From Minisyncoccia bacterium (GTDB taxonomy: Bacteria > Patescibacteriota > Minisyncoccia > JACQLN01): a DNA stretch of 47,343 nucleotides. Shown in pieces: positions 1 to 47,343 of this stretch. Made by a program: the position numbers and the translations under genes. Location: positions 1 to 47,343 of the forward strand of contig JBASTM010000014.1 of NCBI GenBank assembly GCA_049274895.1, read 5' to 3'. The notes beneath the pieces are model-generated. The model was not told the DNA's origin. It did no database searches and worked only from the letters and a program-made list of their open reading frames with translations. Position 1 is the stretch's first letter. Each line of letters begins with the position of its first letter.

Positions 1-162
1 GGCGAAGACGACGGTGACGGCGAAGGCGGCGAAGGCGGCGGTGGCGAAGGCGGCGGCGACGGCGGCGGTGGCCGCATCATGTCCCCAGACCGCCACACAC
101 ACCTGGTACACGAGCACGTTCAGAACCACTACTGCCAGCGCCCACCAAAACAGCTTTTTCAT
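1..162 (-). CDS. Partial CDS (N-terminus only) of a small hydrophobic Ala-rich protein; continues past the left edge
   Basis: Read on the reverse strand: ATG at 162-160, AGGAGG (rc of 170-175) 7 nt upstream. Translation begins MKKLFWWALAVVVLNVLVYQ... Absent from the ORF track because fewer than 60 aa lie inside the window. Confidence 0.4.
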   Translation of the reverse strand, partial: MKKLFWWALAVVVLNVLVYQVCVAVWGHDAATAAVAAAFATAAFAAFAVTVVFA

Positions 163-230
163 CTTGCTTCCTCCTGCTAAGGGGTGGTGGTTTTAGGTAC
201 TATATTTAGTGTAGCATATCCAATATATGC

Positions 231-261
231 TTGTCAAGTAGGGGTCGGACTATGCTATAAT
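231..261 (+). promoter_or_regulatory. Putative promoter of the prepilin peptidase gene (TTGTCA, then extended -10 TGCTATAAT)
   Basis: TTGTCA 231-236, TG 253-254, TATAAT 256-261. The ATG at 269 is only 7 nt downstream and there is no SD. The reverse strand reads TTGACA at 237-232, serving the divergent gene. Confidence 0.5.
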
Positions 262-268
262 ATAGCCA

Positions 269-1021
269 ATGAACAGCACCCTCGCCTTTGTTTTAGGTCT
301 TATCGGCGGAAGCTACATAAACGCTTTGGTTTGGCGGCTGTACCGAGGTAAAAATACCGTTTGGGCGAGGTCGGAATGCGTGCGGTGCGGCCATAAGCTG
401 GGTTTTTGGGATTTGATTCCTGTGGTCAGCTTTTTGATGCTAGCCGGCCGGTGCCGCTACTGCCGAGCTAAAATCAGCTGGCAGTATCCGGTGGTGGAAC
501 TGGCAAGCGGTTTGGGCCTTTATTATCTCGCGCTTAATTTTGAACCGGATCTTTTTATCTGGCTCGCCGGAATTTTTCTGATCACGGTTTTTGTTTTCGT
601 CTACGACCTAAAATACCTTTTGATTCCCAACGGCGCGGTGCTGTTGGGGGTTGTCTGGGCGGTGGCGGGACTAGCTTATTTCGGCGGCGATTTTTTAACA
701 TCCTCGCTCGCGGCCGCGCTCGCGTTCAGTTTCTTTTTTCTGCCGTATTATTTGTCCAAAGGCAAATGGATGGGCGGCGGCGACGCCAAACTGGGTTTGT
801 TTTTGGGCTTGTGGTTGGGTTGGCCCGCGATTTTAGAGGCGCTTCTTCTGGCGTATGTTCTGGGCACGGTCGTTGGGCTTGCTCTGGTCGCGAGCGGGTT
901 CGTTACGTTCAAAAGCAAAGTTCCCTTCGGCCCTTTTTTAATTACGGGCGCGTGGCTGGCTTATATGTGGGGCGATGCGATTTTGCAATGGTATGGCAAC
1001 ATTTTACTAAACTACTATTAA
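269..1021 (+). CDS. pilD: Prepilin peptidase (A24 family, PilD-like)
   Basis: 250 aa. N-terminal CxxC...CxxC (CVRCGHKL / CRYCRAKI), a multi-TM body, and Asp motifs YDLKY and GGGDAKL typical of type IV prepilin peptidases. Followed directly by pilin-like genes. Confidence 0.85.
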   Translation: MNSTLAFVLGLIGGSYINALVWRLYRGKNTVWARSECVRCGHKLGFWDLIPVVSFLMLAGRCRYCRAKISWQYPVVELASGLGLYYLALNFEPDLFIWLAGIFLITVFVFVYDLKYLLIPNGAVLLGVVWAVAGLAYFGGDFLTSSLAAALAFSFFFLPYYLSKGKWMGGGDAKLGLFLGLWLGWPAILEALLLAYVLGTVVGLALVASGFVTFKSKVPFGPFLITGAWLAYMWGDAILQWYGNILLNYY

Positions 1022-1677
1022 TGGATAATCTAAAAACCAAAAACCGTTCCGGTTTTACCCCGTTAGAAGCAGAACGCCCCACGGCAAGCCGCGGGGGTGA
1101 ATGCCGGACAGCCCTAACGAACGCAGAGTCTAATGCTTCACGTGAGCTTCTAACGGGGTTTACGCTGGTGGAGATGATCGTCGTCATCGGCATCATTGGT
1201 TTTATGTCGGCCACGGTGTTTTCCAACCAGAACAGGGGTTCCGACCAAAGAAAACTCGCGCTGGAAACCCGCCGCCTGTCACAGGATTTTAGGAAAACCC
1301 AGAATTTCGCCTTGTCTTCCACCACCCACAACTGTTCCGGCAGTGTAAAAGCCGTTCCTTTTGGTATAATTTTAGATGCGGACGCCCCGGACCGTTATTT
1401 GGTGGTGGCTGATTGCAACGCCAATAAAATTTACGATGCCGGCAGCGATCCTATTGTATCCACTACGATTTTTAATTCTGTCAGCATAGACAACCTTAGC
1501 CCCAAGAACGGCGCCAATGCTTTAGAGATTTTTTTTGTGCCGCCCTTGCCTCTAACGGCCATCAATGCCGATGAGTCGAGTTCGGCCAGCGCCGTAATCA
1601 CCTTAAAAGGTTTAAGGAACGATGCGCTCAAGCTAAACATCTATATTAATTCCAAAGGAGCCATCAGCATACAATGA
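1021..1677 (+). CDS. Type IV pilin-like protein (prepilin N-terminal cleavage/methylation motif) with an unusually long leader peptide
   Basis: Internal ATG at 1021 of track ORF 766..1677; the upstream part overlaps pilD. G|FTLVEMIVVIGIIG motif is present. The leader carries a 105-nt hairpin-element insertion. Confidence 0.75.
   Translation: MDNLKTKNRSGFTPLEAERPTASRGGECRTALTNAESNASRELLTGFTLVEMIVVIGIIGFMSATVFSNQNRGSDQRKLALETRRLSQDFRKTQNFALSSTTHNCSGSVKAVPFGIILDADAPDRYLVVADCNANKIYDAGSDPIVSTTIFNSVSIDNLSPKNGANALEIFFVPPLPLTAINADESSSASAVITLKGLRNDALKLNIYINSKGAISIQ
1059..1163 (+). repeat. In-frame 105-nt inverted-repeat (MITE-like) insertion inside the pilin leader-peptide coding region
   Basis: 14-nt perfect inverted repeat ACCCCGTTAGAAGC (1057-1070) / GCTTCTAACGGGGT (1146-1159). 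Flanking direct repeat GGTTTTAC (1051-1058) / GGGTTTAC (1156-1163). The same stem sequence forms the terminator at 13746-13775. Confidence 0.55.
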
Positions 1678-2231
1678 TCTCAAATCTCAAATCTCAAATC
1701 TCAAATCTCAAAACTGAAAGCTGTTCGGGGTTCACTTTGGTGGAGGCCATTGTGGCCATTGGCGTGATCTCGGTCGGCTTCGTGGGTTCGCTGGTGCTAC
1801 TTTCCAAAAGTTCTTCGCAAGCCAATTTGCTTAAAAGCCGCGTGGTGGTGTCTCATTTGGCGGCCGAGGGTATAGAGGTAGTGCGAAACATCAGAGACAC
1901 CAATTGGCTCAAAGGTTTTGATTGGCGGACGGGCCTCGCCGACACAACTAACGGCATTGTGGATTACGATAGTACGGCAGTGGATGGTTCGGATACCAGC
2001 GAAGGCAGAAGGTGCCTTAACTGGAGCGGCAGTTTTTACAAACACGCCTTGGCCTCGGGCGGCTATGCTTGCAATACCACTTTTAAGCGGCATCTGGAAC
2101 TTAGCTCCAAATCGGAAACCATTTCGGGCCAAGCGGTTAACTATTTAGAAGTTAAAAGCATTATGGAATGGCGAGAGAAAACCCGCACCCAAACCATAAC
2201 CGTAGTGGATCACCTATATGATTGGAAATAG
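1674..2231 (+). CDS. Type IV pilin-like protein (prepilin motif SG|FTLVEAIVAIG)
   Basis: 185 aa. ATGA overlap with the upstream stop. Class III signal peptide plus hydrophobic helix. 5x heptanucleotide repeat right after the start codon. Confidence 0.8.
   Translation: MISNLKSQISNLKTESCSGFTLVEAIVAIGVISVGFVGSLVLLSKSSSQANLLKSRVVVSHLAAEGIEVVRNIRDTNWLKGFDWRTGLADTTNGIVDYDSTAVDGSDTSEGRRCLNWSGSFYKHALASGGYACNTTFKRHLELSSKSETISGQAVNYLEVKSIMEWREKTRTQTITVVDHLYDWK
1677..1711 (+). repeat. Heptanucleotide tandem repeat (ATCTCAA)x5 at codons 2-13 of a pilin gene
   Basis: Counted directly: five perfect 7-nt units, 1677-1711. Confidence 0.9.
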
Positions 2232-2805
2232 TAAAAAAATCAAATCTCAAATCTCCCCGAAAAGGCCAGTGGCCCTCGGGGCTTTACTGGCAAATCTCAA
2301 AACTGAAAGCTGTGCGGGCTTTACGCTGGTGGAGTTAATTGTCGCCATCGCCGTTTTCGCGGCCACGGTGACGATAGCCAGTTCTATTTTTGTTTCCAGC
2401 GTCGGCTCGCAAAGAAAAAATATCAATCAGCAGGAAGTTTTGGACAACGCCCGGTTCGTTTTGGAAACTATGGGCCGGGCCATCAGGCAGAGCACGGTGC
2501 TGACCTGCCCCGACCAAGCTGCTTGCACCGCCGACACCATCTCGCTTAATCATCCCGTCAAAGGTCCGGTAACATATCAATTGTCCAACGGCCAGATTTT
2601 GGAAAGCGGCACGGCTTTAAGCTCGGCTGGGGTGGTGGTGGAACGCTTGAGTTTTACAATTTTAGGCAATAGTCTGACCGATAACAGCCAACCCCGGGTG
2701 GTGATAAGCGTGTCGCTTAAAAATTCAAGCCCCACGCCGGGAGTAGAGGATTCAATTGATCTTGAGACCACCGTTACCCCGCGCAATTTGCAGATCCAAC
2801 AATAA
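2218..2805 (+). CDS. Type IV pilin-like protein (prepilin motif AG|FTLVELIVAIAVF)
   Basis: 195 aa. 14-nt overlap with the upstream gene. The leader shares the block AATCTCAAAACTGAAAGCTGTNCGGG with gene 1674 and carries a hairpin insert at 2255-2281. Confidence 0.8.
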   Translation: MIGNSKKIKSQISPKRPVALGALLANLKTESCAGFTLVELIVAIAVFAATVTIASSIFVSSVGSQRKNINQQEVLDNARFVLETMGRAIRQSTVLTCPDQAACTADTISLNHPVKGPVTYQLSNGQILESGTALSSAGVVVERLSFTILGNSLTDNSQPRVVISVSLKNSSPTPGVEDSIDLETTVTPRNLQIQQ

Positions 2806-2809
2806 AAAT

Positions 2810-3172
2810 ATGGATTCCCGAGGCATCGCCCTATTGATAACTTTAGTTCTTTTAGGCACAATGATTGCCACATCTTTAAGCGTGGCGGTTTTAGTGACGG
2901 GCCAAACCGGTATCACCCGCTTGGTGGATGATTCCGTTTTGGCTCTGTTTGCCGCCGATGCGGGCGCCGAAAAAATGTTTTACGCCTGCTCGGGCAAAAT
3001 TCCTTATCCGGCGCCGGCTAACTTCACCAATAGCAACCTAGGCAATGGCGCTGAATATAACGTCTATATGGCGGATGCCTTGGGGAATCAAACCAACAAT
3101 TGCAACGATACAAAAGTTATAAGTAGAGGGCAATATAACACCGCCCAGCGGTCGTTTGAAGCTAGTTACTAA
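2810..3172 (+). CDS. Minor pilin / PilX-like hydrophobic N-terminus protein (hypothetical)
   Basis: Internal ATG at 2810, 5 nt after the upstream stop. MDSRGIALLITLVLLGTMIATS resembles PilX/GspK-type N-termini. Last gene of the pilin cluster. Confidence 0.5.
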   Translation: MDSRGIALLITLVLLGTMIATSLSVAVLVTGQTGITRLVDDSVLALFAADAGAEKMFYACSGKIPYPAPANFTNSNLGNGAEYNVYMADALGNQTNNCNDTKVISRGQYNTAQRSFEASY

Positions 3173-3174
3173 AT

Positions 3175-3246
3175 GCGACACCAATATACGAATGCATGCG
3201 AATGACACGAATAAAAACCCATTTGTATCATTCGTGCGAATTAGTG
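3175..3246 (+). repeat. Intergenic repeat family R1 (GCGACACCAATAYRCGAATGC..GAATGACRCGAATAAA), copy 1
   Basis: Shares the long core with copies at 6272, 28234 and 46126. A related copy is at 22891. Contains an imperfect hairpin. Confidence 0.8.
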
Positions 3247-3261
3247 GATTAGCATCGCGCT

Positions 3262-5301
3262 ATGACGAAGTCGGCAGCCCAAGAACGAATAGCCAAACTC
3301 AAAGCGGAGATCAACCAGCACCGCTATCTTTATCATGTTTTGGATAAACCGGAGATTTCCGACGCCGCCCTGGACAGCTTAAAGCATGAACTGGTTAATT
3401 TAGAAAAAAAGTTTCCCGACCTAATCACACCCGATTCGCCCAGCCAAAGGGTGGGCGGTGCTCCGTTGCCGTTTTTTAAGAAAGCGAAACACCGCGTTCC
3501 CATGCTTTCTTTGGAAGATGTTTTTGGCGAAGGCGAGTTTGAAGCCTGGAGCCAGCGGATATTAAAATTGGTGCCCCACGAAAAGTTGGAGTTTTTTGGC
3601 GAACTTAAAATTGATGGTTTTGCCGTTTCTTTGGTTTACAAAAATGGTATTTTATCAACCGCTTCCACTCGCGGCGACGGCCAGACGGGCGAGGACGTGA
3701 CCGAGAACTTAAAAACCATAGAAGCGATACCTCTGGTTCTGCGCTCGCCGCCAGCAACAGAAATCAGAAAAATCAGTCTGGACCCTGATCGGGTCCTGAA
3801 AAGCGTAAAGTCCGGCGAGGTGGAGGTGCGGGGCGAGGTCTTTATGACCAAGGCGGTTTTTGCAAAGATAAATCGTGAGCAGAAAAAACTGGGCCTCGCC
3901 GAATACGCTAATCCCCGCAATACCGCCGCGGGCAGTGTCCGTCAACTGGATCCCGCTGTGGCCGCTAAAAGGAACTTGGATTTTTTGGCCTATGATCTGG
4001 TTAGCGATCTGGGGCAGACCCGGCATTCCCAGGAGCATGCACTTTTGAAGTCTTTGGGTTTTAAGACCGATAGCTATGCTTCGGAGCTTAAAAGTGTTGA
4101 GATGGTCAGAAAGTTCTGGGAAAAAATAAAACGCGAGAGGGAGAAATTATCCTGGGAAATAGATGGCGTTGTTATTTCGGTAGATGACAATCGAACTTAT
4201 ACCAAGTTGGGTGTGGTGGGCAAGGCGCCGCGCGGCGCCGTGGCCTTTAAGTTTCCCGGAAAAGAATCCACCACTAAGGTTAAGGCCATTATTGTCCAAG
4301 TCGGCCGCACCGGCGTACTGACCCCGGTAGCGGTATTAGAGCCGGTTGAAATTGGCGGCACCACGGTTACCCGAGCCACACTTCACAATGAAGACGAAAT
4401 CCGGCGCCTGGATGTGCGGGTGGGCGACACGGTTATCGTCCAGCGCGCCGGCGATGTGATTCCCGATGTAGTCAAAGTTTTAGTGAATCTTCGGCCTAAA
4501 AGTTCCAAAGTATTCCGCTTTCCAGCGAAGTGCCCGGTCTGCGGCGGCGAGGTCAAACGCTTAAAAGACGAAGCGGCTCACCGCTGTGTAAATAAAAATT
4601 GCCCAGCCCAACACCGTGAAGGGTTGTACCATTTTGTTTCTAAAAAAGCTTTTGACGTTGTCGGTCTTGGCGCCGAAATTGTTGATAAATTGGTTGAGGC
4701 CGGTTTGGTCAAAAACCAGGCGGATTTCTTCAAGTTGAAGTCCCGAGATCTTTTAGAATTGGAAGGTTTTGCCGAAGTCTCGGCTAGTAAGTTGGTCGCC
4801 TCCATACAAAGATCAAAAAAGATATCTTTGGCTCGGTTCATTTATGCGCTGGGTATAATTCACGTGGGCGAGGAAACAGCCAATCTTTTAGCCGTCTATT
4901 TTGGCGATCTTAACGATTTAAGGCGAGCGGGTGAGGCCGAACTGCAAAAAGTTCCGGGCATTGGAGAAAAAGCAGCGTCTAGTATTAAAGTTTGGTTTGA
5001 GGATGCGGCGAATAGGAATATTATTCGTGGATTGCTGAAGGAGATTGACGTCCAGCGCCCGCCCAAGATTTCTAAAAAACTGGCCGGCCAAACTTTTGTA
5101 TTGACCGGCACCTTGGAAAACTTGTTGCGCGATGACGCCAAAGAAAAAATCCGTCTGCTAGGCGGCGATGTTTCCGGTTCAGTCTCCAAAGAAACCGATT
5201 ACGTGGTGGCCGGCGCCAACCCCGGCTCCAAACTTGATAAAGCCAAGGGTTTGGGTATAAAGATAGTTTCTGAGCGGGAATTTATGGATATGGTGGAGTA
5301 A
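3262..5301 (+). CDS. ligA: NAD-dependent DNA ligase LigA
   Basis: 679 aa. Adenylation motif ELKIDG, a four-Cys zinc finger (CPVCGG...C...C), HhH region and C-terminal BRCT-like tail (FVLTGTL...). Confidence 0.95.
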   Translation: MTKSAAQERIAKLKAEINQHRYLYHVLDKPEISDAALDSLKHELVNLEKKFPDLITPDSPSQRVGGAPLPFFKKAKHRVPMLSLEDVFGEGEFEAWSQRILKLVPHEKLEFFGELKIDGFAVSLVYKNGILSTASTRGDGQTGEDVTENLKTIEAIPLVLRSPPATEIRKISLDPDRVLKSVKSGEVEVRGEVFMTKAVFAKINREQKKLGLAEYANPRNTAAGSVRQLDPAVAAKRNLDFLAYDLVSDLGQTRHSQEHALLKSLGFKTDSYASELKSVEMVRKFWEKIKREREKLSWEIDGVVISVDDNRTYTKLGVVGKAPRGAVAFKFPGKESTTKVKAIIVQVGRTGVLTPVAVLEPVEIGGTTVTRATLHNEDEIRRLDVRVGDTVIVQRAGDVIPDVVKVLVNLRPKSSKVFRFPAKCPVCGGEVKRLKDEAAHRCVNKNCPAQHREGLYHFVSKKAFDVVGLGAEIVDKLVEAGLVKNQADFFKLKSRDLLELEGFAEVSASKLVASIQRSKKISLARFIYALGIIHVGEETANLLAVYFGDLNDLRRAGEAELQKVPGIGEKAASSIKVWFEDAANRNIIRGLLKEIDVQRPPKISKKLAGQTFVLTGTLENLLRDDAKEKIRLLGGDVSGSVSKETDYVVAGANPGSKLDKAKGLGIKIVSEREFMDMVE

Positions 5302-5346
5302 TTGACTGAGAATCGCTATTTTGCTATGTTGATTAACATTAATCAA
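5302..5346 (+). promoter_or_regulatory. Promoter (TTGACT-17-TATGTT) plus palindromic operator-like site for the TA pair
   Basis: TTGACT 5302-5307, TATGTT 5325-5330. Palindrome TTGATTAAcaTTAATCAA at 5329-5346, followed by ATCAAT direct repeats. Confidence 0.5.
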
Positions 5347-5357
5347 TATCAATCAAT

Positions 5358-5618
5358 ATGGTAAACGTAATTCCCATAACTAAAGCCCGTATAAACTTGG
5401 GCAGTATTGTAAAACGAGCCCGATTAGGCAAGGAGTATTTTGTTTTGGAAAAAGACGGCTATCCCATGGTTGGTCTTATGGATATAGACGCTTTTGAGGA
5501 TTTTTTGGAAAACCGCGAGCCAAAAATTAAAAAACAGATAGCCAAATCCTATAAAGAATATAAAGCAGGCAAAATGCGCCCAGTCAGTCTGTTGCTTAAA
5601 GAGTTAAATAAAAAATAA
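5358..5618 (+). CDS. Type II antitoxin, Phd/YefM family
   Basis: 86 aa. N-terminal ...IPITKARINLGSIVKRA...YFVLEKDGYPMVGLM pattern typical of Phd/YefM. Sits immediately upstream of a RelE/ParE-like ORF. Confidence 0.8.
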   Translation: MVNVIPITKARINLGSIVKRARLGKEYFVLEKDGYPMVGLMDIDAFEDFLENREPKIKKQIAKSYKEYKAGKMRPVSLLLKELNKK

Positions 5619-5627
5619 AGTTTTAGC

Positions 5628-5903
5628 ATGGCGTTCAAGGTTTACACTACTTCCAGCTTTGATCGCGAACTTAAAAAAGCGGTGAGCAAAGATCGTGTGT
5701 TGCTCACCGCTTTTGAAAATATTGCGGCTGTTTTTTCCGCCGATCCCTTCAATTCAAAAAGAGAGTATAACATCAGAAAACTTACCGACGTTGATCACGG
5801 TAAATGGAGATTGCGTCTGGGTGACTATCGGATTAGGTATGATGTTGATGGTCAAAAAGTGATATTGCATTCAATCAAAAATAGAAAAGACACTTATAAA
5901 TAG
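5628..5903 (+). CDS. Type II toxin, RelE/ParE family
   Basis: 91 aa. WRLRLGDYRIRYDVDGQKVILHSIKNRKDTYK matches the canonical RelE/ParE C-terminal pattern. Confidence 0.85.
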   Translation: MAFKVYTTSSFDRELKKAVSKDRVLLTAFENIAAVFSADPFNSKREYNIRKLTDVDHGKWRLRLGDYRIRYDVDGQKVILHSIKNRKDTYK

Positions 5904-5979
5904 AAACCCCCAGACGTCGGACGTCTGGGAAGGTTAGGTCAAGTTTTACCTGTTTTTCAAACCTGTTATTATAAACAGT

Positions 5980-6315
5980 ATGATAAGCAAGGAAGAAGTT
6001 AAGAAGATTACCGAGCTAGCCAGGATAGAAATTCCGGAAGATCAAATAGAAAAATACCAAACCGAACTTTCGGCTATTTTGGATTTTGTGGGCCAGCTCT
6101 CAAAAGTAGATACCTCGGGCGTGGATCCGATCAGGCAAATAACCGGTTTGGAAAGTATTTTTAGAAAAGACGAAGACCGCGGATTGGTTGATCAACAATC
6201 AGGTCACGAATTGGTCCAACAGGCGCCGGAGCATAAAGGCGGATATTTTATTGTGCCCGAAGTGCTAAAGCGCGACACCAATACACAAATACGCGCGAAT
6301 GACGCGAATAAATAA
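5980..6315 (+). CDS. gatC: Glu/Asp-tRNA amidotransferase subunit C
   Basis: 111 aa. ISKEEVKKITELARIEIPEDQIEKYQTELSAILDFVGQL is typical GatC. The last ~14 aa are encoded by an R1 repeat copy. TAATG overlap with gatA. Confidence 0.9.
   Translation: MISKEEVKKITELARIEIPEDQIEKYQTELSAILDFVGQLSKVDTSGVDPIRQITGLESIFRKDEDRGLVDQQSGHELVQQAPEHKGGYFIVPEVLKRDTNTQIRANDANK
6272..6312 (+). repeat. R1 repeat copy 2, lying inside the gatC 3' coding end
   Basis: GCGACACCAATACACAAATACGCGCGAATGACGCGAATAAA aligns with the other R1 copies. Confidence 0.8.
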
Positions 6316-7748
6316 TGGACTTATCCAAACTCACAATCGAATCGGCACATAAGTTGCTAACTGATGGTGAAATATCGGCGGTGGAATTAACCTCGCACTA
6401 TTTGGCTCAAATTGATTCCAGGAACAAGGAGCTGAATGCCTTCTTATCAATCAGAGCCGACAAAGCTTTGGCCGACGCCCAAGCAGCCGATGTTAGAATC
6501 AAAAACGATCAGGCGGGTTATTTAACCGGCATTCCCATAGCCGTCAAAGACAACATTTTGGTCAAGGATGAAATCTGCACCGCCGGTTCCAAAATTTTGG
6601 AAAATTATAAGGCCGCCTACGATGCCACGGTTATCAGCCGCTTAAAAAGGGAGGGCGCGGTTATTTTAGGCAAAACCAATCTGGACGAATTTGCCATGGG
6701 TTCGTCCACCGAGAATTCGGCCTACGGCCCCACCAAAAATCCGCACAATGTTGCGCGTGTGCCCGGCGGGTCGTCGGGCGGTTCGGCCGCGGCCGTGGCG
6801 GCCGATATGTGCCTCGGTGCCCTCGGCACCGATACCGGCGGTTCCATCCGCCAACCCGCCGGTTTTTGCGGTGTCACTGGTTTGAAACCGACCTACGGCG
6901 CGGTGTCCCGCTTTGGCGCGGTGGCCTTGGGCTCGTCGCTGGACCAAATCGGCCCCTTGGCTAAAAACGTAAAAGACACGGCTTTGATTTTTGAAACAAT
7001 TTCCGGCCACGATCCTTTGGATTCAACCACCTTGCCCAGCCGCGAGCGCGGCGTCAACAAAATCAACGAACTTAACATCCGCGATCTAAAAATCGGCTGG
7101 CCCAAGGAATATTTTGAGGCCGAAGGTCTGGATCCTCAAGTTAAAGAGATGGTTATGAAGGCGATAAAGTGGTTGGAATCGGCAGGCGCTCAAATTAAAG
7201 AGATCAGTTTGCCTCATACGGCCTACTCTTTGGCCGCCTATTACATTATTCAGCCAGCCGAGTGCTCGGCCAACCTCGCGCGTTACGATGGTATCCGCTA
7301 CGGCGCCAAAGCCGACACCCCAGATCTTATAGCAACCTATTTTAAGAGCCGCGGCCAGTTTTTAGGCGCCGAAACCCAGCGGCGCATTATGGTGGGAACT
7401 TATACTTTGTCTTCCGGTTATTATGAGGCCTATTATGCCCAAGCCCAAAAAATGCGCGCTTTAATCAAACAGAATTTTATCAACGCCTTTGAAAACGTGG
7501 ACGTGATTATGGCGCCGGTTTCGCCGGATGTCGCTTTCAAACTGGGCGAGAAAACCGAAGACCCTTTAAAAATGTACGCGGCCGACATTTTTACCGTCCC
7601 GGCCAACTTAGCCGGTGTTTGCGGCCTGGCGCTTAGTTGCGGTAAAATTAACGAACTCCCCGTAGGGCTTCAAATTTTGGGCCCGTGGTTCGGGGAGAAT
7701 TTGCTGTTTAAGCTGGGCGAGTATTTGGAAAATGGACTTTCTTTATAG
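6315..7748 (+). CDS. gatA: Glu/Asp-tRNA amidotransferase subunit A (amidase signature enzyme)
   Basis: 477 aa. Amidase signature GGSSGGSAAAVA and downstream GTDTGGSIRQPA. Confidence 0.95.
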   Translation: MDLSKLTIESAHKLLTDGEISAVELTSHYLAQIDSRNKELNAFLSIRADKALADAQAADVRIKNDQAGYLTGIPIAVKDNILVKDEICTAGSKILENYKAAYDATVISRLKREGAVILGKTNLDEFAMGSSTENSAYGPTKNPHNVARVPGGSSGGSAAAVAADMCLGALGTDTGGSIRQPAGFCGVTGLKPTYGAVSRFGAVALGSSLDQIGPLAKNVKDTALIFETISGHDPLDSTTLPSRERGVNKINELNIRDLKIGWPKEYFEAEGLDPQVKEMVMKAIKWLESAGAQIKEISLPHTAYSLAAYYIIQPAECSANLARYDGIRYGAKADTPDLIATYFKSRGQFLGAETQRRIMVGTYTLSSGYYEAYYAQAQKMRALIKQNFINAFENVDVIMAPVSPDVAFKLGEKTEDPLKMYAADIFTVPANLAGVCGLALSCGKINELPVGLQILGPWFGENLLFKLGEYLENGLSL

Positions 7749-8283
7749 TTTAGCCGATTTTTTAACCGCTTTGGCCCGCGAGCCGGAATTAAAAACCTCG
7801 CTCGCGGTATTTAAGGTTTTATTTATTATCATCTCGGTATCTTTTTTGGGCCTCACCATTTGGTTTTATAGCCGCGCCGGTTTTTTTGCCCAAAAGAAGC
7901 TTTACTATTCTTACTTTTTTAATAAAGAGAAAAAACCCGAAGCAGGTTCGGCTTTACCGTTAAAGGAACTCGCCGATTATTGGCGGCAGCTTGTTTTAAG
8001 ATTAGATTATCAGGACGAGGCCCAATGGAAACTGGCGGTGATTGAGGCCGATAATTTTTTTGACCATGCCTTAAACCTGCTCGGCTATCAAGGCGAGAGT
8101 CTGGGCGAGCGTCTGCAAAAAATCCTGCCCGAGCATTTGGCCAACATCGACGAAGTCTGGCGAGTGCATAAATTAAGAAATGCTTTGGTGCACGACGCCG
8201 CCTTCCAGATCTCGCATAGCCAGGCCCGAGACGTCATCGACACCTATTACCAGGCCTTGCGTGATTTGAAAATTTTGGAGTAA
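7732..8283 (+). CDS. Membrane-anchored hypothetical protein with a HEPN-like Rx4H motif
   Basis: 183 aa. One TM (VFKVLFIIISVSFLGLTIWFY). C-terminal helical domain with WRVHKLRNALVHD (R-x4-H). 17-nt overlap with gatA. Confidence 0.6.
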   Translation: MDFLYSLADFLTALAREPELKTSLAVFKVLFIIISVSFLGLTIWFYSRAGFFAQKKLYYSYFFNKEKKPEAGSALPLKELADYWRQLVLRLDYQDEAQWKLAVIEADNFFDHALNLLGYQGESLGERLQKILPEHLANIDEVWRVHKLRNALVHDAAFQISHSQARDVIDTYYQALRDLKILE

Positions 8284-8293
8284 AAGATTCGTG

Positions 8294-8322
8294 GAATGAT
8301 TGAAGTTCGACTTCAATCATTC
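8294..8322 (+). repeat. Palindromic hairpin family R5 (GATTGAAGT-N3-ACTTCAATC), copy 1
   Basis: 13-bp perfect stem GAATGATTGAAGT/ACTTCAATCATTC. Second copy at 47236-47258. Confidence 0.8.
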
Positions 8323-8381
8323 ATAAATACCTGTATTTTACAGTGTTTTTCGGGTCTGTTTTGGCACGGTGGTGAGAGGTA

Positions 8382-8410
8382 TTGACAAACAGCTAGGATG
8401 GGAGTATAAT
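8382..8410 (+). promoter_or_regulatory. Exact consensus sigma70-type promoter TTGACA-17-TATAAT
   Basis: TTGACA 8382-8387, 17-nt spacer counted, TATAAT 8405-8410. About 130 nt upstream of the GC-rich ORF. Confidence 0.75.
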
Positions 8411-8539
8411 TAAAACATACAGTCAGGGATAGCTCTTTTCCAAGACTGTTTAATCTAATCGCGGCGTTCGGGGGTGCCAAAGGTTCCCCCGGCGCCAATT
8501 TCTCTCATGCAGTGCTTTTTGAAAATGGGGTAAGTAGAG

Positions 8540-9496
8540 ATGGCTAAGAAGGAACGTGGTAACGGCAAGATGGGTCTGGGTGGCAAGGCGGAGCGGATGC
8601 TTCGTAGGAGCCAGGCCACCGGCGTGGGTGTGACCCAGCCCAAGCGGCTGGATCGCAACGAGACCGGCAGGTTCCTCGTCGCGGCGCTCGCGGACGAGTT
8701 GAACCCCGATCTCGGCATCTTCGTGCCGAAGTTCCCGGTCTCGGCCGGCCTGGTCCTGATGAACATGGATGGGCCGGTGGAGGCGCCCGACCCGGTCTGG
8801 AAGGGTCGGTCCATGACCTACCTCGTTCCGCATCCCGGGATCGTTTTCACCGGTGTGGTGGAGGCCAAGAACGTGGCCCACGCCGAGGCCATCGCCATCG
8901 TGGAATCTGGCTGGGCGAACGGCGTCAACAACGGGCTCGCGGCGGCTCGGGCCAAGGTCCGCGCCGGCCAGATCATCATCGACTACCTCCACTTCCTGGA
9001 GGGCAAGAACAGGGTCGAGTTCCAGCTGAACTCCGGCTTCGTGGCCGGGGACATCGTCACGGACCGCTGTCTCTCGGTGGCGGAGGAAAGCGGTGTCGCT
9101 CTCAAGTTCATCAACGTCCGTCAGAGCGCCCAGTTCGGGCACGAGGAGTTGATGGAGAGCCTCGGCGGCGTGATCACGATCCAGACCTTCGGGGGAGCGC
9201 TGGAGTATACCTACCGGCTGCCTCACCCCAAGGCCGTGGCCACCGCCGTGCGAGGTCTCGTGATCGCGGTGGAGGGCCGCGGTACGGACCAGAAGGCAGT
9301 GCAGCACTTCAGCCGCATGCCCGAAGACGAGAGGCGGTTGTTCATCTTCTCGGCCTGCGACGTGCTGGACGACCTGCTGGAGATGGAGGTTCCCGAGGCC
9401 GCCGAGGCAACCCGGGTGTCCGGCAACGGCCACGACACTGGCGACGAGGCCATCGAGACCGAGGCCGCCACGGAGGAGGTGGCCGAGACCGTCTGA
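8540..9496 (+). CDS. Hypothetical protein, GC-rich with foreign-looking codon usage (basic N-terminus, acidic C-terminal tail)
   Basis: 318-aa ORF. Third codon positions are almost all G/C (AAG, AAC, TTC, ATC, GAG), unlike the neighbours. Own promoter and terminator. No family recognised. Confidence 0.7.
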   Translation: MAKKERGNGKMGLGGKAERMLRRSQATGVGVTQPKRLDRNETGRFLVAALADELNPDLGIFVPKFPVSAGLVLMNMDGPVEAPDPVWKGRSMTYLVPHPGIVFTGVVEAKNVAHAEAIAIVESGWANGVNNGLAAARAKVRAGQIIIDYLHFLEGKNRVEFQLNSGFVAGDIVTDRCLSVAEESGVALKFINVRQSAQFGHEELMESLGGVITIQTFGGALEYTYRLPHPKAVATAVRGLVIAVEGRGTDQKAVQHFSRMPEDERRLFIFSACDVLDDLLEMEVPEAAEATRVSGNGHDTGDEAIETEAATEEVAETV

Positions 9497-9526
9497 CAGG
9501 AAGTCGACGGTGCAGTAGTTCTTTCG

Positions 9527-9561
9527 CTCCGCAGTGGACAGGATGTCCCTGCGGAGTTTTT
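9527..9561 (+). terminator. Intrinsic terminator after the GC-rich ORF
   Basis: Stem CTCCGCAGTGGACA / TGTCC-CTGCGGAG followed by TTTTT (9557-9561). Confidence 0.8.
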
Positions 9562-9565
9562 AATT

Positions 9566-9595
9566 TTGACTTTACCGCCAACATTGCGCTATATA
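9566..9595 (+). promoter_or_regulatory. Putative secD promoter TTGACT-18-TATATA
   Basis: TTGACT 9566-9571, TATATA 9590-9595. GAAGG about 11 nt upstream of the ATG at 9612. Confidence 0.5.
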
Positions 9596-9611
9596 TGAAG
9601 GTATCACAAAT

Positions 9612-10922
9612 ATGTCTCCGCGAATCGTGATTCCTCTCATAGCGGTTCTAGCCGTCGTCGCCGGTGTTTTTGTCTATCCGCCCGATTTTTTTCCTAAATC
9701 CGTCAGCCAGCCCTTCCGTCTGGGCTTGGATCTTTTAGGCGGCACCCATTTGGTGTATCAAGCCGATTTGTCCGATGTGGCCGAGGGCGACCAGGCCTCT
9801 TTTATGGAAGGACTCAAAGATGTAGTCGAGCGCCGCGTCAATTTGTTCGGAGTTTCGGAACCGGTGGTGGCCATCAACCGTTCGGGCAAGAGTTGGCGGT
9901 TAGTGGTGGAGCTCGCCGGAATCAAAGACATCAATCAAGCCATAAAAATAATCGGCGAGACGCCCTATTTGGAATTCAAAGAAGAGCGCTCCGAAGAAGA
10001 GCAAAAAAAACTGGCGGAATCTTTGCAGGGTCAGGCCGTAGATTTAAGCGTGCTGGATCCGTATTTTACTCCCACGGCTTTGACCGGCCGCTACATCAAT
10101 AAGGCCAGTTTGAGTTTCAATCCTCAAACCAGCCGACCCGAGGTTTTGCTGCAGTTTAATGAAGAAGGTAAAAATATTTTTGCCGAAATAACCCAAAAGA
10201 ATGTTGGGAAACCGCTGGCTATATATTTGGACGGCGAGCCCGTTTCAGCGCCTATAGTCCAGCAGGCCATCACCGACGGCAGCGCCCAGATCACGGGAAA
10301 TTTTTCGGTCAAGGAAGCTAAAGAATTGGTGGAAAGATTAAACTCCGGCGCTTTGCCGGTGCCGATCAATTTAATTTCCCAACAAACCGTAGGCGCCGCG
10401 CTGGGCCGCGATTCTTTGGTAAAAAGCTTGGCGGCCGGTTTCGCCGGTTTTGTTTTGGTGGCGGTGTTTATGATTTTTTGGTATCGCCTGTCCGGTTTGT
10501 TGGCGGTCGCGGCTTTGTTGATTTACGCGGTGTTGACTCTGGCGATTTTTAAGCTGATTCCGGTAACTTTAACCTTGGCCGGCATCGCCGGTTTTGTATT
10601 ATCCGTGGGTATGGCGGTAGACGCCAACATCTTGATTTTTGAAAGAATGAAAGAAGAGTTAAGAAGCGGCCAGCCCTTCGGTTTAGCTGTGGATGAGGGT
10701 TTTAGACGGGCTTGGACTTCCATACGCGATTCCAACGTTTCCAGTTTGATCACCGCTTTTATTTTGTATTGGTTCGGCGCCAGTTTGGTGCGCGGCTTTG
10801 CTTTAACTTTGATTATCGGCATTTTAATTTCTATGTTTTCGGCCATAACTTTGACGCGGACATTTTTGAAAGTATTTGTCGGCACCAGATTAAGCACGGT
10901 CAAAGCGCTCTGGAGGCAATAA
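9612..10922 (+). CDS. secD: Protein translocase subunit SecD
   Basis: 436 aa. N-terminal TM, periplasmic domain (LGLDLLGGTHLVYQ), C-terminal 5-TM bundle. Followed by secF. Confidence 0.9.
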   Translation: MSPRIVIPLIAVLAVVAGVFVYPPDFFPKSVSQPFRLGLDLLGGTHLVYQADLSDVAEGDQASFMEGLKDVVERRVNLFGVSEPVVAINRSGKSWRLVVELAGIKDINQAIKIIGETPYLEFKEERSEEEQKKLAESLQGQAVDLSVLDPYFTPTALTGRYINKASLSFNPQTSRPEVLLQFNEEGKNIFAEITQKNVGKPLAIYLDGEPVSAPIVQQAITDGSAQITGNFSVKEAKELVERLNSGALPVPINLISQQTVGAALGRDSLVKSLAAGFAGFVLVAVFMIFWYRLSGLLAVAALLIYAVLTLAIFKLIPVTLTLAGIAGFVLSVGMAVDANILIFERMKEELRSGQPFGLAVDEGFRRAWTSIRDSNVSSLITAFILYWFGASLVRGFALTLIIGILISMFSAITLTRTFLKVFVGTRLSTVKALWRQ

Positions 10923-11174
10923 GGGCTTGGCCCAAGAAACGGAACGAAGTGAACGTTTCTTGGTGGCCAAACCTTACCCCAGCCCCAATTTTGCAATGGA
11001 TTAGCAAGCGAAGCGCGAGTGGCGAATAGCCACACCCCTAATAAGGGCGCAGCGCTTCGCCCCTAGCGGAATCCCGCTATTCGCGGGGCGCACTGCGCGA
11101 AATCAACCGAAGCAAAATCGGGGCGGGGTGCTCAATTTTAATAATTACTCACTTCGTTCGTAAATAAAATTGGC
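10923..11174 (+). repeat. Structured intergenic element splitting secD and secF (nested hairpins; homologous to 37685-37852)
   Basis: Hairpin 10933-10962 with loop GAACGAAGTGAA. Long stem 10977-10993 / 11113-11128 enclosing a GC-rich nested insert. Ends in GCTCAATTTTA...ATAAAATTGGC-ATG. Confidence 0.7.
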
Positions 11175-12062
11175 ATGTTAGCTATTATTCCCAATAAAAA
11201 AGTTTTTCTAATCGTCTCGGGCGTGTTGGTGGCCGGGAGTATTTTAGTTCTGGCCGGGTGGGGTTTGAAACTGGGCATTGATTTTACGGGAGGTTCGCTC
11301 TGGGAAATGGAATTTAAAAGCCTCCGGCCGCACAACGAGGAAATTCTAACAGCTTTGGCCGGCTACAAAATTGAGCCCGCGGTTTTTCAACCCACTGGCG
11401 AGCGGGGTCTTATAATGAAATTTCGTGCCGTCAACGAAAACACGCACGAAGCTATGAAACGAGACCTGAATGATCTTTCGGCTCTGGAGGAGCGCCGGTT
11501 TGATTCCATTGGGCCCACTCTCGGTCGGGAACTTCAAAAAAAATCGCTCCAAGCCGTTGGTTATGTTTTGGTGTTGATAGTTAGCTATATTGCCTGGGCC
11601 TTTAGAAAGGTTTCCCAGCCGGTGTCTTCGTGGAAGTACGGGCTTATTGCCGTCACCGCCTTGGTTCATGATGTTACTATTCCCACTGGGGCATTTGCGA
11701 TTTTGGGCCATTTTTACGGAGTGGAGGTTGACTCTTTTTTTGTGACGGCTATGCTTACGGTTATGGGTTTTTCGGTACACGATACCATTGTGGTTTTTGA
11801 CCGCATCCGTGAGAACTTAAAACGTCGGCCGGGCGACGATTTTTCGCTTACCATCAATGCTAGCGTCAACGAAACCTTGGCCCGCTCCATCAATACCTCG
11901 TTGACCGTGTTGTTGGTGCTTCTAGCCATATACTTTCTAGGCGGGGTCAGTGTAAAGTACTTTGCTTTGGCCCTTATTTTAGGCGTGTTTTTTGGCACTT
12001 ATTCCTCGATTTTCGTGGCGGGGCCGTTACTATCGTACTGGGCCGGGCGAGGCCGGCGCTAG
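11175..12062 (+). CDS. secF: Protein translocase subunit SecF
   Basis: 295 aa. LGIDFTGGSLWE motif and a 6-TM SecF-type topology. Confidence 0.9.
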   Translation: MLAIIPNKKVFLIVSGVLVAGSILVLAGWGLKLGIDFTGGSLWEMEFKSLRPHNEEILTALAGYKIEPAVFQPTGERGLIMKFRAVNENTHEAMKRDLNDLSALEERRFDSIGPTLGRELQKKSLQAVGYVLVLIVSYIAWAFRKVSQPVSSWKYGLIAVTALVHDVTIPTGAFAILGHFYGVEVDSFFVTAMLTVMGFSVHDTIVVFDRIRENLKRRPGDDFSLTINASVNETLARSINTSLTVLLVLLAIYFLGGVSVKYFALALILGVFFGTYSSIFVAGPLLSYWAGRGRR

Positions 12063-12238
12063 GGAAGTTTAGCCACTAGGGGGTGGGTCCTATTTGACTT
12101 ATTTTTAAGGGAATGCTAGTCTTTATAAAGTCAATAATTACAAGTTAATCCCGCTCTTTTTGTCCATACCGGTAAGTCTATAAGAAATAGGGTCGGGCTG
12201 GACTGCGATTTGCACAAAAAGCGCAGGGACTAATCAAA

Positions 12239-13270
12239 ATGGTTAAGTTTGAAATCAAAAAATTAATTAACCGATTAGTGGAAAACTTGTCGGATCGTTC
12301 TAGGGACGTTATTTTGTCCCGCTTTGGCATTGGCCAGGATGATTACGAAACTCTGGAGGCCATCGGCCAGCGCTACGGCATTACCCGCGAAAGGGTGCGC
12401 CAGATAGAGGCCGATGCTTTGAGGCATATTAAAAGCCCGGCTAACGAACCGTTGGTCAAGCCGGTTGTAACCGCGCTGGGTGAATTTGTTAAGTCTCGCG
12501 GCGGAGTTATGGAAGAGGCCGAACTTAAAGCTTCTTTTGCCTCCAACCATTTTGAGGCCAAACCGGAACCACTAAAAAAGTACGAAGGCGCTGTGATGTT
12601 TTTTTTGCAGCTCGCCGGCAATTTTACGCGCACCAAAGAAGACGATAACTTCTGGCCCCGCTGGGCTTTAGACAACGCCGCGCTTAAAAATCAGGAAGGT
12701 TTTGTCAATCACCTGATCAGCCAGTTCAAAAAAGAAAAGCACGTGGTGGCTGCGGGCGAATTTACCGTCTGGGCCAAAAAGTATAATCCGGCTTTGAGCC
12801 CGGAGGCAGTACTGGCTTTTCTGACTTCGGCTAAAAATATCTCTAAAAATTCTTTTGACGAATGGGGTTTGATTTCTTGGGCCGAAATTTCGCCCCGCGG
12901 CGTTCGCGATAAAGCTTACTTGGTGATGAAGCGCACTCAAAAACCGCTCCACTTTACCGAGGTGGCTAGCGAAATCAATAAGGCCGCTTTTTCAGAGCGC
13001 GTGGCTTTGCCGCAAACCGTCCATAACGAACTTATTAAAGACGGCCGGTTTGTGCTGGTGGGCCGCGGCCTTTACGCTTTGAAAGATTGGGGCTACGAGG
13101 CCGGCACCGTGAAAGACGTTATCAAAAGCGTGCTTTCGTCTGGCGGCCCGATGAACCGCGAAGAGGTGATCAAGGCCGTTTTGTCCAAGCGCATGGTCAA
13201 ACCCTCCACCATCATTTTGAACCTGAACGGTTTTAAGAAGAGGGAAGACAACAAGTATCACTTGGCTTAA
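12239..13270 (+). CDS. Sigma-70 region 4-like HTH protein with C-terminal HARE-HTH-like domain
   Basis: 343 aa. ETLEAIGQRYGITRERVRQIEADALRHIK is a region 4.2-type HTH. C-terminal ...PLHFTEVASEI...DGRFVLVGRGLYALKDWG resembles HARE-HTH. Confidence 0.55.
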   Translation: MVKFEIKKLINRLVENLSDRSRDVILSRFGIGQDDYETLEAIGQRYGITRERVRQIEADALRHIKSPANEPLVKPVVTALGEFVKSRGGVMEEAELKASFASNHFEAKPEPLKKYEGAVMFFLQLAGNFTRTKEDDNFWPRWALDNAALKNQEGFVNHLISQFKKEKHVVAAGEFTVWAKKYNPALSPEAVLAFLTSAKNISKNSFDEWGLISWAEISPRGVRDKAYLVMKRTQKPLHFTEVASEINKAAFSERVALPQTVHNELIKDGRFVLVGRGLYALKDWGYEAGTVKDVIKSVLSSGGPMNREEVIKAVLSKRMVKPSTIILNLNGFKKREDNKYHLA

Positions 13271-13293
13271 TGTTGAACATCCGATGTTCAACA
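13271..13293 (+). repeat. Palindromic hairpin family R3 (TGTYRAACATYSGATGTTYRACA), copy 1
   Basis: TGTTGAACATCCGATGTTCAACA starts 1 nt after the stop codon. Other copies at 36262, 42584/42615 and 47297. Confidence 0.85.
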
Positions 13294-13322
13294 GTGTCCA
13301 TCAGTTGGTTAAGTCTAAAAAG

Positions 13323-13358
13323 TACCGCGAGCTTACGATCGTAAGCTCGCGGTATTTT
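13323..13358 (+). terminator. Intrinsic terminator (family R6 core GAGCTTACGATCGTAAGCTC)
   Basis: 32-nt perfect palindrome TACCGCGAGCTTACGA/TCGTAAGCTCGCGGTA followed by TTTT. Confidence 0.75.
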
Positions 13359-13361
13359 GTT

Positions 13362-13390
13362 TTGACTTTGGCGAGTTGATATTTTAGAAT
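13362..13390 (+). promoter_or_regulatory. Promoter TTGACT-17-TAGAAT
   Basis: Hexamers at 13362-13367 and 13385-13390; spacer counted as 17. Confidence 0.6.
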
Positions 13391-13439
13391 ATAGTCAATT
13401 CAAGTTGTTCTTTAATTCTCTAACAGGAGGAATAAAATA

Positions 13440-13739
13440 ATGGGCTGGTATTTGATGTACCGGTTTCATCCCCAAGGCGATGATGGTATTGCTCGGTACA
13501 AGTTTAGGATAATAGGTGTACCTACTAGTGCGCGCGATCAAACGACCTATGCTAAAGCCACAGAGATTGGCCGGTGCATCTGGCGAAACATAATAGAAGA
13601 AAGTGCTTCTGACCCGGACGAAATCAGCAGTCCCGAAATTGTTTGGAGATTTCCGTTAGAAAGTATACAAGATGATCCCGTTGAAGCCATACCTGTGGAT
13701 TCGGGAATCCACCAGCCCGATGAAACCGCCGAGCGATAG
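13440..13739 (+). CDS. Small stand-alone hypothetical protein (99 aa, acidic C-terminus)
   Basis: Strong SD AGGAGG upstream of the ATG. Own promoter and own terminator. No family recognised. Confidence 0.6.
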   Translation: MGWYLMYRFHPQGDDGIARYKFRIIGVPTSARDQTTYAKATEIGRCIWRNIIEESASDPDEISSPEIVWRFPLESIQDDPVEAIPVDSGIHQPDETAER

Positions 13740-13745
13740 CCCCAT

Positions 13746-13782
13746 CCCGTTAGAAGCCTTAAGGCTTCTAACGGGATTTTTT
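13746..13782 (+). terminator. Intrinsic terminator CCCGTTAGAAGCC-TTAA-GGCTTCTAACGGG + T-tract
   Basis: 13-bp perfect stem, then ATTTTTTG. The stem sequence is identical to the inverted repeat in the pilin leader (1057-1159). Confidence 0.85.
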
Positions 13783-13998
13783 GTGATGTTAACAAATAAA
13801 GGCGATCACTGGCGAGTGTTAACATTCTTTTTTCCGGACTTGCGACTAATAAGGAGTATTATGTTATTAAAAATGTTAGCCCTCAAAATTTGACATCCGG
13901 TCAATTAGTTGCTTTTATAGTATATACGTCAGAGATGGCTGTTTGAGACAGTGCGGCCAGCTCTTTAAAATCCTAACCCTTCAAAAGGAGAGTGTCAG

Positions 13999-15897
13999 AT
14001 GTTCAAGTTTTCTCTGATGGCGTTTTTTTTGGCCACGCTGGTGTGGTCGTGCGGAGACGGGAAAAAAATACCAACCTCTCCGCCGAATCACGAGGAAGAT
14101 ATAGAAAAGTCTCCAACCAGCGGCGGCGAAGTTGTTTCCCATAACTGGGATTTGAGCCGTACAGTACCCTTGGATTCTGTGCGGGCTTTTAAACCCGATG
14201 CCAAACTTTTTGTTAGAACCGCTTTTGGCGGCGAGAGTCTGGAGGATTTTGAAGTCAAATTTGTGGCTGTGGTTGACGGTGAATTGCCGGATATTTCTCT
14301 CATTATGCTGGAGGCTTCCGACCCGCGCCTGGTGGCATTGGGCGGGGCGGCTCAAGGCATGAGCGGCTCGCCCGTGTTTTGCGAGCAAGGTGTAGTTGGC
14401 GCTCTGGCTTATGGTTTTGATATGCAAAATCATCCGCCATATTACTTTATGGCCACGCCTTTGGAAGCCATGATCAACGGAATCTTTCGCGATTCTGATA
14501 CGGTTCTTAAGGCTGGAAAGATGGCGTCCATCAATGGCAATAAATTAAAGCCATTGTCGCCGGCGTTTTTGGCGACTGGAGTTTCTTCGCGTCTGGTAAA
14601 ACATCTGGAAGCGAACAGTTCCAGTTACAGCCAGATAGTCGGGTCTTTGGTGTCTAATGTTTCTTCGGCTAGCCGCGCCAGCGATTTTGAACAGAAATTT
14701 GAACCCGGCAGTCCTTTAGCCGTCGCGCTTTTGGTGGGTGACGATGTAAATATGGCTGCTGTGGGCACTGTTACATACACCACGGGTAATAAGATAATCG
14801 GTTTCGGCCATCCGTTTACCTGGCTGGGGCCTGTGGAATATCCCATCATTGGCGCTAAAGTTCTGGTTGAAATTTCCAATCTGTTTTCACCTTTCAAATT
14901 CGCGGTTTTGAACAGCGATATTCTGGGGGTGATTACAGCCGATCGCCTGCCCGGCATAGGCGGAGCACTGGGTCGTGAACCCGAGATGATAGAGTTGGCG
15001 ACAACGGCCAAGATGAACGGAGAGAATTTTTTATGGAAGCACCGGTTGACCGAATCCGGCCCGCCGGATCTGCAGGCGTTTGCGGGTATGGTGGGGCTCT
15101 TTGGCCCAATGGTTAATAGGGTGGACGATGTAACCGGTTCCAGTTTTCGGGTTAGCACCCGTATAATCTTTAAGGATTACTACACCGAGGTTTACAATAC
15201 CCGCTTATATGCTTGGCCGGGGAGGGTGGCTTCGGAGTTATTGTTCACGGCGGCCGATGAGTATGCTTTTGGCACTTACTTGCCGCTGGTTTTTAATCGT
15301 GAATTACCTCTACAGCCGAAGGAAGTAATAGTTACCATAGAAATGGTGGATAGTCTGCTCGTAGGGCAAATTGCCAAAGTCAAGGCGGATACATTGGCCA
15401 CGGCTGGAGATGTTTTACCGGTGGGTGTGATGTTAAAAGTCGGATTGCTGGAGGAAAGATGGGTTAATTTTGAAATCGCCCTGCCCGACACTTTTCCGCC
15501 CGGGGTTTATAATATTGAAGTCGGCCCCGGCGATATGATTTACGGCGAGCCGTTTCCCGAAGGCGAATTTGAAAGAGTTTGGCCCGATACCAATATTTCT
15601 TACGAACCGACTTTGGAGGAACTGCTTCAGCAGATAAATTCGGAGGATAAAAAAACTATCCTCCAGGTACGCCTCAATCTGCGGAGCCCTGATGTGCCCG
15701 ATGAACCCGTCTATCCGGTGTATCCTCCTCCACCGACACCATATCCGGGTTTGGGAACGGAGAAACAATATGGTGAAATGGAGTCTGATACGCCGGAGGC
15801 TATGGTTATTCCGCCGCCCATAGCCGTCACCCAGCCGACTGGTCTTGTTATAACCGGTTCCAGAGCCAGAGGGATTAGGTTAAAGAATAAAAAATAA
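13999..15897 (+). CDS. Lipoprotein with N-terminal trypsin-fold / SpoIVB(S55)-like serine protease domain and a large C-terminal domain
   Basis: 632 aa. SD AAGGAG 8 nt upstream. Signal peptide ending LVWSC (lipobox-like). Ordered H (VVSHN), D (PDISLIML), S (GMSGSPVF) motifs. Confidence 0.65.
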   Translation: MFKFSLMAFFLATLVWSCGDGKKIPTSPPNHEEDIEKSPTSGGEVVSHNWDLSRTVPLDSVRAFKPDAKLFVRTAFGGESLEDFEVKFVAVVDGELPDISLIMLEASDPRLVALGGAAQGMSGSPVFCEQGVVGALAYGFDMQNHPPYYFMATPLEAMINGIFRDSDTVLKAGKMASINGNKLKPLSPAFLATGVSSRLVKHLEANSSSYSQIVGSLVSNVSSASRASDFEQKFEPGSPLAVALLVGDDVNMAAVGTVTYTTGNKIIGFGHPFTWLGPVEYPIIGAKVLVEISNLFSPFKFAVLNSDILGVITADRLPGIGGALGREPEMIELATTAKMNGENFLWKHRLTESGPPDLQAFAGMVGLFGPMVNRVDDVTGSSFRVSTRIIFKDYYTEVYNTRLYAWPGRVASELLFTAADEYAFGTYLPLVFNRELPLQPKEVIVTIEMVDSLLVGQIAKVKADTLATAGDVLPVGVMLKVGLLEERWVNFEIALPDTFPPGVYNIEVGPGDMIYGEPFPEGEFERVWPDTNISYEPTLEELLQQINSEDKKTILQVRLNLRSPDVPDEPVYPVYPPPPTPYPGLGTEKQYGEMESDTPEAMVIPPPIAVTQPTGLVITGSRARGIRLKNKK

Positions 15898-15927
15898 GCT
15901 CCGGCGCAATTTGTCGGAGCGGCTTGT

Positions 15928-15958
15928 CCCGCGCTTTGAAAAAGGCGCGGGATTTTAT
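15928..15958 (+). terminator. Intrinsic terminator CCCGCGC...GCGCGGG + T-rich tail
   Basis: 7-bp GC stem 15928-15934 / 15945-15951, followed by ATTTTATTT. Confidence 0.6.
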
Positions 15959-15969
15959 TTATCGGAAAG

Positions 15970-15978
15970 TGTTATAAT
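15970..15978 (+). promoter_or_regulatory. Extended -10 element TGTTATAAT, 7 nt upstream of the ATG (leaderless-type)
   Basis: TG 15970-15971, TATAAT 15973-15978, ATG 15986. No SD. Confidence 0.5.
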
Positions 15979-15985
15979 ATATATA

Positions 15986-17305
15986 ATGTTTGAGAATCCT
16001 TTAACCTTACCATTAACGGTGTTCGGTTTTATATGGCAGCAGTTTTGGGTGTGGGGCTGGCTGGCCTTGCCGCTCTTGTTGGCGCCGTTGATTTGGAGAG
16101 CTTGGATATACTACATCCGCATCCGCACCATGCGCAAGTTCAAATGGGTGATGCTGGAATTGCGCCTGCCGTCGGATGTGGAAAAAACACCTTTAGCCAT
16201 GGAGCAGGTTTTGGCGATCATGCACAGCACGTTTTTTCCGGGCAGTTGGTGGAAACGCTATATAGAGGGCCGGGTGCAGGAATGGTTCAGTTTGGAAATG
16301 ACTTCTTTTGAAGGCGAGCTTCATTTTTATTTGCGTACCATCGCTCATTTCAGGAATATGATTGAGGCCGCCATCTATTCCCAGTATCCCCAGGCGGAAA
16401 TTTTTGAAGTGGAGGATTATACCGTCAACGTGCCTATGTTCGTGCCCAACGAAACCCATGATCTTTTCGGCAGTGAATTCAAATTGGCCCGCGAAGACGC
16501 CTATCCCATCCGAACTTACGAAGCTTTTGAGTTTAAGGCCGAAAGCCGAGAGGGCATGTCCAATATTTCCAATGTGGATCCTTTGGCCGGCGTGGTGGAA
16601 ACTATGGCTAAACTTCGCGAAGGCGAACAGGCTTGGATCCAGTTTGGCATTCTGCCGGTTGGCGACGATTGGAAAAAGGAGGGCGATAAGGTGGCCCTAA
16701 AGTTGGTGGGGCGGCCCAAAAAAGAGGATCCCCAGGGCTCGTACACCTTGGCGCTTCTTAAAAAGGAACTCTCCGACATTGCCGCCGGCGCGGCCCAGGC
16801 GCCCTTTAAGGCGCCGGAATTTGAACCGTTTCAATTTGGCCCACCGTCCAGCGATCCCAAGCAACCTCATTCCTTGATGCAGTTTTTAACCTCGGGCGAG
16901 AAGGAGATTTTGGAGGGGGTGGAGAAAAAAATCGCCAAAGTCGGATTTAACTCCATGATCCGCGTGGTTTATATCGCCAAAAAAGAGGTCTATAACATAC
17001 CCACATTTTTTCAGGTTAGCTCGGGTTTTAACCAATTCAACACCCAAAATTTGAACGCCATCAAACGCGACAATAAAACCATAACCGCGGGCAAATTTCC
17101 GTTTAAGAAAATAAAAGAGATGCAAAAAAAGAGGTGGTTGCTTTTCAAGTACCGATTAAGGTTTAAGCCGGCCACGATGTTTGTTTTGAACATTGAGGAA
17201 CTGGCCAGCTTGTTTCATTTCCCCGGCCGGGTGGTGGCGGCTCCCACCTTGCCCCGAGTCGGGGCCAAGAAAGGCGAACCGCCGGCCGGTTTGCCCAGCT
17301 ACTGA
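15986..17305 (+). CDS. Membrane protein (two N-terminal TMs plus a large soluble domain), hypothetical; partner of the downstream ATPase
   Basis: Internal ATG at 15986 of track ORF 15911..17305; the upstream part spans a terminator hairpin. FGFIWQQFWVWGWLALPLLLAPLIW is hydrophobic. Confidence 0.65.
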   Translation: MFENPLTLPLTVFGFIWQQFWVWGWLALPLLLAPLIWRAWIYYIRIRTMRKFKWVMLELRLPSDVEKTPLAMEQVLAIMHSTFFPGSWWKRYIEGRVQEWFSLEMTSFEGELHFYLRTIAHFRNMIEAAIYSQYPQAEIFEVEDYTVNVPMFVPNETHDLFGSEFKLAREDAYPIRTYEAFEFKAESREGMSNISNVDPLAGVVETMAKLREGEQAWIQFGILPVGDDWKKEGDKVALKLVGRPKKEDPQGSYTLALLKKELSDIAAGAAQAPFKAPEFEPFQFGPPSSDPKQPHSLMQFLTSGEKEILEGVEKKIAKVGFNSMIRVVYIAKKEVYNIPTFFQVSSGFNQFNTQNLNAIKRDNKTITAGKFPFKKIKEMQKKRWLLFKYRLRFKPATMFVLNIEELASLFHFPGRVVAAPTLPRVGAKKGEPPAGLPSY

Positions 17306-17343
17306 TAGGACCTATAAGTCCTATTGGTCCTATAAGACCTGTT
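17306..17343 (+). repeat. 9-nt periodic tandem repeat family R2 (TATAAGNCC-like), copy 1
   Basis: TAGGACC TATAAGTCC TATTGGTCC TATAAGACC, filling the whole stop-to-start gap. Other copies at 27860 and 33820. Confidence 0.8.
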
Positions 17344-19146
17344 ATGGATAACAACCAAGTAACACTATTCGCCGAAACCAATTTCCGCAACGCCAAGCGG
17401 CGCTTTGGCATTAAAGAAGACGATCGCCGCCGCCATATGTACATCATCGGCAAAACCGGCATGGGCAAGACCACCATGCTGGAGAATATGATCATTTCCG
17501 ACATCATCCACGGTAAGGGCGTGGGTTTTATAGATCCGCACGGCGATTCGGCCGATAAAATTTTGGATTTCGTGCCGCCGGAAAGGGTCAAAGACGTAAT
17601 TTATTTTGACCCTTCGGATCTCGATCGCCCCATTGCTTTTAACGCCATAGAAAATGTGGAGCCGGAGAAAAAACACCTGGTGGCTTCGGGTTTGATGGGC
17701 GTGTTCAAAAAAATCTGGCCCGATGTTTGGTCGGCCCGGATGGAATATATCTTAAACAACACCATTTTGGCCTTGTTGGATTATCCCGGCGCCACTGTTT
17801 TGGGCATTATGCGGATGCTGTCTAATAAAGATTACCGCAAACAGGTGGTGGATCAGGTCAAGGATCCGGTGGTCAAATCGTTTTGGGTGGATGAGTTTGC
17901 CAAATATACCGACCGTTTTGCGGCCGAGGCCACGCCGGCCATCCAAAACAAAGTCGGGCAGTTTCTTTCGGCCGCGGTCATCCGCAACATTGTGGGTCAA
18001 GTTAAAAGCGCTATGGATATGAGAGCGATAATGGATGAAGGCAAGATTTTAATAATGAACCTGTCCAAAGGGCGAATCGGCGAGGACAATTCCAAACTGT
18101 TGGGCGGGCTGTTGGTGACCAAATTGCAGCTGGCCGCGATGAGCCGGGTGGATATTCCCGAAGCAGAGCGCCGCGATTTTTATTTGTACGTGGACGAGTT
18201 CCAGAATTTTGCCACCGAGTCTTTTGCCAACATTCTTTCCGAGGCCAGAAAATACCGCCTGGCGCTGGTTTTAGCCAATCAATACGTGGCCCAACTGATT
18301 CAAAGCGTGGCTGGCAGTAGAAGCACGGCTGTGCGCGACGCCATTTTTGGCAACGTGGGCACTATCATATCTTTCCGGGTGGGCGCCGAGGACGCCGAAT
18401 TTTTGGAAAAAGAATTCGCCCCGGAGTTTACGGCCGTGGATGTGGTCAATTTGGCCAAGTACAATATCTATTTGAAACTGATGATAGACGGCGTGGCCTC
18501 GCGCGCTTTTTCGGCCACCACCTTGTCGCCTTACCCCCGGCCGGCCACGAGCTATCGGAAGGATATTATCAAACATTCCCGGGATACTTACGGCACGCCA
18601 CGGGAAGATGTGGAAGCGGAAATTGCCGAATGGGCTGGCGTGGGCGAGCTGGTGCCCGCCAGGATCCGGGAAAAAAGATCGGAGAGGGCCGCTGTTTTCG
18701 GGTCAGCCGCCGCGGTTTCGGACAACGCCGGTTCCGTTAAAAACTTTCCGCCGCGGTTTGACGCGGCGGGCTCGCCGGCTTTGTCGCCAGACAAAACCCG
18801 CTCGCCGTCGGGCCAGCCCCACTCCACTGAAGTTCCGCGGGGCAAGCAGATGTTTGAGGCCGTTTGCTGGGAAGGCGGCGAAAAAGTTTGGGTGCCTTTT
18901 AAGCCCGACGGCGTGCGCCCCATCTACTGCAAGGATCATCTGTATAAATTAAGCGAGGTCAAGCAAAAGTTGATGACGGATCAGTATAAACCCACCAGCT
19001 TGCGAGATGCCTTAGAGCAGGGGGGGATTGTTGATAATCTTGGCGGCGCAGCCAGGCCTCACAAGAAAAAAAGTAAACCTAAAGGCCCGCCGGCCGACCT
19101 CGAAGGTTTGCGTTCTCTCTTATCTGATATTAAACCCACTCCTTGA
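17344..19146 (+). CDS. Type IV coupling protein-like (TraD/TraG/VirD4-type) P-loop ATPase lacking an N-terminal TM domain
   Basis: 600 aa. Walker A GKTGMGKT, Walker B LYVDEFQNF, ARKYRLALVLANQYVAQL. C-terminal degenerate zinc-ribbon-like motif FEAVCWEGGEKVWVPFKPDGVRPIYCKDH. Confidence 0.7.
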   Translation: MDNNQVTLFAETNFRNAKRRFGIKEDDRRRHMYIIGKTGMGKTTMLENMIISDIIHGKGVGFIDPHGDSADKILDFVPPERVKDVIYFDPSDLDRPIAFNAIENVEPEKKHLVASGLMGVFKKIWPDVWSARMEYILNNTILALLDYPGATVLGIMRMLSNKDYRKQVVDQVKDPVVKSFWVDEFAKYTDRFAAEATPAIQNKVGQFLSAAVIRNIVGQVKSAMDMRAIMDEGKILIMNLSKGRIGEDNSKLLGGLLVTKLQLAAMSRVDIPEAERRDFYLYVDEFQNFATESFANILSEARKYRLALVLANQYVAQLIQSVAGSRSTAVRDAIFGNVGTIISFRVGAEDAEFLEKEFAPEFTAVDVVNLAKYNIYLKLMIDGVASRAFSATTLSPYPRPATSYRKDIIKHSRDTYGTPREDVEAEIAEWAGVGELVPARIREKRSERAAVFGSAAAVSDNAGSVKNFPPRFDAAGSPALSPDKTRSPSGQPHSTEVPRGKQMFEAVCWEGGEKVWVPFKPDGVRPIYCKDHLYKLSEVKQKLMTDQYKPTSLRDALEQGGIVDNLGGAARPHKKKSKPKGPPADLEGLRSLLSDIKPTP

Positions 19147-19181
19147 TGACATTTTAGACAAAAAATGTTACCAAATGGGTT

Positions 19182-20339
19182 ATGAATAATCTAAATGGTG
19201 TGAAGGCGTGCCTTGAGCGACTTGTCCCGAGCCATGTTGAGGGAAGTCGAAGGGTTTTTGTAGCTATGAGCGGAGGAGTTGACTCGTCCGTGGCCGCGGC
19301 GTTGCTTAAAGATCAAGGTTACGATGTGACGGGGGTGTTCATGAAAAACTGGGCCGACCCGGCTTGGCCTTGCCCGTGGCAGGAAGATCGCCAAGATGCC
19401 CTGCGGGTTTGTATAAAACTCGGCATTCCTTTTGAAACTTTTGATTTTACCCGCGAATACAAGGCCAAAGTGGTGGATTATATGATCCGCGAATATGCCT
19501 TGGGCCGCACGCCTAACCCCGACGTGATGTGCAACAAAGAAATAAAGTTCGGGTTGTTTTTTGACAAGGCGCTGGCAATGGGCGCGGATTTTATTGCCAC
19601 AGGGCACTATGCCCGCCTGCGGCGGAATGACCAAATCCCAAATCCCAAATCCCAAATAAATCCTAAACTACAAACTACAAACTACAAACTACTGACTGCA
19701 AAAGATAAGAACAAAGATCAATCCTACTTTCTCTGGACATTAAAGCAAGAACAACTGGCCAGGTGTTTGTTTCCCATTGGTGAGTTTGAATCCAAGGCCC
19801 AGGTCCGCGCCGTCGCGGCCGAATATAATCTACCCACGGCCGACAAAAAAGATTCGCAGGGTATTTGTTTTATGGGGCCGGTGGATGTTCAAGAGTTTAT
19901 TAGACCCCATGTCAGTCAGATTGCGGGCGCGATTGTAACCACGTCTGGCCAGAAGGTTGGCGCGCACGCCGGTTTGGATTTTTACACCATCGGCCAAAGA
20001 AAAGGCATTGGCGTGGGCGGTACCGGGCCGTATTACGTGGCCCACAAAGATTACAAATCAAATACTTTGGTGGTGGCGCCGGCTGATAATCCATCGGCTT
20101 TGGAATCCAATTCTCTGGCGGCCGATGAGGTGTCGTTTATTGGCGCGGAGCCGGCCGACAGGGCCCAAGTCCAAGCCGCCATCCGCTATCGCCAGGAACC
20201 TGTTCCGGCTATTTTGCGAAGAATAGAAAATGGAAAATGGAAAGTAGAATTCGAAATCCCGGTCCGCGCCGCCGCTCCCGGCCAGTCGGTGGTGTTTTAC
20301 AATGGCGAGGAACTCTTGGGCGGAGGGGTCATTCAGTAA
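19182..20339 (+). CDS. mnmA: tRNA-specific 2-thiouridylase MnmA
   Basis: 385 aa. PP-loop VAMSGGVDSSVAA, GHYAR, KDQSYFL, DSQGICF. Carries a 63-nt heptad-repeat insertion. The start could be further downstream. Confidence 0.9.
   Translation: MNNLNGVKACLERLVPSHVEGSRRVFVAMSGGVDSSVAAALLKDQGYDVTGVFMKNWADPAWPCPWQEDRQDALRVCIKLGIPFETFDFTREYKAKVVDYMIREYALGRTPNPDVMCNKEIKFGLFFDKALAMGADFIATGHYARLRRNDQIPNPKSQINPKLQTTNYKLLTAKDKNKDQSYFLWTLKQEQLARCLFPIGEFESKAQVRAVAAEYNLPTADKKDSQGICFMGPVDVQEFIRPHVSQIAGAIVTTSGQKVGAHAGLDFYTIGQRKGIGVGGTGPYYVAHKDYKSNTLVVAPADNPSALESNSLAADEVSFIGAEPADRAQVQAAIRYRQEPVPAILRRIENGKWKVEFEIPVRAAAPGQSVVFYNGEELLGGGVIQ
19631..19693 (+). repeat. Nine consecutive heptanucleotide units (CCAAATC x3-4, AACTACA x3-4) inside mnmA
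   Basis: Counted directly: 63 nt = 21 codons, in frame. Encodes PNPKSQINPKLQTTNYKLL. Confidence 0.85.
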
Positions 20340-20382
20340 TTTTCTTTGTTCTTTTTTCATCATCTTTCACCATCCTTCGTTT

Positions 20383-20416
20383 ATACCACGAGCATACGAT
20401 CGTATGCTCGTGGTAT
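20383..20416 (+). terminator. 34-nt perfect palindrome (family R6, core GAGCATACGATCGTATGCTC) after mnmA
   Basis: ATACCACGAGCATACGA/TCGTATGCTCGTGGTAT followed by TTAT. Confidence 0.7.
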
Positions 20417-20419
20417 TTA

Positions 20420-20445
20420 TAGTATAATCAGATAGTATAATCAGA
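20420..20445 (+). promoter_or_regulatory. Tandem 13-nt duplication TAGTATAATCAGA x2, each copy carrying a TATAAT box
   Basis: Copies at 20420-20432 and 20433-20445, about 35 nt upstream of the ATG at 20479. Confidence 0.5.
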
Positions 20446-20478
20446 AAGATGTAGTCAAATAGTACAGCTAAATCGGAT

Positions 20479-21051
20479 ATGCCTAATTTAGGGAAGAATA
20501 TTCATCGTTTAGGTCCAAATCAACAAAAAGTTATTTTATTGATCTCTGCTGGTGTTGGGCTAAGTCTGGCGAAATCACCCAAACAATATTTTAGGGTGCT
20601 TAAGGAAGTTGGATGGGAATGGCAAAAAATAAACAAACATTCTTTGGAAAAGGCGGTCCGTTCTTTGTATAGATCAAGGTTAATCCGCGAATCAGAAAAC
20701 CCTGATGGTTCTTTGACCATGGTACTAACTGACAAAGGTAAAGATAAAATTATCACTTTTAATATAGATAATATAAAAATCAAGAAGCCCAAAGTATGGG
20801 ACAAAAAGTGGCGTATGGTAGTATTCGATATTCCTGAAAAGAAAAGAGCGGCCCGGGATGCTTTAAGAGAGACTTTAAAGAGGGTAGGTTTTTATGAATA
20901 TCAAAAAAGTGTTTTAGTTTACCCTTATCCCTGCCAGGATGAACTGGATTATTTAATTGAATACTACAATATTAGACCCTATGTTAGAATTGTTACTGCT
21001 GTGGAACTGGATAATGAACTTCATCTTAAGAAAATCTTTAGTGTACCCTGA
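20479..21051 (+). CDS. PaaX-like / Cas2-fold domain protein (winged-helix N-terminus plus WDxxWR-VVFDIPE domain)
   Basis: 190 aa. KVWDKKWRMVVFDIPEKKRAARDALRETLKRVGFYEYQKSVLVYP matches the PaaX C-terminal/Cas2-like pattern. Visibly AT-richer than its neighbours. Confidence 0.6.
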   Translation: MPNLGKNIHRLGPNQQKVILLISAGVGLSLAKSPKQYFRVLKEVGWEWQKINKHSLEKAVRSLYRSRLIRESENPDGSLTMVLTDKGKDKIITFNIDNIKIKKPKVWDKKWRMVVFDIPEKKRAARDALRETLKRVGFYEYQKSVLVYPYPCQDELDYLIEYYNIRPYVRIVTAVELDNELHLKKIFSVP

Positions 21052-21076
21052 GCATACGATCGTATGCTCAGGGTAC
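21043..21076 (+). repeat. 34-nt perfect palindrome (family R6), containing the stop codon of the PaaX-like gene
   Basis: GTACCCTGAGCATACGA/TCGTATGCTCAGGGTAC. Same 20-nt core as 20383-20416. Confidence 0.8.
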
Positions 21077-21136
21077 GATTATTGTACGCTCATTGGGGTT
21101 TTTCTTTTTTTGGTTTTTTCGCTAATATAAGAAGCA

Positions 21137-22855
21137 ATGAATTCACAGGAAATCCGCCAAAAGTTTCTCAAGTTTTTTGAATCGCGAGGGCATAAAGTGG
21201 TGCCGTCGTCGTCTTTAGTTCCCACCGATCCTTCGGTGCTTTTAACCACGGCCGGGATGCAGCAGTTTAAGCCGTATTTTACGGGCGAGAAGGATCCGGT
21301 GGCCGATTTTGGTTCCAAAAACACGGTTTCCGTGCAAAAATCGTTTCGCACCTCCGACATAGACGAAGTCGGCGACGAATCACACCTTACCTTTTTTGAG
21401 ATGTTGGGCAACTTTAGTTTCGGCGGTTATTGGAAAGAGGAAGCGATCAAATATGCTTATGAGTTTATTACCCAAGAATTGAATTTTGTTATTGATTACG
21501 TCAGTGTTTTCCGGGGTGATTCAGAAGTTCCAGCCGACAGCGAATCCGAATCTATTTGGAGTTCGCTCGGCATTACCGATATCAGAAAAGCCGGCCGTGA
21601 GGACAATTTTTGGGGCCCGACCGGCGCGGAGGGTCCCTGCGGCCCAACTACGGAAATATACATAAACGGTGTGGAGATTTGGAATTTAGTCTTCAACGAA
21701 TACTACTGCAAGCCCGATAAAACTTTAGAGCCGTTAAAAATCAAAGGCGTGGACACCGGCATGGGCCTGGATCGGCTAGCGGCCGCGGTCCAAAACAAAA
21801 AAAACATCTTCGAGACGGATCTTTTCCAGCCAATTTTAAAAATCCTGCCCGAGATCATAGATTCTCGCCATCGCAGAATCACAGCCGATCATCTGCGAGC
21901 CTCGGTGTTTCTTTTGGCCGACGGCGTAATACCATCCAATAAAGATCGTGGTTATGTTTTACGCCGTCTACTGCGGCGAGTCTTCGCTTACGAACATATC
22001 TATAAACTTTCACCTCAAGTTTTTGAGTCTGTAATCATTTCGGTTATAGATAATTACGGATTTTTTTATTCGGAACTTGCTAATCAAAAAGATAATATTA
22101 TAAATAATTATTTTTTGGAATGGGAAAAGTCTAAGAATGCTTTGGAAAATGGGATTAAGAAAATTTTTGAATTTGATAAAATTGATGCTCCGATCGCTTT
22201 TAACCTGCATCAAACATTTGGTATTACATATGACATTATAAAAGAAGTTGGTGGTGTTAAAGCGGAAAGTTTGACTCCAGAAGATTTTGAAGCCGAGTTT
22301 AGAAAACATCAAGAAATTTCCCGGGCCGGAGCGGAAAAAAAGTTCGGCGGACATGGCATCACCGAAGGGGATCTCACCGCGGCTAATCTGGAGGAATTAA
22401 AAATAAAAACACGTTTGCACACCGCCACCCATTTATTAAACGCGGCTTTGCATAGGGTTCTGGGTGATCAGGTTTCACAAAGAGGTTCCGATATTACAGC
22501 CGAGCGCACCCGGTTTGATTTTTCTTTTAACAGGAAGCTGATGCCCGAGGAAATTAAGCGGGTGGAGGATTTGGTCAACGGTGCCATTGCCGAGAATTAT
22601 CCGGTAACAGCCGAGGTTATGGACCTCGCCGACGCCAAAAAATCCGGCGCGCTCTATTTTGGTGGGGTTAGTTACCCGGATCGGGTCAAAGTTTATTCCA
22701 TAGGTAATTCCTCGACAAGCTCGGAACCTCCTTTTAGTCGGGAGCTTTGCGGCGGGCCGCACGTCGAACGAACGGGCGAGCTGGGAAAATTCCGTATTAT
22801 CAAAGAGGCAGCCTCATCGGCTGGGATCAGGCGGATCAGAGCGGTTGTGGAATAG
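21137..22855 (+). CDS. alaS: Alanyl-tRNA synthetase, short form (catalytic + tRNA-binding + editing domains, no C-Ala domain)
   Basis: 572 aa. N-terminus IRQKFLKFFESRGHKVVPSSSLVP, FEMLGNFSFG, editing-domain HTATHLL and CGGPHV. Ends right after the editing domain. Confidence 0.9.
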   Translation: MNSQEIRQKFLKFFESRGHKVVPSSSLVPTDPSVLLTTAGMQQFKPYFTGEKDPVADFGSKNTVSVQKSFRTSDIDEVGDESHLTFFEMLGNFSFGGYWKEEAIKYAYEFITQELNFVIDYVSVFRGDSEVPADSESESIWSSLGITDIRKAGREDNFWGPTGAEGPCGPTTEIYINGVEIWNLVFNEYYCKPDKTLEPLKIKGVDTGMGLDRLAAAVQNKKNIFETDLFQPILKILPEIIDSRHRRITADHLRASVFLLADGVIPSNKDRGYVLRRLLRRVFAYEHIYKLSPQVFESVIISVIDNYGFFYSELANQKDNIINNYFLEWEKSKNALENGIKKIFEFDKIDAPIAFNLHQTFGITYDIIKEVGGVKAESLTPEDFEAEFRKHQEISRAGAEKKFGGHGITEGDLTAANLEELKIKTRLHTATHLLNAALHRVLGDQVSQRGSDITAERTRFDFSFNRKLMPEEIKRVEDLVNGAIAENYPVTAEVMDLADAKKSGALYFGGVSYPDRVKVYSIGNSSTSSEPPFSRELCGGPHVERTGELGKFRIIKEAASSAGIRRIRAVVE

Positions 22856-22890
22856 GCAATGTGTTGTGAATGTTGTATAGTTAGAATTAA

Positions 22891-22966
22891 ATATGCGAAT
22901 AACGAATAAACGCGAATATTACGAATAATTTATTCGTAATATTCGAACAGATTCGCCATTCGCATA
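22891..22966 (+). repeat. R1-related long imperfect palindrome with a perfect 31-nt core (22914-22944)
   Basis: GAATATTACGAATAA-T-TTATTCGTAATATTC, flanked by ATGCGAAT...ATTCGCAT. Confidence 0.8.
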
Positions 22967-22971
22967 AAATT

Positions 22972-24723
22972 ATGAAAGAAAACATCTATATTGATCTTAA
23001 CGAGGATATCCAATCTGTGATCCAAAAGGTTCAAGAAGCCGAAACAGAAAATTTGGATTTGGTGGTGCCTACCGGAGCCAGAGTCCTTCAAAATATCGTT
23101 GACGCTCATTTAATAAAAGAAGCCGGAGACGAAAACGGCAAGATTTTGACGGTGGTCACCAACGATCTGATGGGCCGGATCTTTGCGGAAAGAGCCGGAT
23201 TGGCCATATCCGGCCGGGTGAGCGGAAGCGAAAGTATCCGCTCGGTTAAAACATCAATCAATACCGGCCGGATCAGCGATATTATTCCCAGAAAAAAAAC
23301 CGCACCCGCTAATTTTTTATCTAACAGCCCCAATTTTTCCTTAAAACCATCTTTAGCCAAGGCCAAAGCACCACCCCCCAAACTAAGCCGTGGTTCCAAA
23401 GTTGGTGAAAAGAAGTCGGAAAATTTTTTCTCGCCTCGGAGCAAAGGCGAGACCGGAGCCGATTTTCTCAAATCTTACCGTGAGGAAAGAACCAAAGCCA
23501 ACGTTTTTAAGGAACTCCGCGAGATAAATAAAGTAAGGTCGGTGGGGCCCTTTCGGTTTGGTCCCGCTTTCTGGGTGGGTGTTGTGGTGGTGGTCGCGGC
23601 TGTGGTCGGTTTTATTGTTTTTGGCGAAACTTTGCCGCGGGCCGAGGTCACGCTTTATCCGGCTAGAGAAATTAAAAGCACGGTGGTGGATGTTTTGATC
23701 TCCAGTGAGAATACCGCTATCAATTTAGCCAAAGGTATAATCCCGGGTGAACTGCTGACTATGGAAAAATCGGAGAGCGGCGAGTTTGCGGCCACCGGGG
23801 CCAAAGATGTTTCCGAAAAAGCCAAAGGCCAGATCACCATCTACAATAATTACTCTGCCCAGCCCCAAAACTTTATTGTTTCCAGATTCCAGGCCGAGGT
23901 TGCCTCTGGTGAGACTGGCCCAGGCAAAATATTTTGGATCACTAAAAGCATTACCGTGCCGGGCATGGTCACTAAAGACGGCCAAACGACTCCGGGCCAA
24001 ATCAGCGCGGATGTAGTCGCGGCCGAGCCCGGCGAGGCCTATAACATCGGCCCAACCAAGTTTGCTATGCCGGCGCTTAAAGGCACGCCTCGGGCAGGAA
24101 AAATTTATGCTCTTTCCGAAGCTCCCATGACCGGTGGCAAGACGGGCCGCGCCAGTGTGGTCTCCCAAGATGATGCAGCTCGAGCGGCGGATGAATTAAA
24201 GGAAAAATTAAAACCCCAACTTGATGAGTTTAAGAAAAATCTGCCTAATGGTTTCCAGTTCTGGCCGGAGGCCTATAACGAGGAGTTAGCCGACAGCTCC
24301 ACCAGCCCCGAGCTGGGTGTGAGCGCCGAGAAATTTAATGCCGCCATAAAAATAGTGGCCCGGGCGGTGATATTTAAGAGCCAGGATTTGGATGCTTACA
24401 TCAACCAGCAAATATCTTCGACCCTAGATTCGGGCAAGGTGGCGCTGTCTTCGAGTAAAGAAGTATCTTTCTTAAAGCCGCCGGTGGTGGACTACCAAAA
24501 AGGCATTGCGAGCGCCGCTTTGAGCGTCAAATATGATGTTATAGACGAACTGGATACCGAATCTTTCAAAAAGGAAATTTTAGGCCAGCAGGAAAAAGAT
24601 ATTAAAAAAGTATTTTCGGTCTATAAAAACATAGAGCGGGTGGAGGTGGAACTCTCGCCGTTTTGGGTGCGCGCCGTCAGCTCCAACCCGGACAGAGTTA
24701 AGATAAAGGTGGTGGGGTTGTAG
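22972..24723 (+). CDS. Hypothetical protein with one central TM segment
   Basis: 583-aa ORF with native composition. TM FWVGVVVVVAAVVGFIVF. No family recognised. Confidence 0.65.
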   Translation: MKENIYIDLNEDIQSVIQKVQEAETENLDLVVPTGARVLQNIVDAHLIKEAGDENGKILTVVTNDLMGRIFAERAGLAISGRVSGSESIRSVKTSINTGRISDIIPRKKTAPANFLSNSPNFSLKPSLAKAKAPPPKLSRGSKVGEKKSENFFSPRSKGETGADFLKSYREERTKANVFKELREINKVRSVGPFRFGPAFWVGVVVVVAAVVGFIVFGETLPRAEVTLYPAREIKSTVVDVLISSENTAINLAKGIIPGELLTMEKSESGEFAATGAKDVSEKAKGQITIYNNYSAQPQNFIVSRFQAEVASGETGPGKIFWITKSITVPGMVTKDGQTTPGQISADVVAAEPGEAYNIGPTKFAMPALKGTPRAGKIYALSEAPMTGGKTGRASVVSQDDAARAADELKEKLKPQLDEFKKNLPNGFQFWPEAYNEELADSSTSPELGVSAEKFNAAIKIVARAVIFKSQDLDAYINQQISSTLDSGKVALSSSKEVSFLKPPVVDYQKGIASAALSVKYDVIDELDTESFKKEILGQQEKDIKKVFSVYKNIERVEVELSPFWVRAVSSNPDRVKIKVVGL

Positions 24724-24760
24724 CTTATAAAATCGGGATTTTAAGTCGTCTTTTCCTTTG

Positions 24761-24789
24761 TTGACGGCATTTATTTTGTTTGTTATACT
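24761..24789 (+). promoter_or_regulatory. Promoter TTGACG-17-(TG)TTATACT upstream of infA
   Basis: TTGACG 24761-24766, TATACT 24784-24789 with TG at 24881-equivalent -15/-14 positions (24781-24782). Spacer counted as 17. Confidence 0.6.
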
Positions 24790-24806
24790 CCCTGCGTTAC
24801 TAAATA

Positions 24807-25022
24807 ATGAAAAAAGACGCTATCCGCAAGGAAGGGGTGGTCACTGAGGCGTTGCCCAGTGCCACTTTTAAGGTCAAGCTGGATGATGGTACGGAGGTTT
24901 TAGCCCATCTTTCAGGCAAGATGAGGCTTAATTTTATTCGCATTCTGCCGGGCGATAGGGTAACATTGGAGTTTTCGCCTTACGATGATAAAAGGGCGAG
25001 GATAGTGTATCGCGGCCGATAG
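24807..25022 (+). CDS. infA: Translation initiation factor IF-1
   Basis: 71 aa. [41 protein letters not shown] is the classic S1-fold IF-1 sequence. Confidence 0.95.
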
Positions 25023-25184
25023 TAATTGTCATGAACCCCAGCACCAAAGCCCGTTCGTGTATCTCGCTAGAATAATTTTATCTGCGATTTCGCCTGCGGC
25101 TTCGGTGATTCACTGCCGAGATTATCAATCGGCTTGGTGCGGGGTTGCATATTTGTAGCTGTTCGCTACGCTCACAGACAAAAT

Positions 25185-25301
25185 ATGAAAGTTCAACCAT
25201 CGGTTAAAAAAATGTGCAATAAGTGTAAAATGGTTCGCAGGAAGGGTCGGATTTATGTTATTTGTTCAAATCCCAAGCATAAACAACGCCAAGGCGCATG
25301 A
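25185..25301 (+). CDS. rpmJ: 50S ribosomal protein L36
   Basis: Own translation: [38 protein letters not shown] (38 aa). Below the ORF-track cutoff. ATGA overlap with rpsM. Confidence 0.9.
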
Positions 25302-25684
25302 GAATTGCCGGTATAAACATTCCAGACGACAAAAGAGTTGAAATCGCCCTCACCTATATTTTCGGTGTGGGTTTGACTTTGTCCCAGCAGATTCTATCGG
25401 CCACCAAGATAGATTCCAACAAGCGGGCCAAGGATTTGACCTCGGATGAGGCCAATAAGGTTAAAGAATATATTGAAAAGAATTTTAAGATAGAAGGCGA
25501 ATTAAAAAGAGAGATAACCCAGAATATCAAAAGAAAAAAAGACATCGGCAGTTATCAGGGTATCAGGCATATCAGAGGCTTGCCGGTGAGAGGCCAGCAA
25601 ACCAAGACCAATAGTCGCACCCGCCGGGGCAATACTAGAAAAACAATGGGTTCGGGTCGAAAACCAACGGCGCAGAAGACGTAA
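25298..25684 (+). CDS. rpsM: 30S ribosomal protein S13
   Basis: 128 aa. [25 protein letters not shown]..., [18 protein letters not shown]. Confidence 0.95.
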
Positions 25685-25804
25685 AAAATTCCGTAAAATC
25701 ATCATTCCTCGCAGACGACACGGAGTCCTCTTTATTGTAGATACTGTCTTCTCCGTGATGCTGCTCGGAACAATGATTTTACTTTTGAAACAGATAAAAT
25801 TGGC

Positions 25805-26251
25805 ATGGGAAAAAAGAGAATCATAGAAAAAGAAGCGGCTTCGGGCGAAACATCGTCCGGTACCAAAGATAAGAGTCAAGCTCCAGCTGGGCGCCGGGTG
25901 GGCGTGGTGGAAAAAGGCCGGGTGTATATTCAGGCCAGCTATAACAATACCCTGGTCAGTTTTACCGATGAGAACGGCAATTTGTTGGCCCAATCTTCGG
26001 CCGGCGGTTTGGGTTTTAAGGGTCCCCGCAAAGCCACGCCCTACGCGGCTAGCCGGATCATAGAATCCTTGGGAGAAAAGATGAGAAAAGTTGGCTTGCG
26101 GGATATAACCGTTTTTGTGAAGGGCATTGGCTCGGGCCGCGAGGCCGCGGTCAGGGCTTTGGTGGGACAAGGGCTTAACATCACGTCAATCAAGGATATT
26201 ACGCCGATACCGCATAACGGGCCAAAATCGCCCAAACCCCGCAGAGTCTAA
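25805..26251 (+). CDS. rpsK: 30S ribosomal protein S11
   Basis: 148 aa. GRVYIQASYNNTLVSFTDENGN...GFKGPRKATPYAA. Confidence 0.95.
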   Translation: MGKKRIIEKEAASGETSSGTKDKSQAPAGRRVGVVEKGRVYIQASYNNTLVSFTDENGNLLAQSSAGGLGFKGPRKATPYAASRIIESLGEKMRKVGLRDITVFVKGIGSGREAAVRALVGQGLNITSIKDITPIPHNGPKSPKPRRV

Positions 26252-26298
26252 GGGTTTTGTATAAATAACATGATTATTGAATCAAAACAGTTAAAGGT

Positions 26299-26408
26299 CA
26301 GAGTATACCCCTCACAGTTCGGGGTGCTCAATTTTATAGCTATTCACTTCGTTCAGAGTATACCCCTCACAGTTCGGGGTGCTCAATTTTATAGCTATTC
26401 ACTTCGTC
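26299..26408 (+). repeat. Tandem duplication of a 55-nt unit (CAGAGTATACCCCTCACAGTTCGGGGTGCTCAATTTTATAGCTATTCACTTCGTT) in the rpsK-rpsD spacer
   Basis: Units at 26299-26353 and 26354-26408, essentially identical. Each contains the hairpin CCCCTCACAGTTCGGGG and the GCTCAATTTTAT box. Confidence 0.9.
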
Positions 26409-26444
26409 CCGCTGAGCGGGACTTCGTTCATAGATAAAATTGGC

Positions 26445-27050
26445 ATGTATCAAATAACTTGTAAAAAATGCCGGCGCTTGGGTTATAAGATTTGTGATTC
26501 GGTTAAATGCGGCTTGATTCGCAAACCTTATCCGCCCGGCCAGCACGGCAAAAACGCCCGGCGCAGGGTGTCGGAGTTCGGCCAGCAGCTGGCCGAAAAA
26601 CAAAAGCTCAAACTTATCTATGGTGTCCGGGAGAAGCAATTTAGAAGATATTTTGATTTTGCTTCCCAAAAAAGGGGTGTTACTCCGCAGATATTGATGG
26701 GGCTCTTGGAAAGCCGGCTTGATAATGTTGTTTTCCGGCTGGGCTTGGTTACCACCCGGAGTGCCGCGAGGCAGTTGGTTGGCCACGGCCATATATTGGT
26801 CAACGGTAAAAAAGTGCACTCGCCTTCATATGCGGTCAGACCCGGGGACTTGATTGATATTAAGGAGTCAACCAAATCGGGCCAGCTGTTTGGCAACACC
26901 CGCACGATTTTGAAAAAGTTTTCTCCGCCCATGTGGTTGGAGTTGGATAAAGAAAAATTGTCGGCTAAGGTTTTGGCGGCGCCGGATAAAGATTTTCTGG
27001 CCGGGATTCCGGTGCAAGTTTCCAAAGTTTTGGAATATTATTCAAGATAA
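26445..27050 (+). CDS. rpsD: 30S ribosomal protein S4
   Basis: Internal ATG at 26445 of track ORF 26379..27050; the upstream 22 codons are repeat-derived. PPGQHGKN..., LESRLDNVVFRLG, S4 domain. Confidence 0.9.
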   Translation: MYQITCKKCRRLGYKICDSVKCGLIRKPYPPGQHGKNARRRVSEFGQQLAEKQKLKLIYGVREKQFRRYFDFASQKRGVTPQILMGLLESRLDNVVFRLGLVTTRSAARQLVGHGHILVNGKKVHSPSYAVRPGDLIDIKESTKSGQLFGNTRTILKKFSPPMWLELDKEKLSAKVLAAPDKDFLAGIPVQVSKVLEYYSR

Positions 27051-27103
27051 TAATTCCGCTCCAGCTAGTCCCACAAGGATCAACCTGGACGGTTACAAAA
27101 ATC

Positions 27104-27859
27104 ATGCAAAAATTTTCACTGCCGCAGCCGCCCAAAATTATGAGCCGATCCGGCAACTCGGCGACCATAGAAGTTGATGCGCTTTATCCGGGCTATGGCA
27201 CTACTTTAGGCAATGCCTTAAGACGGGTGCTGCTCTCTTCCATTCCCGGCGCGGCCATAACTTCGGTAAAAATTGCCGGTGTGGATCACGAGTTTTCCAC
27301 CATTGCCAACGTGATGGAGGATGTCATTCATATCCTACTTAACCTAAAACAGGTTAGGTTTAAGTTGCATAGCGATGAAAGCGTTGCCATAAAACTTTCG
27401 GTTAAGGGCGAAAAAAAGGTTACGGCGGCTGATTTTCAAACGGTCTCTGGCCAAGTGGAAGTGGTCAACCCCGACTTATACATCGCCACTTTAACCGACA
27501 AAAAAGCCAATTTAGAAATAGAAGCCGAGGTGTCTACGGGGGTGGGCTATGAGCCGGTGGAGCGCCGCAAGAAAGAAAAGATAGCTATTGGCAGTATCGC
27601 TTTGGATGCCATTTATACGCCCGTCAGAAAAGTTAAATTTACGGTGGTTAATATGCGGGTGGGCGACCGCACCGATTTTAATAAACTGGTTTTTGAGATA
27701 GAAACCGACGGCTCGGTACGGCCGGAAGTCGCTTTTAAGAAAGCTGTTGATATTCTGGATGAGCATATCAAGATTTTGGGCGGCATAGATATTCCTGTCG
27801 AAGAAGAGAAAAAAGAAGTGGAGGTTAAAAAGGTTAGGAAGTCCAAGAAATCAGAATAG
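27104..27859 (+). CDS. rpoA: DNA-directed RNA polymerase alpha subunit, N-terminal domain only (no alpha-CTD)
   Basis: 251 aa. GYGTTLGNALRRVLLSSIPGAAITSVKI... Ends in a Lys/Glu-rich tail where the CTD would begin. Confidence 0.85.
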   Translation: MQKFSLPQPPKIMSRSGNSATIEVDALYPGYGTTLGNALRRVLLSSIPGAAITSVKIAGVDHEFSTIANVMEDVIHILLNLKQVRFKLHSDESVAIKLSVKGEKKVTAADFQTVSGQVEVVNPDLYIATLTDKKANLEIEAEVSTGVGYEPVERRKKEKIAIGSIALDAIYTPVRKVKFTVVNMRVGDRTDFNKLVFEIETDGSVRPEVAFKKAVDILDEHIKILGGIDIPVEEEKKEVEVKKVRKSKKSE

Positions 27860-27880
27860 GGCTTATAGGTCCTATAAGGT
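27860..27880 (+). repeat. R2 9-nt repeat family, copy 2
   Basis: GGCTTATAGGTCCTATAAGGT between the rpoA stop and the rplQ ATG. Confidence 0.7.
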
Positions 27881-27882
27881 TT

Positions 27883-28233
27883 ATGAAACACCAAAGCAGG
27901 AAGGGCAGAAAATTCGGCCGAGTCAAAAAAGTAAGGCGAGCGCTTTTGAAAAGCTTGGCGGTGGCTTTGATTGACCAAGGCCGAATAAAAACCACCGAGG
28001 CCAAGGCCAAGGAACTAGCCCAAGTTATAGCGCCTTGGGTTACCAAGGCCAAAAAAGGGGGATTAGCCAGTATTAGGGAGCTCGCCAAAGTTTTGCCGCC
28101 GAGTTCGGTTAGCAAATTGGTTAAAGATATTGGCCCTAAATACCAATCCCGGAGTGGCGGTTACACGCGCATTATCAGATCGGGCGAAGTCAGGAAGGAT
28201 GGGGCGAGGCTGTGCTATATAGAGTTCGTATAG
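27883..28233 (+). CDS. rplQ: 50S ribosomal protein L17
   Basis: 116 aa. GRKFGRVKKVRRALLKSLAVALIDQGRIKTTEAKAKEL. Confidence 0.9.
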   Translation: MKHQSRKGRKFGRVKKVRRALLKSLAVALIDQGRIKTTEAKAKELAQVIAPWVTKAKKGGLASIRELAKVLPPSSVSKLVKDIGPKYQSRSGGYTRIIRSGEVRKDGARLCYIEFV

Positions 28234-28272
28234 CGCAATGCCAATATACGAATTCGTGCGAATGACACGAAT
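28234..28272 (+). repeat. R1 repeat copy 4
   Basis: GCGCAATGCCAATATACGAATTCGTGCGAATGACACGAAT fills the whole rplQ-rplM gap. Confidence 0.75.
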
Positions 28273-28641
28273 ATGAATACAAATAAAGAATATAAATTTG
28301 ATGCCGGGGGGCAAATATTAGGTCGGCTGGCCACCCAAGTGGCGGTGGTTTTGCGCGGCAAAGATAGCGCCGCGTTTTCTCCCAATAATCCCGATCTAAC
28401 CAGAACAGTTGTGGTTTTTAACACCGATAAGTTAAAATTTACCGGCCATAAACTAGAGGACAAAAAATATTTTAGACATTCCGGCTATCCGGGCGGCATC
28501 AGCCAGCGGACCTTGGGGGAACGGCTGGCCAAAGATTCACGGGGAGTTTTAAGAGACGCTGTCTACGGGATGCTGCCTAAAAACAGATTGCGCGATAAAT
28601 TTATCAGAAACTTAAAGATATATAAGGGAGAAATAAAATAA
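28273..28641 (+). CDS. rplM: 50S ribosomal protein L13
   Basis: 122 aa. ILGRLATQVAVVLRGKD...FRHSGYPGG...MLPKN. Confidence 0.9.
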   Translation: MNTNKEYKFDAGGQILGRLATQVAVVLRGKDSAAFSPNNPDLTRTVVVFNTDKLKFTGHKLEDKKYFRHSGYPGGISQRTLGERLAKDSRGVLRDAVYGMLPKNRLRDKFIRNLKIYKGEIK

Positions 28642-28642
28642 A

Positions 28643-29182
28643 ATGCCTGCCAAAACTCAAACTAAAAAAGAGAAAGTCTTGATCCCGCTTGCGCCGGTGA
28701 TCGTGGAGACTAAAGAGGATGTGGAGGAACATGAAGACACAGCCGGTGTTTTCAGCGCGGAGAGAAAAGACACCAAAAGGTATTTTGAAGCGGTGGGCCG
28801 GCGCAAGCGGGCTATGGCTCGAGTCAGGATCTTTACGGCTAACCCCAAAGAATCGGCGGCCCAAGGCGGTTTTGTGGTCAACGGCAAAACCTTAAAAGAT
28901 TATTTTAGATTGCCTCAGCTTATAGAGCTGGCTTTGGAGTCTTTAAGCAAGTTGAAAGCGGCCGATCATTTTAGAGTCTCGGTTAAACTGGCCGGCGGCG
29001 GCGCGAGCTCGCAGGCCGAGGCGGTGCGCTTGGGCATAGCCAGGGCCTTGATAAAATTTGACCAGAACTTTAGAAAAAAACTCAAAAAGTCCGGTCTATT
29101 ATCGCGCGACCCGCGCGAAAAAGAACGCCGCAAATACGGTTTGAAAAAAGCAAGGCGTGCACCACAGTTTAGCAAGCGATAA
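28643..29182 (+). CDS. rpsI: 30S ribosomal protein S9 with an ~45-aa N-terminal extension
   Basis: 179 aa. GRRKRAMARV..., GGGASSQAEAVRLGIARAL, C-terminal RRKYGLKKARRAPQFSKR. Confidence 0.9.
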   Translation: MPAKTQTKKEKVLIPLAPVIVETKEDVEEHEDTAGVFSAERKDTKRYFEAVGRRKRAMARVRIFTANPKESAAQGGFVVNGKTLKDYFRLPQLIELALESLSKLKAADHFRVSVKLAGGGASSQAEAVRLGIARALIKFDQNFRKKLKKSGLLSRDPREKERRKYGLKKARRAPQFSKR

Positions 29183-29465
29183 AGTATTTTTTGGCACTTT
29201 CCCGAGTTGCCCAACTGTAAGCCGCAGCCCCGTACTGAACCGCAGGTTCTAGTACTGGGGCCAGACGCGCTCCGCAGTTTTCAAAACGATAGTTTTGAGA
29301 ACGAGGAGCGAGGGAAGGGACAAAGACATAATATGTCTTTGTCGGAAACGGTAGTTTCCCGCGGAGGAAACATTAAAACCGAGTGGTTTTAAGGAGGAGC
29401 GAAATTTCTTGAGCGACGACGCTCCGCAGTTCTCGAAACGTTAAAGGATAAAGATTCTAACCTAT

Positions 29466-29494
29466 AAAATCTCTCCACTAGTGGAGAGATTTTA
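29466..29494. terminator. Bidirectional intrinsic terminator between convergent rpsI and the 622-aa minus-strand gene
   Basis: AAAA-TCTCTCCAC-TA-GTGGAGAGA-TTTT. A-tract and T-tract flank a 9-bp stem. Confidence 0.75.
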
Positions 29495-29526
29495 ATTTAA
29501 TAATAGTTTGCGATGTCTTTAATATT

Positions 29527-31395
29527 TTAAACTTCAGGATTGCCTGTCCTGAGCGTAGCCGAAGGGCGAAGACGGAACACAAACTTGTTGCCTGGTTCCC
29601 GCCCGTCGCCGGATCTCGCCCAACGGTCGTTCAGCCACAAACTGCCGCCGTCGCGATCCAGCGCGAAGACGCTCGGGTGGCCGTCGGAGCCGGTTATTTG
29701 CTTCATGCCCATATAAATCCATTCATCTAAAGGTTGGTTTAAAGGTTGGTTTCGATACTTCAGACAGTAGTTGGGACCGGTATCGGCCGGACATAATTCA
29801 AGTCCGAGAATTTGAGCGCGTTCGTAGATTTGATCGGTCGTAGTGCTGCTTTTTAATCCGAGATCGGCTACGGTCAAACGAATGAGCGTGGCCTCCTCAG
29901 GATTTTTGCCCGGCACGAATTCCCTGTTCTTAAGCATTGATTTCGTATAGTCGGAAATATTGATGCCGGCCGCTTCCATTTCGGAAATGAGTTGCTCGGC
30001 CGACTTGCCTCCGATCTCGACATTAACTCTCGCAATTTTCTTATCGGGAAACGACGTGTAGACGTGCTCCAGATTCCCCGGCAGTTTCTGGAATATGCCC
30101 GGTTCAAGCTGGCCGACATACGCTTTGGTGTTTTCGTTAATCTGGCTCGGCACGTGAGCGATTTGTTCTCTGACGCATTCAAATATGACCAGCATGTCTT
30201 CTTCGGCATTTCTGCCTTGGCGAAGCTCGGCAATGCGAGGGTCTTTTCGATAGGCGAAGCCTTCGATTGTTCCATTGATTTCGTACAGCAAAACAAGATC
30301 ATCTTTGGTGAACGGCTGGCCATCTTCATGCTTCTTCTCAAGGGCGGTGAGCATTCGCATGTCCTCGCTTTTCTTGCGGTAGGCGTCCGCTTCACCTCCG
30401 AATTCCGAAAGCTTACTGTCGAGAGCTTCTTGCATGACCGGCTCGACTCCTTGATGGGGTAAAATGCCTCTCACTTCGCCGATCCTGTTGTCTCCATCCA
30501 TGCGGATCGCAAGACGAGGTTGGGTCGGAGCGCCCGATGAATCATTGGTGTAATACACATAAAAATCGCCGCTTTCTATTTGGGTCTCGGCGGTGGACCG
30601 TCCGGCCGTGCACCAGCCGGTGCCTTTACCTTCAAGAGATTCAAATAGCGTTTCAGCCGCCGCGTTGTCGCCCTGCTCGTACTTGACCCACTGTCCGTGG
30701 ACTTCCTCACGGCTTTCCATCGAGGCGGCAAGGGACTTGGAAATGAGCTCGGCATACAAGGTCGGAAATTTCCTGTCGAACTCTCGGCGAGCTTCCGAAT
30801 CCTTGTTGTCGTCCTTGACCCGCTCATAGAGATCGGCGATCTGCGCGAGCGGTTCTCGGTAGATGTCCGGATACGGGGCGACCGTGCTGTCGGTGCGTTT
30901 CTTAAACTCACCGCGTTCCTTGTCGAATTGCGAGAGCTTGATGATCTGATTCCAGGCGTAGTACTTAAACCAGGCCGGATAAACGGCGTCGTCCGAAGTG
31001 AGGTAGTCTATCCAGGCGTCGAGCGACACCCTCTGGTCTTCGATGGCGACGTCCATCATTTGTTCCCGAACGTCGGCTGGAATTTCCTCCACCGCTTGCC
31101 CGCGTTCTCGAGCTATTCGTTTTTGGAGCTCAAAGTAGCTGTCCGGAAAATTCTCTCTTTTTATGATGAGAGCGTCGTATATCTTGTCACGAAACATTTC
31201 GAGGTTACGCTCGCGTTTCCGTTCATCGGGGTTCAAAAAGATGTTCTCCAGCCGATCCATGTAGGCCTCGATGCGTTCGGCCGGGTCGTTGGGCACTTTT
31301 TCACCCGTTTTCTGTTCATCGCGTTCAACCGCCCGCTGGACTTCGGGAGAGGTCTGCAGTTCGGGGTTTTTGAGATGGAGGGGGTGTTTTTCCAT
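29527..31395 (-). CDS. Hypothetical protein (622 aa), GC-elevated, monocistronic
   Basis: Long uninterrupted ORF. No family recognised. The C-terminal ...RPSATLRTGNPEV looks repeat-derived. Confidence 0.7.
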   Translation of the reverse strand: MEKHPLHLKNPELQTSPEVQRAVERDEQKTGEKVPNDPAERIEAYMDRLENIFLNPDERKRERNLEMFRDKIYDALIIKRENFPDSYFELQKRIARERGQAVEEIPADVREQMMDVAIEDQRVSLDAWIDYLTSDDAVYPAWFKYYAWNQIIKLSQFDKERGEFKKRTDSTVAPYPDIYREPLAQIADLYERVKDDNKDSEARREFDRKFPTLYAELISKSLAASMESREEVHGQWVKYEQGDNAAAETLFESLEGKGTGWCTAGRSTAETQIESGDFYVYYTNDSSGAPTQPRLAIRMDGDNRIGEVRGILPHQGVEPVMQEALDSKLSEFGGEADAYRKKSEDMRMLTALEKKHEDGQPFTKDDLVLLYEINGTIEGFAYRKDPRIAELRQGRNAEEDMLVIFECVREQIAHVPSQINENTKAYVGQLEPGIFQKLPGNLEHVYTSFPDKKIARVNVEIGGKSAEQLISEMEAAGINISDYTKSMLKNREFVPGKNPEEATLIRLTVADLGLKSSTTTDQIYERAQILGLELCPADTGPNYCLKYRNQPLNQPLDEWIYMGMKQITGSDGHPSVFALDRDGGSLWLNDRWARSGDGREPGNKFVFRLRPSATLRTGNPEV

Positions 31396-31435
31396 AGTTA
31401 AAACAGTCTAGCAGAAATTGACTGTTTGATAAACG

Positions 31436-32740
31436 TTAAAACTCTCCTTCAGCCAGTTTTATGGCGCTGTCCTCTAAAAGATAAAGTTTGGAGTCTTTGG
31501 ACAGATAATTTATAACAGACACGGTTTCGGGCCAGAGTGCCAAGTTGACTTGGTCACGAGCGTCTAGTTCTACCACTTTAAGATTTTGATTTTCCAAGAA
31601 GATCAAATGCTCGCTCTGGCTGTGCCAGTAAAGGTCAGATATACTGTCGGACGACTCATAAATAGTTTCCTGATCGCCTGATTTTTTTAAGGGCTGTTCG
31701 GTTGTATCTTTCAGCCACATCACACCCAGAGTATTGTTGTCGGTATAGGCGACTTTGGCGCCGTCGGGTGAGATCAAAACGCGTTGGGGCCGGAACTTGG
31801 TTTGACCTAAAAGCGAAACGTTTTCCACGGCCGAATCCATCAACAACAGAATATCGGGATTTTTAAGGGCGATGATTTTGTTGCCGTAAGCATCAAAATC
31901 AATTACATCACTTAGGGCCAAATCGGTCACCGTTTCCTCGGCGATATTCAATTGAAAGACTTTACCTTCTAATAGTATTAACAGATTGTTGTCGTCCACA
32001 AACCAGAGTATTTTAGCCGGGGTGAATTTGGTGGGCAAAGGCAGAGTGCTGGGCTGTTTGACCACGATTTTTCTTTCGTAAAGCAACGTGAGATTGGTCA
32101 GTTTTTGTGTTGGGGCGTCCCAAATGTACCAGCTGGTTTGTAACGCCGCGACGCGTGAAAAAATAAATTTTCTGGAGTTGGCCGACCAGCCCTGATTATT
32201 TTTTGGCAGCTCGATGTTCTTGGTTTTTATTTTATCGGCAAAGGCCAGTGGTGTGGCGGTGGCGTTAGGATTGTCCAAATCGCGGATAACTATCTTGGCC
32301 GTATCCATCTTTACCGCCATAAGTTCTTGGTTGGGGGAGACGCTAAAGTCAGTTAAAGCCGGTTCCGACCGCAGAGTTTGGAGAGATAATTTTTCCGGAA
32401 ACAGTATTATATTTTCGGCTTCAGTTACTAAACCGGGCGTGACTTCAAATTCCTTTTGCCAAGGTTGGTAGCCGGTTTTGGCCACTTGGGCTTGGTATTT
32501 TCGCAGAGGCAAAAGGTTTTTTATTAAGGCCGCCGTGGTTTGGTTGGTTGGTTTGGCATTGATGGAGATTTCGGCATCGGCTGGCGTCAGAGTCTTAAGG
32601 TAGACGCCGCCGGTGGCCAGCGGGCGGTTAGTTTCAAAATCCCAGCGGTAACCGCGGGCGTAGGCGAGCAGTATAAAACCGATAATCAAAAAAGCCGCAA
32701 TAGCCAATCCCAACAAAATTCGGCGGGTTTTACGGGTCAT
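31436..32740 (-). CDS. Membrane-anchored PEGA-domain / beta-propeller-like protein
   Basis: Internal ATG at 32740 (MTRKTRRILLGLAIAAFLIIGF). PEGA-like segment ...AEISINAKPTNQ...VAKTGYQPWQKEFEV. Confidence 0.6.
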   Translation of the reverse strand: MTRKTRRILLGLAIAAFLIIGFILLAYARGYRWDFETNRPLATGGVYLKTLTPADAEISINAKPTNQTTAALIKNLLPLRKYQAQVAKTGYQPWQKEFEVTPGLVTEAENIILFPEKLSLQTLRSEPALTDFSVSPNQELMAVKMDTAKIVIRDLDNPNATATPLAFADKIKTKNIELPKNNQGWSANSRKFIFSRVAALQTSWYIWDAPTQKLTNLTLLYERKIVVKQPSTLPLPTKFTPAKILWFVDDNNLLILLEGKVFQLNIAEETVTDLALSDVIDFDAYGNKIIALKNPDILLLMDSAVENVSLLGQTKFRPQRVLISPDGAKVAYTDNNTLGVMWLKDTTEQPLKKSGDQETIYESSDSISDLYWHSQSEHLIFLENQNLKVVELDARDQVNLALWPETVSVINYLSKDSKLYLLEDSAIKLAEGEF

Positions 32741-32814
32741 TTTGGTCTTATAAAAAATAGCACACCCGGATTCATTTGAAAAATAAGCAGGCGGTGCTAG
32801 GATGGTTCCGTAAC

Positions 32815-33819
32815 ATGGCAATAAAAATCGGCATAGATCTAGGCACAGCCAACACTTTGGTTTACGTGCCGCCCAAAGGCATTGTCATCAACGAACCTTC
32901 GGTGGTGGCGATTAGTTTGGACGACAATAAAATTATGGCCGTGGGCGCGGCGGCCAAAGAAATGATCGGCCGCACGCCCGAAAACATAATGGCCGTGCGC
33001 CCGGTCAAAGACGGCGTCATCGCCGATTACCGCATCACCGAGGCGATGATCCGGCATTTTATTAAAAAAATAACCGGCCGGTTCAGTTTTTTCAGGCCCG
33101 AAGTGATGGTAGCCGTGCCGGCCGGCATAACCTCCACCGAGCGCCGGGCGGTGGTGGAGGCCACGCTCAAGGCCGGAGCCAAAGCGGCTTATGTGGTCAA
33201 AGAACCGATTCTGGCGGCTTTGGGCGCGGGCATTCCCATCAACGAGCCCTCGGGGCATATGATTATAGATATCGGCGGCGGCACCACCGAGGTGGCGGTG
33301 ATATCGCTGGGCGGGATTGTGGCTTGGGCTTCGGCCAAGGTGGGCGGCAACGCTCTGGATGCGGCTATTCAAAATTACATCCATAAGGTTCATAATTTAG
33401 CCGTGGGCGAACGCACCGCCGAGCAGATAAAAATCACCCTGGGTTCGGCCATCCCTCAAAAAGAAGAAGAAATTTTAGAAATAAGAGGCCGCGACCTGGT
33501 GGCGGGCTTGCCCAAAACCATAGAACTCCACGCTAACGAAATTCCCAAAGCCATCAAAGACACGCTGGGCGAGGTGATCAAAACGGTTAAAAAAGTCTTG
33601 CAAGAAACGCCGCCCGAACTGGCCGCCGACGTGATGGACAAAGGTATGATACTTTCGGGCGGCACGGCCCTCTTGAGGAATCTGGACAGTTTGATAATCC
33701 AGGAAACCGGCGTGCCCTGCTATGTGGCCGACGAGCCGTTGTTTTGCGTGGCCAAAGGCACGGGCATAGCGCTGGAAAATTTGGAACTTTATAAAAGAGC
33801 GTTGTTTGCCAAGCGATAA
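32815..33819 (+). CDS. mreB: MreB-like actin homolog (paralog 1)
   Basis: Internal ATG at 32815. IGIDLGTANTLVYV, DIGGGTTEVAVISLGG, GGTALLRNLD. Confidence 0.85.
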   Translation: MAIKIGIDLGTANTLVYVPPKGIVINEPSVVAISLDDNKIMAVGAAAKEMIGRTPENIMAVRPVKDGVIADYRITEAMIRHFIKKITGRFSFFRPEVMVAVPAGITSTERRAVVEATLKAGAKAAYVVKEPILAALGAGIPINEPSGHMIIDIGGGTTEVAVISLGGIVAWASAKVGGNALDAAIQNYIHKVHNLAVGERTAEQIKITLGSAIPQKEEEILEIRGRDLVAGLPKTIELHANEIPKAIKDTLGEVIKTVKKVLQETPPELAADVMDKGMILSGGTALLRNLDSLIIQETGVPCYVADEPLFCVAKGTGIALENLELYKRALFAKR

Positions 33820-33850
33820 CTATAAGACTTATAGGTCTTATAAGTCCTAT
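33820..33850 (+). repeat. R2 9-nt repeat family, copy 3
   Basis: C TATAAGACT TATAGGTCT TATAAGTCC TAT-ATG fills the stop-to-start gap. Confidence 0.75.
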
Positions 33851-34588
33851 ATGACCTATCAAAGGCAGTTAAATTATTTGGATTTGGTTCTTAAAAACGG
33901 TCGCGCGCCCCACGCTTTTTTGTTTTACGGCCGGGACGCGGCTTTTCAAAAAAAGACGGCCGTTGATTTTTTAATCCGGCTCAACGGGTCAAAGGAAGCC
34001 GACGCGATTAAGGCCGGAATTCATCCGGATACTTTTTTCGCGCGCCGCTCTCAAGATAAAAAAGACATAACCATTGCCCAGATTCGCGACCTCAAAAGTT
34101 TTGTTTCGCGCACCCCCGTCAGTTTGGAACATAAAGGAGTGTTCGTGGAAGAGGCCCAATATCTTAACGAGGAGGCCTGGAACGCCCTCTTAAAGACTTT
34201 GGAGGAGCCGGCCCCCCATGCCGTCATTTTTATTTTAAGTTCTTCTGTTAAGAACATACCCTCAACCATAATTTCCCGGGTGGTCAGTTTGCCATTTTCC
34301 AATTCCGTTCTTAATCCGCCTTCAGTAAAAGATGATATAATTATTGATAAGCTGGCGGAGTTGGAAAATTTGTCGGCGGCGGACAGGTTTGATTTGGCCG
34401 AAGATCTAGCCAAAAAAGAAAACTTGGCGGAGATTATGGATCACTGGCTGTTGGCTTTAAGAACCGAGATGTTAAAAAACAATTTTCCTCCGAACAAGTT
34501 AGCAGCGGCGGCCGCCACCAAAGATATTTTATTATCCACCAACGCCAACGCCCGCCTGGCGCTGGAAAGTCTTTTTCTTAAATTTTAA
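33851..34588 (+). CDS. holB: DNA polymerase III delta-prime-like clamp-loader subunit
   Basis: Internal ATG at 33851. HAFLFYG with a degenerate P-loop, and EEAWNALLKTLEEPAPHAVIFILSS. Confidence 0.7.
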   Translation: MTYQRQLNYLDLVLKNGRAPHAFLFYGRDAAFQKKTAVDFLIRLNGSKEADAIKAGIHPDTFFARRSQDKKDITIAQIRDLKSFVSRTPVSLEHKGVFVEEAQYLNEEAWNALLKTLEEPAPHAVIFILSSSVKNIPSTIISRVVSLPFSNSVLNPPSVKDDIIIDKLAELENLSAADRFDLAEDLAKKENLAEIMDHWLLALRTEMLKNNFPPNKLAAAAATKDILLSTNANARLALESLFLKF

Positions 34589-35673
34589 TGGCCAACATCC
34601 TAAAGTTCATCGTTTTTTTGGCGATAGTCATTGCCATTGGAACTTTCGCGGTTAATTTTTATTTTGGCAACCTGCTGACGCCCCAAGGCGGATTTTTTAT
34701 AAGTGTTGACAAAGGGTCCACTTGGCAGAAGTTCGGCGTTTTGGACGACGGCGGGAACATCAACCGGCTCAACGTAACCGACTTAAAGCATAACCCCAAA
34801 GATTCGCGGATTTTATACGCCGCCACTCTGGGCAACGGCATTTACAAAAGTGTTAACGGCGGGGAAAAGTGGCACAAACTGGCCGACGCCAATAAAATCC
34901 TTGATTCGCATGCCGATGTTTACAGCGTGGCTGTTGACCCTGACTTGCCCGATTACAAAAATAAAATTCCGGACAGGTTTTATTTGGGAATATATCAAAA
35001 CAACTTCGGGCGGGTGCTTAAAACCGAAGATGGCGGCCTATCTTTCAAGGAGGTCTACATCGCGGCCAAATCAAAGCGTCCGGTTTTTGACGTTAAAATT
35101 GATCCCTACCGCGCCAATGTGGTCTGGGCCGCCACCGGCGAGGGTCTGTTGCTTAAAAGCGAAAACTACGGCGAGACCTGGCGGTTGGTTCAGGAATTCG
35201 GCTCGGCCATCAATTCTTTTTTAATAAACCCGAAGAACGCAAACCAGCTTTTTGCGGCCACTTTTTTAAGAGGCATATTCACTTCGGCCGACGGCGGCTT
35301 AACTTGGGTGGACGAGAGTGAAACCTTAAGCAAGTTTCCGGGTTCTAAAAATATAACCGGCGTTTCCAGAAACCCGGCAGATGGGCGGATTTATTTGGGA
35401 ACCAGGTTCGGCTTGTTACGGTCGGGTGATTTCGGCGTAAATTGGGAACCGGTGAACGTTATTTTCCCCAACGAGGCCCTGCCGGTTTTGGACGCGGCTT
35501 TCGGCGGCCCGGGTTCCGCCGATGTGTATGTGTCGCTGGCCAATCTTGTTTACAGCACCAAAGACGGCGGCCGGTTTTGGCAGGTGCGCAAACTGGGCAC
35601 TAGCAAAAAGATCAACGTCTTATGGGTGGATCCTAAAAATACGAACCGTGTAATTGCCGGCGCCGGCAAATAA
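34588..35673 (+). CDS. Membrane-anchored BNR/Asp-box-like repeat beta-propeller protein
   Basis: 361 aa. N-terminal TM. About seven repeats of D/N-G-G-x-x-W (DKGSTWQ, NGGEKWH, NYGETWR, DGGLTWV, DGGRFWQ...). Confidence 0.6.
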   Translation: MANILKFIVFLAIVIAIGTFAVNFYFGNLLTPQGGFFISVDKGSTWQKFGVLDDGGNINRLNVTDLKHNPKDSRILYAATLGNGIYKSVNGGEKWHKLADANKILDSHADVYSVAVDPDLPDYKNKIPDRFYLGIYQNNFGRVLKTEDGGLSFKEVYIAAKSKRPVFDVKIDPYRANVVWAATGEGLLLKSENYGETWRLVQEFGSAINSFLINPKNANQLFAATFLRGIFTSADGGLTWVDESETLSKFPGSKNITGVSRNPADGRIYLGTRFGLLRSGDFGVNWEPVNVIFPNEALPVLDAAFGGPGSADVYVSLANLVYSTKDGGRFWQVRKLGTSKKINVLWVDPKNTNRVIAGAGK

Positions 35674-35683
35674 AAAATAAAAA

Positions 35684-36214
35684 ATGGAAGCGCAAGATTT
35701 CAAAAACAAACTAAAAGAGACGGCGGGGTTTTTATCGACGGAACTCGCCAAAATAAGAAGCAGCCGGGCCAGCCCGGCTTTGGTGGAAGATATTTGGGTG
35801 GATTATTACGGCGCCAAAACTCAACTTAAGGGCTTGGCCAGCATCAGTTCGGCCGACGCCCGCACGATAGTGGTGGAACCGTGGGATAAAAATGCCGTGG
35901 ATGCCATTTTCAAAGCCCTGTCGCAGGGCGGCTTGGGGGCGCAGCCCATTGTGGACGGCAGTAAAATAAGAATAAGCTTGCCGCCGCTAACGCAGGAGCG
36001 GCGGTTGGAGATGGTTAAACAAGTTTCGCAAAAAATGGAAGAGGCCAAAATCCGGGCGCGCCGAGCGCGCGACGAGGCCGTTAAAAGCATCCAGCAGGAA
36101 AAATCCGAAGACATCAAATTCCGCAAGAAAGAGGAAATAGAAAAGGCGATGAAGGAAAATGGGCAGGTTCTGGAGGAGTTAAAGGAAAAGAAAGAAAAAG
36201 AGTTGATGAGCTGA
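35684..36214 (+). CDS. frr: Ribosome recycling factor
   Basis: 176 aa. IRSSRASPALVEDIWVDYYGAKTQLKGLASIS..., PPLTQERR. Confidence 0.95.
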   Translation: MEAQDFKNKLKETAGFLSTELAKIRSSRASPALVEDIWVDYYGAKTQLKGLASISSADARTIVVEPWDKNAVDAIFKALSQGGLGAQPIVDGSKIRISLPPLTQERRLEMVKQVSQKMEEAKIRARRARDEAVKSIQQEKSEDIKFRKKEEIEKAMKENGQVLEELKEKKEKELMS

Positions 36215-36261
36215 ATTTCCCAAGCCTGGCTTAGGCAACCTAAGCCAGGCTTGGGTGTTAG

Positions 36262-36284
36262 TGTCAAACATTGGATGTTTGACA
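36262..36284 (+). repeat. R3 hairpin copy 2 (TGTCAAACATTGGATGTTTGACA)
   Basis: Part of a run of four hairpins: 36219-36255, 36262-36284, 36307-36321, and 36344-36361 (the last with a T-tract). Confidence 0.8.
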
Positions 36285-36382
36285 TAGGTTAATACGTCGT
36301 TGTTGACCCCGCTTAGCGGGGTTGACCCTTGGTTTGCTTCGGCAGACCGGGGGTCTTTTTTAATTATAAAAATTTGTATGTT

Positions 36383-37474
36383 ATGCTTGTTTTGTTTATG
36401 ACCATTCTGGTTTTTTTAATTGTCTTGTCAGTTTTGGTTTTGGCCCATGAATGGGGCCATTTTGTAACTGCCCGCCGGGCCGGGGCCAGGGTGGAGGAGT
36501 TTGGGTTTGGCTTTCCGCCCAAAGTTTTTTCTTTAACCAGAAACGGTACCATTTTTTCTTTTAACCTTATTCCTTTCGGCGGGTTTGTTAAAATTTTTGG
36601 CGAAAACGGCCAAGACCGCAACGAACCGGGCAGTTTCGGTTATTTGAAAATATCCCAAAGAGCCAAAATACTGGTGGCCGGTGTGGCTATGAATGTGGTT
36701 TTGGCTTTCGCGCTTTTGAGTATTATCAATCTGATGGGCCGGCCGGCTATTATTGACGATGCCAATATCCACTTGGCGCGCGATGTTAACATTCAGATTT
36801 TGGAAGTGGCTTCCGGCTCGCCGGCCGAAAAAGTCGGTTTGAGGGCTGGTGACATTATTAGCGGTGCCACTAGCGGTGGTTCGGTGCGGGAATTTGAAGA
36901 CGTCTCTGGATTCAAGAGTTTTATTGACAGCGTGGCCGGTCGCGAGATTGAGCTTGGCATTAAGCGGGGCGGCAATCGTCTGACCATACAAATTATTCCC
37001 CGAACGAATCCGCCGGCCGAAGAAGGCGCCTTGGGGGTCAGTCTCGCCCGAATCGGTATCATTAAATCGCCTGGGTATCTCTTTTGGTGGAACGGACTTA
37101 AAGATACGGCGGTAATGATCGGCATTATAGCTTCGGCTTTGTTTTTATTTTTTAAGACTTTGATTTTGGAGGGGCGATTGATGGGCGAGGTGGCCGGACC
37201 CATCGGCATCGCCGCTTTAACCGGCCAGGCCTACACGCTGGGTTTGGCTTACTTATTAAATCTGGTGGCCGTGCTTTCGGTGAATCTGGCTATACTCAAC
37301 ATTCTGCCTTTTCCGGCTTTGGATGGTGGTCGCCTCTTATTTTTAGCTATTGAAAAAATTAAGGGCTCGCCGGTGAGCCATAAAATTGAAAACGCCGTCA
37401 ATGCCGCCGGTTTCGTTCTGCTCTTGGCCTTAATGGCTTTTGTGACCTGGCAAGACATTGCTAAGTTTTTTTGA
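36383..37474 (+). CDS. rseP: Site-2 (M50/RseP-type) zinc metalloprotease with PDZ domain
   Basis: Internal ATG at 36383. HEWGHF (HExxH), PDZ-like GLRAGDII, C-terminal NILPFPALDGG. Confidence 0.85.
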   Translation: MLVLFMTILVFLIVLSVLVLAHEWGHFVTARRAGARVEEFGFGFPPKVFSLTRNGTIFSFNLIPFGGFVKIFGENGQDRNEPGSFGYLKISQRAKILVAGVAMNVVLAFALLSIINLMGRPAIIDDANIHLARDVNIQILEVASGSPAEKVGLRAGDIISGATSGGSVREFEDVSGFKSFIDSVAGREIELGIKRGGNRLTIQIIPRTNPPAEEGALGVSLARIGIIKSPGYLFWWNGLKDTAVMIGIIASALFLFFKTLILEGRLMGEVAGPIGIAALTGQAYTLGLAYLLNLVAVLSVNLAILNILPFPALDGGRLLFLAIEKIKGSPVSHKIENAVNAAGFVLLLALMAFVTWQDIAKFF

Positions 37475-37684
37475 TATCACATAAACAAACCCCTTCGCTA
37501 CGCTCGAATCCCCAGCGAGGATTCTCACTGATGCGTCGGCCTCACTCTCCCCTCGTAAAACCTCGGGGAACCCTGCCCGTTCGGCCGACGAATCAGCTCA
37601 GGAGTTTATTTATATTTTTAACAAGTTAGCAGAACCGCTCCGGAATGGTGTTTTGATTTTTTTAGGCGGGGTGCTAGGATTTAA

Positions 37685-37852
37685 GGGCTTTGTCTAAAAA
37701 ATGGAGCGAAGTGAACATTTTTTAGCTACAAAACCTTACCCAGCACCTTTTAGATGTATAAATATCTTTACCTTGAAAAGGTGCTGGATGCTCAATTTTA
37801 TAACTAATCACTCGTCGCGCCTGACGCGATTTCACTCTTAGACAAAATTGGC
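37685..37852 (+). repeat. Structured element homologous to the secD-secF spacer element, upstream of proS
   Basis: Hairpin 37694-37725 with loop GAGCGAAGTGAA. Stem 37740-37751 / 37776-37787. Then GCTCAATTTTA...ACAAAATTGGC-ATG. Confidence 0.7.
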
Positions 37853-39115
37853 ATGCGTTACTCTCAATTTTTTATAAATACCCTGCGTTCTGATCCTAAG
37901 GACGAAACTTCCGTGAACGCTCGGTTGCTGTTGCGGGGCGGGTTTATGGACAAGCTGATGGCCGGCTCGTACACTTTTTTGCCTTTGGGCTGGCGGGTTT
38001 ATCAAAAAATAGAAGAGATTGTGCGTCAAGAAATGAACGCTATCGGCGGCGGCGAGGTGTTGATGCCGCTCTTGCATCCCAAAGACATTTGGAACGAAAC
38101 CGGCCGCTGGAGCGACCCGGGCGTTAAAGAAATAATGTACCAATTCAAATCGGCCGACGGCCGGGAATACGGGCTGTCGTTTACGCACGAAGAGATTTTT
38201 TTGGATATCGTCCGCAAGCGATCGCTAAGCTATAAAAATCTGCCGGTCAAGCTGTATCATTTTTCCACCAAATTCAGGAACGAGCCGCGGGCCAAATCCG
38301 GCCTGTTGCGCGGGCGCGAATTTATAATGAAAGACCTTTACAGCCTGCACGCCACCGAGGAAGATCTGGACAATTTTTACTGGCAAATCAGGGATGCCTA
38401 TTTAAGGGTTTTTGAACGGCTGGGCTTAAAAAAAGTCAAAGTGGTGGAGGCCTCGGGCGGCGTGTTCACTTCGGGCCACACCCACGAGTTTCAAGTTATC
38501 CATCCGGTGGGCGAAGACACGATTTATCACTGCGCTAAATGCGATTGGGCTCACAATAAAGAAATACACGTCCATAAAGTCGGCGCCAAATGCCCCGAAT
38601 GCGGTGGAGAAGTTGAAACGGCCAGCTCCATTGAAATTGGCAATATTTTTAGATTTGGCACGGTCTATTCGGAAAAAATGAAAGTCAACTTCAAAGATTC
38701 CACCGGTCAATCCCAACCCGTTTACTTAGGCAGCTACGGCATCGGCATGAGCCGCCTGGTGGGAACTTTGGCGGAAATATTCCACGATGAGGCCGGATTG
38801 GTCTGGCCGGAGAGCGCGGCGCCATTTTTAATTCATCTGGTATCGCTAAATAATACTAAAAGCCAGGCCGAGCAGCTGTATCAATCTTTGATTAAGAAAG
38901 CGTCTGACGTTTTATGGGATGATCGCGACGAATCGCCCGGCGTAAAATTGGCGGATGCCGATTTAATCGGCGCGCCTTTTAGAGTGGTGGTCAGCGACAA
39001 GACATTGGCTTCTGACAGTGTAGAAGTCAAAAGACGTGCTAGCCAGAAAGTGGAGTTGGTTAAGTCGGGTGAGCTAGCGGAGTGGGTTAAAGTAAATTCC
39101 AAATCACAAATATGA
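37853..39115 (+). CDS. proS: Prolyl-tRNA synthetase, short form without INS editing domain, with a CxxC...CxxC insert
   Basis: 420 aa. SVNARLLLRGGF, FRNEPRAKSGLLRGREFIMKD (motif 2), HCAKCDW...KCPECGG, GSYGIGMSR (motif 3). Confidence 0.9.
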   Translation: MRYSQFFINTLRSDPKDETSVNARLLLRGGFMDKLMAGSYTFLPLGWRVYQKIEEIVRQEMNAIGGGEVLMPLLHPKDIWNETGRWSDPGVKEIMYQFKSADGREYGLSFTHEEIFLDIVRKRSLSYKNLPVKLYHFSTKFRNEPRAKSGLLRGREFIMKDLYSLHATEEDLDNFYWQIRDAYLRVFERLGLKKVKVVEASGGVFTSGHTHEFQVIHPVGEDTIYHCAKCDWAHNKEIHVHKVGAKCPECGGEVETASSIEIGNIFRFGTVYSEKMKVNFKDSTGQSQPVYLGSYGIGMSRLVGTLAEIFHDEAGLVWPESAAPFLIHLVSLNNTKSQAEQLYQSLIKKASDVLWDDRDESPGVKLADADLIGAPFRVVVSDKTLASDSVEVKRRASQKVELVKSGELAEWVKVNSKSQI

Positions 39116-39136
39116 TTTGGTGCTTGTTATTTAACC

Positions 39137-40198
39137 ATGTATTTTCTCAATAGGATTTTTGGTCATTTTGCCAAAGATATCGGTGTTGATCTGGGCACGG
39201 TCAACACCCTTATTTATGTTAAGGGCCGGGGCATCGTTGTCAATGAGCCGTCGCTGGTGGCCATAAACAAAAAAACCGGCCAGGTTTTGGCCATCGGCCG
39301 CGAAGCCAGAAAAATGGTCGGCCGCACGCCCGGTCATATCGCCGCCATAAAGCCGCTGGTTGACGGCGTGATTTCCGATTTTGAAGTTACCGAACAGATG
39401 CTTAGGTATTTTTTTCAAAAAGTCCATGGTGATTCTTTTTATATGGTGCCTCGCCCGCGGGTGGTGATTGGCATTCCTTCGGGCGTGACCGAGGTGGAAA
39501 AGAAAGCAGTGGAGGAAGCCGCCCGCAACGCCGGCGCCCGCGAGGTGATGCTGATAGAAGAGCCGGTGGCGGCGGCCTTGGGCGCGCGTTTGCCGGTGCA
39601 GGAAGCTTTGGGCAATATGATTGTGGATATCGGCGGCGGTACTACCGAGGTGGCGGTGATATCCTTGGGCGGTTTGGTGGCGGTGCGCAGTTTAAGGGTG
39701 GCCGGCGAGAGATTAAACGAGGATATCATCCAACTCGCTAGGGAGGAGTATAATTTATTGCTGGGTCCGCGCACCGCCGAGGATGTCAAAATAGCCGTGG
39801 CGGCGGCGGTGGATCTAAATGAAAAATTGGAAACCACTATGCGCGGCCGCGACCTTATTACCGGTTTGCCCAAAGAGGTTGTCATTACATCTAAAGAGGT
39901 AAAAAGAGCCATAACTAAATCAGTGAAAATTTTAGTGGATGTGGTGCATGAAATTGTGGAGCAGACTCCGCCGGAGCTTTTGGGTGACATTATGAAACGG
40001 GGTATTGTCCTTGCCGGCGGCGGCAGCTTGTTGAGGGGTATCGACGAGTTGATCAATAAAGAGACGGGTATTGCTGTCAGAGTAACTGATGATCCGCTGA
40101 CCGCGGTGGCCCGAGGCACCGGCATTGTTTTAGAAGAGACCGAAAAATACCAAGAACTTTTAGCGGTCAAGGAGTACGCAACCACGCCCAGAGAGTAA
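39137..40198 (+). CDS. mreB: Rod shape-determining protein MreB (paralog 2, adjacent to mreC)
   Basis: 353 aa. IGVDLGTVNTLIYV, DIGGGTTEVAVISLGG, LAGGGSLLRGID. Confidence 0.9.
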   Translation: MYFLNRIFGHFAKDIGVDLGTVNTLIYVKGRGIVVNEPSLVAINKKTGQVLAIGREARKMVGRTPGHIAAIKPLVDGVISDFEVTEQMLRYFFQKVHGDSFYMVPRPRVVIGIPSGVTEVEKKAVEEAARNAGAREVMLIEEPVAAALGARLPVQEALGNMIVDIGGGTTEVAVISLGGLVAVRSLRVAGERLNEDIIQLAREEYNLLLGPRTAEDVKIAVAAAVDLNEKLETTMRGRDLITGLPKEVVITSKEVKRAITKSVKILVDVVHEIVEQTPPELLGDIMKRGIVLAGGGSLLRGIDELINKETGIAVRVTDDPLTAVARGTGIVLEETEKYQELLAVKEYATTPRE

Positions 40199-40212
40199 AT
40201 TGGGGTTTAATT

Positions 40213-41007
40213 ATGTTGAGATGGCAGAAAGTATTTTTATTTTCTTTGGTCTTTTTGGCCTTGTTCTTGGCGGACCGGGCCGGGTTTTTTAATTATACTT
40301 TTAATTTGATTCATCGCTGGGCGGTCAGCCCGGTCACCAGAACGGTGAGCTATTGGGGCGAAGAAAGTTTTTTTCTGTTTAAGAATGTTTTAGGAGTGAG
40401 AGGGTTGATTCGGGAAAATCTGTTTTTGAAGAATCAGCGGGATTTTTTTCGGGGTGAATATTTTAAGTTGGTGGAGACAAAAGAGGAAAACGAATTTTTA
40501 AGGCAGGCCCTGGACTTAAAGAAAGAAGGCGGTCGGAGAATGATTTTGGGCACCATTTTGTCTTTTGACCCTTTCCAGGCCGCCGATTCGCTTATTATAA
40601 ATAAAGGTCAAAAAGACGACGTGGTTGTTAATGATGTGGTGGTGCTGGCAGGCAATATCTTGGTGGGTTTGGTTAAGGATGTAAATCAAAAAGAAAGCCG
40701 GGTGCTTTTAGTAACCTCGCCCCAGAGCCGAGTGACTGTGGTTTCCGAAGATGACCGAGTCAAGGGGGTGGTGAATGGCTCGGCCAGCGGCGCTTTAACG
40801 TTGGATTTGGTGCTTAAAGAAGCCCAATTGAATCCGGGACAGATTTTACTAACTTCGGGCCTGGATGGTGTTTTTAGAAGGGGACTTTTGGTGGGAGAAG
40901 TTGCCAAAGTTACTCCCGACGCTTCGGCGCCATTCCAAAAAGCTTCGCTGCGGCCGTTCTTTAACCTGCGTGATTTGAAGCAGGTTTTTATAATGGTTTC
41001 CGAATAG
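40213..41007 (+). CDS. mreC: Rod shape-determining protein MreC
   Basis: 264 aa. N-terminal TM, coiled-coil region, and beta-barrel motifs (VVLAGNILVGLVKDV..., LTSGLDGVFRRGLLVGEV). Confidence 0.8.
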   Translation: MLRWQKVFLFSLVFLALFLADRAGFFNYTFNLIHRWAVSPVTRTVSYWGEESFFLFKNVLGVRGLIRENLFLKNQRDFFRGEYFKLVETKEENEFLRQALDLKKEGGRRMILGTILSFDPFQAADSLIINKGQKDDVVVNDVVVLAGNILVGLVKDVNQKESRVLLVTSPQSRVTVVSEDDRVKGVVNGSASGALTLDLVLKEAQLNPGQILLTSGLDGVFRRGLLVGEVAKVTPDASAPFQKASLRPFFNLRDLKQVFIMVSE

Positions 41008-41269
41008 ACCTGAACGAAATCAGTAGAATAAATATACTAGGGTATAATAAAAGTCCATATCAATGTTTATTAATGTAGCATTATCTTGCTCCAGCTTGAT
41101 TATGGTGTGGATAATATGGGCTTAAAGACTTGACTTTTTGATATTGATTTATTTTATTAAAAATGATGTAAAAAAACATTGATAGACGTTTTTGCATCTT
41201 AACAGGTTAATTTGCTTCTGTTTATTTTATTTGCTAACATTTGGGCAATAATAATTAAACTTAAAAAAA

Positions 41270-41953
41270 ATGGAACCCCAAGACACAAATTCTCAATCAC
41301 CCAAGAGTTCACTCTCGGTGCCTTTATCAATTATGGTGGCCGGGTTGCTGGTGGCCGGCGCGGTTTGGTTTAGGGGCAGCGGCAATGTTGATACCACTGC
41401 CACTGTCGGCGGAGCTAAACCCATAAAAGTTGAATTGGGCAATTTGCCGCCTTTGGGCGAAGAAAAAGCCAAAGTGGCCATAGTGGAGTTCGGCGATTAT
41501 CAGTGCCCGTTTTGCGGAAGATTTTTCCAACAGACTGAACCTATGATTCGCGAGCAGTATGTAAAAACCGGCCAGGTTAAATTTATTTGGCGCGATTTTG
41601 CCTTCTTGGGCCCGGAATCTTTTTGGGCGGCCGAGGCGGCCCGCTGCGCCAACGATCAGGGTAAGTTTTGGCAGTACCACGATGTTTTATTTAACCGCCA
41701 AAACGGCGAGAACCAAGGCGCTTTTAGCAAAGATAATTTGAAAAAATTTGCCGGTGAGTTGGGTTTGGATCAAACAGCTTTTGATGCTTGTTTGGACAGC
41801 GGCCAACATACCCAGGCCGTCAAAGATGATACCGACAACGGCAGGTTGGCGGGCGTTTCCGGCACGCCGGCTACGTTTGTTAACGGTCAAATAGTAGAAG
41901 GCGCCCAGCCGTTTGAAGTTTTCAAAAATTTAATTGAGAGTCATCTAAAATAA
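41270..41953 (+). CDS. DsbA-family thiol:disulfide oxidoreductase, membrane-anchored
   Basis: 227 aa. EFGDYQCPFCGRF (CPFC active site), and GVSGTPATFVNG (cis-Pro loop). Confidence 0.85.
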   Translation: MEPQDTNSQSPKSSLSVPLSIMVAGLLVAGAVWFRGSGNVDTTATVGGAKPIKVELGNLPPLGEEKAKVAIVEFGDYQCPFCGRFFQQTEPMIREQYVKTGQVKFIWRDFAFLGPESFWAAEAARCANDQGKFWQYHDVLFNRQNGENQGAFSKDNLKKFAGELGLDQTAFDACLDSGQHTQAVKDDTDNGRLAGVSGTPATFVNGQIVEGAQPFEVFKNLIESHLK

Positions 41954-41954
41954 A

Positions 41955-42575
41955 ATGGAAACAGATCAATACAATCAGCCGCCGGTTCAAGAATTAAACA
42001 AACACGAGCGCCGCGAGTTAAGACGGCAGGAGCAAGACCAGCAATTTGAGTCTTTGAATAGAAAAAGGAAAATAAAAAAAACCGCTGTCTGGCTGATCGC
42101 GATTGTTGTTTTATTGCTGATTGTTGGGGGGGCTTACCAGTGGACCAAGAGTTCGGAGGCCAACAGGCCCGGCGAGGCCATACCTGTTCAACCGGCCGAG
42201 CATATCCAGCCCGGCCAACCTCTGCCCGGCCTCTATCTTTCCAACCCGCCGGTTTCGGGCTGGCATTACGGCGAGACGGTGGAGTGGGGTATATATGATC
42301 AAGAACTGGTGGATCAGAACGTGATTCATAATTTGGAACACGGCGGTATTTGGATTACCTATAAACCCGATATTCCGGCGGAACTGGTGGAGAATCTCAA
42401 GCGTGTCGCGGGAGAATATAAAAGAAAAGTTGTTTTGTCGCCCCGCGCGGCCAACGATTCGCCCATTGCCCTGGCCGCCTGGGGGTGGCTGGATAAGTTT
42501 GACTATTTTGACGAAGCCCGCATAAAAAAATTCATCAAGGCCTACAAAGACAAAGGCCCCGAATTTGTGCCCTGA
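41955..42575 (+). CDS. DUF3105-like membrane-anchored protein
   Basis: 206 aa. TM plus NLEHGGIWITYKPD...ALAAWG pattern, remembered from the DUF3105 family. Often paired with DsbA. Confidence 0.55.
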   Translation: METDQYNQPPVQELNKHERRELRRQEQDQQFESLNRKRKIKKTAVWLIAIVVLLLIVGGAYQWTKSSEANRPGEAIPVQPAEHIQPGQPLPGLYLSNPPVSGWHYGETVEWGIYDQELVDQNVIHNLEHGGIWITYKPDIPAELVENLKRVAGEYKRKVVLSPRAANDSPIALAAWGWLDKFDYFDEARIKKFIKAYKDKGPEFVP

Positions 42576-42583
42576 TTCGGTAC

Positions 42584-42673
42584 GATGTTGAACATCGGAT
42601 GTTCAACATCAAGTGTCGAACATTGGATGTCTGACGGACATTGAGAAACGGCTCAACGTGTTGAGCCGTTTTA
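42584..42673 (+). repeat. Cluster of three palindromic hairpins (R3, degenerate R3, R4)
   Basis: GATGTTGAACATCGGATGTTCAACATC (42584-42610); GTCGAACATTGGATGTCTGAC (42615-42635); AAACGGCTCAACGTGTTGAGCCGTTT (42646-42671). Confidence 0.85.
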
Positions 42674-42713
42674 GGAAATAAAAATCCCCTCCGACGACGT
42701 TGCATCGGAGGGG
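42674..42713 (-). terminator. Intrinsic terminator of the tRNA-like transcription unit
   Basis: Minus strand reads CCCCTCCGA-N10-TCGGAGGGG followed by ATTTTTATTT. Confidence 0.75.
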
Positions 42714-42743
42714 TGTAAGGCCCAGCGGCGGGCCTTGTTTAAC

Positions 42744-42813
42744 GACCGGAAGATGTTCTCACGCCGTTGAATGGATCAAGCGCGCTTTTCCATTCAACCC
42801 ACTCTTCCGGTCA
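42744..42813 (-). ncRNA. Unclassified structured RNA immediately 3' of the tRNA-like gene
   Basis: Perfect 10-bp outer stem GACCGGAAGA/TCTTCCGGTC enclosing a perfect 10-bp inner stem GTTGAATGGA/TCCATTCAAC. An extra hairpin at 42717-42736. Lies between the tRNA and the terminator. Confidence 0.45.
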
Positions 42814-42821
42814 TTGATATT

Positions 42822-42900
42822 GGAGCAGAGGATCGGATTCGAACCGATGACCTCTCCCGTTTTGGCCGGGAGCGCTCTACCTGGCTGAGCTACCTCCGCT
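42822..42900 (-). tRNA. tRNA-like gene with encoded CCA; Gly-like acceptor stem and U73 discriminator; non-canonical 19-nt anticodon arm; isotype unresolved
   Basis: rc = GCGGAGG TA GCTC AGCCAGGTA GAGC G CTCCCG GCCAAAA CGGGAG AGGTC ATCGG TTCGAAT CCGAT CCTCTGC T CCA. Canonical acceptor, D and T arms. The anticodon arm is 2 nt too long and lacks U33. Confidence 0.6.
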
Positions 42901-42922
42901 CCTGAAAGAACAGTAGAAACCA

Positions 42923-42951
42923 TCCTAAACCATAGCTGTTTCTATGTCAAT
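42923..42951 (-). promoter_or_regulatory. Promoter TTGACA-17-TAGGAT for the tRNA-like unit
   Basis: Minus strand: TTGACA (rc of 42946-42951), 17-nt spacer, TAGGAT (rc of 42923-42928). About 22 nt upstream of the tRNA 5' end. Confidence 0.65.
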
Positions 42952-43044
42952 CACGCCTTGAGGCGACCGTAAGAGCGGGGTCAGATCACGGCTGTTGTTT
43001 GGTTTTTTTCTGTGTTATGATTTTTTGGTATCCACTTTTCCAAA

Positions 43045-45333
43045 ATGGCCTCTTTTAACGATAAAGATTTTTCAAGTAGAGATAGGTCGGATAAAAAAAT
43101 ACCCCGAAAACCAAAGAAACCAGCTGGTTGGTTTCATTTGGAATCCGGGGTCAAGCGGAGCGTGGTGGGGATTATTCTTTTGGCGGTGGCCGTGGTCACC
43201 ACTTTGTCTTTCTTTGGCTTGTCCGGGTCGTTTTCCCAAACCGTGACCGACGGCGCCCGCTATCTATTTGGTTCGGGCAGTTTTTTTGTGCCATTAACAT
43301 TGTTTTTAATGGCTTTTTTTATTCTGGTTTCCGAAAAAAAGAAAATTTTGGGCTCAACCATAGTCGGCGGGCTGTTGTTGATTTTAAGTTTTCTGGGAAT
43401 CGTTGAATTATTGTCTCACAGCCGCGCCGGCGGCGAGGTGGGCTACTATTTTAGCTGGCCTTTTTTGTATCTGTTTGGTTTCTGGGGTTCGTTGATATTT
43501 TTTTTGGCTTTCTTTTTTTCGGCCGTTTTGATTTCGTTCCGCATACCCCTTAAAGATCAAATAAGAGAAAAAATAACTTTTAAGCCCGATGAGACCGGCG
43601 AGCTGGTTCCCGAAAAAAAGCTGGTTTTGGAAAAGGGCTTGATGACCAAAATGGCCACGCTGGCCAATAAAACCAAACTGCCCGCCATAAAAAAATATGA
43701 GCCGCCCAAACCGGCCGGTGAAACGGTAACCATCAACGCTCCTCAAACTACTGTAACGTTACCGTCAGCCGAGCTCTCACGCAAAAAACAGGAAGGGGCG
43801 GCTGGATTCAATGTTCTGCCTCTGGCTGGCGGCTACAAGTTTCCGCCTTTGGATCTACTGGAAGACGAAGGCGCTATGCCGGTCACAGGCGACATTAAAG
43901 CCAATGCCGTTATCATTCAAAAAACTCTGGAAAACTTCGGCATACCGGTGGAGATGTCCGAGGTCAACATCGGCCCGGCCGTAACCCAATTTACCTTAAA
44001 GCCGGCTATGGGCGTGAAACTGGCCAAAATAACGGCTCTGCAAAATGATCTCTCTTTGGCTTTGGCGGTGCACCCCATCAGAATAGAAGCGCCCATTCCC
44101 GGAAAATCTTTGGTGGGCATAGAAATTCCCAATCATAAATCCATGCTGGTTCGGTTAAAAGGCATGCTGCAGTCTTTTAATCAATCGGAGCAAAAAAGTT
44201 TTCTTAACATCGCTTTAGGCAAAGACGTTTCGGGGCGTCCTATTTGGTCCACTTTAACCCGTATGCCGCACCTGTTGATAGCCGGCGCCACCGGTTCGGG
44301 CAAAAGCGTGGCTATCAACGCCATGATCATCAATTTATTGTATCAACACTCGCCCGAAATCCTGCGTTTTATTATGGTGGATCCCAAACGGGTGGAACTG
44401 ACGCTCTACAACGGCATTCCCCATCTGTTAACGCCGGTGATTGTGGAGCCCAAAAAAGTGATTTCGGCTCTGCGCTGGTCGGTCTCGGAAATGGAACGCC
44501 GCTACAGCGTGCTTTCGGAAAAGGGTGTGAGAGACATTGCCGGCTACAATACTCAAGTCAACGCCAAGCAGGGCGAAGATCTGATGCCGTATTTGGTAAT
44601 AATAATTGATGAGCTGGCCGATTTAATGGCGGCTTACGGCCGGGAAATAGAAGGCGCGGTGGTGCGCTTGGCCCAGATGGCCCGGGCGGTCGGGATACAT
44701 TTGGTTTTGGCCACCCAGCGGCCCTCGGTGGAAGTTATTACCGGTTTAATTAAGGCCAACATTACCACGCGCCTGGCTTTCGCGGTGGCTTCGCAGATTG
44801 ATTCGCGCACTATTTTGGATTTTTCCGGAGCCGAAAAATTGTTGGGTTCGGGCGATATGCTTTTTGTCTCGGCCGAGTCCGGCAAGCCCCGTAGAATCCA
44901 AGGCACCTATGTTTCGGAAAAAGAAGTTAAAAAAGTGGTAGGTTTTGTAAAAGCCAACTTGCCCGAAGACGCGCCCGACGTTAACCCCGACGAGGCCTTG
45001 GGTTTGGAAAAAGCCGTGGCCGACGGCAGAACTTCTTTGTCCATGGACCTTGGTGGTGTGGATGGAAACGAAGCTATGGCAGACGAACTGTTGCCTCAAG
45101 CCAAAGAAGCGATTATGCAGGCCGGCAAGGCCTCGGCTTCTTTGCTCCAGCGCCGTTTAAGAGTGGGCTACGCCCGAGCCGCCAGATTGTTGGATATTCT
45201 GGAAGCCCAGGGCCTCGTTGGCCCGGGCGAGGGTGCCAAGCCCAGGGAGGTTTTGATAAGCTCGTCAGTTAACCGGAGATCAGATGATGAAAATGTTAGT
45301 ATGCCGTTAGATCAAAAACATCCGCCAGTTTAA
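43045..45333 (+). CDS. ftsK: DNA translocase FtsK/SpoIIIE
   Basis: 762 aa. N-terminal TMs, Walker A GATGSGKS, Walker B IIIDELADLM, C-terminal gamma wHTH (LLQRRLRVGYARAARLLD). Confidence 0.95.
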   Translation: MASFNDKDFSSRDRSDKKIPRKPKKPAGWFHLESGVKRSVVGIILLAVAVVTTLSFFGLSGSFSQTVTDGARYLFGSGSFFVPLTLFLMAFFILVSEKKKILGSTIVGGLLLILSFLGIVELLSHSRAGGEVGYYFSWPFLYLFGFWGSLIFFLAFFFSAVLISFRIPLKDQIREKITFKPDETGELVPEKKLVLEKGLMTKMATLANKTKLPAIKKYEPPKPAGETVTINAPQTTVTLPSAELSRKKQEGAAGFNVLPLAGGYKFPPLDLLEDEGAMPVTGDIKANAVIIQKTLENFGIPVEMSEVNIGPAVTQFTLKPAMGVKLAKITALQNDLSLALAVHPIRIEAPIPGKSLVGIEIPNHKSMLVRLKGMLQSFNQSEQKSFLNIALGKDVSGRPIWSTLTRMPHLLIAGATGSGKSVAINAMIINLLYQHSPEILRFIMVDPKRVELTLYNGIPHLLTPVIVEPKKVISALRWSVSEMERRYSVLSEKGVRDIAGYNTQVNAKQGEDLMPYLVIIIDELADLMAAYGREIEGAVVRLAQMARAVGIHLVLATQRPSVEVITGLIKANITTRLAFAVASQIDSRTILDFSGAEKLLGSGDMLFVSAESGKPRRIQGTYVSEKEVKKVVGFVKANLPEDAPDVNPDEALGLEKAVADGRTSLSMDLGGVDGNEAMADELLPQAKEAIMQAGKASASLLQRRLRVGYARAARLLDILEAQGLVGPGEGAKPREVLISSSVNRRSDDENVSMPLDQKHPPV

Positions 45334-45463
45334 CGTCGAGCGGTGACGAAATCCGTATCGTTGAAGGTCAGACGTAACCGATTGACGATACAGGCCTCGT
45401 AACCTTTGGACACTCTACGGTCTGCGATTTGTAATTTAGTGCTTGGGGTTTTATAGTGTGGGT

Positions 45464-46123
45464 ATGCCTATTGCCCAAACCAAAGACAATCTTAAGCTCA
45501 ACGACTTTTTGGTGGAAAGAAGGAAGTTTATGCGCTTGCGCTTCGGTGATTTGTCGGCCCGGACGGGTATTCCGGCCAAGCACTTAAAAAAAATTGAAAA
45601 AGGCGAGTGGTGCGATCTGCCTTCGGGGGTATATGTTAAAGGTTTTTTAAAAAAATACGCCCAGATAGTGGGTCTGGATGAAGCCGAGGTGGCGGCTAGG
45701 TACGAAACCGAATGGAATCAAATCTGTGCCTTGCCGGTTTCAGCTGGCCGCGGTCAGAATTTAAGCGAGTTAAGTTTTCTAAAAGACATATCCCTTAGAA
45801 AGTTTTCCGCCGTGGCGGCCGTTATTTTGGTGGCTGGCTATATGGCCTGGCAGTTTAGGGTGATTTTAGAACGTCCCGACTTGAATCTGGATAATCCTCC
45901 CACGGAAGATATTGTCAGCACGGCGGCGGTTTTGGAACTGGCCGGTCGGGTTTCGTCGGGCGCTGTTTTAACGGTCAACAACGATCCGGTTTACCCCGAA
46001 GAGAGCGGTGATTTCAAAAAAAGCGTAGAATTGCTGGTGGGCCTCAATGTTTTAGAGATTAAAGCCGTAAGCCGTTTCGGCAAGGAATCAAAAATTATAA
46101 GAAGAGTAACTTTTAATCCTTAA
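45464..46123 (+). CDS. RodZ-like HTH membrane protein
   Basis: Internal ATG at 45464. HTH (LSARTGIPAKHLKKIEKGE), the signature VYVKGFLKKYAQIVGLD, one TM, and a C-terminal beta-rich domain. Confidence 0.6.
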   Translation: MPIAQTKDNLKLNDFLVERRKFMRLRFGDLSARTGIPAKHLKKIEKGEWCDLPSGVYVKGFLKKYAQIVGLDEAEVAARYETEWNQICALPVSAGRGQNLSELSFLKDISLRKFSAVAAVILVAGYMAWQFRVILERPDLNLDNPPTEDIVSTAAVLELAGRVSSGAVLTVNNDPVYPEESGDFKKSVELLVGLNVLEIKAVSRFGKESKIIRRVTFNP

Positions 46124-46125
46124 AC

Positions 46126-46194
46126 GCGACACCAATACGCGAATGCGCCCGAATGACGCGAATAAAATCAATTCGTAAATTCGTGTGTCATTAG
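46126..46194 (+). repeat. R1 repeat copy 5, upstream of recA
   Basis: GCGACACCAATACGCGAATGCGCCCGAATGACGCGAATAAA plus the hairpin partner ATTCGTGTGTCATT. Confidence 0.8.
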
Positions 46195-46215
46195 TAATTA
46201 GTGTCGCTGGTAATC

Positions 46216-47238
46216 GTGGCTAAAAAAAATATAGAAGATAAATCTGATTTGGGAAATAAGGCGCTTCAGGAAACCGTCAAAGAAATCAAAGAGCGCTTCG
46301 GCGAGGGCTCTATTATGGTTTTGGGCCAGGCCCAAAAAGTGGACGTGGATGCCATACCCACCGGCGCCATTTCGCTGGATTTGGCTTTGGGCGTGGGCGG
46401 CATACCCAAAGGCCGGATTGTGGAAATCTACGGGCCGGAAAGTTCGGGTAAAACCACACTTACGTTGCACGTGGTGGCCGAAGCCCAGCGCCGCGGGGGC
46501 TTGGCCGCTTTTATTGACGCCGAACACGCTTTGGACCCCGACTACGCCAGAAAAATCGGTGTTAACATAGACAATCTTTTAATATCCCAACCCGATAACG
46601 GCGAGCAGGCCCTGGATATTATGGAGGCCTTGGTAAAATCCGGCCGGGTGGCCGTGATTGTAATTGATTCCGTGGCGGCTTTGACGCCCCAGGCCGAAAT
46701 AGAAGGCGAAATGGGCGATATGCAAATGGGCCTGCAGGCGCGTTTGATGTCTAAGGCCCTGCGCAAAGTTACCAACCTAGCGGCCAAAACAGGCACTACG
46801 GTTATCTTCACCAATCAAATCAGGATGAAACTGGGTATAATGTTCGGCAATCCCGAAACCACGCCCGGCGGCAACGCGCTTAAGTTTTTCTCTTCGGTGC
46901 GGATGGATATTCGCCGCATCGCCCAATTAAAAAACAAAGACGAAATTGTGGGCAACCGCGTGCGGGTGAAGGTGGTTAAAAATAAAGTGGCCGCACCCTT
47001 TAAGCAGGCCGAGTTTGACATTATGTACAACCAGGGCGTGGCCAGTTTAGCCGATGTTTTGCAGACCGGCGTGCGGCTGGGAGTTTTGGACAAATCGGGT
47101 TCGTGGTTTCAATACGGCGGCGAAAAAATCGGCCAGGGCACCGAGGCCTCGGTCGGTTATCTTAAAGCCAATCCCAAAGTCTTCGCCGACATCGTCAGCA
47201 CCATAAAAAAGAAAGCCGCCGAAGCGCAGGTGGTTTGA
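46216..47238 (+). CDS. recA: Recombinase RecA
   Basis: GTG at 46216 gives (M)AKKNIEDK..., a typical RecA N-terminus; the track ORF starts at GTG 46201. Walker A GPESSGKT, then [17 protein letters not shown]. Confidence 0.93.
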
Positions 47239-47319
47239 TTGAAGTCTCACTTCAATCAGTGACAGAAACGGCTCAACGGCGTTGAGCCGTTAAAAATGTC
47301 AAACATCGGATGTTTGACA
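47236..47319 (+). repeat. Three consecutive palindromic hairpins after recA (R5, R4, R3)
   Basis: TGATTGAAGTCTCACTTCAATCA (47236-47258, includes the stop codon); AAACGGCTCAACGGCGTTGAGCCGTT (47266-47291); TGTCAAACATCGGATGTTTGACA (47297-47319). Confidence 0.85.
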
Positions 47320-47343
47320 GAGGTTCATAATAAAACAACCGGA

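What the first reader, a model, noticed from the sequence alone, without database searches (positions are those of the whole stretch)
42822..42900. tRNA-like gene with canonical arms but a 2-nt-too-long anticodon arm lacking U33
- The minus-strand sequence folds with a perfect 7-bp acceptor stem (G1-C72, C2-G71, G3-U70...).
- Other canonical features are U8, a GG-containing D-loop, a 5-nt variable loop, a TTCGAAT T-loop, discriminator U and an encoded CCA.
- The acceptor stem and discriminator resemble bacterial tRNA-Gly (GCGGxxG...U73).
- The anticodon arm, CTCCCG-GCCAAAA-CGGGAG, is 19 nt rather than 17. It reads either as a 6-bp stem with a 7-nt loop GCCAAAA (C at position 33, nominal anticodon CAA) or as a 5-bp stem with a 9-nt loop GGCCAAAAC containing GCC.
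- Neither reading is a standard decoder.
- The possibilities are an unusual or expanded-loop decoder, a tRNA-like processing handle for the downstream RNA, or a sequencing indel.
- It has its own TTGACA-17-TAGGAT promoter.
Basis: seen in the sequence. Interest (0 to 1): 0.6.

Follow-up and report, generated by a model that had tools for sequence, protein, structure and literature searches.

The report
Non-decoding tRNA look-alike in CPR bacterium
A tiny groundwater (Parcubacteria/CPR) bacterium carries one extra, perfectly folded tRNA-shaped gene whose anticodon arm has been rebuilt so that it almost certainly cannot read codons; it is a lineage-specific curiosity at a locus that collects odd tRNA look-alikes in related species.

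Summary

- **Structure.** The tRNA body is flawless. The anticodon arm is 19 nt: either 5 bp with the 9-nt loop GGCCAAAAC, or, 3.8 kcal/mol better, 6 bp with the loop GCCAAAA. The loop holds no U.
- **Not a simple indel.** No 2-nt deletion restores a normal loop, and the nearest Gly(GCC) and Thr(GGU) arms differ at four or more places.
- **Not needed for decoding.** Leu(CAA) and Gly(GCC) tRNAs exist elsewhere. tRNA-Trp and Thr(UGU) are missing, but with rpmG they form one block in relatives, next to the tRNA at which contig C10 breaks.
- **Singleton.** I found no copy in GTDB genomes, JGI metagenomes, IMG/VR or phages.
- **Locus.** Its promoter and leader are orthologous in four congeners. There the cargo differs: tRNA-His, a cloverleaf-like small RNA, and tRNA look-alikes with inserted hairpins or another 9-nt loop.
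- **Acceptor.** It is Gly-like (G1:C72, C2:G71, U73) but carries G3:U70, otherwise seen only in the three tRNA-Ala genes.

My reading is an expressed, non-decoding tRNA-shaped RNA: a processing module for the co-transcribed hairpin RNA, possibly also chargeable. No reads or RNA data could be consulted. The scan has found related odd tRNA look-alikes in other Parcubacteria genomes.

The parts
42945..42950 (-). -35 box TTGACA of the operon promoter
   Evidence: Promoter scan, 10 of 12 consensus positions. The promoter-plus-leader pattern occurs once per genome in G000, G001, G003, G006 and G007, with no hits to the control pattern.
42922..42927 (-). -10 box TAGGAT, 17-nt spacer
42900..42921 (-). 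5' leader containing the genus-conserved motif CTGTTCTT
   Evidence: Seen in the sequence. The pattern search is.
42821..42899 (-). 79-nt tRNA-shaped gene with encoded CCA
   Evidence: ARAGORN; RF00005 at 53 bits; cloverleaf energies.
42854..42872 (-). 19-nt anticodon arm: stem CUCCC(G)/(C)GGGAG around the loop GGCCAAAAC (or GCCAAAA)
   Evidence: The loop contains no U.
42744..42812 (-). 69-nt bipartite hairpin RNA co-transcribed 8 nt after the CCA end
   Evidence: The 226-nt unit from the tRNA to the terminator folds with z = -6.35 against shuffles. The hairpin is not repeated in the genome and matches no Rfam family.
42719..42734 (-). Small GC-rich hairpin
42676..42713 (-). Intrinsic terminator: 11-bp stem followed by a U run
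   Evidence: The terminator of the G001 operon is similar.

Best explanation
This is an expressed, structurally intact, non-decoding tRNA-shaped RNA. It descends from a class-I tRNA of the Gly(GCC)/Thr(GGU) type.

**Proposed mechanism (inferred unless marked):**
- The conserved sigma-70-type promoter makes a primary transcript of about 240 nt: leader, tRNA-like unit, 69-nt hairpin RNA, small hairpin, terminator.
- RNase P recognises the canonical acceptor/T-arm/elbow and cuts at G1. RNase P RNA is present in the genome (shown).
- 3' trimming stops at the encoded CCA. Together these cuts separate the tRNA-shaped RNA from the hairpin RNA and give it defined ends. The tRNA unit therefore acts as punctuation and a stabilising module, taking the place that a genuine tRNA-His holds in sister species.

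**Why it should not decode:**
- The anticodon arm is a 6-bp helix with the loop GCCAAAA and has no U33.
- None of the compensations seen in real decoders with 6-bp anticodon stems is present.

**Possible charging (inferred).** The body, the CCA end, the Gly-type acceptor and G3:U70 are all intact, so AlaRS, which does not read the anticodon, may still charge the mature RNA. GlyRS charging is less likely.
For: - **Canonical body.** RF00005 scores 53 bits and all 22 possible stem pairs are formed, with one G.U. U8, A14, G18-G19, G15:C48 and UUCGAAU are all present.
- **No close relative.**
  - The best match in its own genome is 54-56 of 79 identical.
  - The best match among relatives is 62 of 79, to a Gly(GCC).
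  - Stem differences against those are compensatory. Intact stems at this divergence argue for selection on the fold.
- **Rebuilt arm.** It is 19 nt and the loop holds no U. The 6-bp form is 3.8 kcal/mol better than the 5-bp form.
- **Orthologous promoter and leader.** The pattern occurs once per genome in G000 and four congeners.
  - G003, G006 and G007: a real tRNA-His.
  - G001: a cloverleaf-like sRNA.
  - G004: a tRNA-like gene with a 9-nt loop.
  - G001, G007 and G008: tRNA-likes with 27-38-nt D-loop inserts.
  - Across these, the acceptor and T arms are conserved while the lower halves are free to vary.
- **Transcription unit.** A strongly structured trailer and a terminator follow the gene.
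- **Processing enzyme.** RNase P RNA is present at 91.7 bits.
- **Canonical decoders elsewhere.**
  - Leu(CAA) and Gly(GCC, UCC, CCC) tRNAs are present.
  - The missing Trp and Thr(UGU) sit with rpmG in one block next to Tyr/Thr(GGU) in relatives.
  - Contig C10 ends exactly there, and rpmG is also absent from the assembly.
- **Alanine pair.** G3:U70 occurs only in the three tRNA-Ala genes and in this gene among 45 tRNAs. AlaRS is encoded at window 21137-22855.
Against: - **Singleton.**
  - Exact and degenerate patterns found no hit in GTDB genomes, JGI metagenomes or IMG/VR.
  - The phage collection gave only generic tRNA similarity.
  - No covariation or conservation test of this particular RNA is therefore possible.
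- **Dispensable position.** The closest congener with the locus (G001) has no tRNA unit there.
- **Features a handle does not need.** A processing handle needs neither an encoded CCA, nor G3:U70, nor a perfect anticodon helix.
- **Encoded CCA and RNase Z.** From established knowledge, an encoded CCA normally blocks RNase Z. Release of the downstream hairpin would then need another endonuclease.
- **Folding.** The MFE fold of the isolated sequence is a rod 1 kcal/mol below the cloverleaf. This is common for unmodified tRNAs.
Confidence: 0.4

Rival explanations
1. It is a recently inactivated tRNA gene, a pseudo-tRNA relic with no function. It is still transcribed only because it sits behind a strong promoter that serves the rest of the operon.
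For: - It is a singleton.
- The cargo of this locus turns over quickly among congeners, and G001 has nothing at this position.
- All plausible codons are served by other tRNAs.
- tRNA fragments and remnants are common in these genomes.
Against: - There is no stem mismatch in 22 pairs and no lost tertiary nucleotide, despite at least 21% divergence from every tRNA found.
- The arm is not damaged. It has been re-formed into a perfect longer helix, which needs several coordinated changes.
- The only G.U pair falls on 3:70.
Confidence: 0.23
2. It is a dedicated non-ribosomal aminoacyl carrier. AlaRS would charge it through G3:U70, or GlyRS through the Gly-type acceptor. The remodelled anticodon arm would keep it off the ribosome. 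It would feed the genome's Fem-family peptidoglycan-bridge transferase, as the non-proteogenic tRNA-Gly species do in staphylococci.
For: - The acceptor is Gly-like and carries G3:U70, with an encoded CCA.
- AlaRS is present.
- A FemAB-family gene scores 99.9 bits at G000:C22:639-1688.
- Neighbouring genes are mreB, mreC and ftsK.
- Precedents: PMC7826273 (non-proteogenic tRNA-Gly) and PMC2175331 (FemX reads acceptor pairs 1:72 and 2:71 and does not need G3:U70).
Against: - Fem is present in 9 of 10 family relatives, but this tRNA is present in none of them.
- The odd tRNA-likes at the same locus in relatives share no common acceptor identity.
- U73 and C2:G71 are suboptimal for AlaRS, and positions 35-36 are not C35 C36 as GlyRS requires (established identity rules).
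- It keeps UUC in the T loop and G18-G19, unlike the staphylococcal species (PMC7826273).
Confidence: 0.1
3. It is a working but unusual decoder. Three forms are conceivable:
- a tRNA with a 6-bp anticodon stem, C33 and anticodon CAA that reads UUG and inserts Ala or Gly;
- the organism's tRNA-Trp, using the CCA triplet in the 9-nt loop;
- a reader of codons of four or five bases.
For: - ARAGORN assigns CAA.
- Active tRNAs with 6-bp anticodon stems exist: tRNA-Pyl and mt-tRNA-Ser(UCN) (PMC7609411).
- No tRNA-Trp is present in the assembly.
- The string CCAAAAC is shared with the tRNA-Trp anticodon arms of relatives.
Against: - There is no U33, and there is no U anywhere in the loop.
- Two connector nucleotides, a 9-nt D loop and a 5-nt variable loop give none of the compensations that known 6-bp-stem decoders have (PMC7609411).
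- A canonical Leu(CAA) exists.
- The absence of Trp is explained by an assembly gap that also removes Thr(UGU) and rpmG.
- The body and the discriminator are unlike the tRNA-Trp of relatives.
- Inserting Ala or Gly at UUG would be proteome-wide mistranslation.
Confidence: 0.08
4. The 19-nt arm is an assembly or sequencing artefact, and the real gene is an ordinary tRNA.
For: - There is only one assembly and no read-level check.
- The loop contains an A4 run.
Against: - No deletion of two bases gives a loop with U33.
- Against the nearest Gly and Thr arms the differences are multiple and create a perfect helix.
- The site lies in the middle of a 47-kb contig.
- 9-nt loops recur at the same locus in G004.
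Confidence: 0.04

Closest known systems
Pseudo-tRNA / tRNA-like element inside a larger RNA: tRNA-Other of Bacillus cereus (PMC3399842)
   Same: It is a tRNA-shaped gene that does not act in translation. It is transcribed as part of a longer RNA, and it may have been recruited to another role.
   Different: - The body here is fully canonical with an encoded CCA.
- The only defect is a rebuilt anticodon arm.
- It does not flank a genomic island.
- No phenotype or expression data exist.
Non-proteogenic tRNA-Gly of staphylococci, which feed the Fem transferases (PMC7826273)
   Same: It is an extra Gly-type tRNA paralogue in a genome that encodes a Fem-family transferase, and it is expected to be excluded from ribosomal decoding.
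   Different: - The staphylococcal species keep a normal UCC anticodon loop and differ in the D and T loops (UGY instead of UUC, no G18-G19).
- This gene keeps those loops and differs in the anticodon arm and at 3:70.
- The staphylococcal lineage is restricted to staphylococci.
tRNA punctuation and tRNA-linked maturation of neighbouring RNAs (mitochondrial punctuation model; tRNA-sRNA dicistrons)
   Same: A tRNA-shaped unit adjoins a non-tRNA structured RNA in one transcription unit. The acceptor and T arm, which RNase P recognises, are conserved while the rest varies.
   Different: - The idea is untested here.
- The encoded CCA argues against simple RNase Z release.
- The partner hairpin RNA has no known function.
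Active tRNAs with 6-bp anticodon stems: tRNA-Pyl and mammalian mt-tRNA-Ser(UCN) (PMC7609411)
   Same: The anticodon stem can form 6 bp around a 7-nt loop.
   Different: - Those tRNAs compensate with a single connector nucleotide, a short D loop and a 3-nt variable loop, and they keep U33.
- This gene has none of these features.
Frameshift-suppressor tRNAs with expanded loops: sufD, sufJ, SufB2 (PMC4238358 and others)
   Same: The anticodon loop is longer than 7 nt if the stem is read as 5 bp.
   Different: - Those tRNAs carry one inserted base in an otherwise canonical loop.
- Here there are two extra bases, no U33, and a closing G:C pair that removes the expansion.

Membership tests
Canonical elongator tRNA (Rfam RF00005) | Cloverleaf scoring above the gathering threshold; 7-bp acceptor stem, D arm with G18-G19, T arm with UUCRANY | tested here: met
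   53 bits against a threshold of 29. The features are read directly from the sequence.
Canonical elongator tRNA (Rfam RF00005) | 5-bp anticodon stem with a 7-nt loop, U33 and purine 37 | tested here: not met
   The arm is 19 nt. The loop is GGCCAAAAC, or GCCAAAA with a 6-bp stem, and contains no U.
Bacterial tRNA-Gly | U73, G1:C72, C2:G71 | tested here: met
   The first four acceptor bases are the same as in the three resident tRNA-Gly genes. The best full-length match is a Gly(GCC) of a relative.
Bacterial tRNA-Gly | G3:C70, and C35 C36 in register in a 7-nt loop | tested here: not met
   The pair is G3:U70. A GCC triplet is present but displaced towards the 5' side of the loop.
tRNA-Ala | G3:U70 wobble pair | tested here: met
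   Among 45 tRNAs, only this gene and the three tRNA-Ala genes have it.
tRNA-Ala | A73 and G2:C71 | tested here: not met
   The gene has U73 and C2:G71.
tRNA-Leu(CAA) (ARAGORN's label) | Class II long variable arm and A73 | tested here: not met
   The variable loop is 5 nt and the discriminator is U73. A canonical Leu(CAA) lies at C16:8285-8367.
tRNA-Trp | Loop CUCCAAA with CCA at positions 34-36, and G73 | tested here: not met
   All tRNA-Trp genes of relatives have CUCCAAA and G73. Here CCA is preceded by GG and the discriminator is U.
[quoted passage not shown] | One connector nucleotide between the acceptor and D stems, a short D loop and a 3-nt variable loop | tested here: not met
   There are two connectors (U8, A9), a 9-nt D loop and a 5-nt variable loop. 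The criteria come from PMC7609411.
Staphylococcal non-proteogenic tRNA-Gly | UGY instead of UUC in the T loop, no G18-G19, UCC anticodon, weak EF-Tu binding | tested here: not met
   UUC and GG are present and there is no UCC. The criteria come from PMC7826273. EF-Tu binding cannot be tested with these tools.
Pseudo-tRNA / tRNA-like element | tRNA-shaped, not used in translation, part of a longer transcript | not testable with these tools
   The shape and the single promoter-to-terminator unit are shown. Non-use in translation is inferred from the arm.

The most novel reading that the evidence does not exclude
The gene encodes a dedicated non-ribosomal amino-acid carrier: a Gly-derived tRNA re-identified for AlaRS by G3:U70. 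A remodelled anticodon arm excludes it from the ribosome, and it supplies the Fem-family cell-wall transferase of a CPR bacterium. More broadly, the variable tRNA look-alikes at this conserved promoter in the family would form a class of 'top-half-only' tRNAs that work outside translation.
Probability: 0.1. Interest if true: 0.75.

Novelty: new variant of a known kind. Interest (0 to 1): 0.42.

Why it matters
If the RNA is made and matured, it is a natural example of a bacterial tRNA body kept intact while its decoding end has been rebuilt. That separates the "top-half" functions of a tRNA (RNase P, the CCA end, synthetase recognition) from decoding.

Together with the other aberrant tRNA look-alikes behind the same promoter in sister species, it points to an undescribed use of tRNA-shaped RNAs in ultra-small CPR bacteria. 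That use could be as processing punctuation, as carriers, or as something else.

By itself it is a single-genome curiosity with no expression data.

Tried and rejected
- **Read-level and independent-assembly checks.** The indel question rests on sequence argument only.
- **Homologue searches, all empty.**
  - A degenerate pattern holding the loop and its flanks, and an exact 24-mer of the T arm plus acceptor, found nothing in genome contigs or metagenome contigs.
  - Arm and T-arm patterns found nothing in viral contigs.
  - blastn against phages gave only generic tRNA similarity, 81%.
- **Uninformative search.** A loose loop pattern with one mismatch over 400 class genomes gave matches no more frequent than the reversed control.
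- **"It is the tRNA-Trp": rejected.**
  - Relatives keep Thr(UGU), a membrane protein, rpmG and tRNA-Trp as one block beside Tyr/Thr(GGU).
  - G000 contig C10 stops at Tyr.
  - G000 also lacks rpmG and that membrane protein.
- **"Recent duplicate of a resident tRNA": rejected.** The best match is 54-56 of 79 identical.
- **"Derived from the operon's tRNA-His": not supported.** By eye, the similarity is lower than to Gly and Thr.
- **"The trailing hairpin is SRP RNA": rejected.**
  - There is no RF00169 hit.
  - There is no Ffh or FtsY for it to bind.
- **[quoted passage not shown]: rejected.** Its invariant core motif is absent from G000.
- **"The hairpin is a repeat or cassette module": rejected.** It is unique in the genome.
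- **Antisense or inverted copy of the arm.** The only look-alike is a terminator hairpin after tRNA-Glu at C8:5881, matching 14 of 15 bases with about 0.06 expected by chance. I took this no further.

Full report
**Observation.** The minus strand of the window holds a 79-nt gene at 42821-42899.
- ARAGORN reports it as "tRNA-Leu(caa), anticodon at position 36".
- Rfam's tRNA model scores it at 53 bits against a gathering score of 29. It aligns nine bases where the 7-nt anticodon loop belongs.
  - a 7-bp acceptor stem with G1:C72, C2:G71 and G3:U70;
  - U8 and A9, a 4-bp D stem, and a 9-nt D loop with A14, G15 and G18-G19;
  - G26, a 5-nt variable loop ending in C48, and a 5-bp T stem with loop UUCGAAU;
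  - discriminator U and an encoded CCA.
- All stems are perfect. The one G.U pair is at 3:70.
- The anticodon arm (42854-42872) is 19 nt. It reads as 5 bp with the loop GGCCAAAAC, or as 6 bp with GCCAAAA.
- The 6-bp cloverleaf is 3.8 kcal/mol better than the 5-bp form and lies within 1 kcal/mol of the MFE.
- The promoter TTGACA-17-TAGGAT matches 10 of 12 consensus positions, and an intrinsic terminator lies at 42713-42686.
- Between the CCA end and the terminator lie a 69-nt bipartite hairpin and a small GC hairpin. The 226-nt unit from the tRNA to the terminator folds with z = -6.35 against shuffles.

**Genome context.**
- The window is contig C14 of a 711-kb, 24-contig, 47% GC genome. Earlier notes of this scan call it Parcubacteria/CPR.
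- The neighbours are housekeeping genes: mreB, mreC, a DsbA-like gene and a DUF3105 gene on one side, and ftsK, a RodZ-like HTH gene and recA on the other. Nothing here looks phage-like.
- The genome has 45 tRNA genes by both ARAGORN and Infernal.

**Is it needed as a decoder?**
- Canonical Leu(CAA) and Gly(GCC, UCC, CCC) genes exist.
- tRNA-Trp(CCA) and tRNA-Thr(UGU) are missing from the assembly. That briefly made the CCA triplet in the odd loop interesting.
- In six relatives, Thr(UGU), a small membrane protein, rpmG (L33) and tRNA-Trp form one block beside Tyr and Thr(GGU).
- G000 contig C10 ends exactly at Thr(GGU)-Tyr.
- tblastn finds neither rpmG nor the membrane protein anywhere in G000.
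- The whole block therefore lies in an assembly gap.
- The tRNA-Trp genes of relatives also have the loop CUCCAAA, G73 and unrelated bodies.

**Is it an indel?** Reads could not be consulted.
- The loop contains no U at all, so no 2-nt deletion can restore a Y32-U33 loop.
- Against its nearest homologues the arm differs at four or more positions. Those changes jointly create a longer perfect helix.
- A single sequencing slip does not do this.

**Origin.**
- No resident tRNA is close. The best is 54-56 of 79 identical.
- Among about 100 tRNAs collected from relatives, the best matches are a Gly(GCC) at 62 of 79 and Thr(GGU) genes at 60 of 79.
- The acceptor (GCGG..., U73) is that of the three resident tRNA-Gly genes. 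The D and T arms are closest to the Thr(GGU)/Gly(GCC) type.
- Stem differences against these are compensatory.
- G3:U70 occurs in only four of the 45 genes: the three tRNA-Ala genes and this one.
- Searches of GTDB species genomes, JGI metagenomes, IMG/VR and GenBank phages found no copy. The exact-word scans would miss relatives below about 95% identity.

**The locus in relatives.**
- The promoter plus a leader motif (CTGTTCTT) occurs exactly once in each of G000, G001, G003, G006 and G007, with no control hits.
- In G001, G003 and G007, as in G000, it lies convergent to the DUF3105 gene. The loci are therefore orthologous.
- G004 and G008 carry similar RNA operons beside their DUF3105 gene, but the promoter pattern does not match there.
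- The cargo differs from genome to genome:
  - **G003, G006, G007:** a tRNA-His(GUG) comes first, and it is probably their only one. G000 and G001 share an identical, different tRNA-His elsewhere.
  - **G003 and G007, after the tRNA-His:** an 85-nt cloverleaf-like small RNA with a 7-bp acceptor-like stem and an NCCA end, and then a tRNA look-alike.
    - In G007 the look-alike has a hairpin inserted in the D loop.
    - In G003 it has an anticodon arm of about 44 nt.
  - **G001:** the small RNA first, then a tRNA look-alike with a D-loop insert.
  - **G004:** a tRNA look-alike with another 9-nt loop, then a GCC-anticodon tRNA with an Ala-like acceptor that lacks G3:U70, then a long hairpin.
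  - **G008:** a hairpin and two look-alikes with D-loop inserts.
- G000 lacks the small RNA. Its hairpin is unique in the genome and matches no Rfam family.
- The invariant across these loci is the architecture, not a sequence. One or more tRNA-shaped units with intact acceptor and T arms, most with an encoded CCA, sit beside a structured non-tRNA RNA. The lower halves of the tRNA units are free to vary.

**Interpretation.**
- *Selection on the fold.* A perfect body at 21% or more divergence from anything known, behind a conserved strong promoter, argues that the tRNA fold is under selection or was acquired very recently from an unsampled source.
- *Decoding unlikely.* The arm is rebuilt and has no U33. 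It also lacks the compensations that tRNA-Pyl and mt-tRNA-Ser(UCN) use for a 6-bp anticodon stem (PMC7609411).
- *What the comparison suggests.* The pattern points to a function that needs only the acceptor/T-arm half. That half is what RNase P and the 3' end-processing enzymes recognise. RNase P RNA is present in the genome.
- *Reading I commit to (about 0.4).* The unit is a non-decoding tRNA-shaped RNA that punctuates and stabilises a small stable-RNA operon.
- *Charging.* It may still be chargeable, because AlaRS ignores the anticodon and G3:U70 is present. AlaRS is encoded at window 21137-22855 as a compact 572-aa form. All processing and charging steps are inferred.

**Rivals.**
- *Neutral relic (0.23).*
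  - It fits the singleton status and the fast turnover of the locus.
  - It does not fit the intact stems or the re-formed helix.
- *Dedicated aminoacyl carrier for the Fem-family transferase (0.10).*
  - The transferase is at G000:C22:639-1688 and scores 99.9 bits.
  - The precedent is the staphylococcal non-proteogenic tRNA-Gly (PMC7826273).
  - Against it, Fem is present in 9 of 10 relatives that lack this tRNA, and the tRNA-likes of relatives share no acceptor identity.
- *Odd decoder (0.08) and artefact (0.04).* Both are discussed above.

**Comparison with known kinds.**
- Functionally it is nearest to pseudo-tRNAs recruited into larger RNAs, such as tRNA-Other of B. cereus (PMC3399842), and to tRNA punctuation.
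- It is not a member of tRNA-Gly, tRNA-Ala, tRNA-Leu, tRNA-Trp, the 6-bp-stem decoders, the frameshift suppressors or the staphylococcal non-proteogenic tRNA-Gly. In each case at least one defining feature was tested and not met (see the membership table).
- Earlier notes of this scan describe similar non-decoding tRNA look-alikes in other Parcubacteria: hairpin-bearing genes, genes with 9-nt loops, and genes lying behind a conserved small RNA. I saw the same operon type independently in G001, G003 and G007.

**Verdict.**
- The feature is real, and I class it as a new variant of a known kind (pseudo-tRNA / tRNA-like RNA).
- Interest is moderate, because it is a single-genome case without RNA data.
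- The family-wide locus of variable tRNA look-alikes is the more promising object.

**Side observation.** No Ffh, FtsY or SRP RNA was detectable.
- G000 has none of the three.
- PF00448 (the SRP54-type GTPase of Ffh and FtsY) found none in 30 relatives from 20 families of the class, and RF00169 (SRP RNA) found none in the 10 relatives of its own family.
- Every protein model hit all 14 control genomes, and the SRP RNA model hit 13 of 14.
- This deserves its own follow-up.

Noticed in passing
whole genome G000 and 30 relatives (20 families of the class): The SRP pathway is not detectable.
- RF00169 (SRP RNA): 0 of 11 family genomes.
- PF02978 (Ffh M domain) and TIGR00959 (ffh): 0 hits in G000.
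- PF00448 (the SRP54-type GTPase of Ffh and FtsY): 0 of 31 genomes.
- No ORF of 150 aa or more in G000 carries the DTAGR motif.
- The protein models hit all 14 control genomes and the SRP RNA model hit 13 of 14.
Either this class lacks SRP and FtsY, or they are too divergent to detect.
   Followed up: partly
G000:C10:3-166 (contig end): The contig breaks right after tRNA-Thr(GGU)-tRNA-Tyr. In relatives the next block is tRNA-Thr(UGU), a membrane protein, rpmG and tRNA-Trp. All four are absent from the G000 assembly. The '100% complete' genome therefore lacks at least two tRNAs and L33.
   Followed up: yes
L038:768-853 (G007), L032:~500-586 (G001), L037 minus strand (G003): This is a conserved small RNA of about 85 nt in the orthologous operon.
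- It has a 7-bp acceptor-like stem and an NCCA end.
- It has a GAAA-capped hairpin and an 8-bp hairpin capped by a GNRA tetraloop.
- It has a 5-bp stem with an 11-nt loop. Overall it is a degenerate cloverleaf.
- It matches no Rfam family and is absent from G000.
   Followed up: partly
L032:590-684 (G001), L038:~860-961 (G007), L035:3124-3228 and downstream (G008), L037 (G003): These are tRNA look-alikes with intact acceptor and T arms.
- Those in G001, G007 and G008 carry 27-38-nt hairpins inserted in the D loop.
- The one in G003 has an anticodon arm of about 44 nt ending in a 9-nt loop.
   Followed up: partly
L036:2576-2742 minus strand (G004): Two odd tRNAs lie at the syntenic locus.
- One has a 9-nt anticodon loop (UCUAAACGA) and a mismatch in the stem.
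- The other has a normal Gly(GCC) loop on an Ala-like acceptor: G1:C72, G2:C71 and A73, but G3:C70.
   Followed up: no
G000:C22:639-1688: A FemAB-family gene (99.9 bits) lies just upstream of tRNA-Gln(UUG). The family is present in 9 of 10 relatives of this CPR family.
   Followed up: partly
window 21137-22855 (+): The AlaRS is compact, at 572 aa. It has the catalytic and tRNA-recognition part plus the tRNA_SAD motif, but no C-terminal C-Ala/DHHA1 domain.
   Followed up: no
G000:C8:5682-5905: tRNA-Glu(UUC) is followed about 100 nt later by a duplicate of its own 3' end, which looks like an att scar. After that comes a terminator hairpin matching the odd anticodon arm at 14 of 15 bases.
   Followed up: no
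G000:C3:15855-15929: A tRNA-Ile(UAU) is present and only two CAU tRNAs were found. AUA is therefore probably read without a lysidine tRNA-Ile2. I did not check for TilS.
   Followed up: no
G000:C24:22989-23060 versus L009/L037/L002: Within one genus, two very different tRNA-His genes are in use. G000 and G001 share an identical one. G003, G006 and G007 have a different one with G-1:C73 followed by ACCA, sitting in the operon.
   Followed up: partly
window 20479-21051 (+): A 190-aa protein with a PaaX-type central Cas2-like domain lies next to alaS.
   Followed up: no
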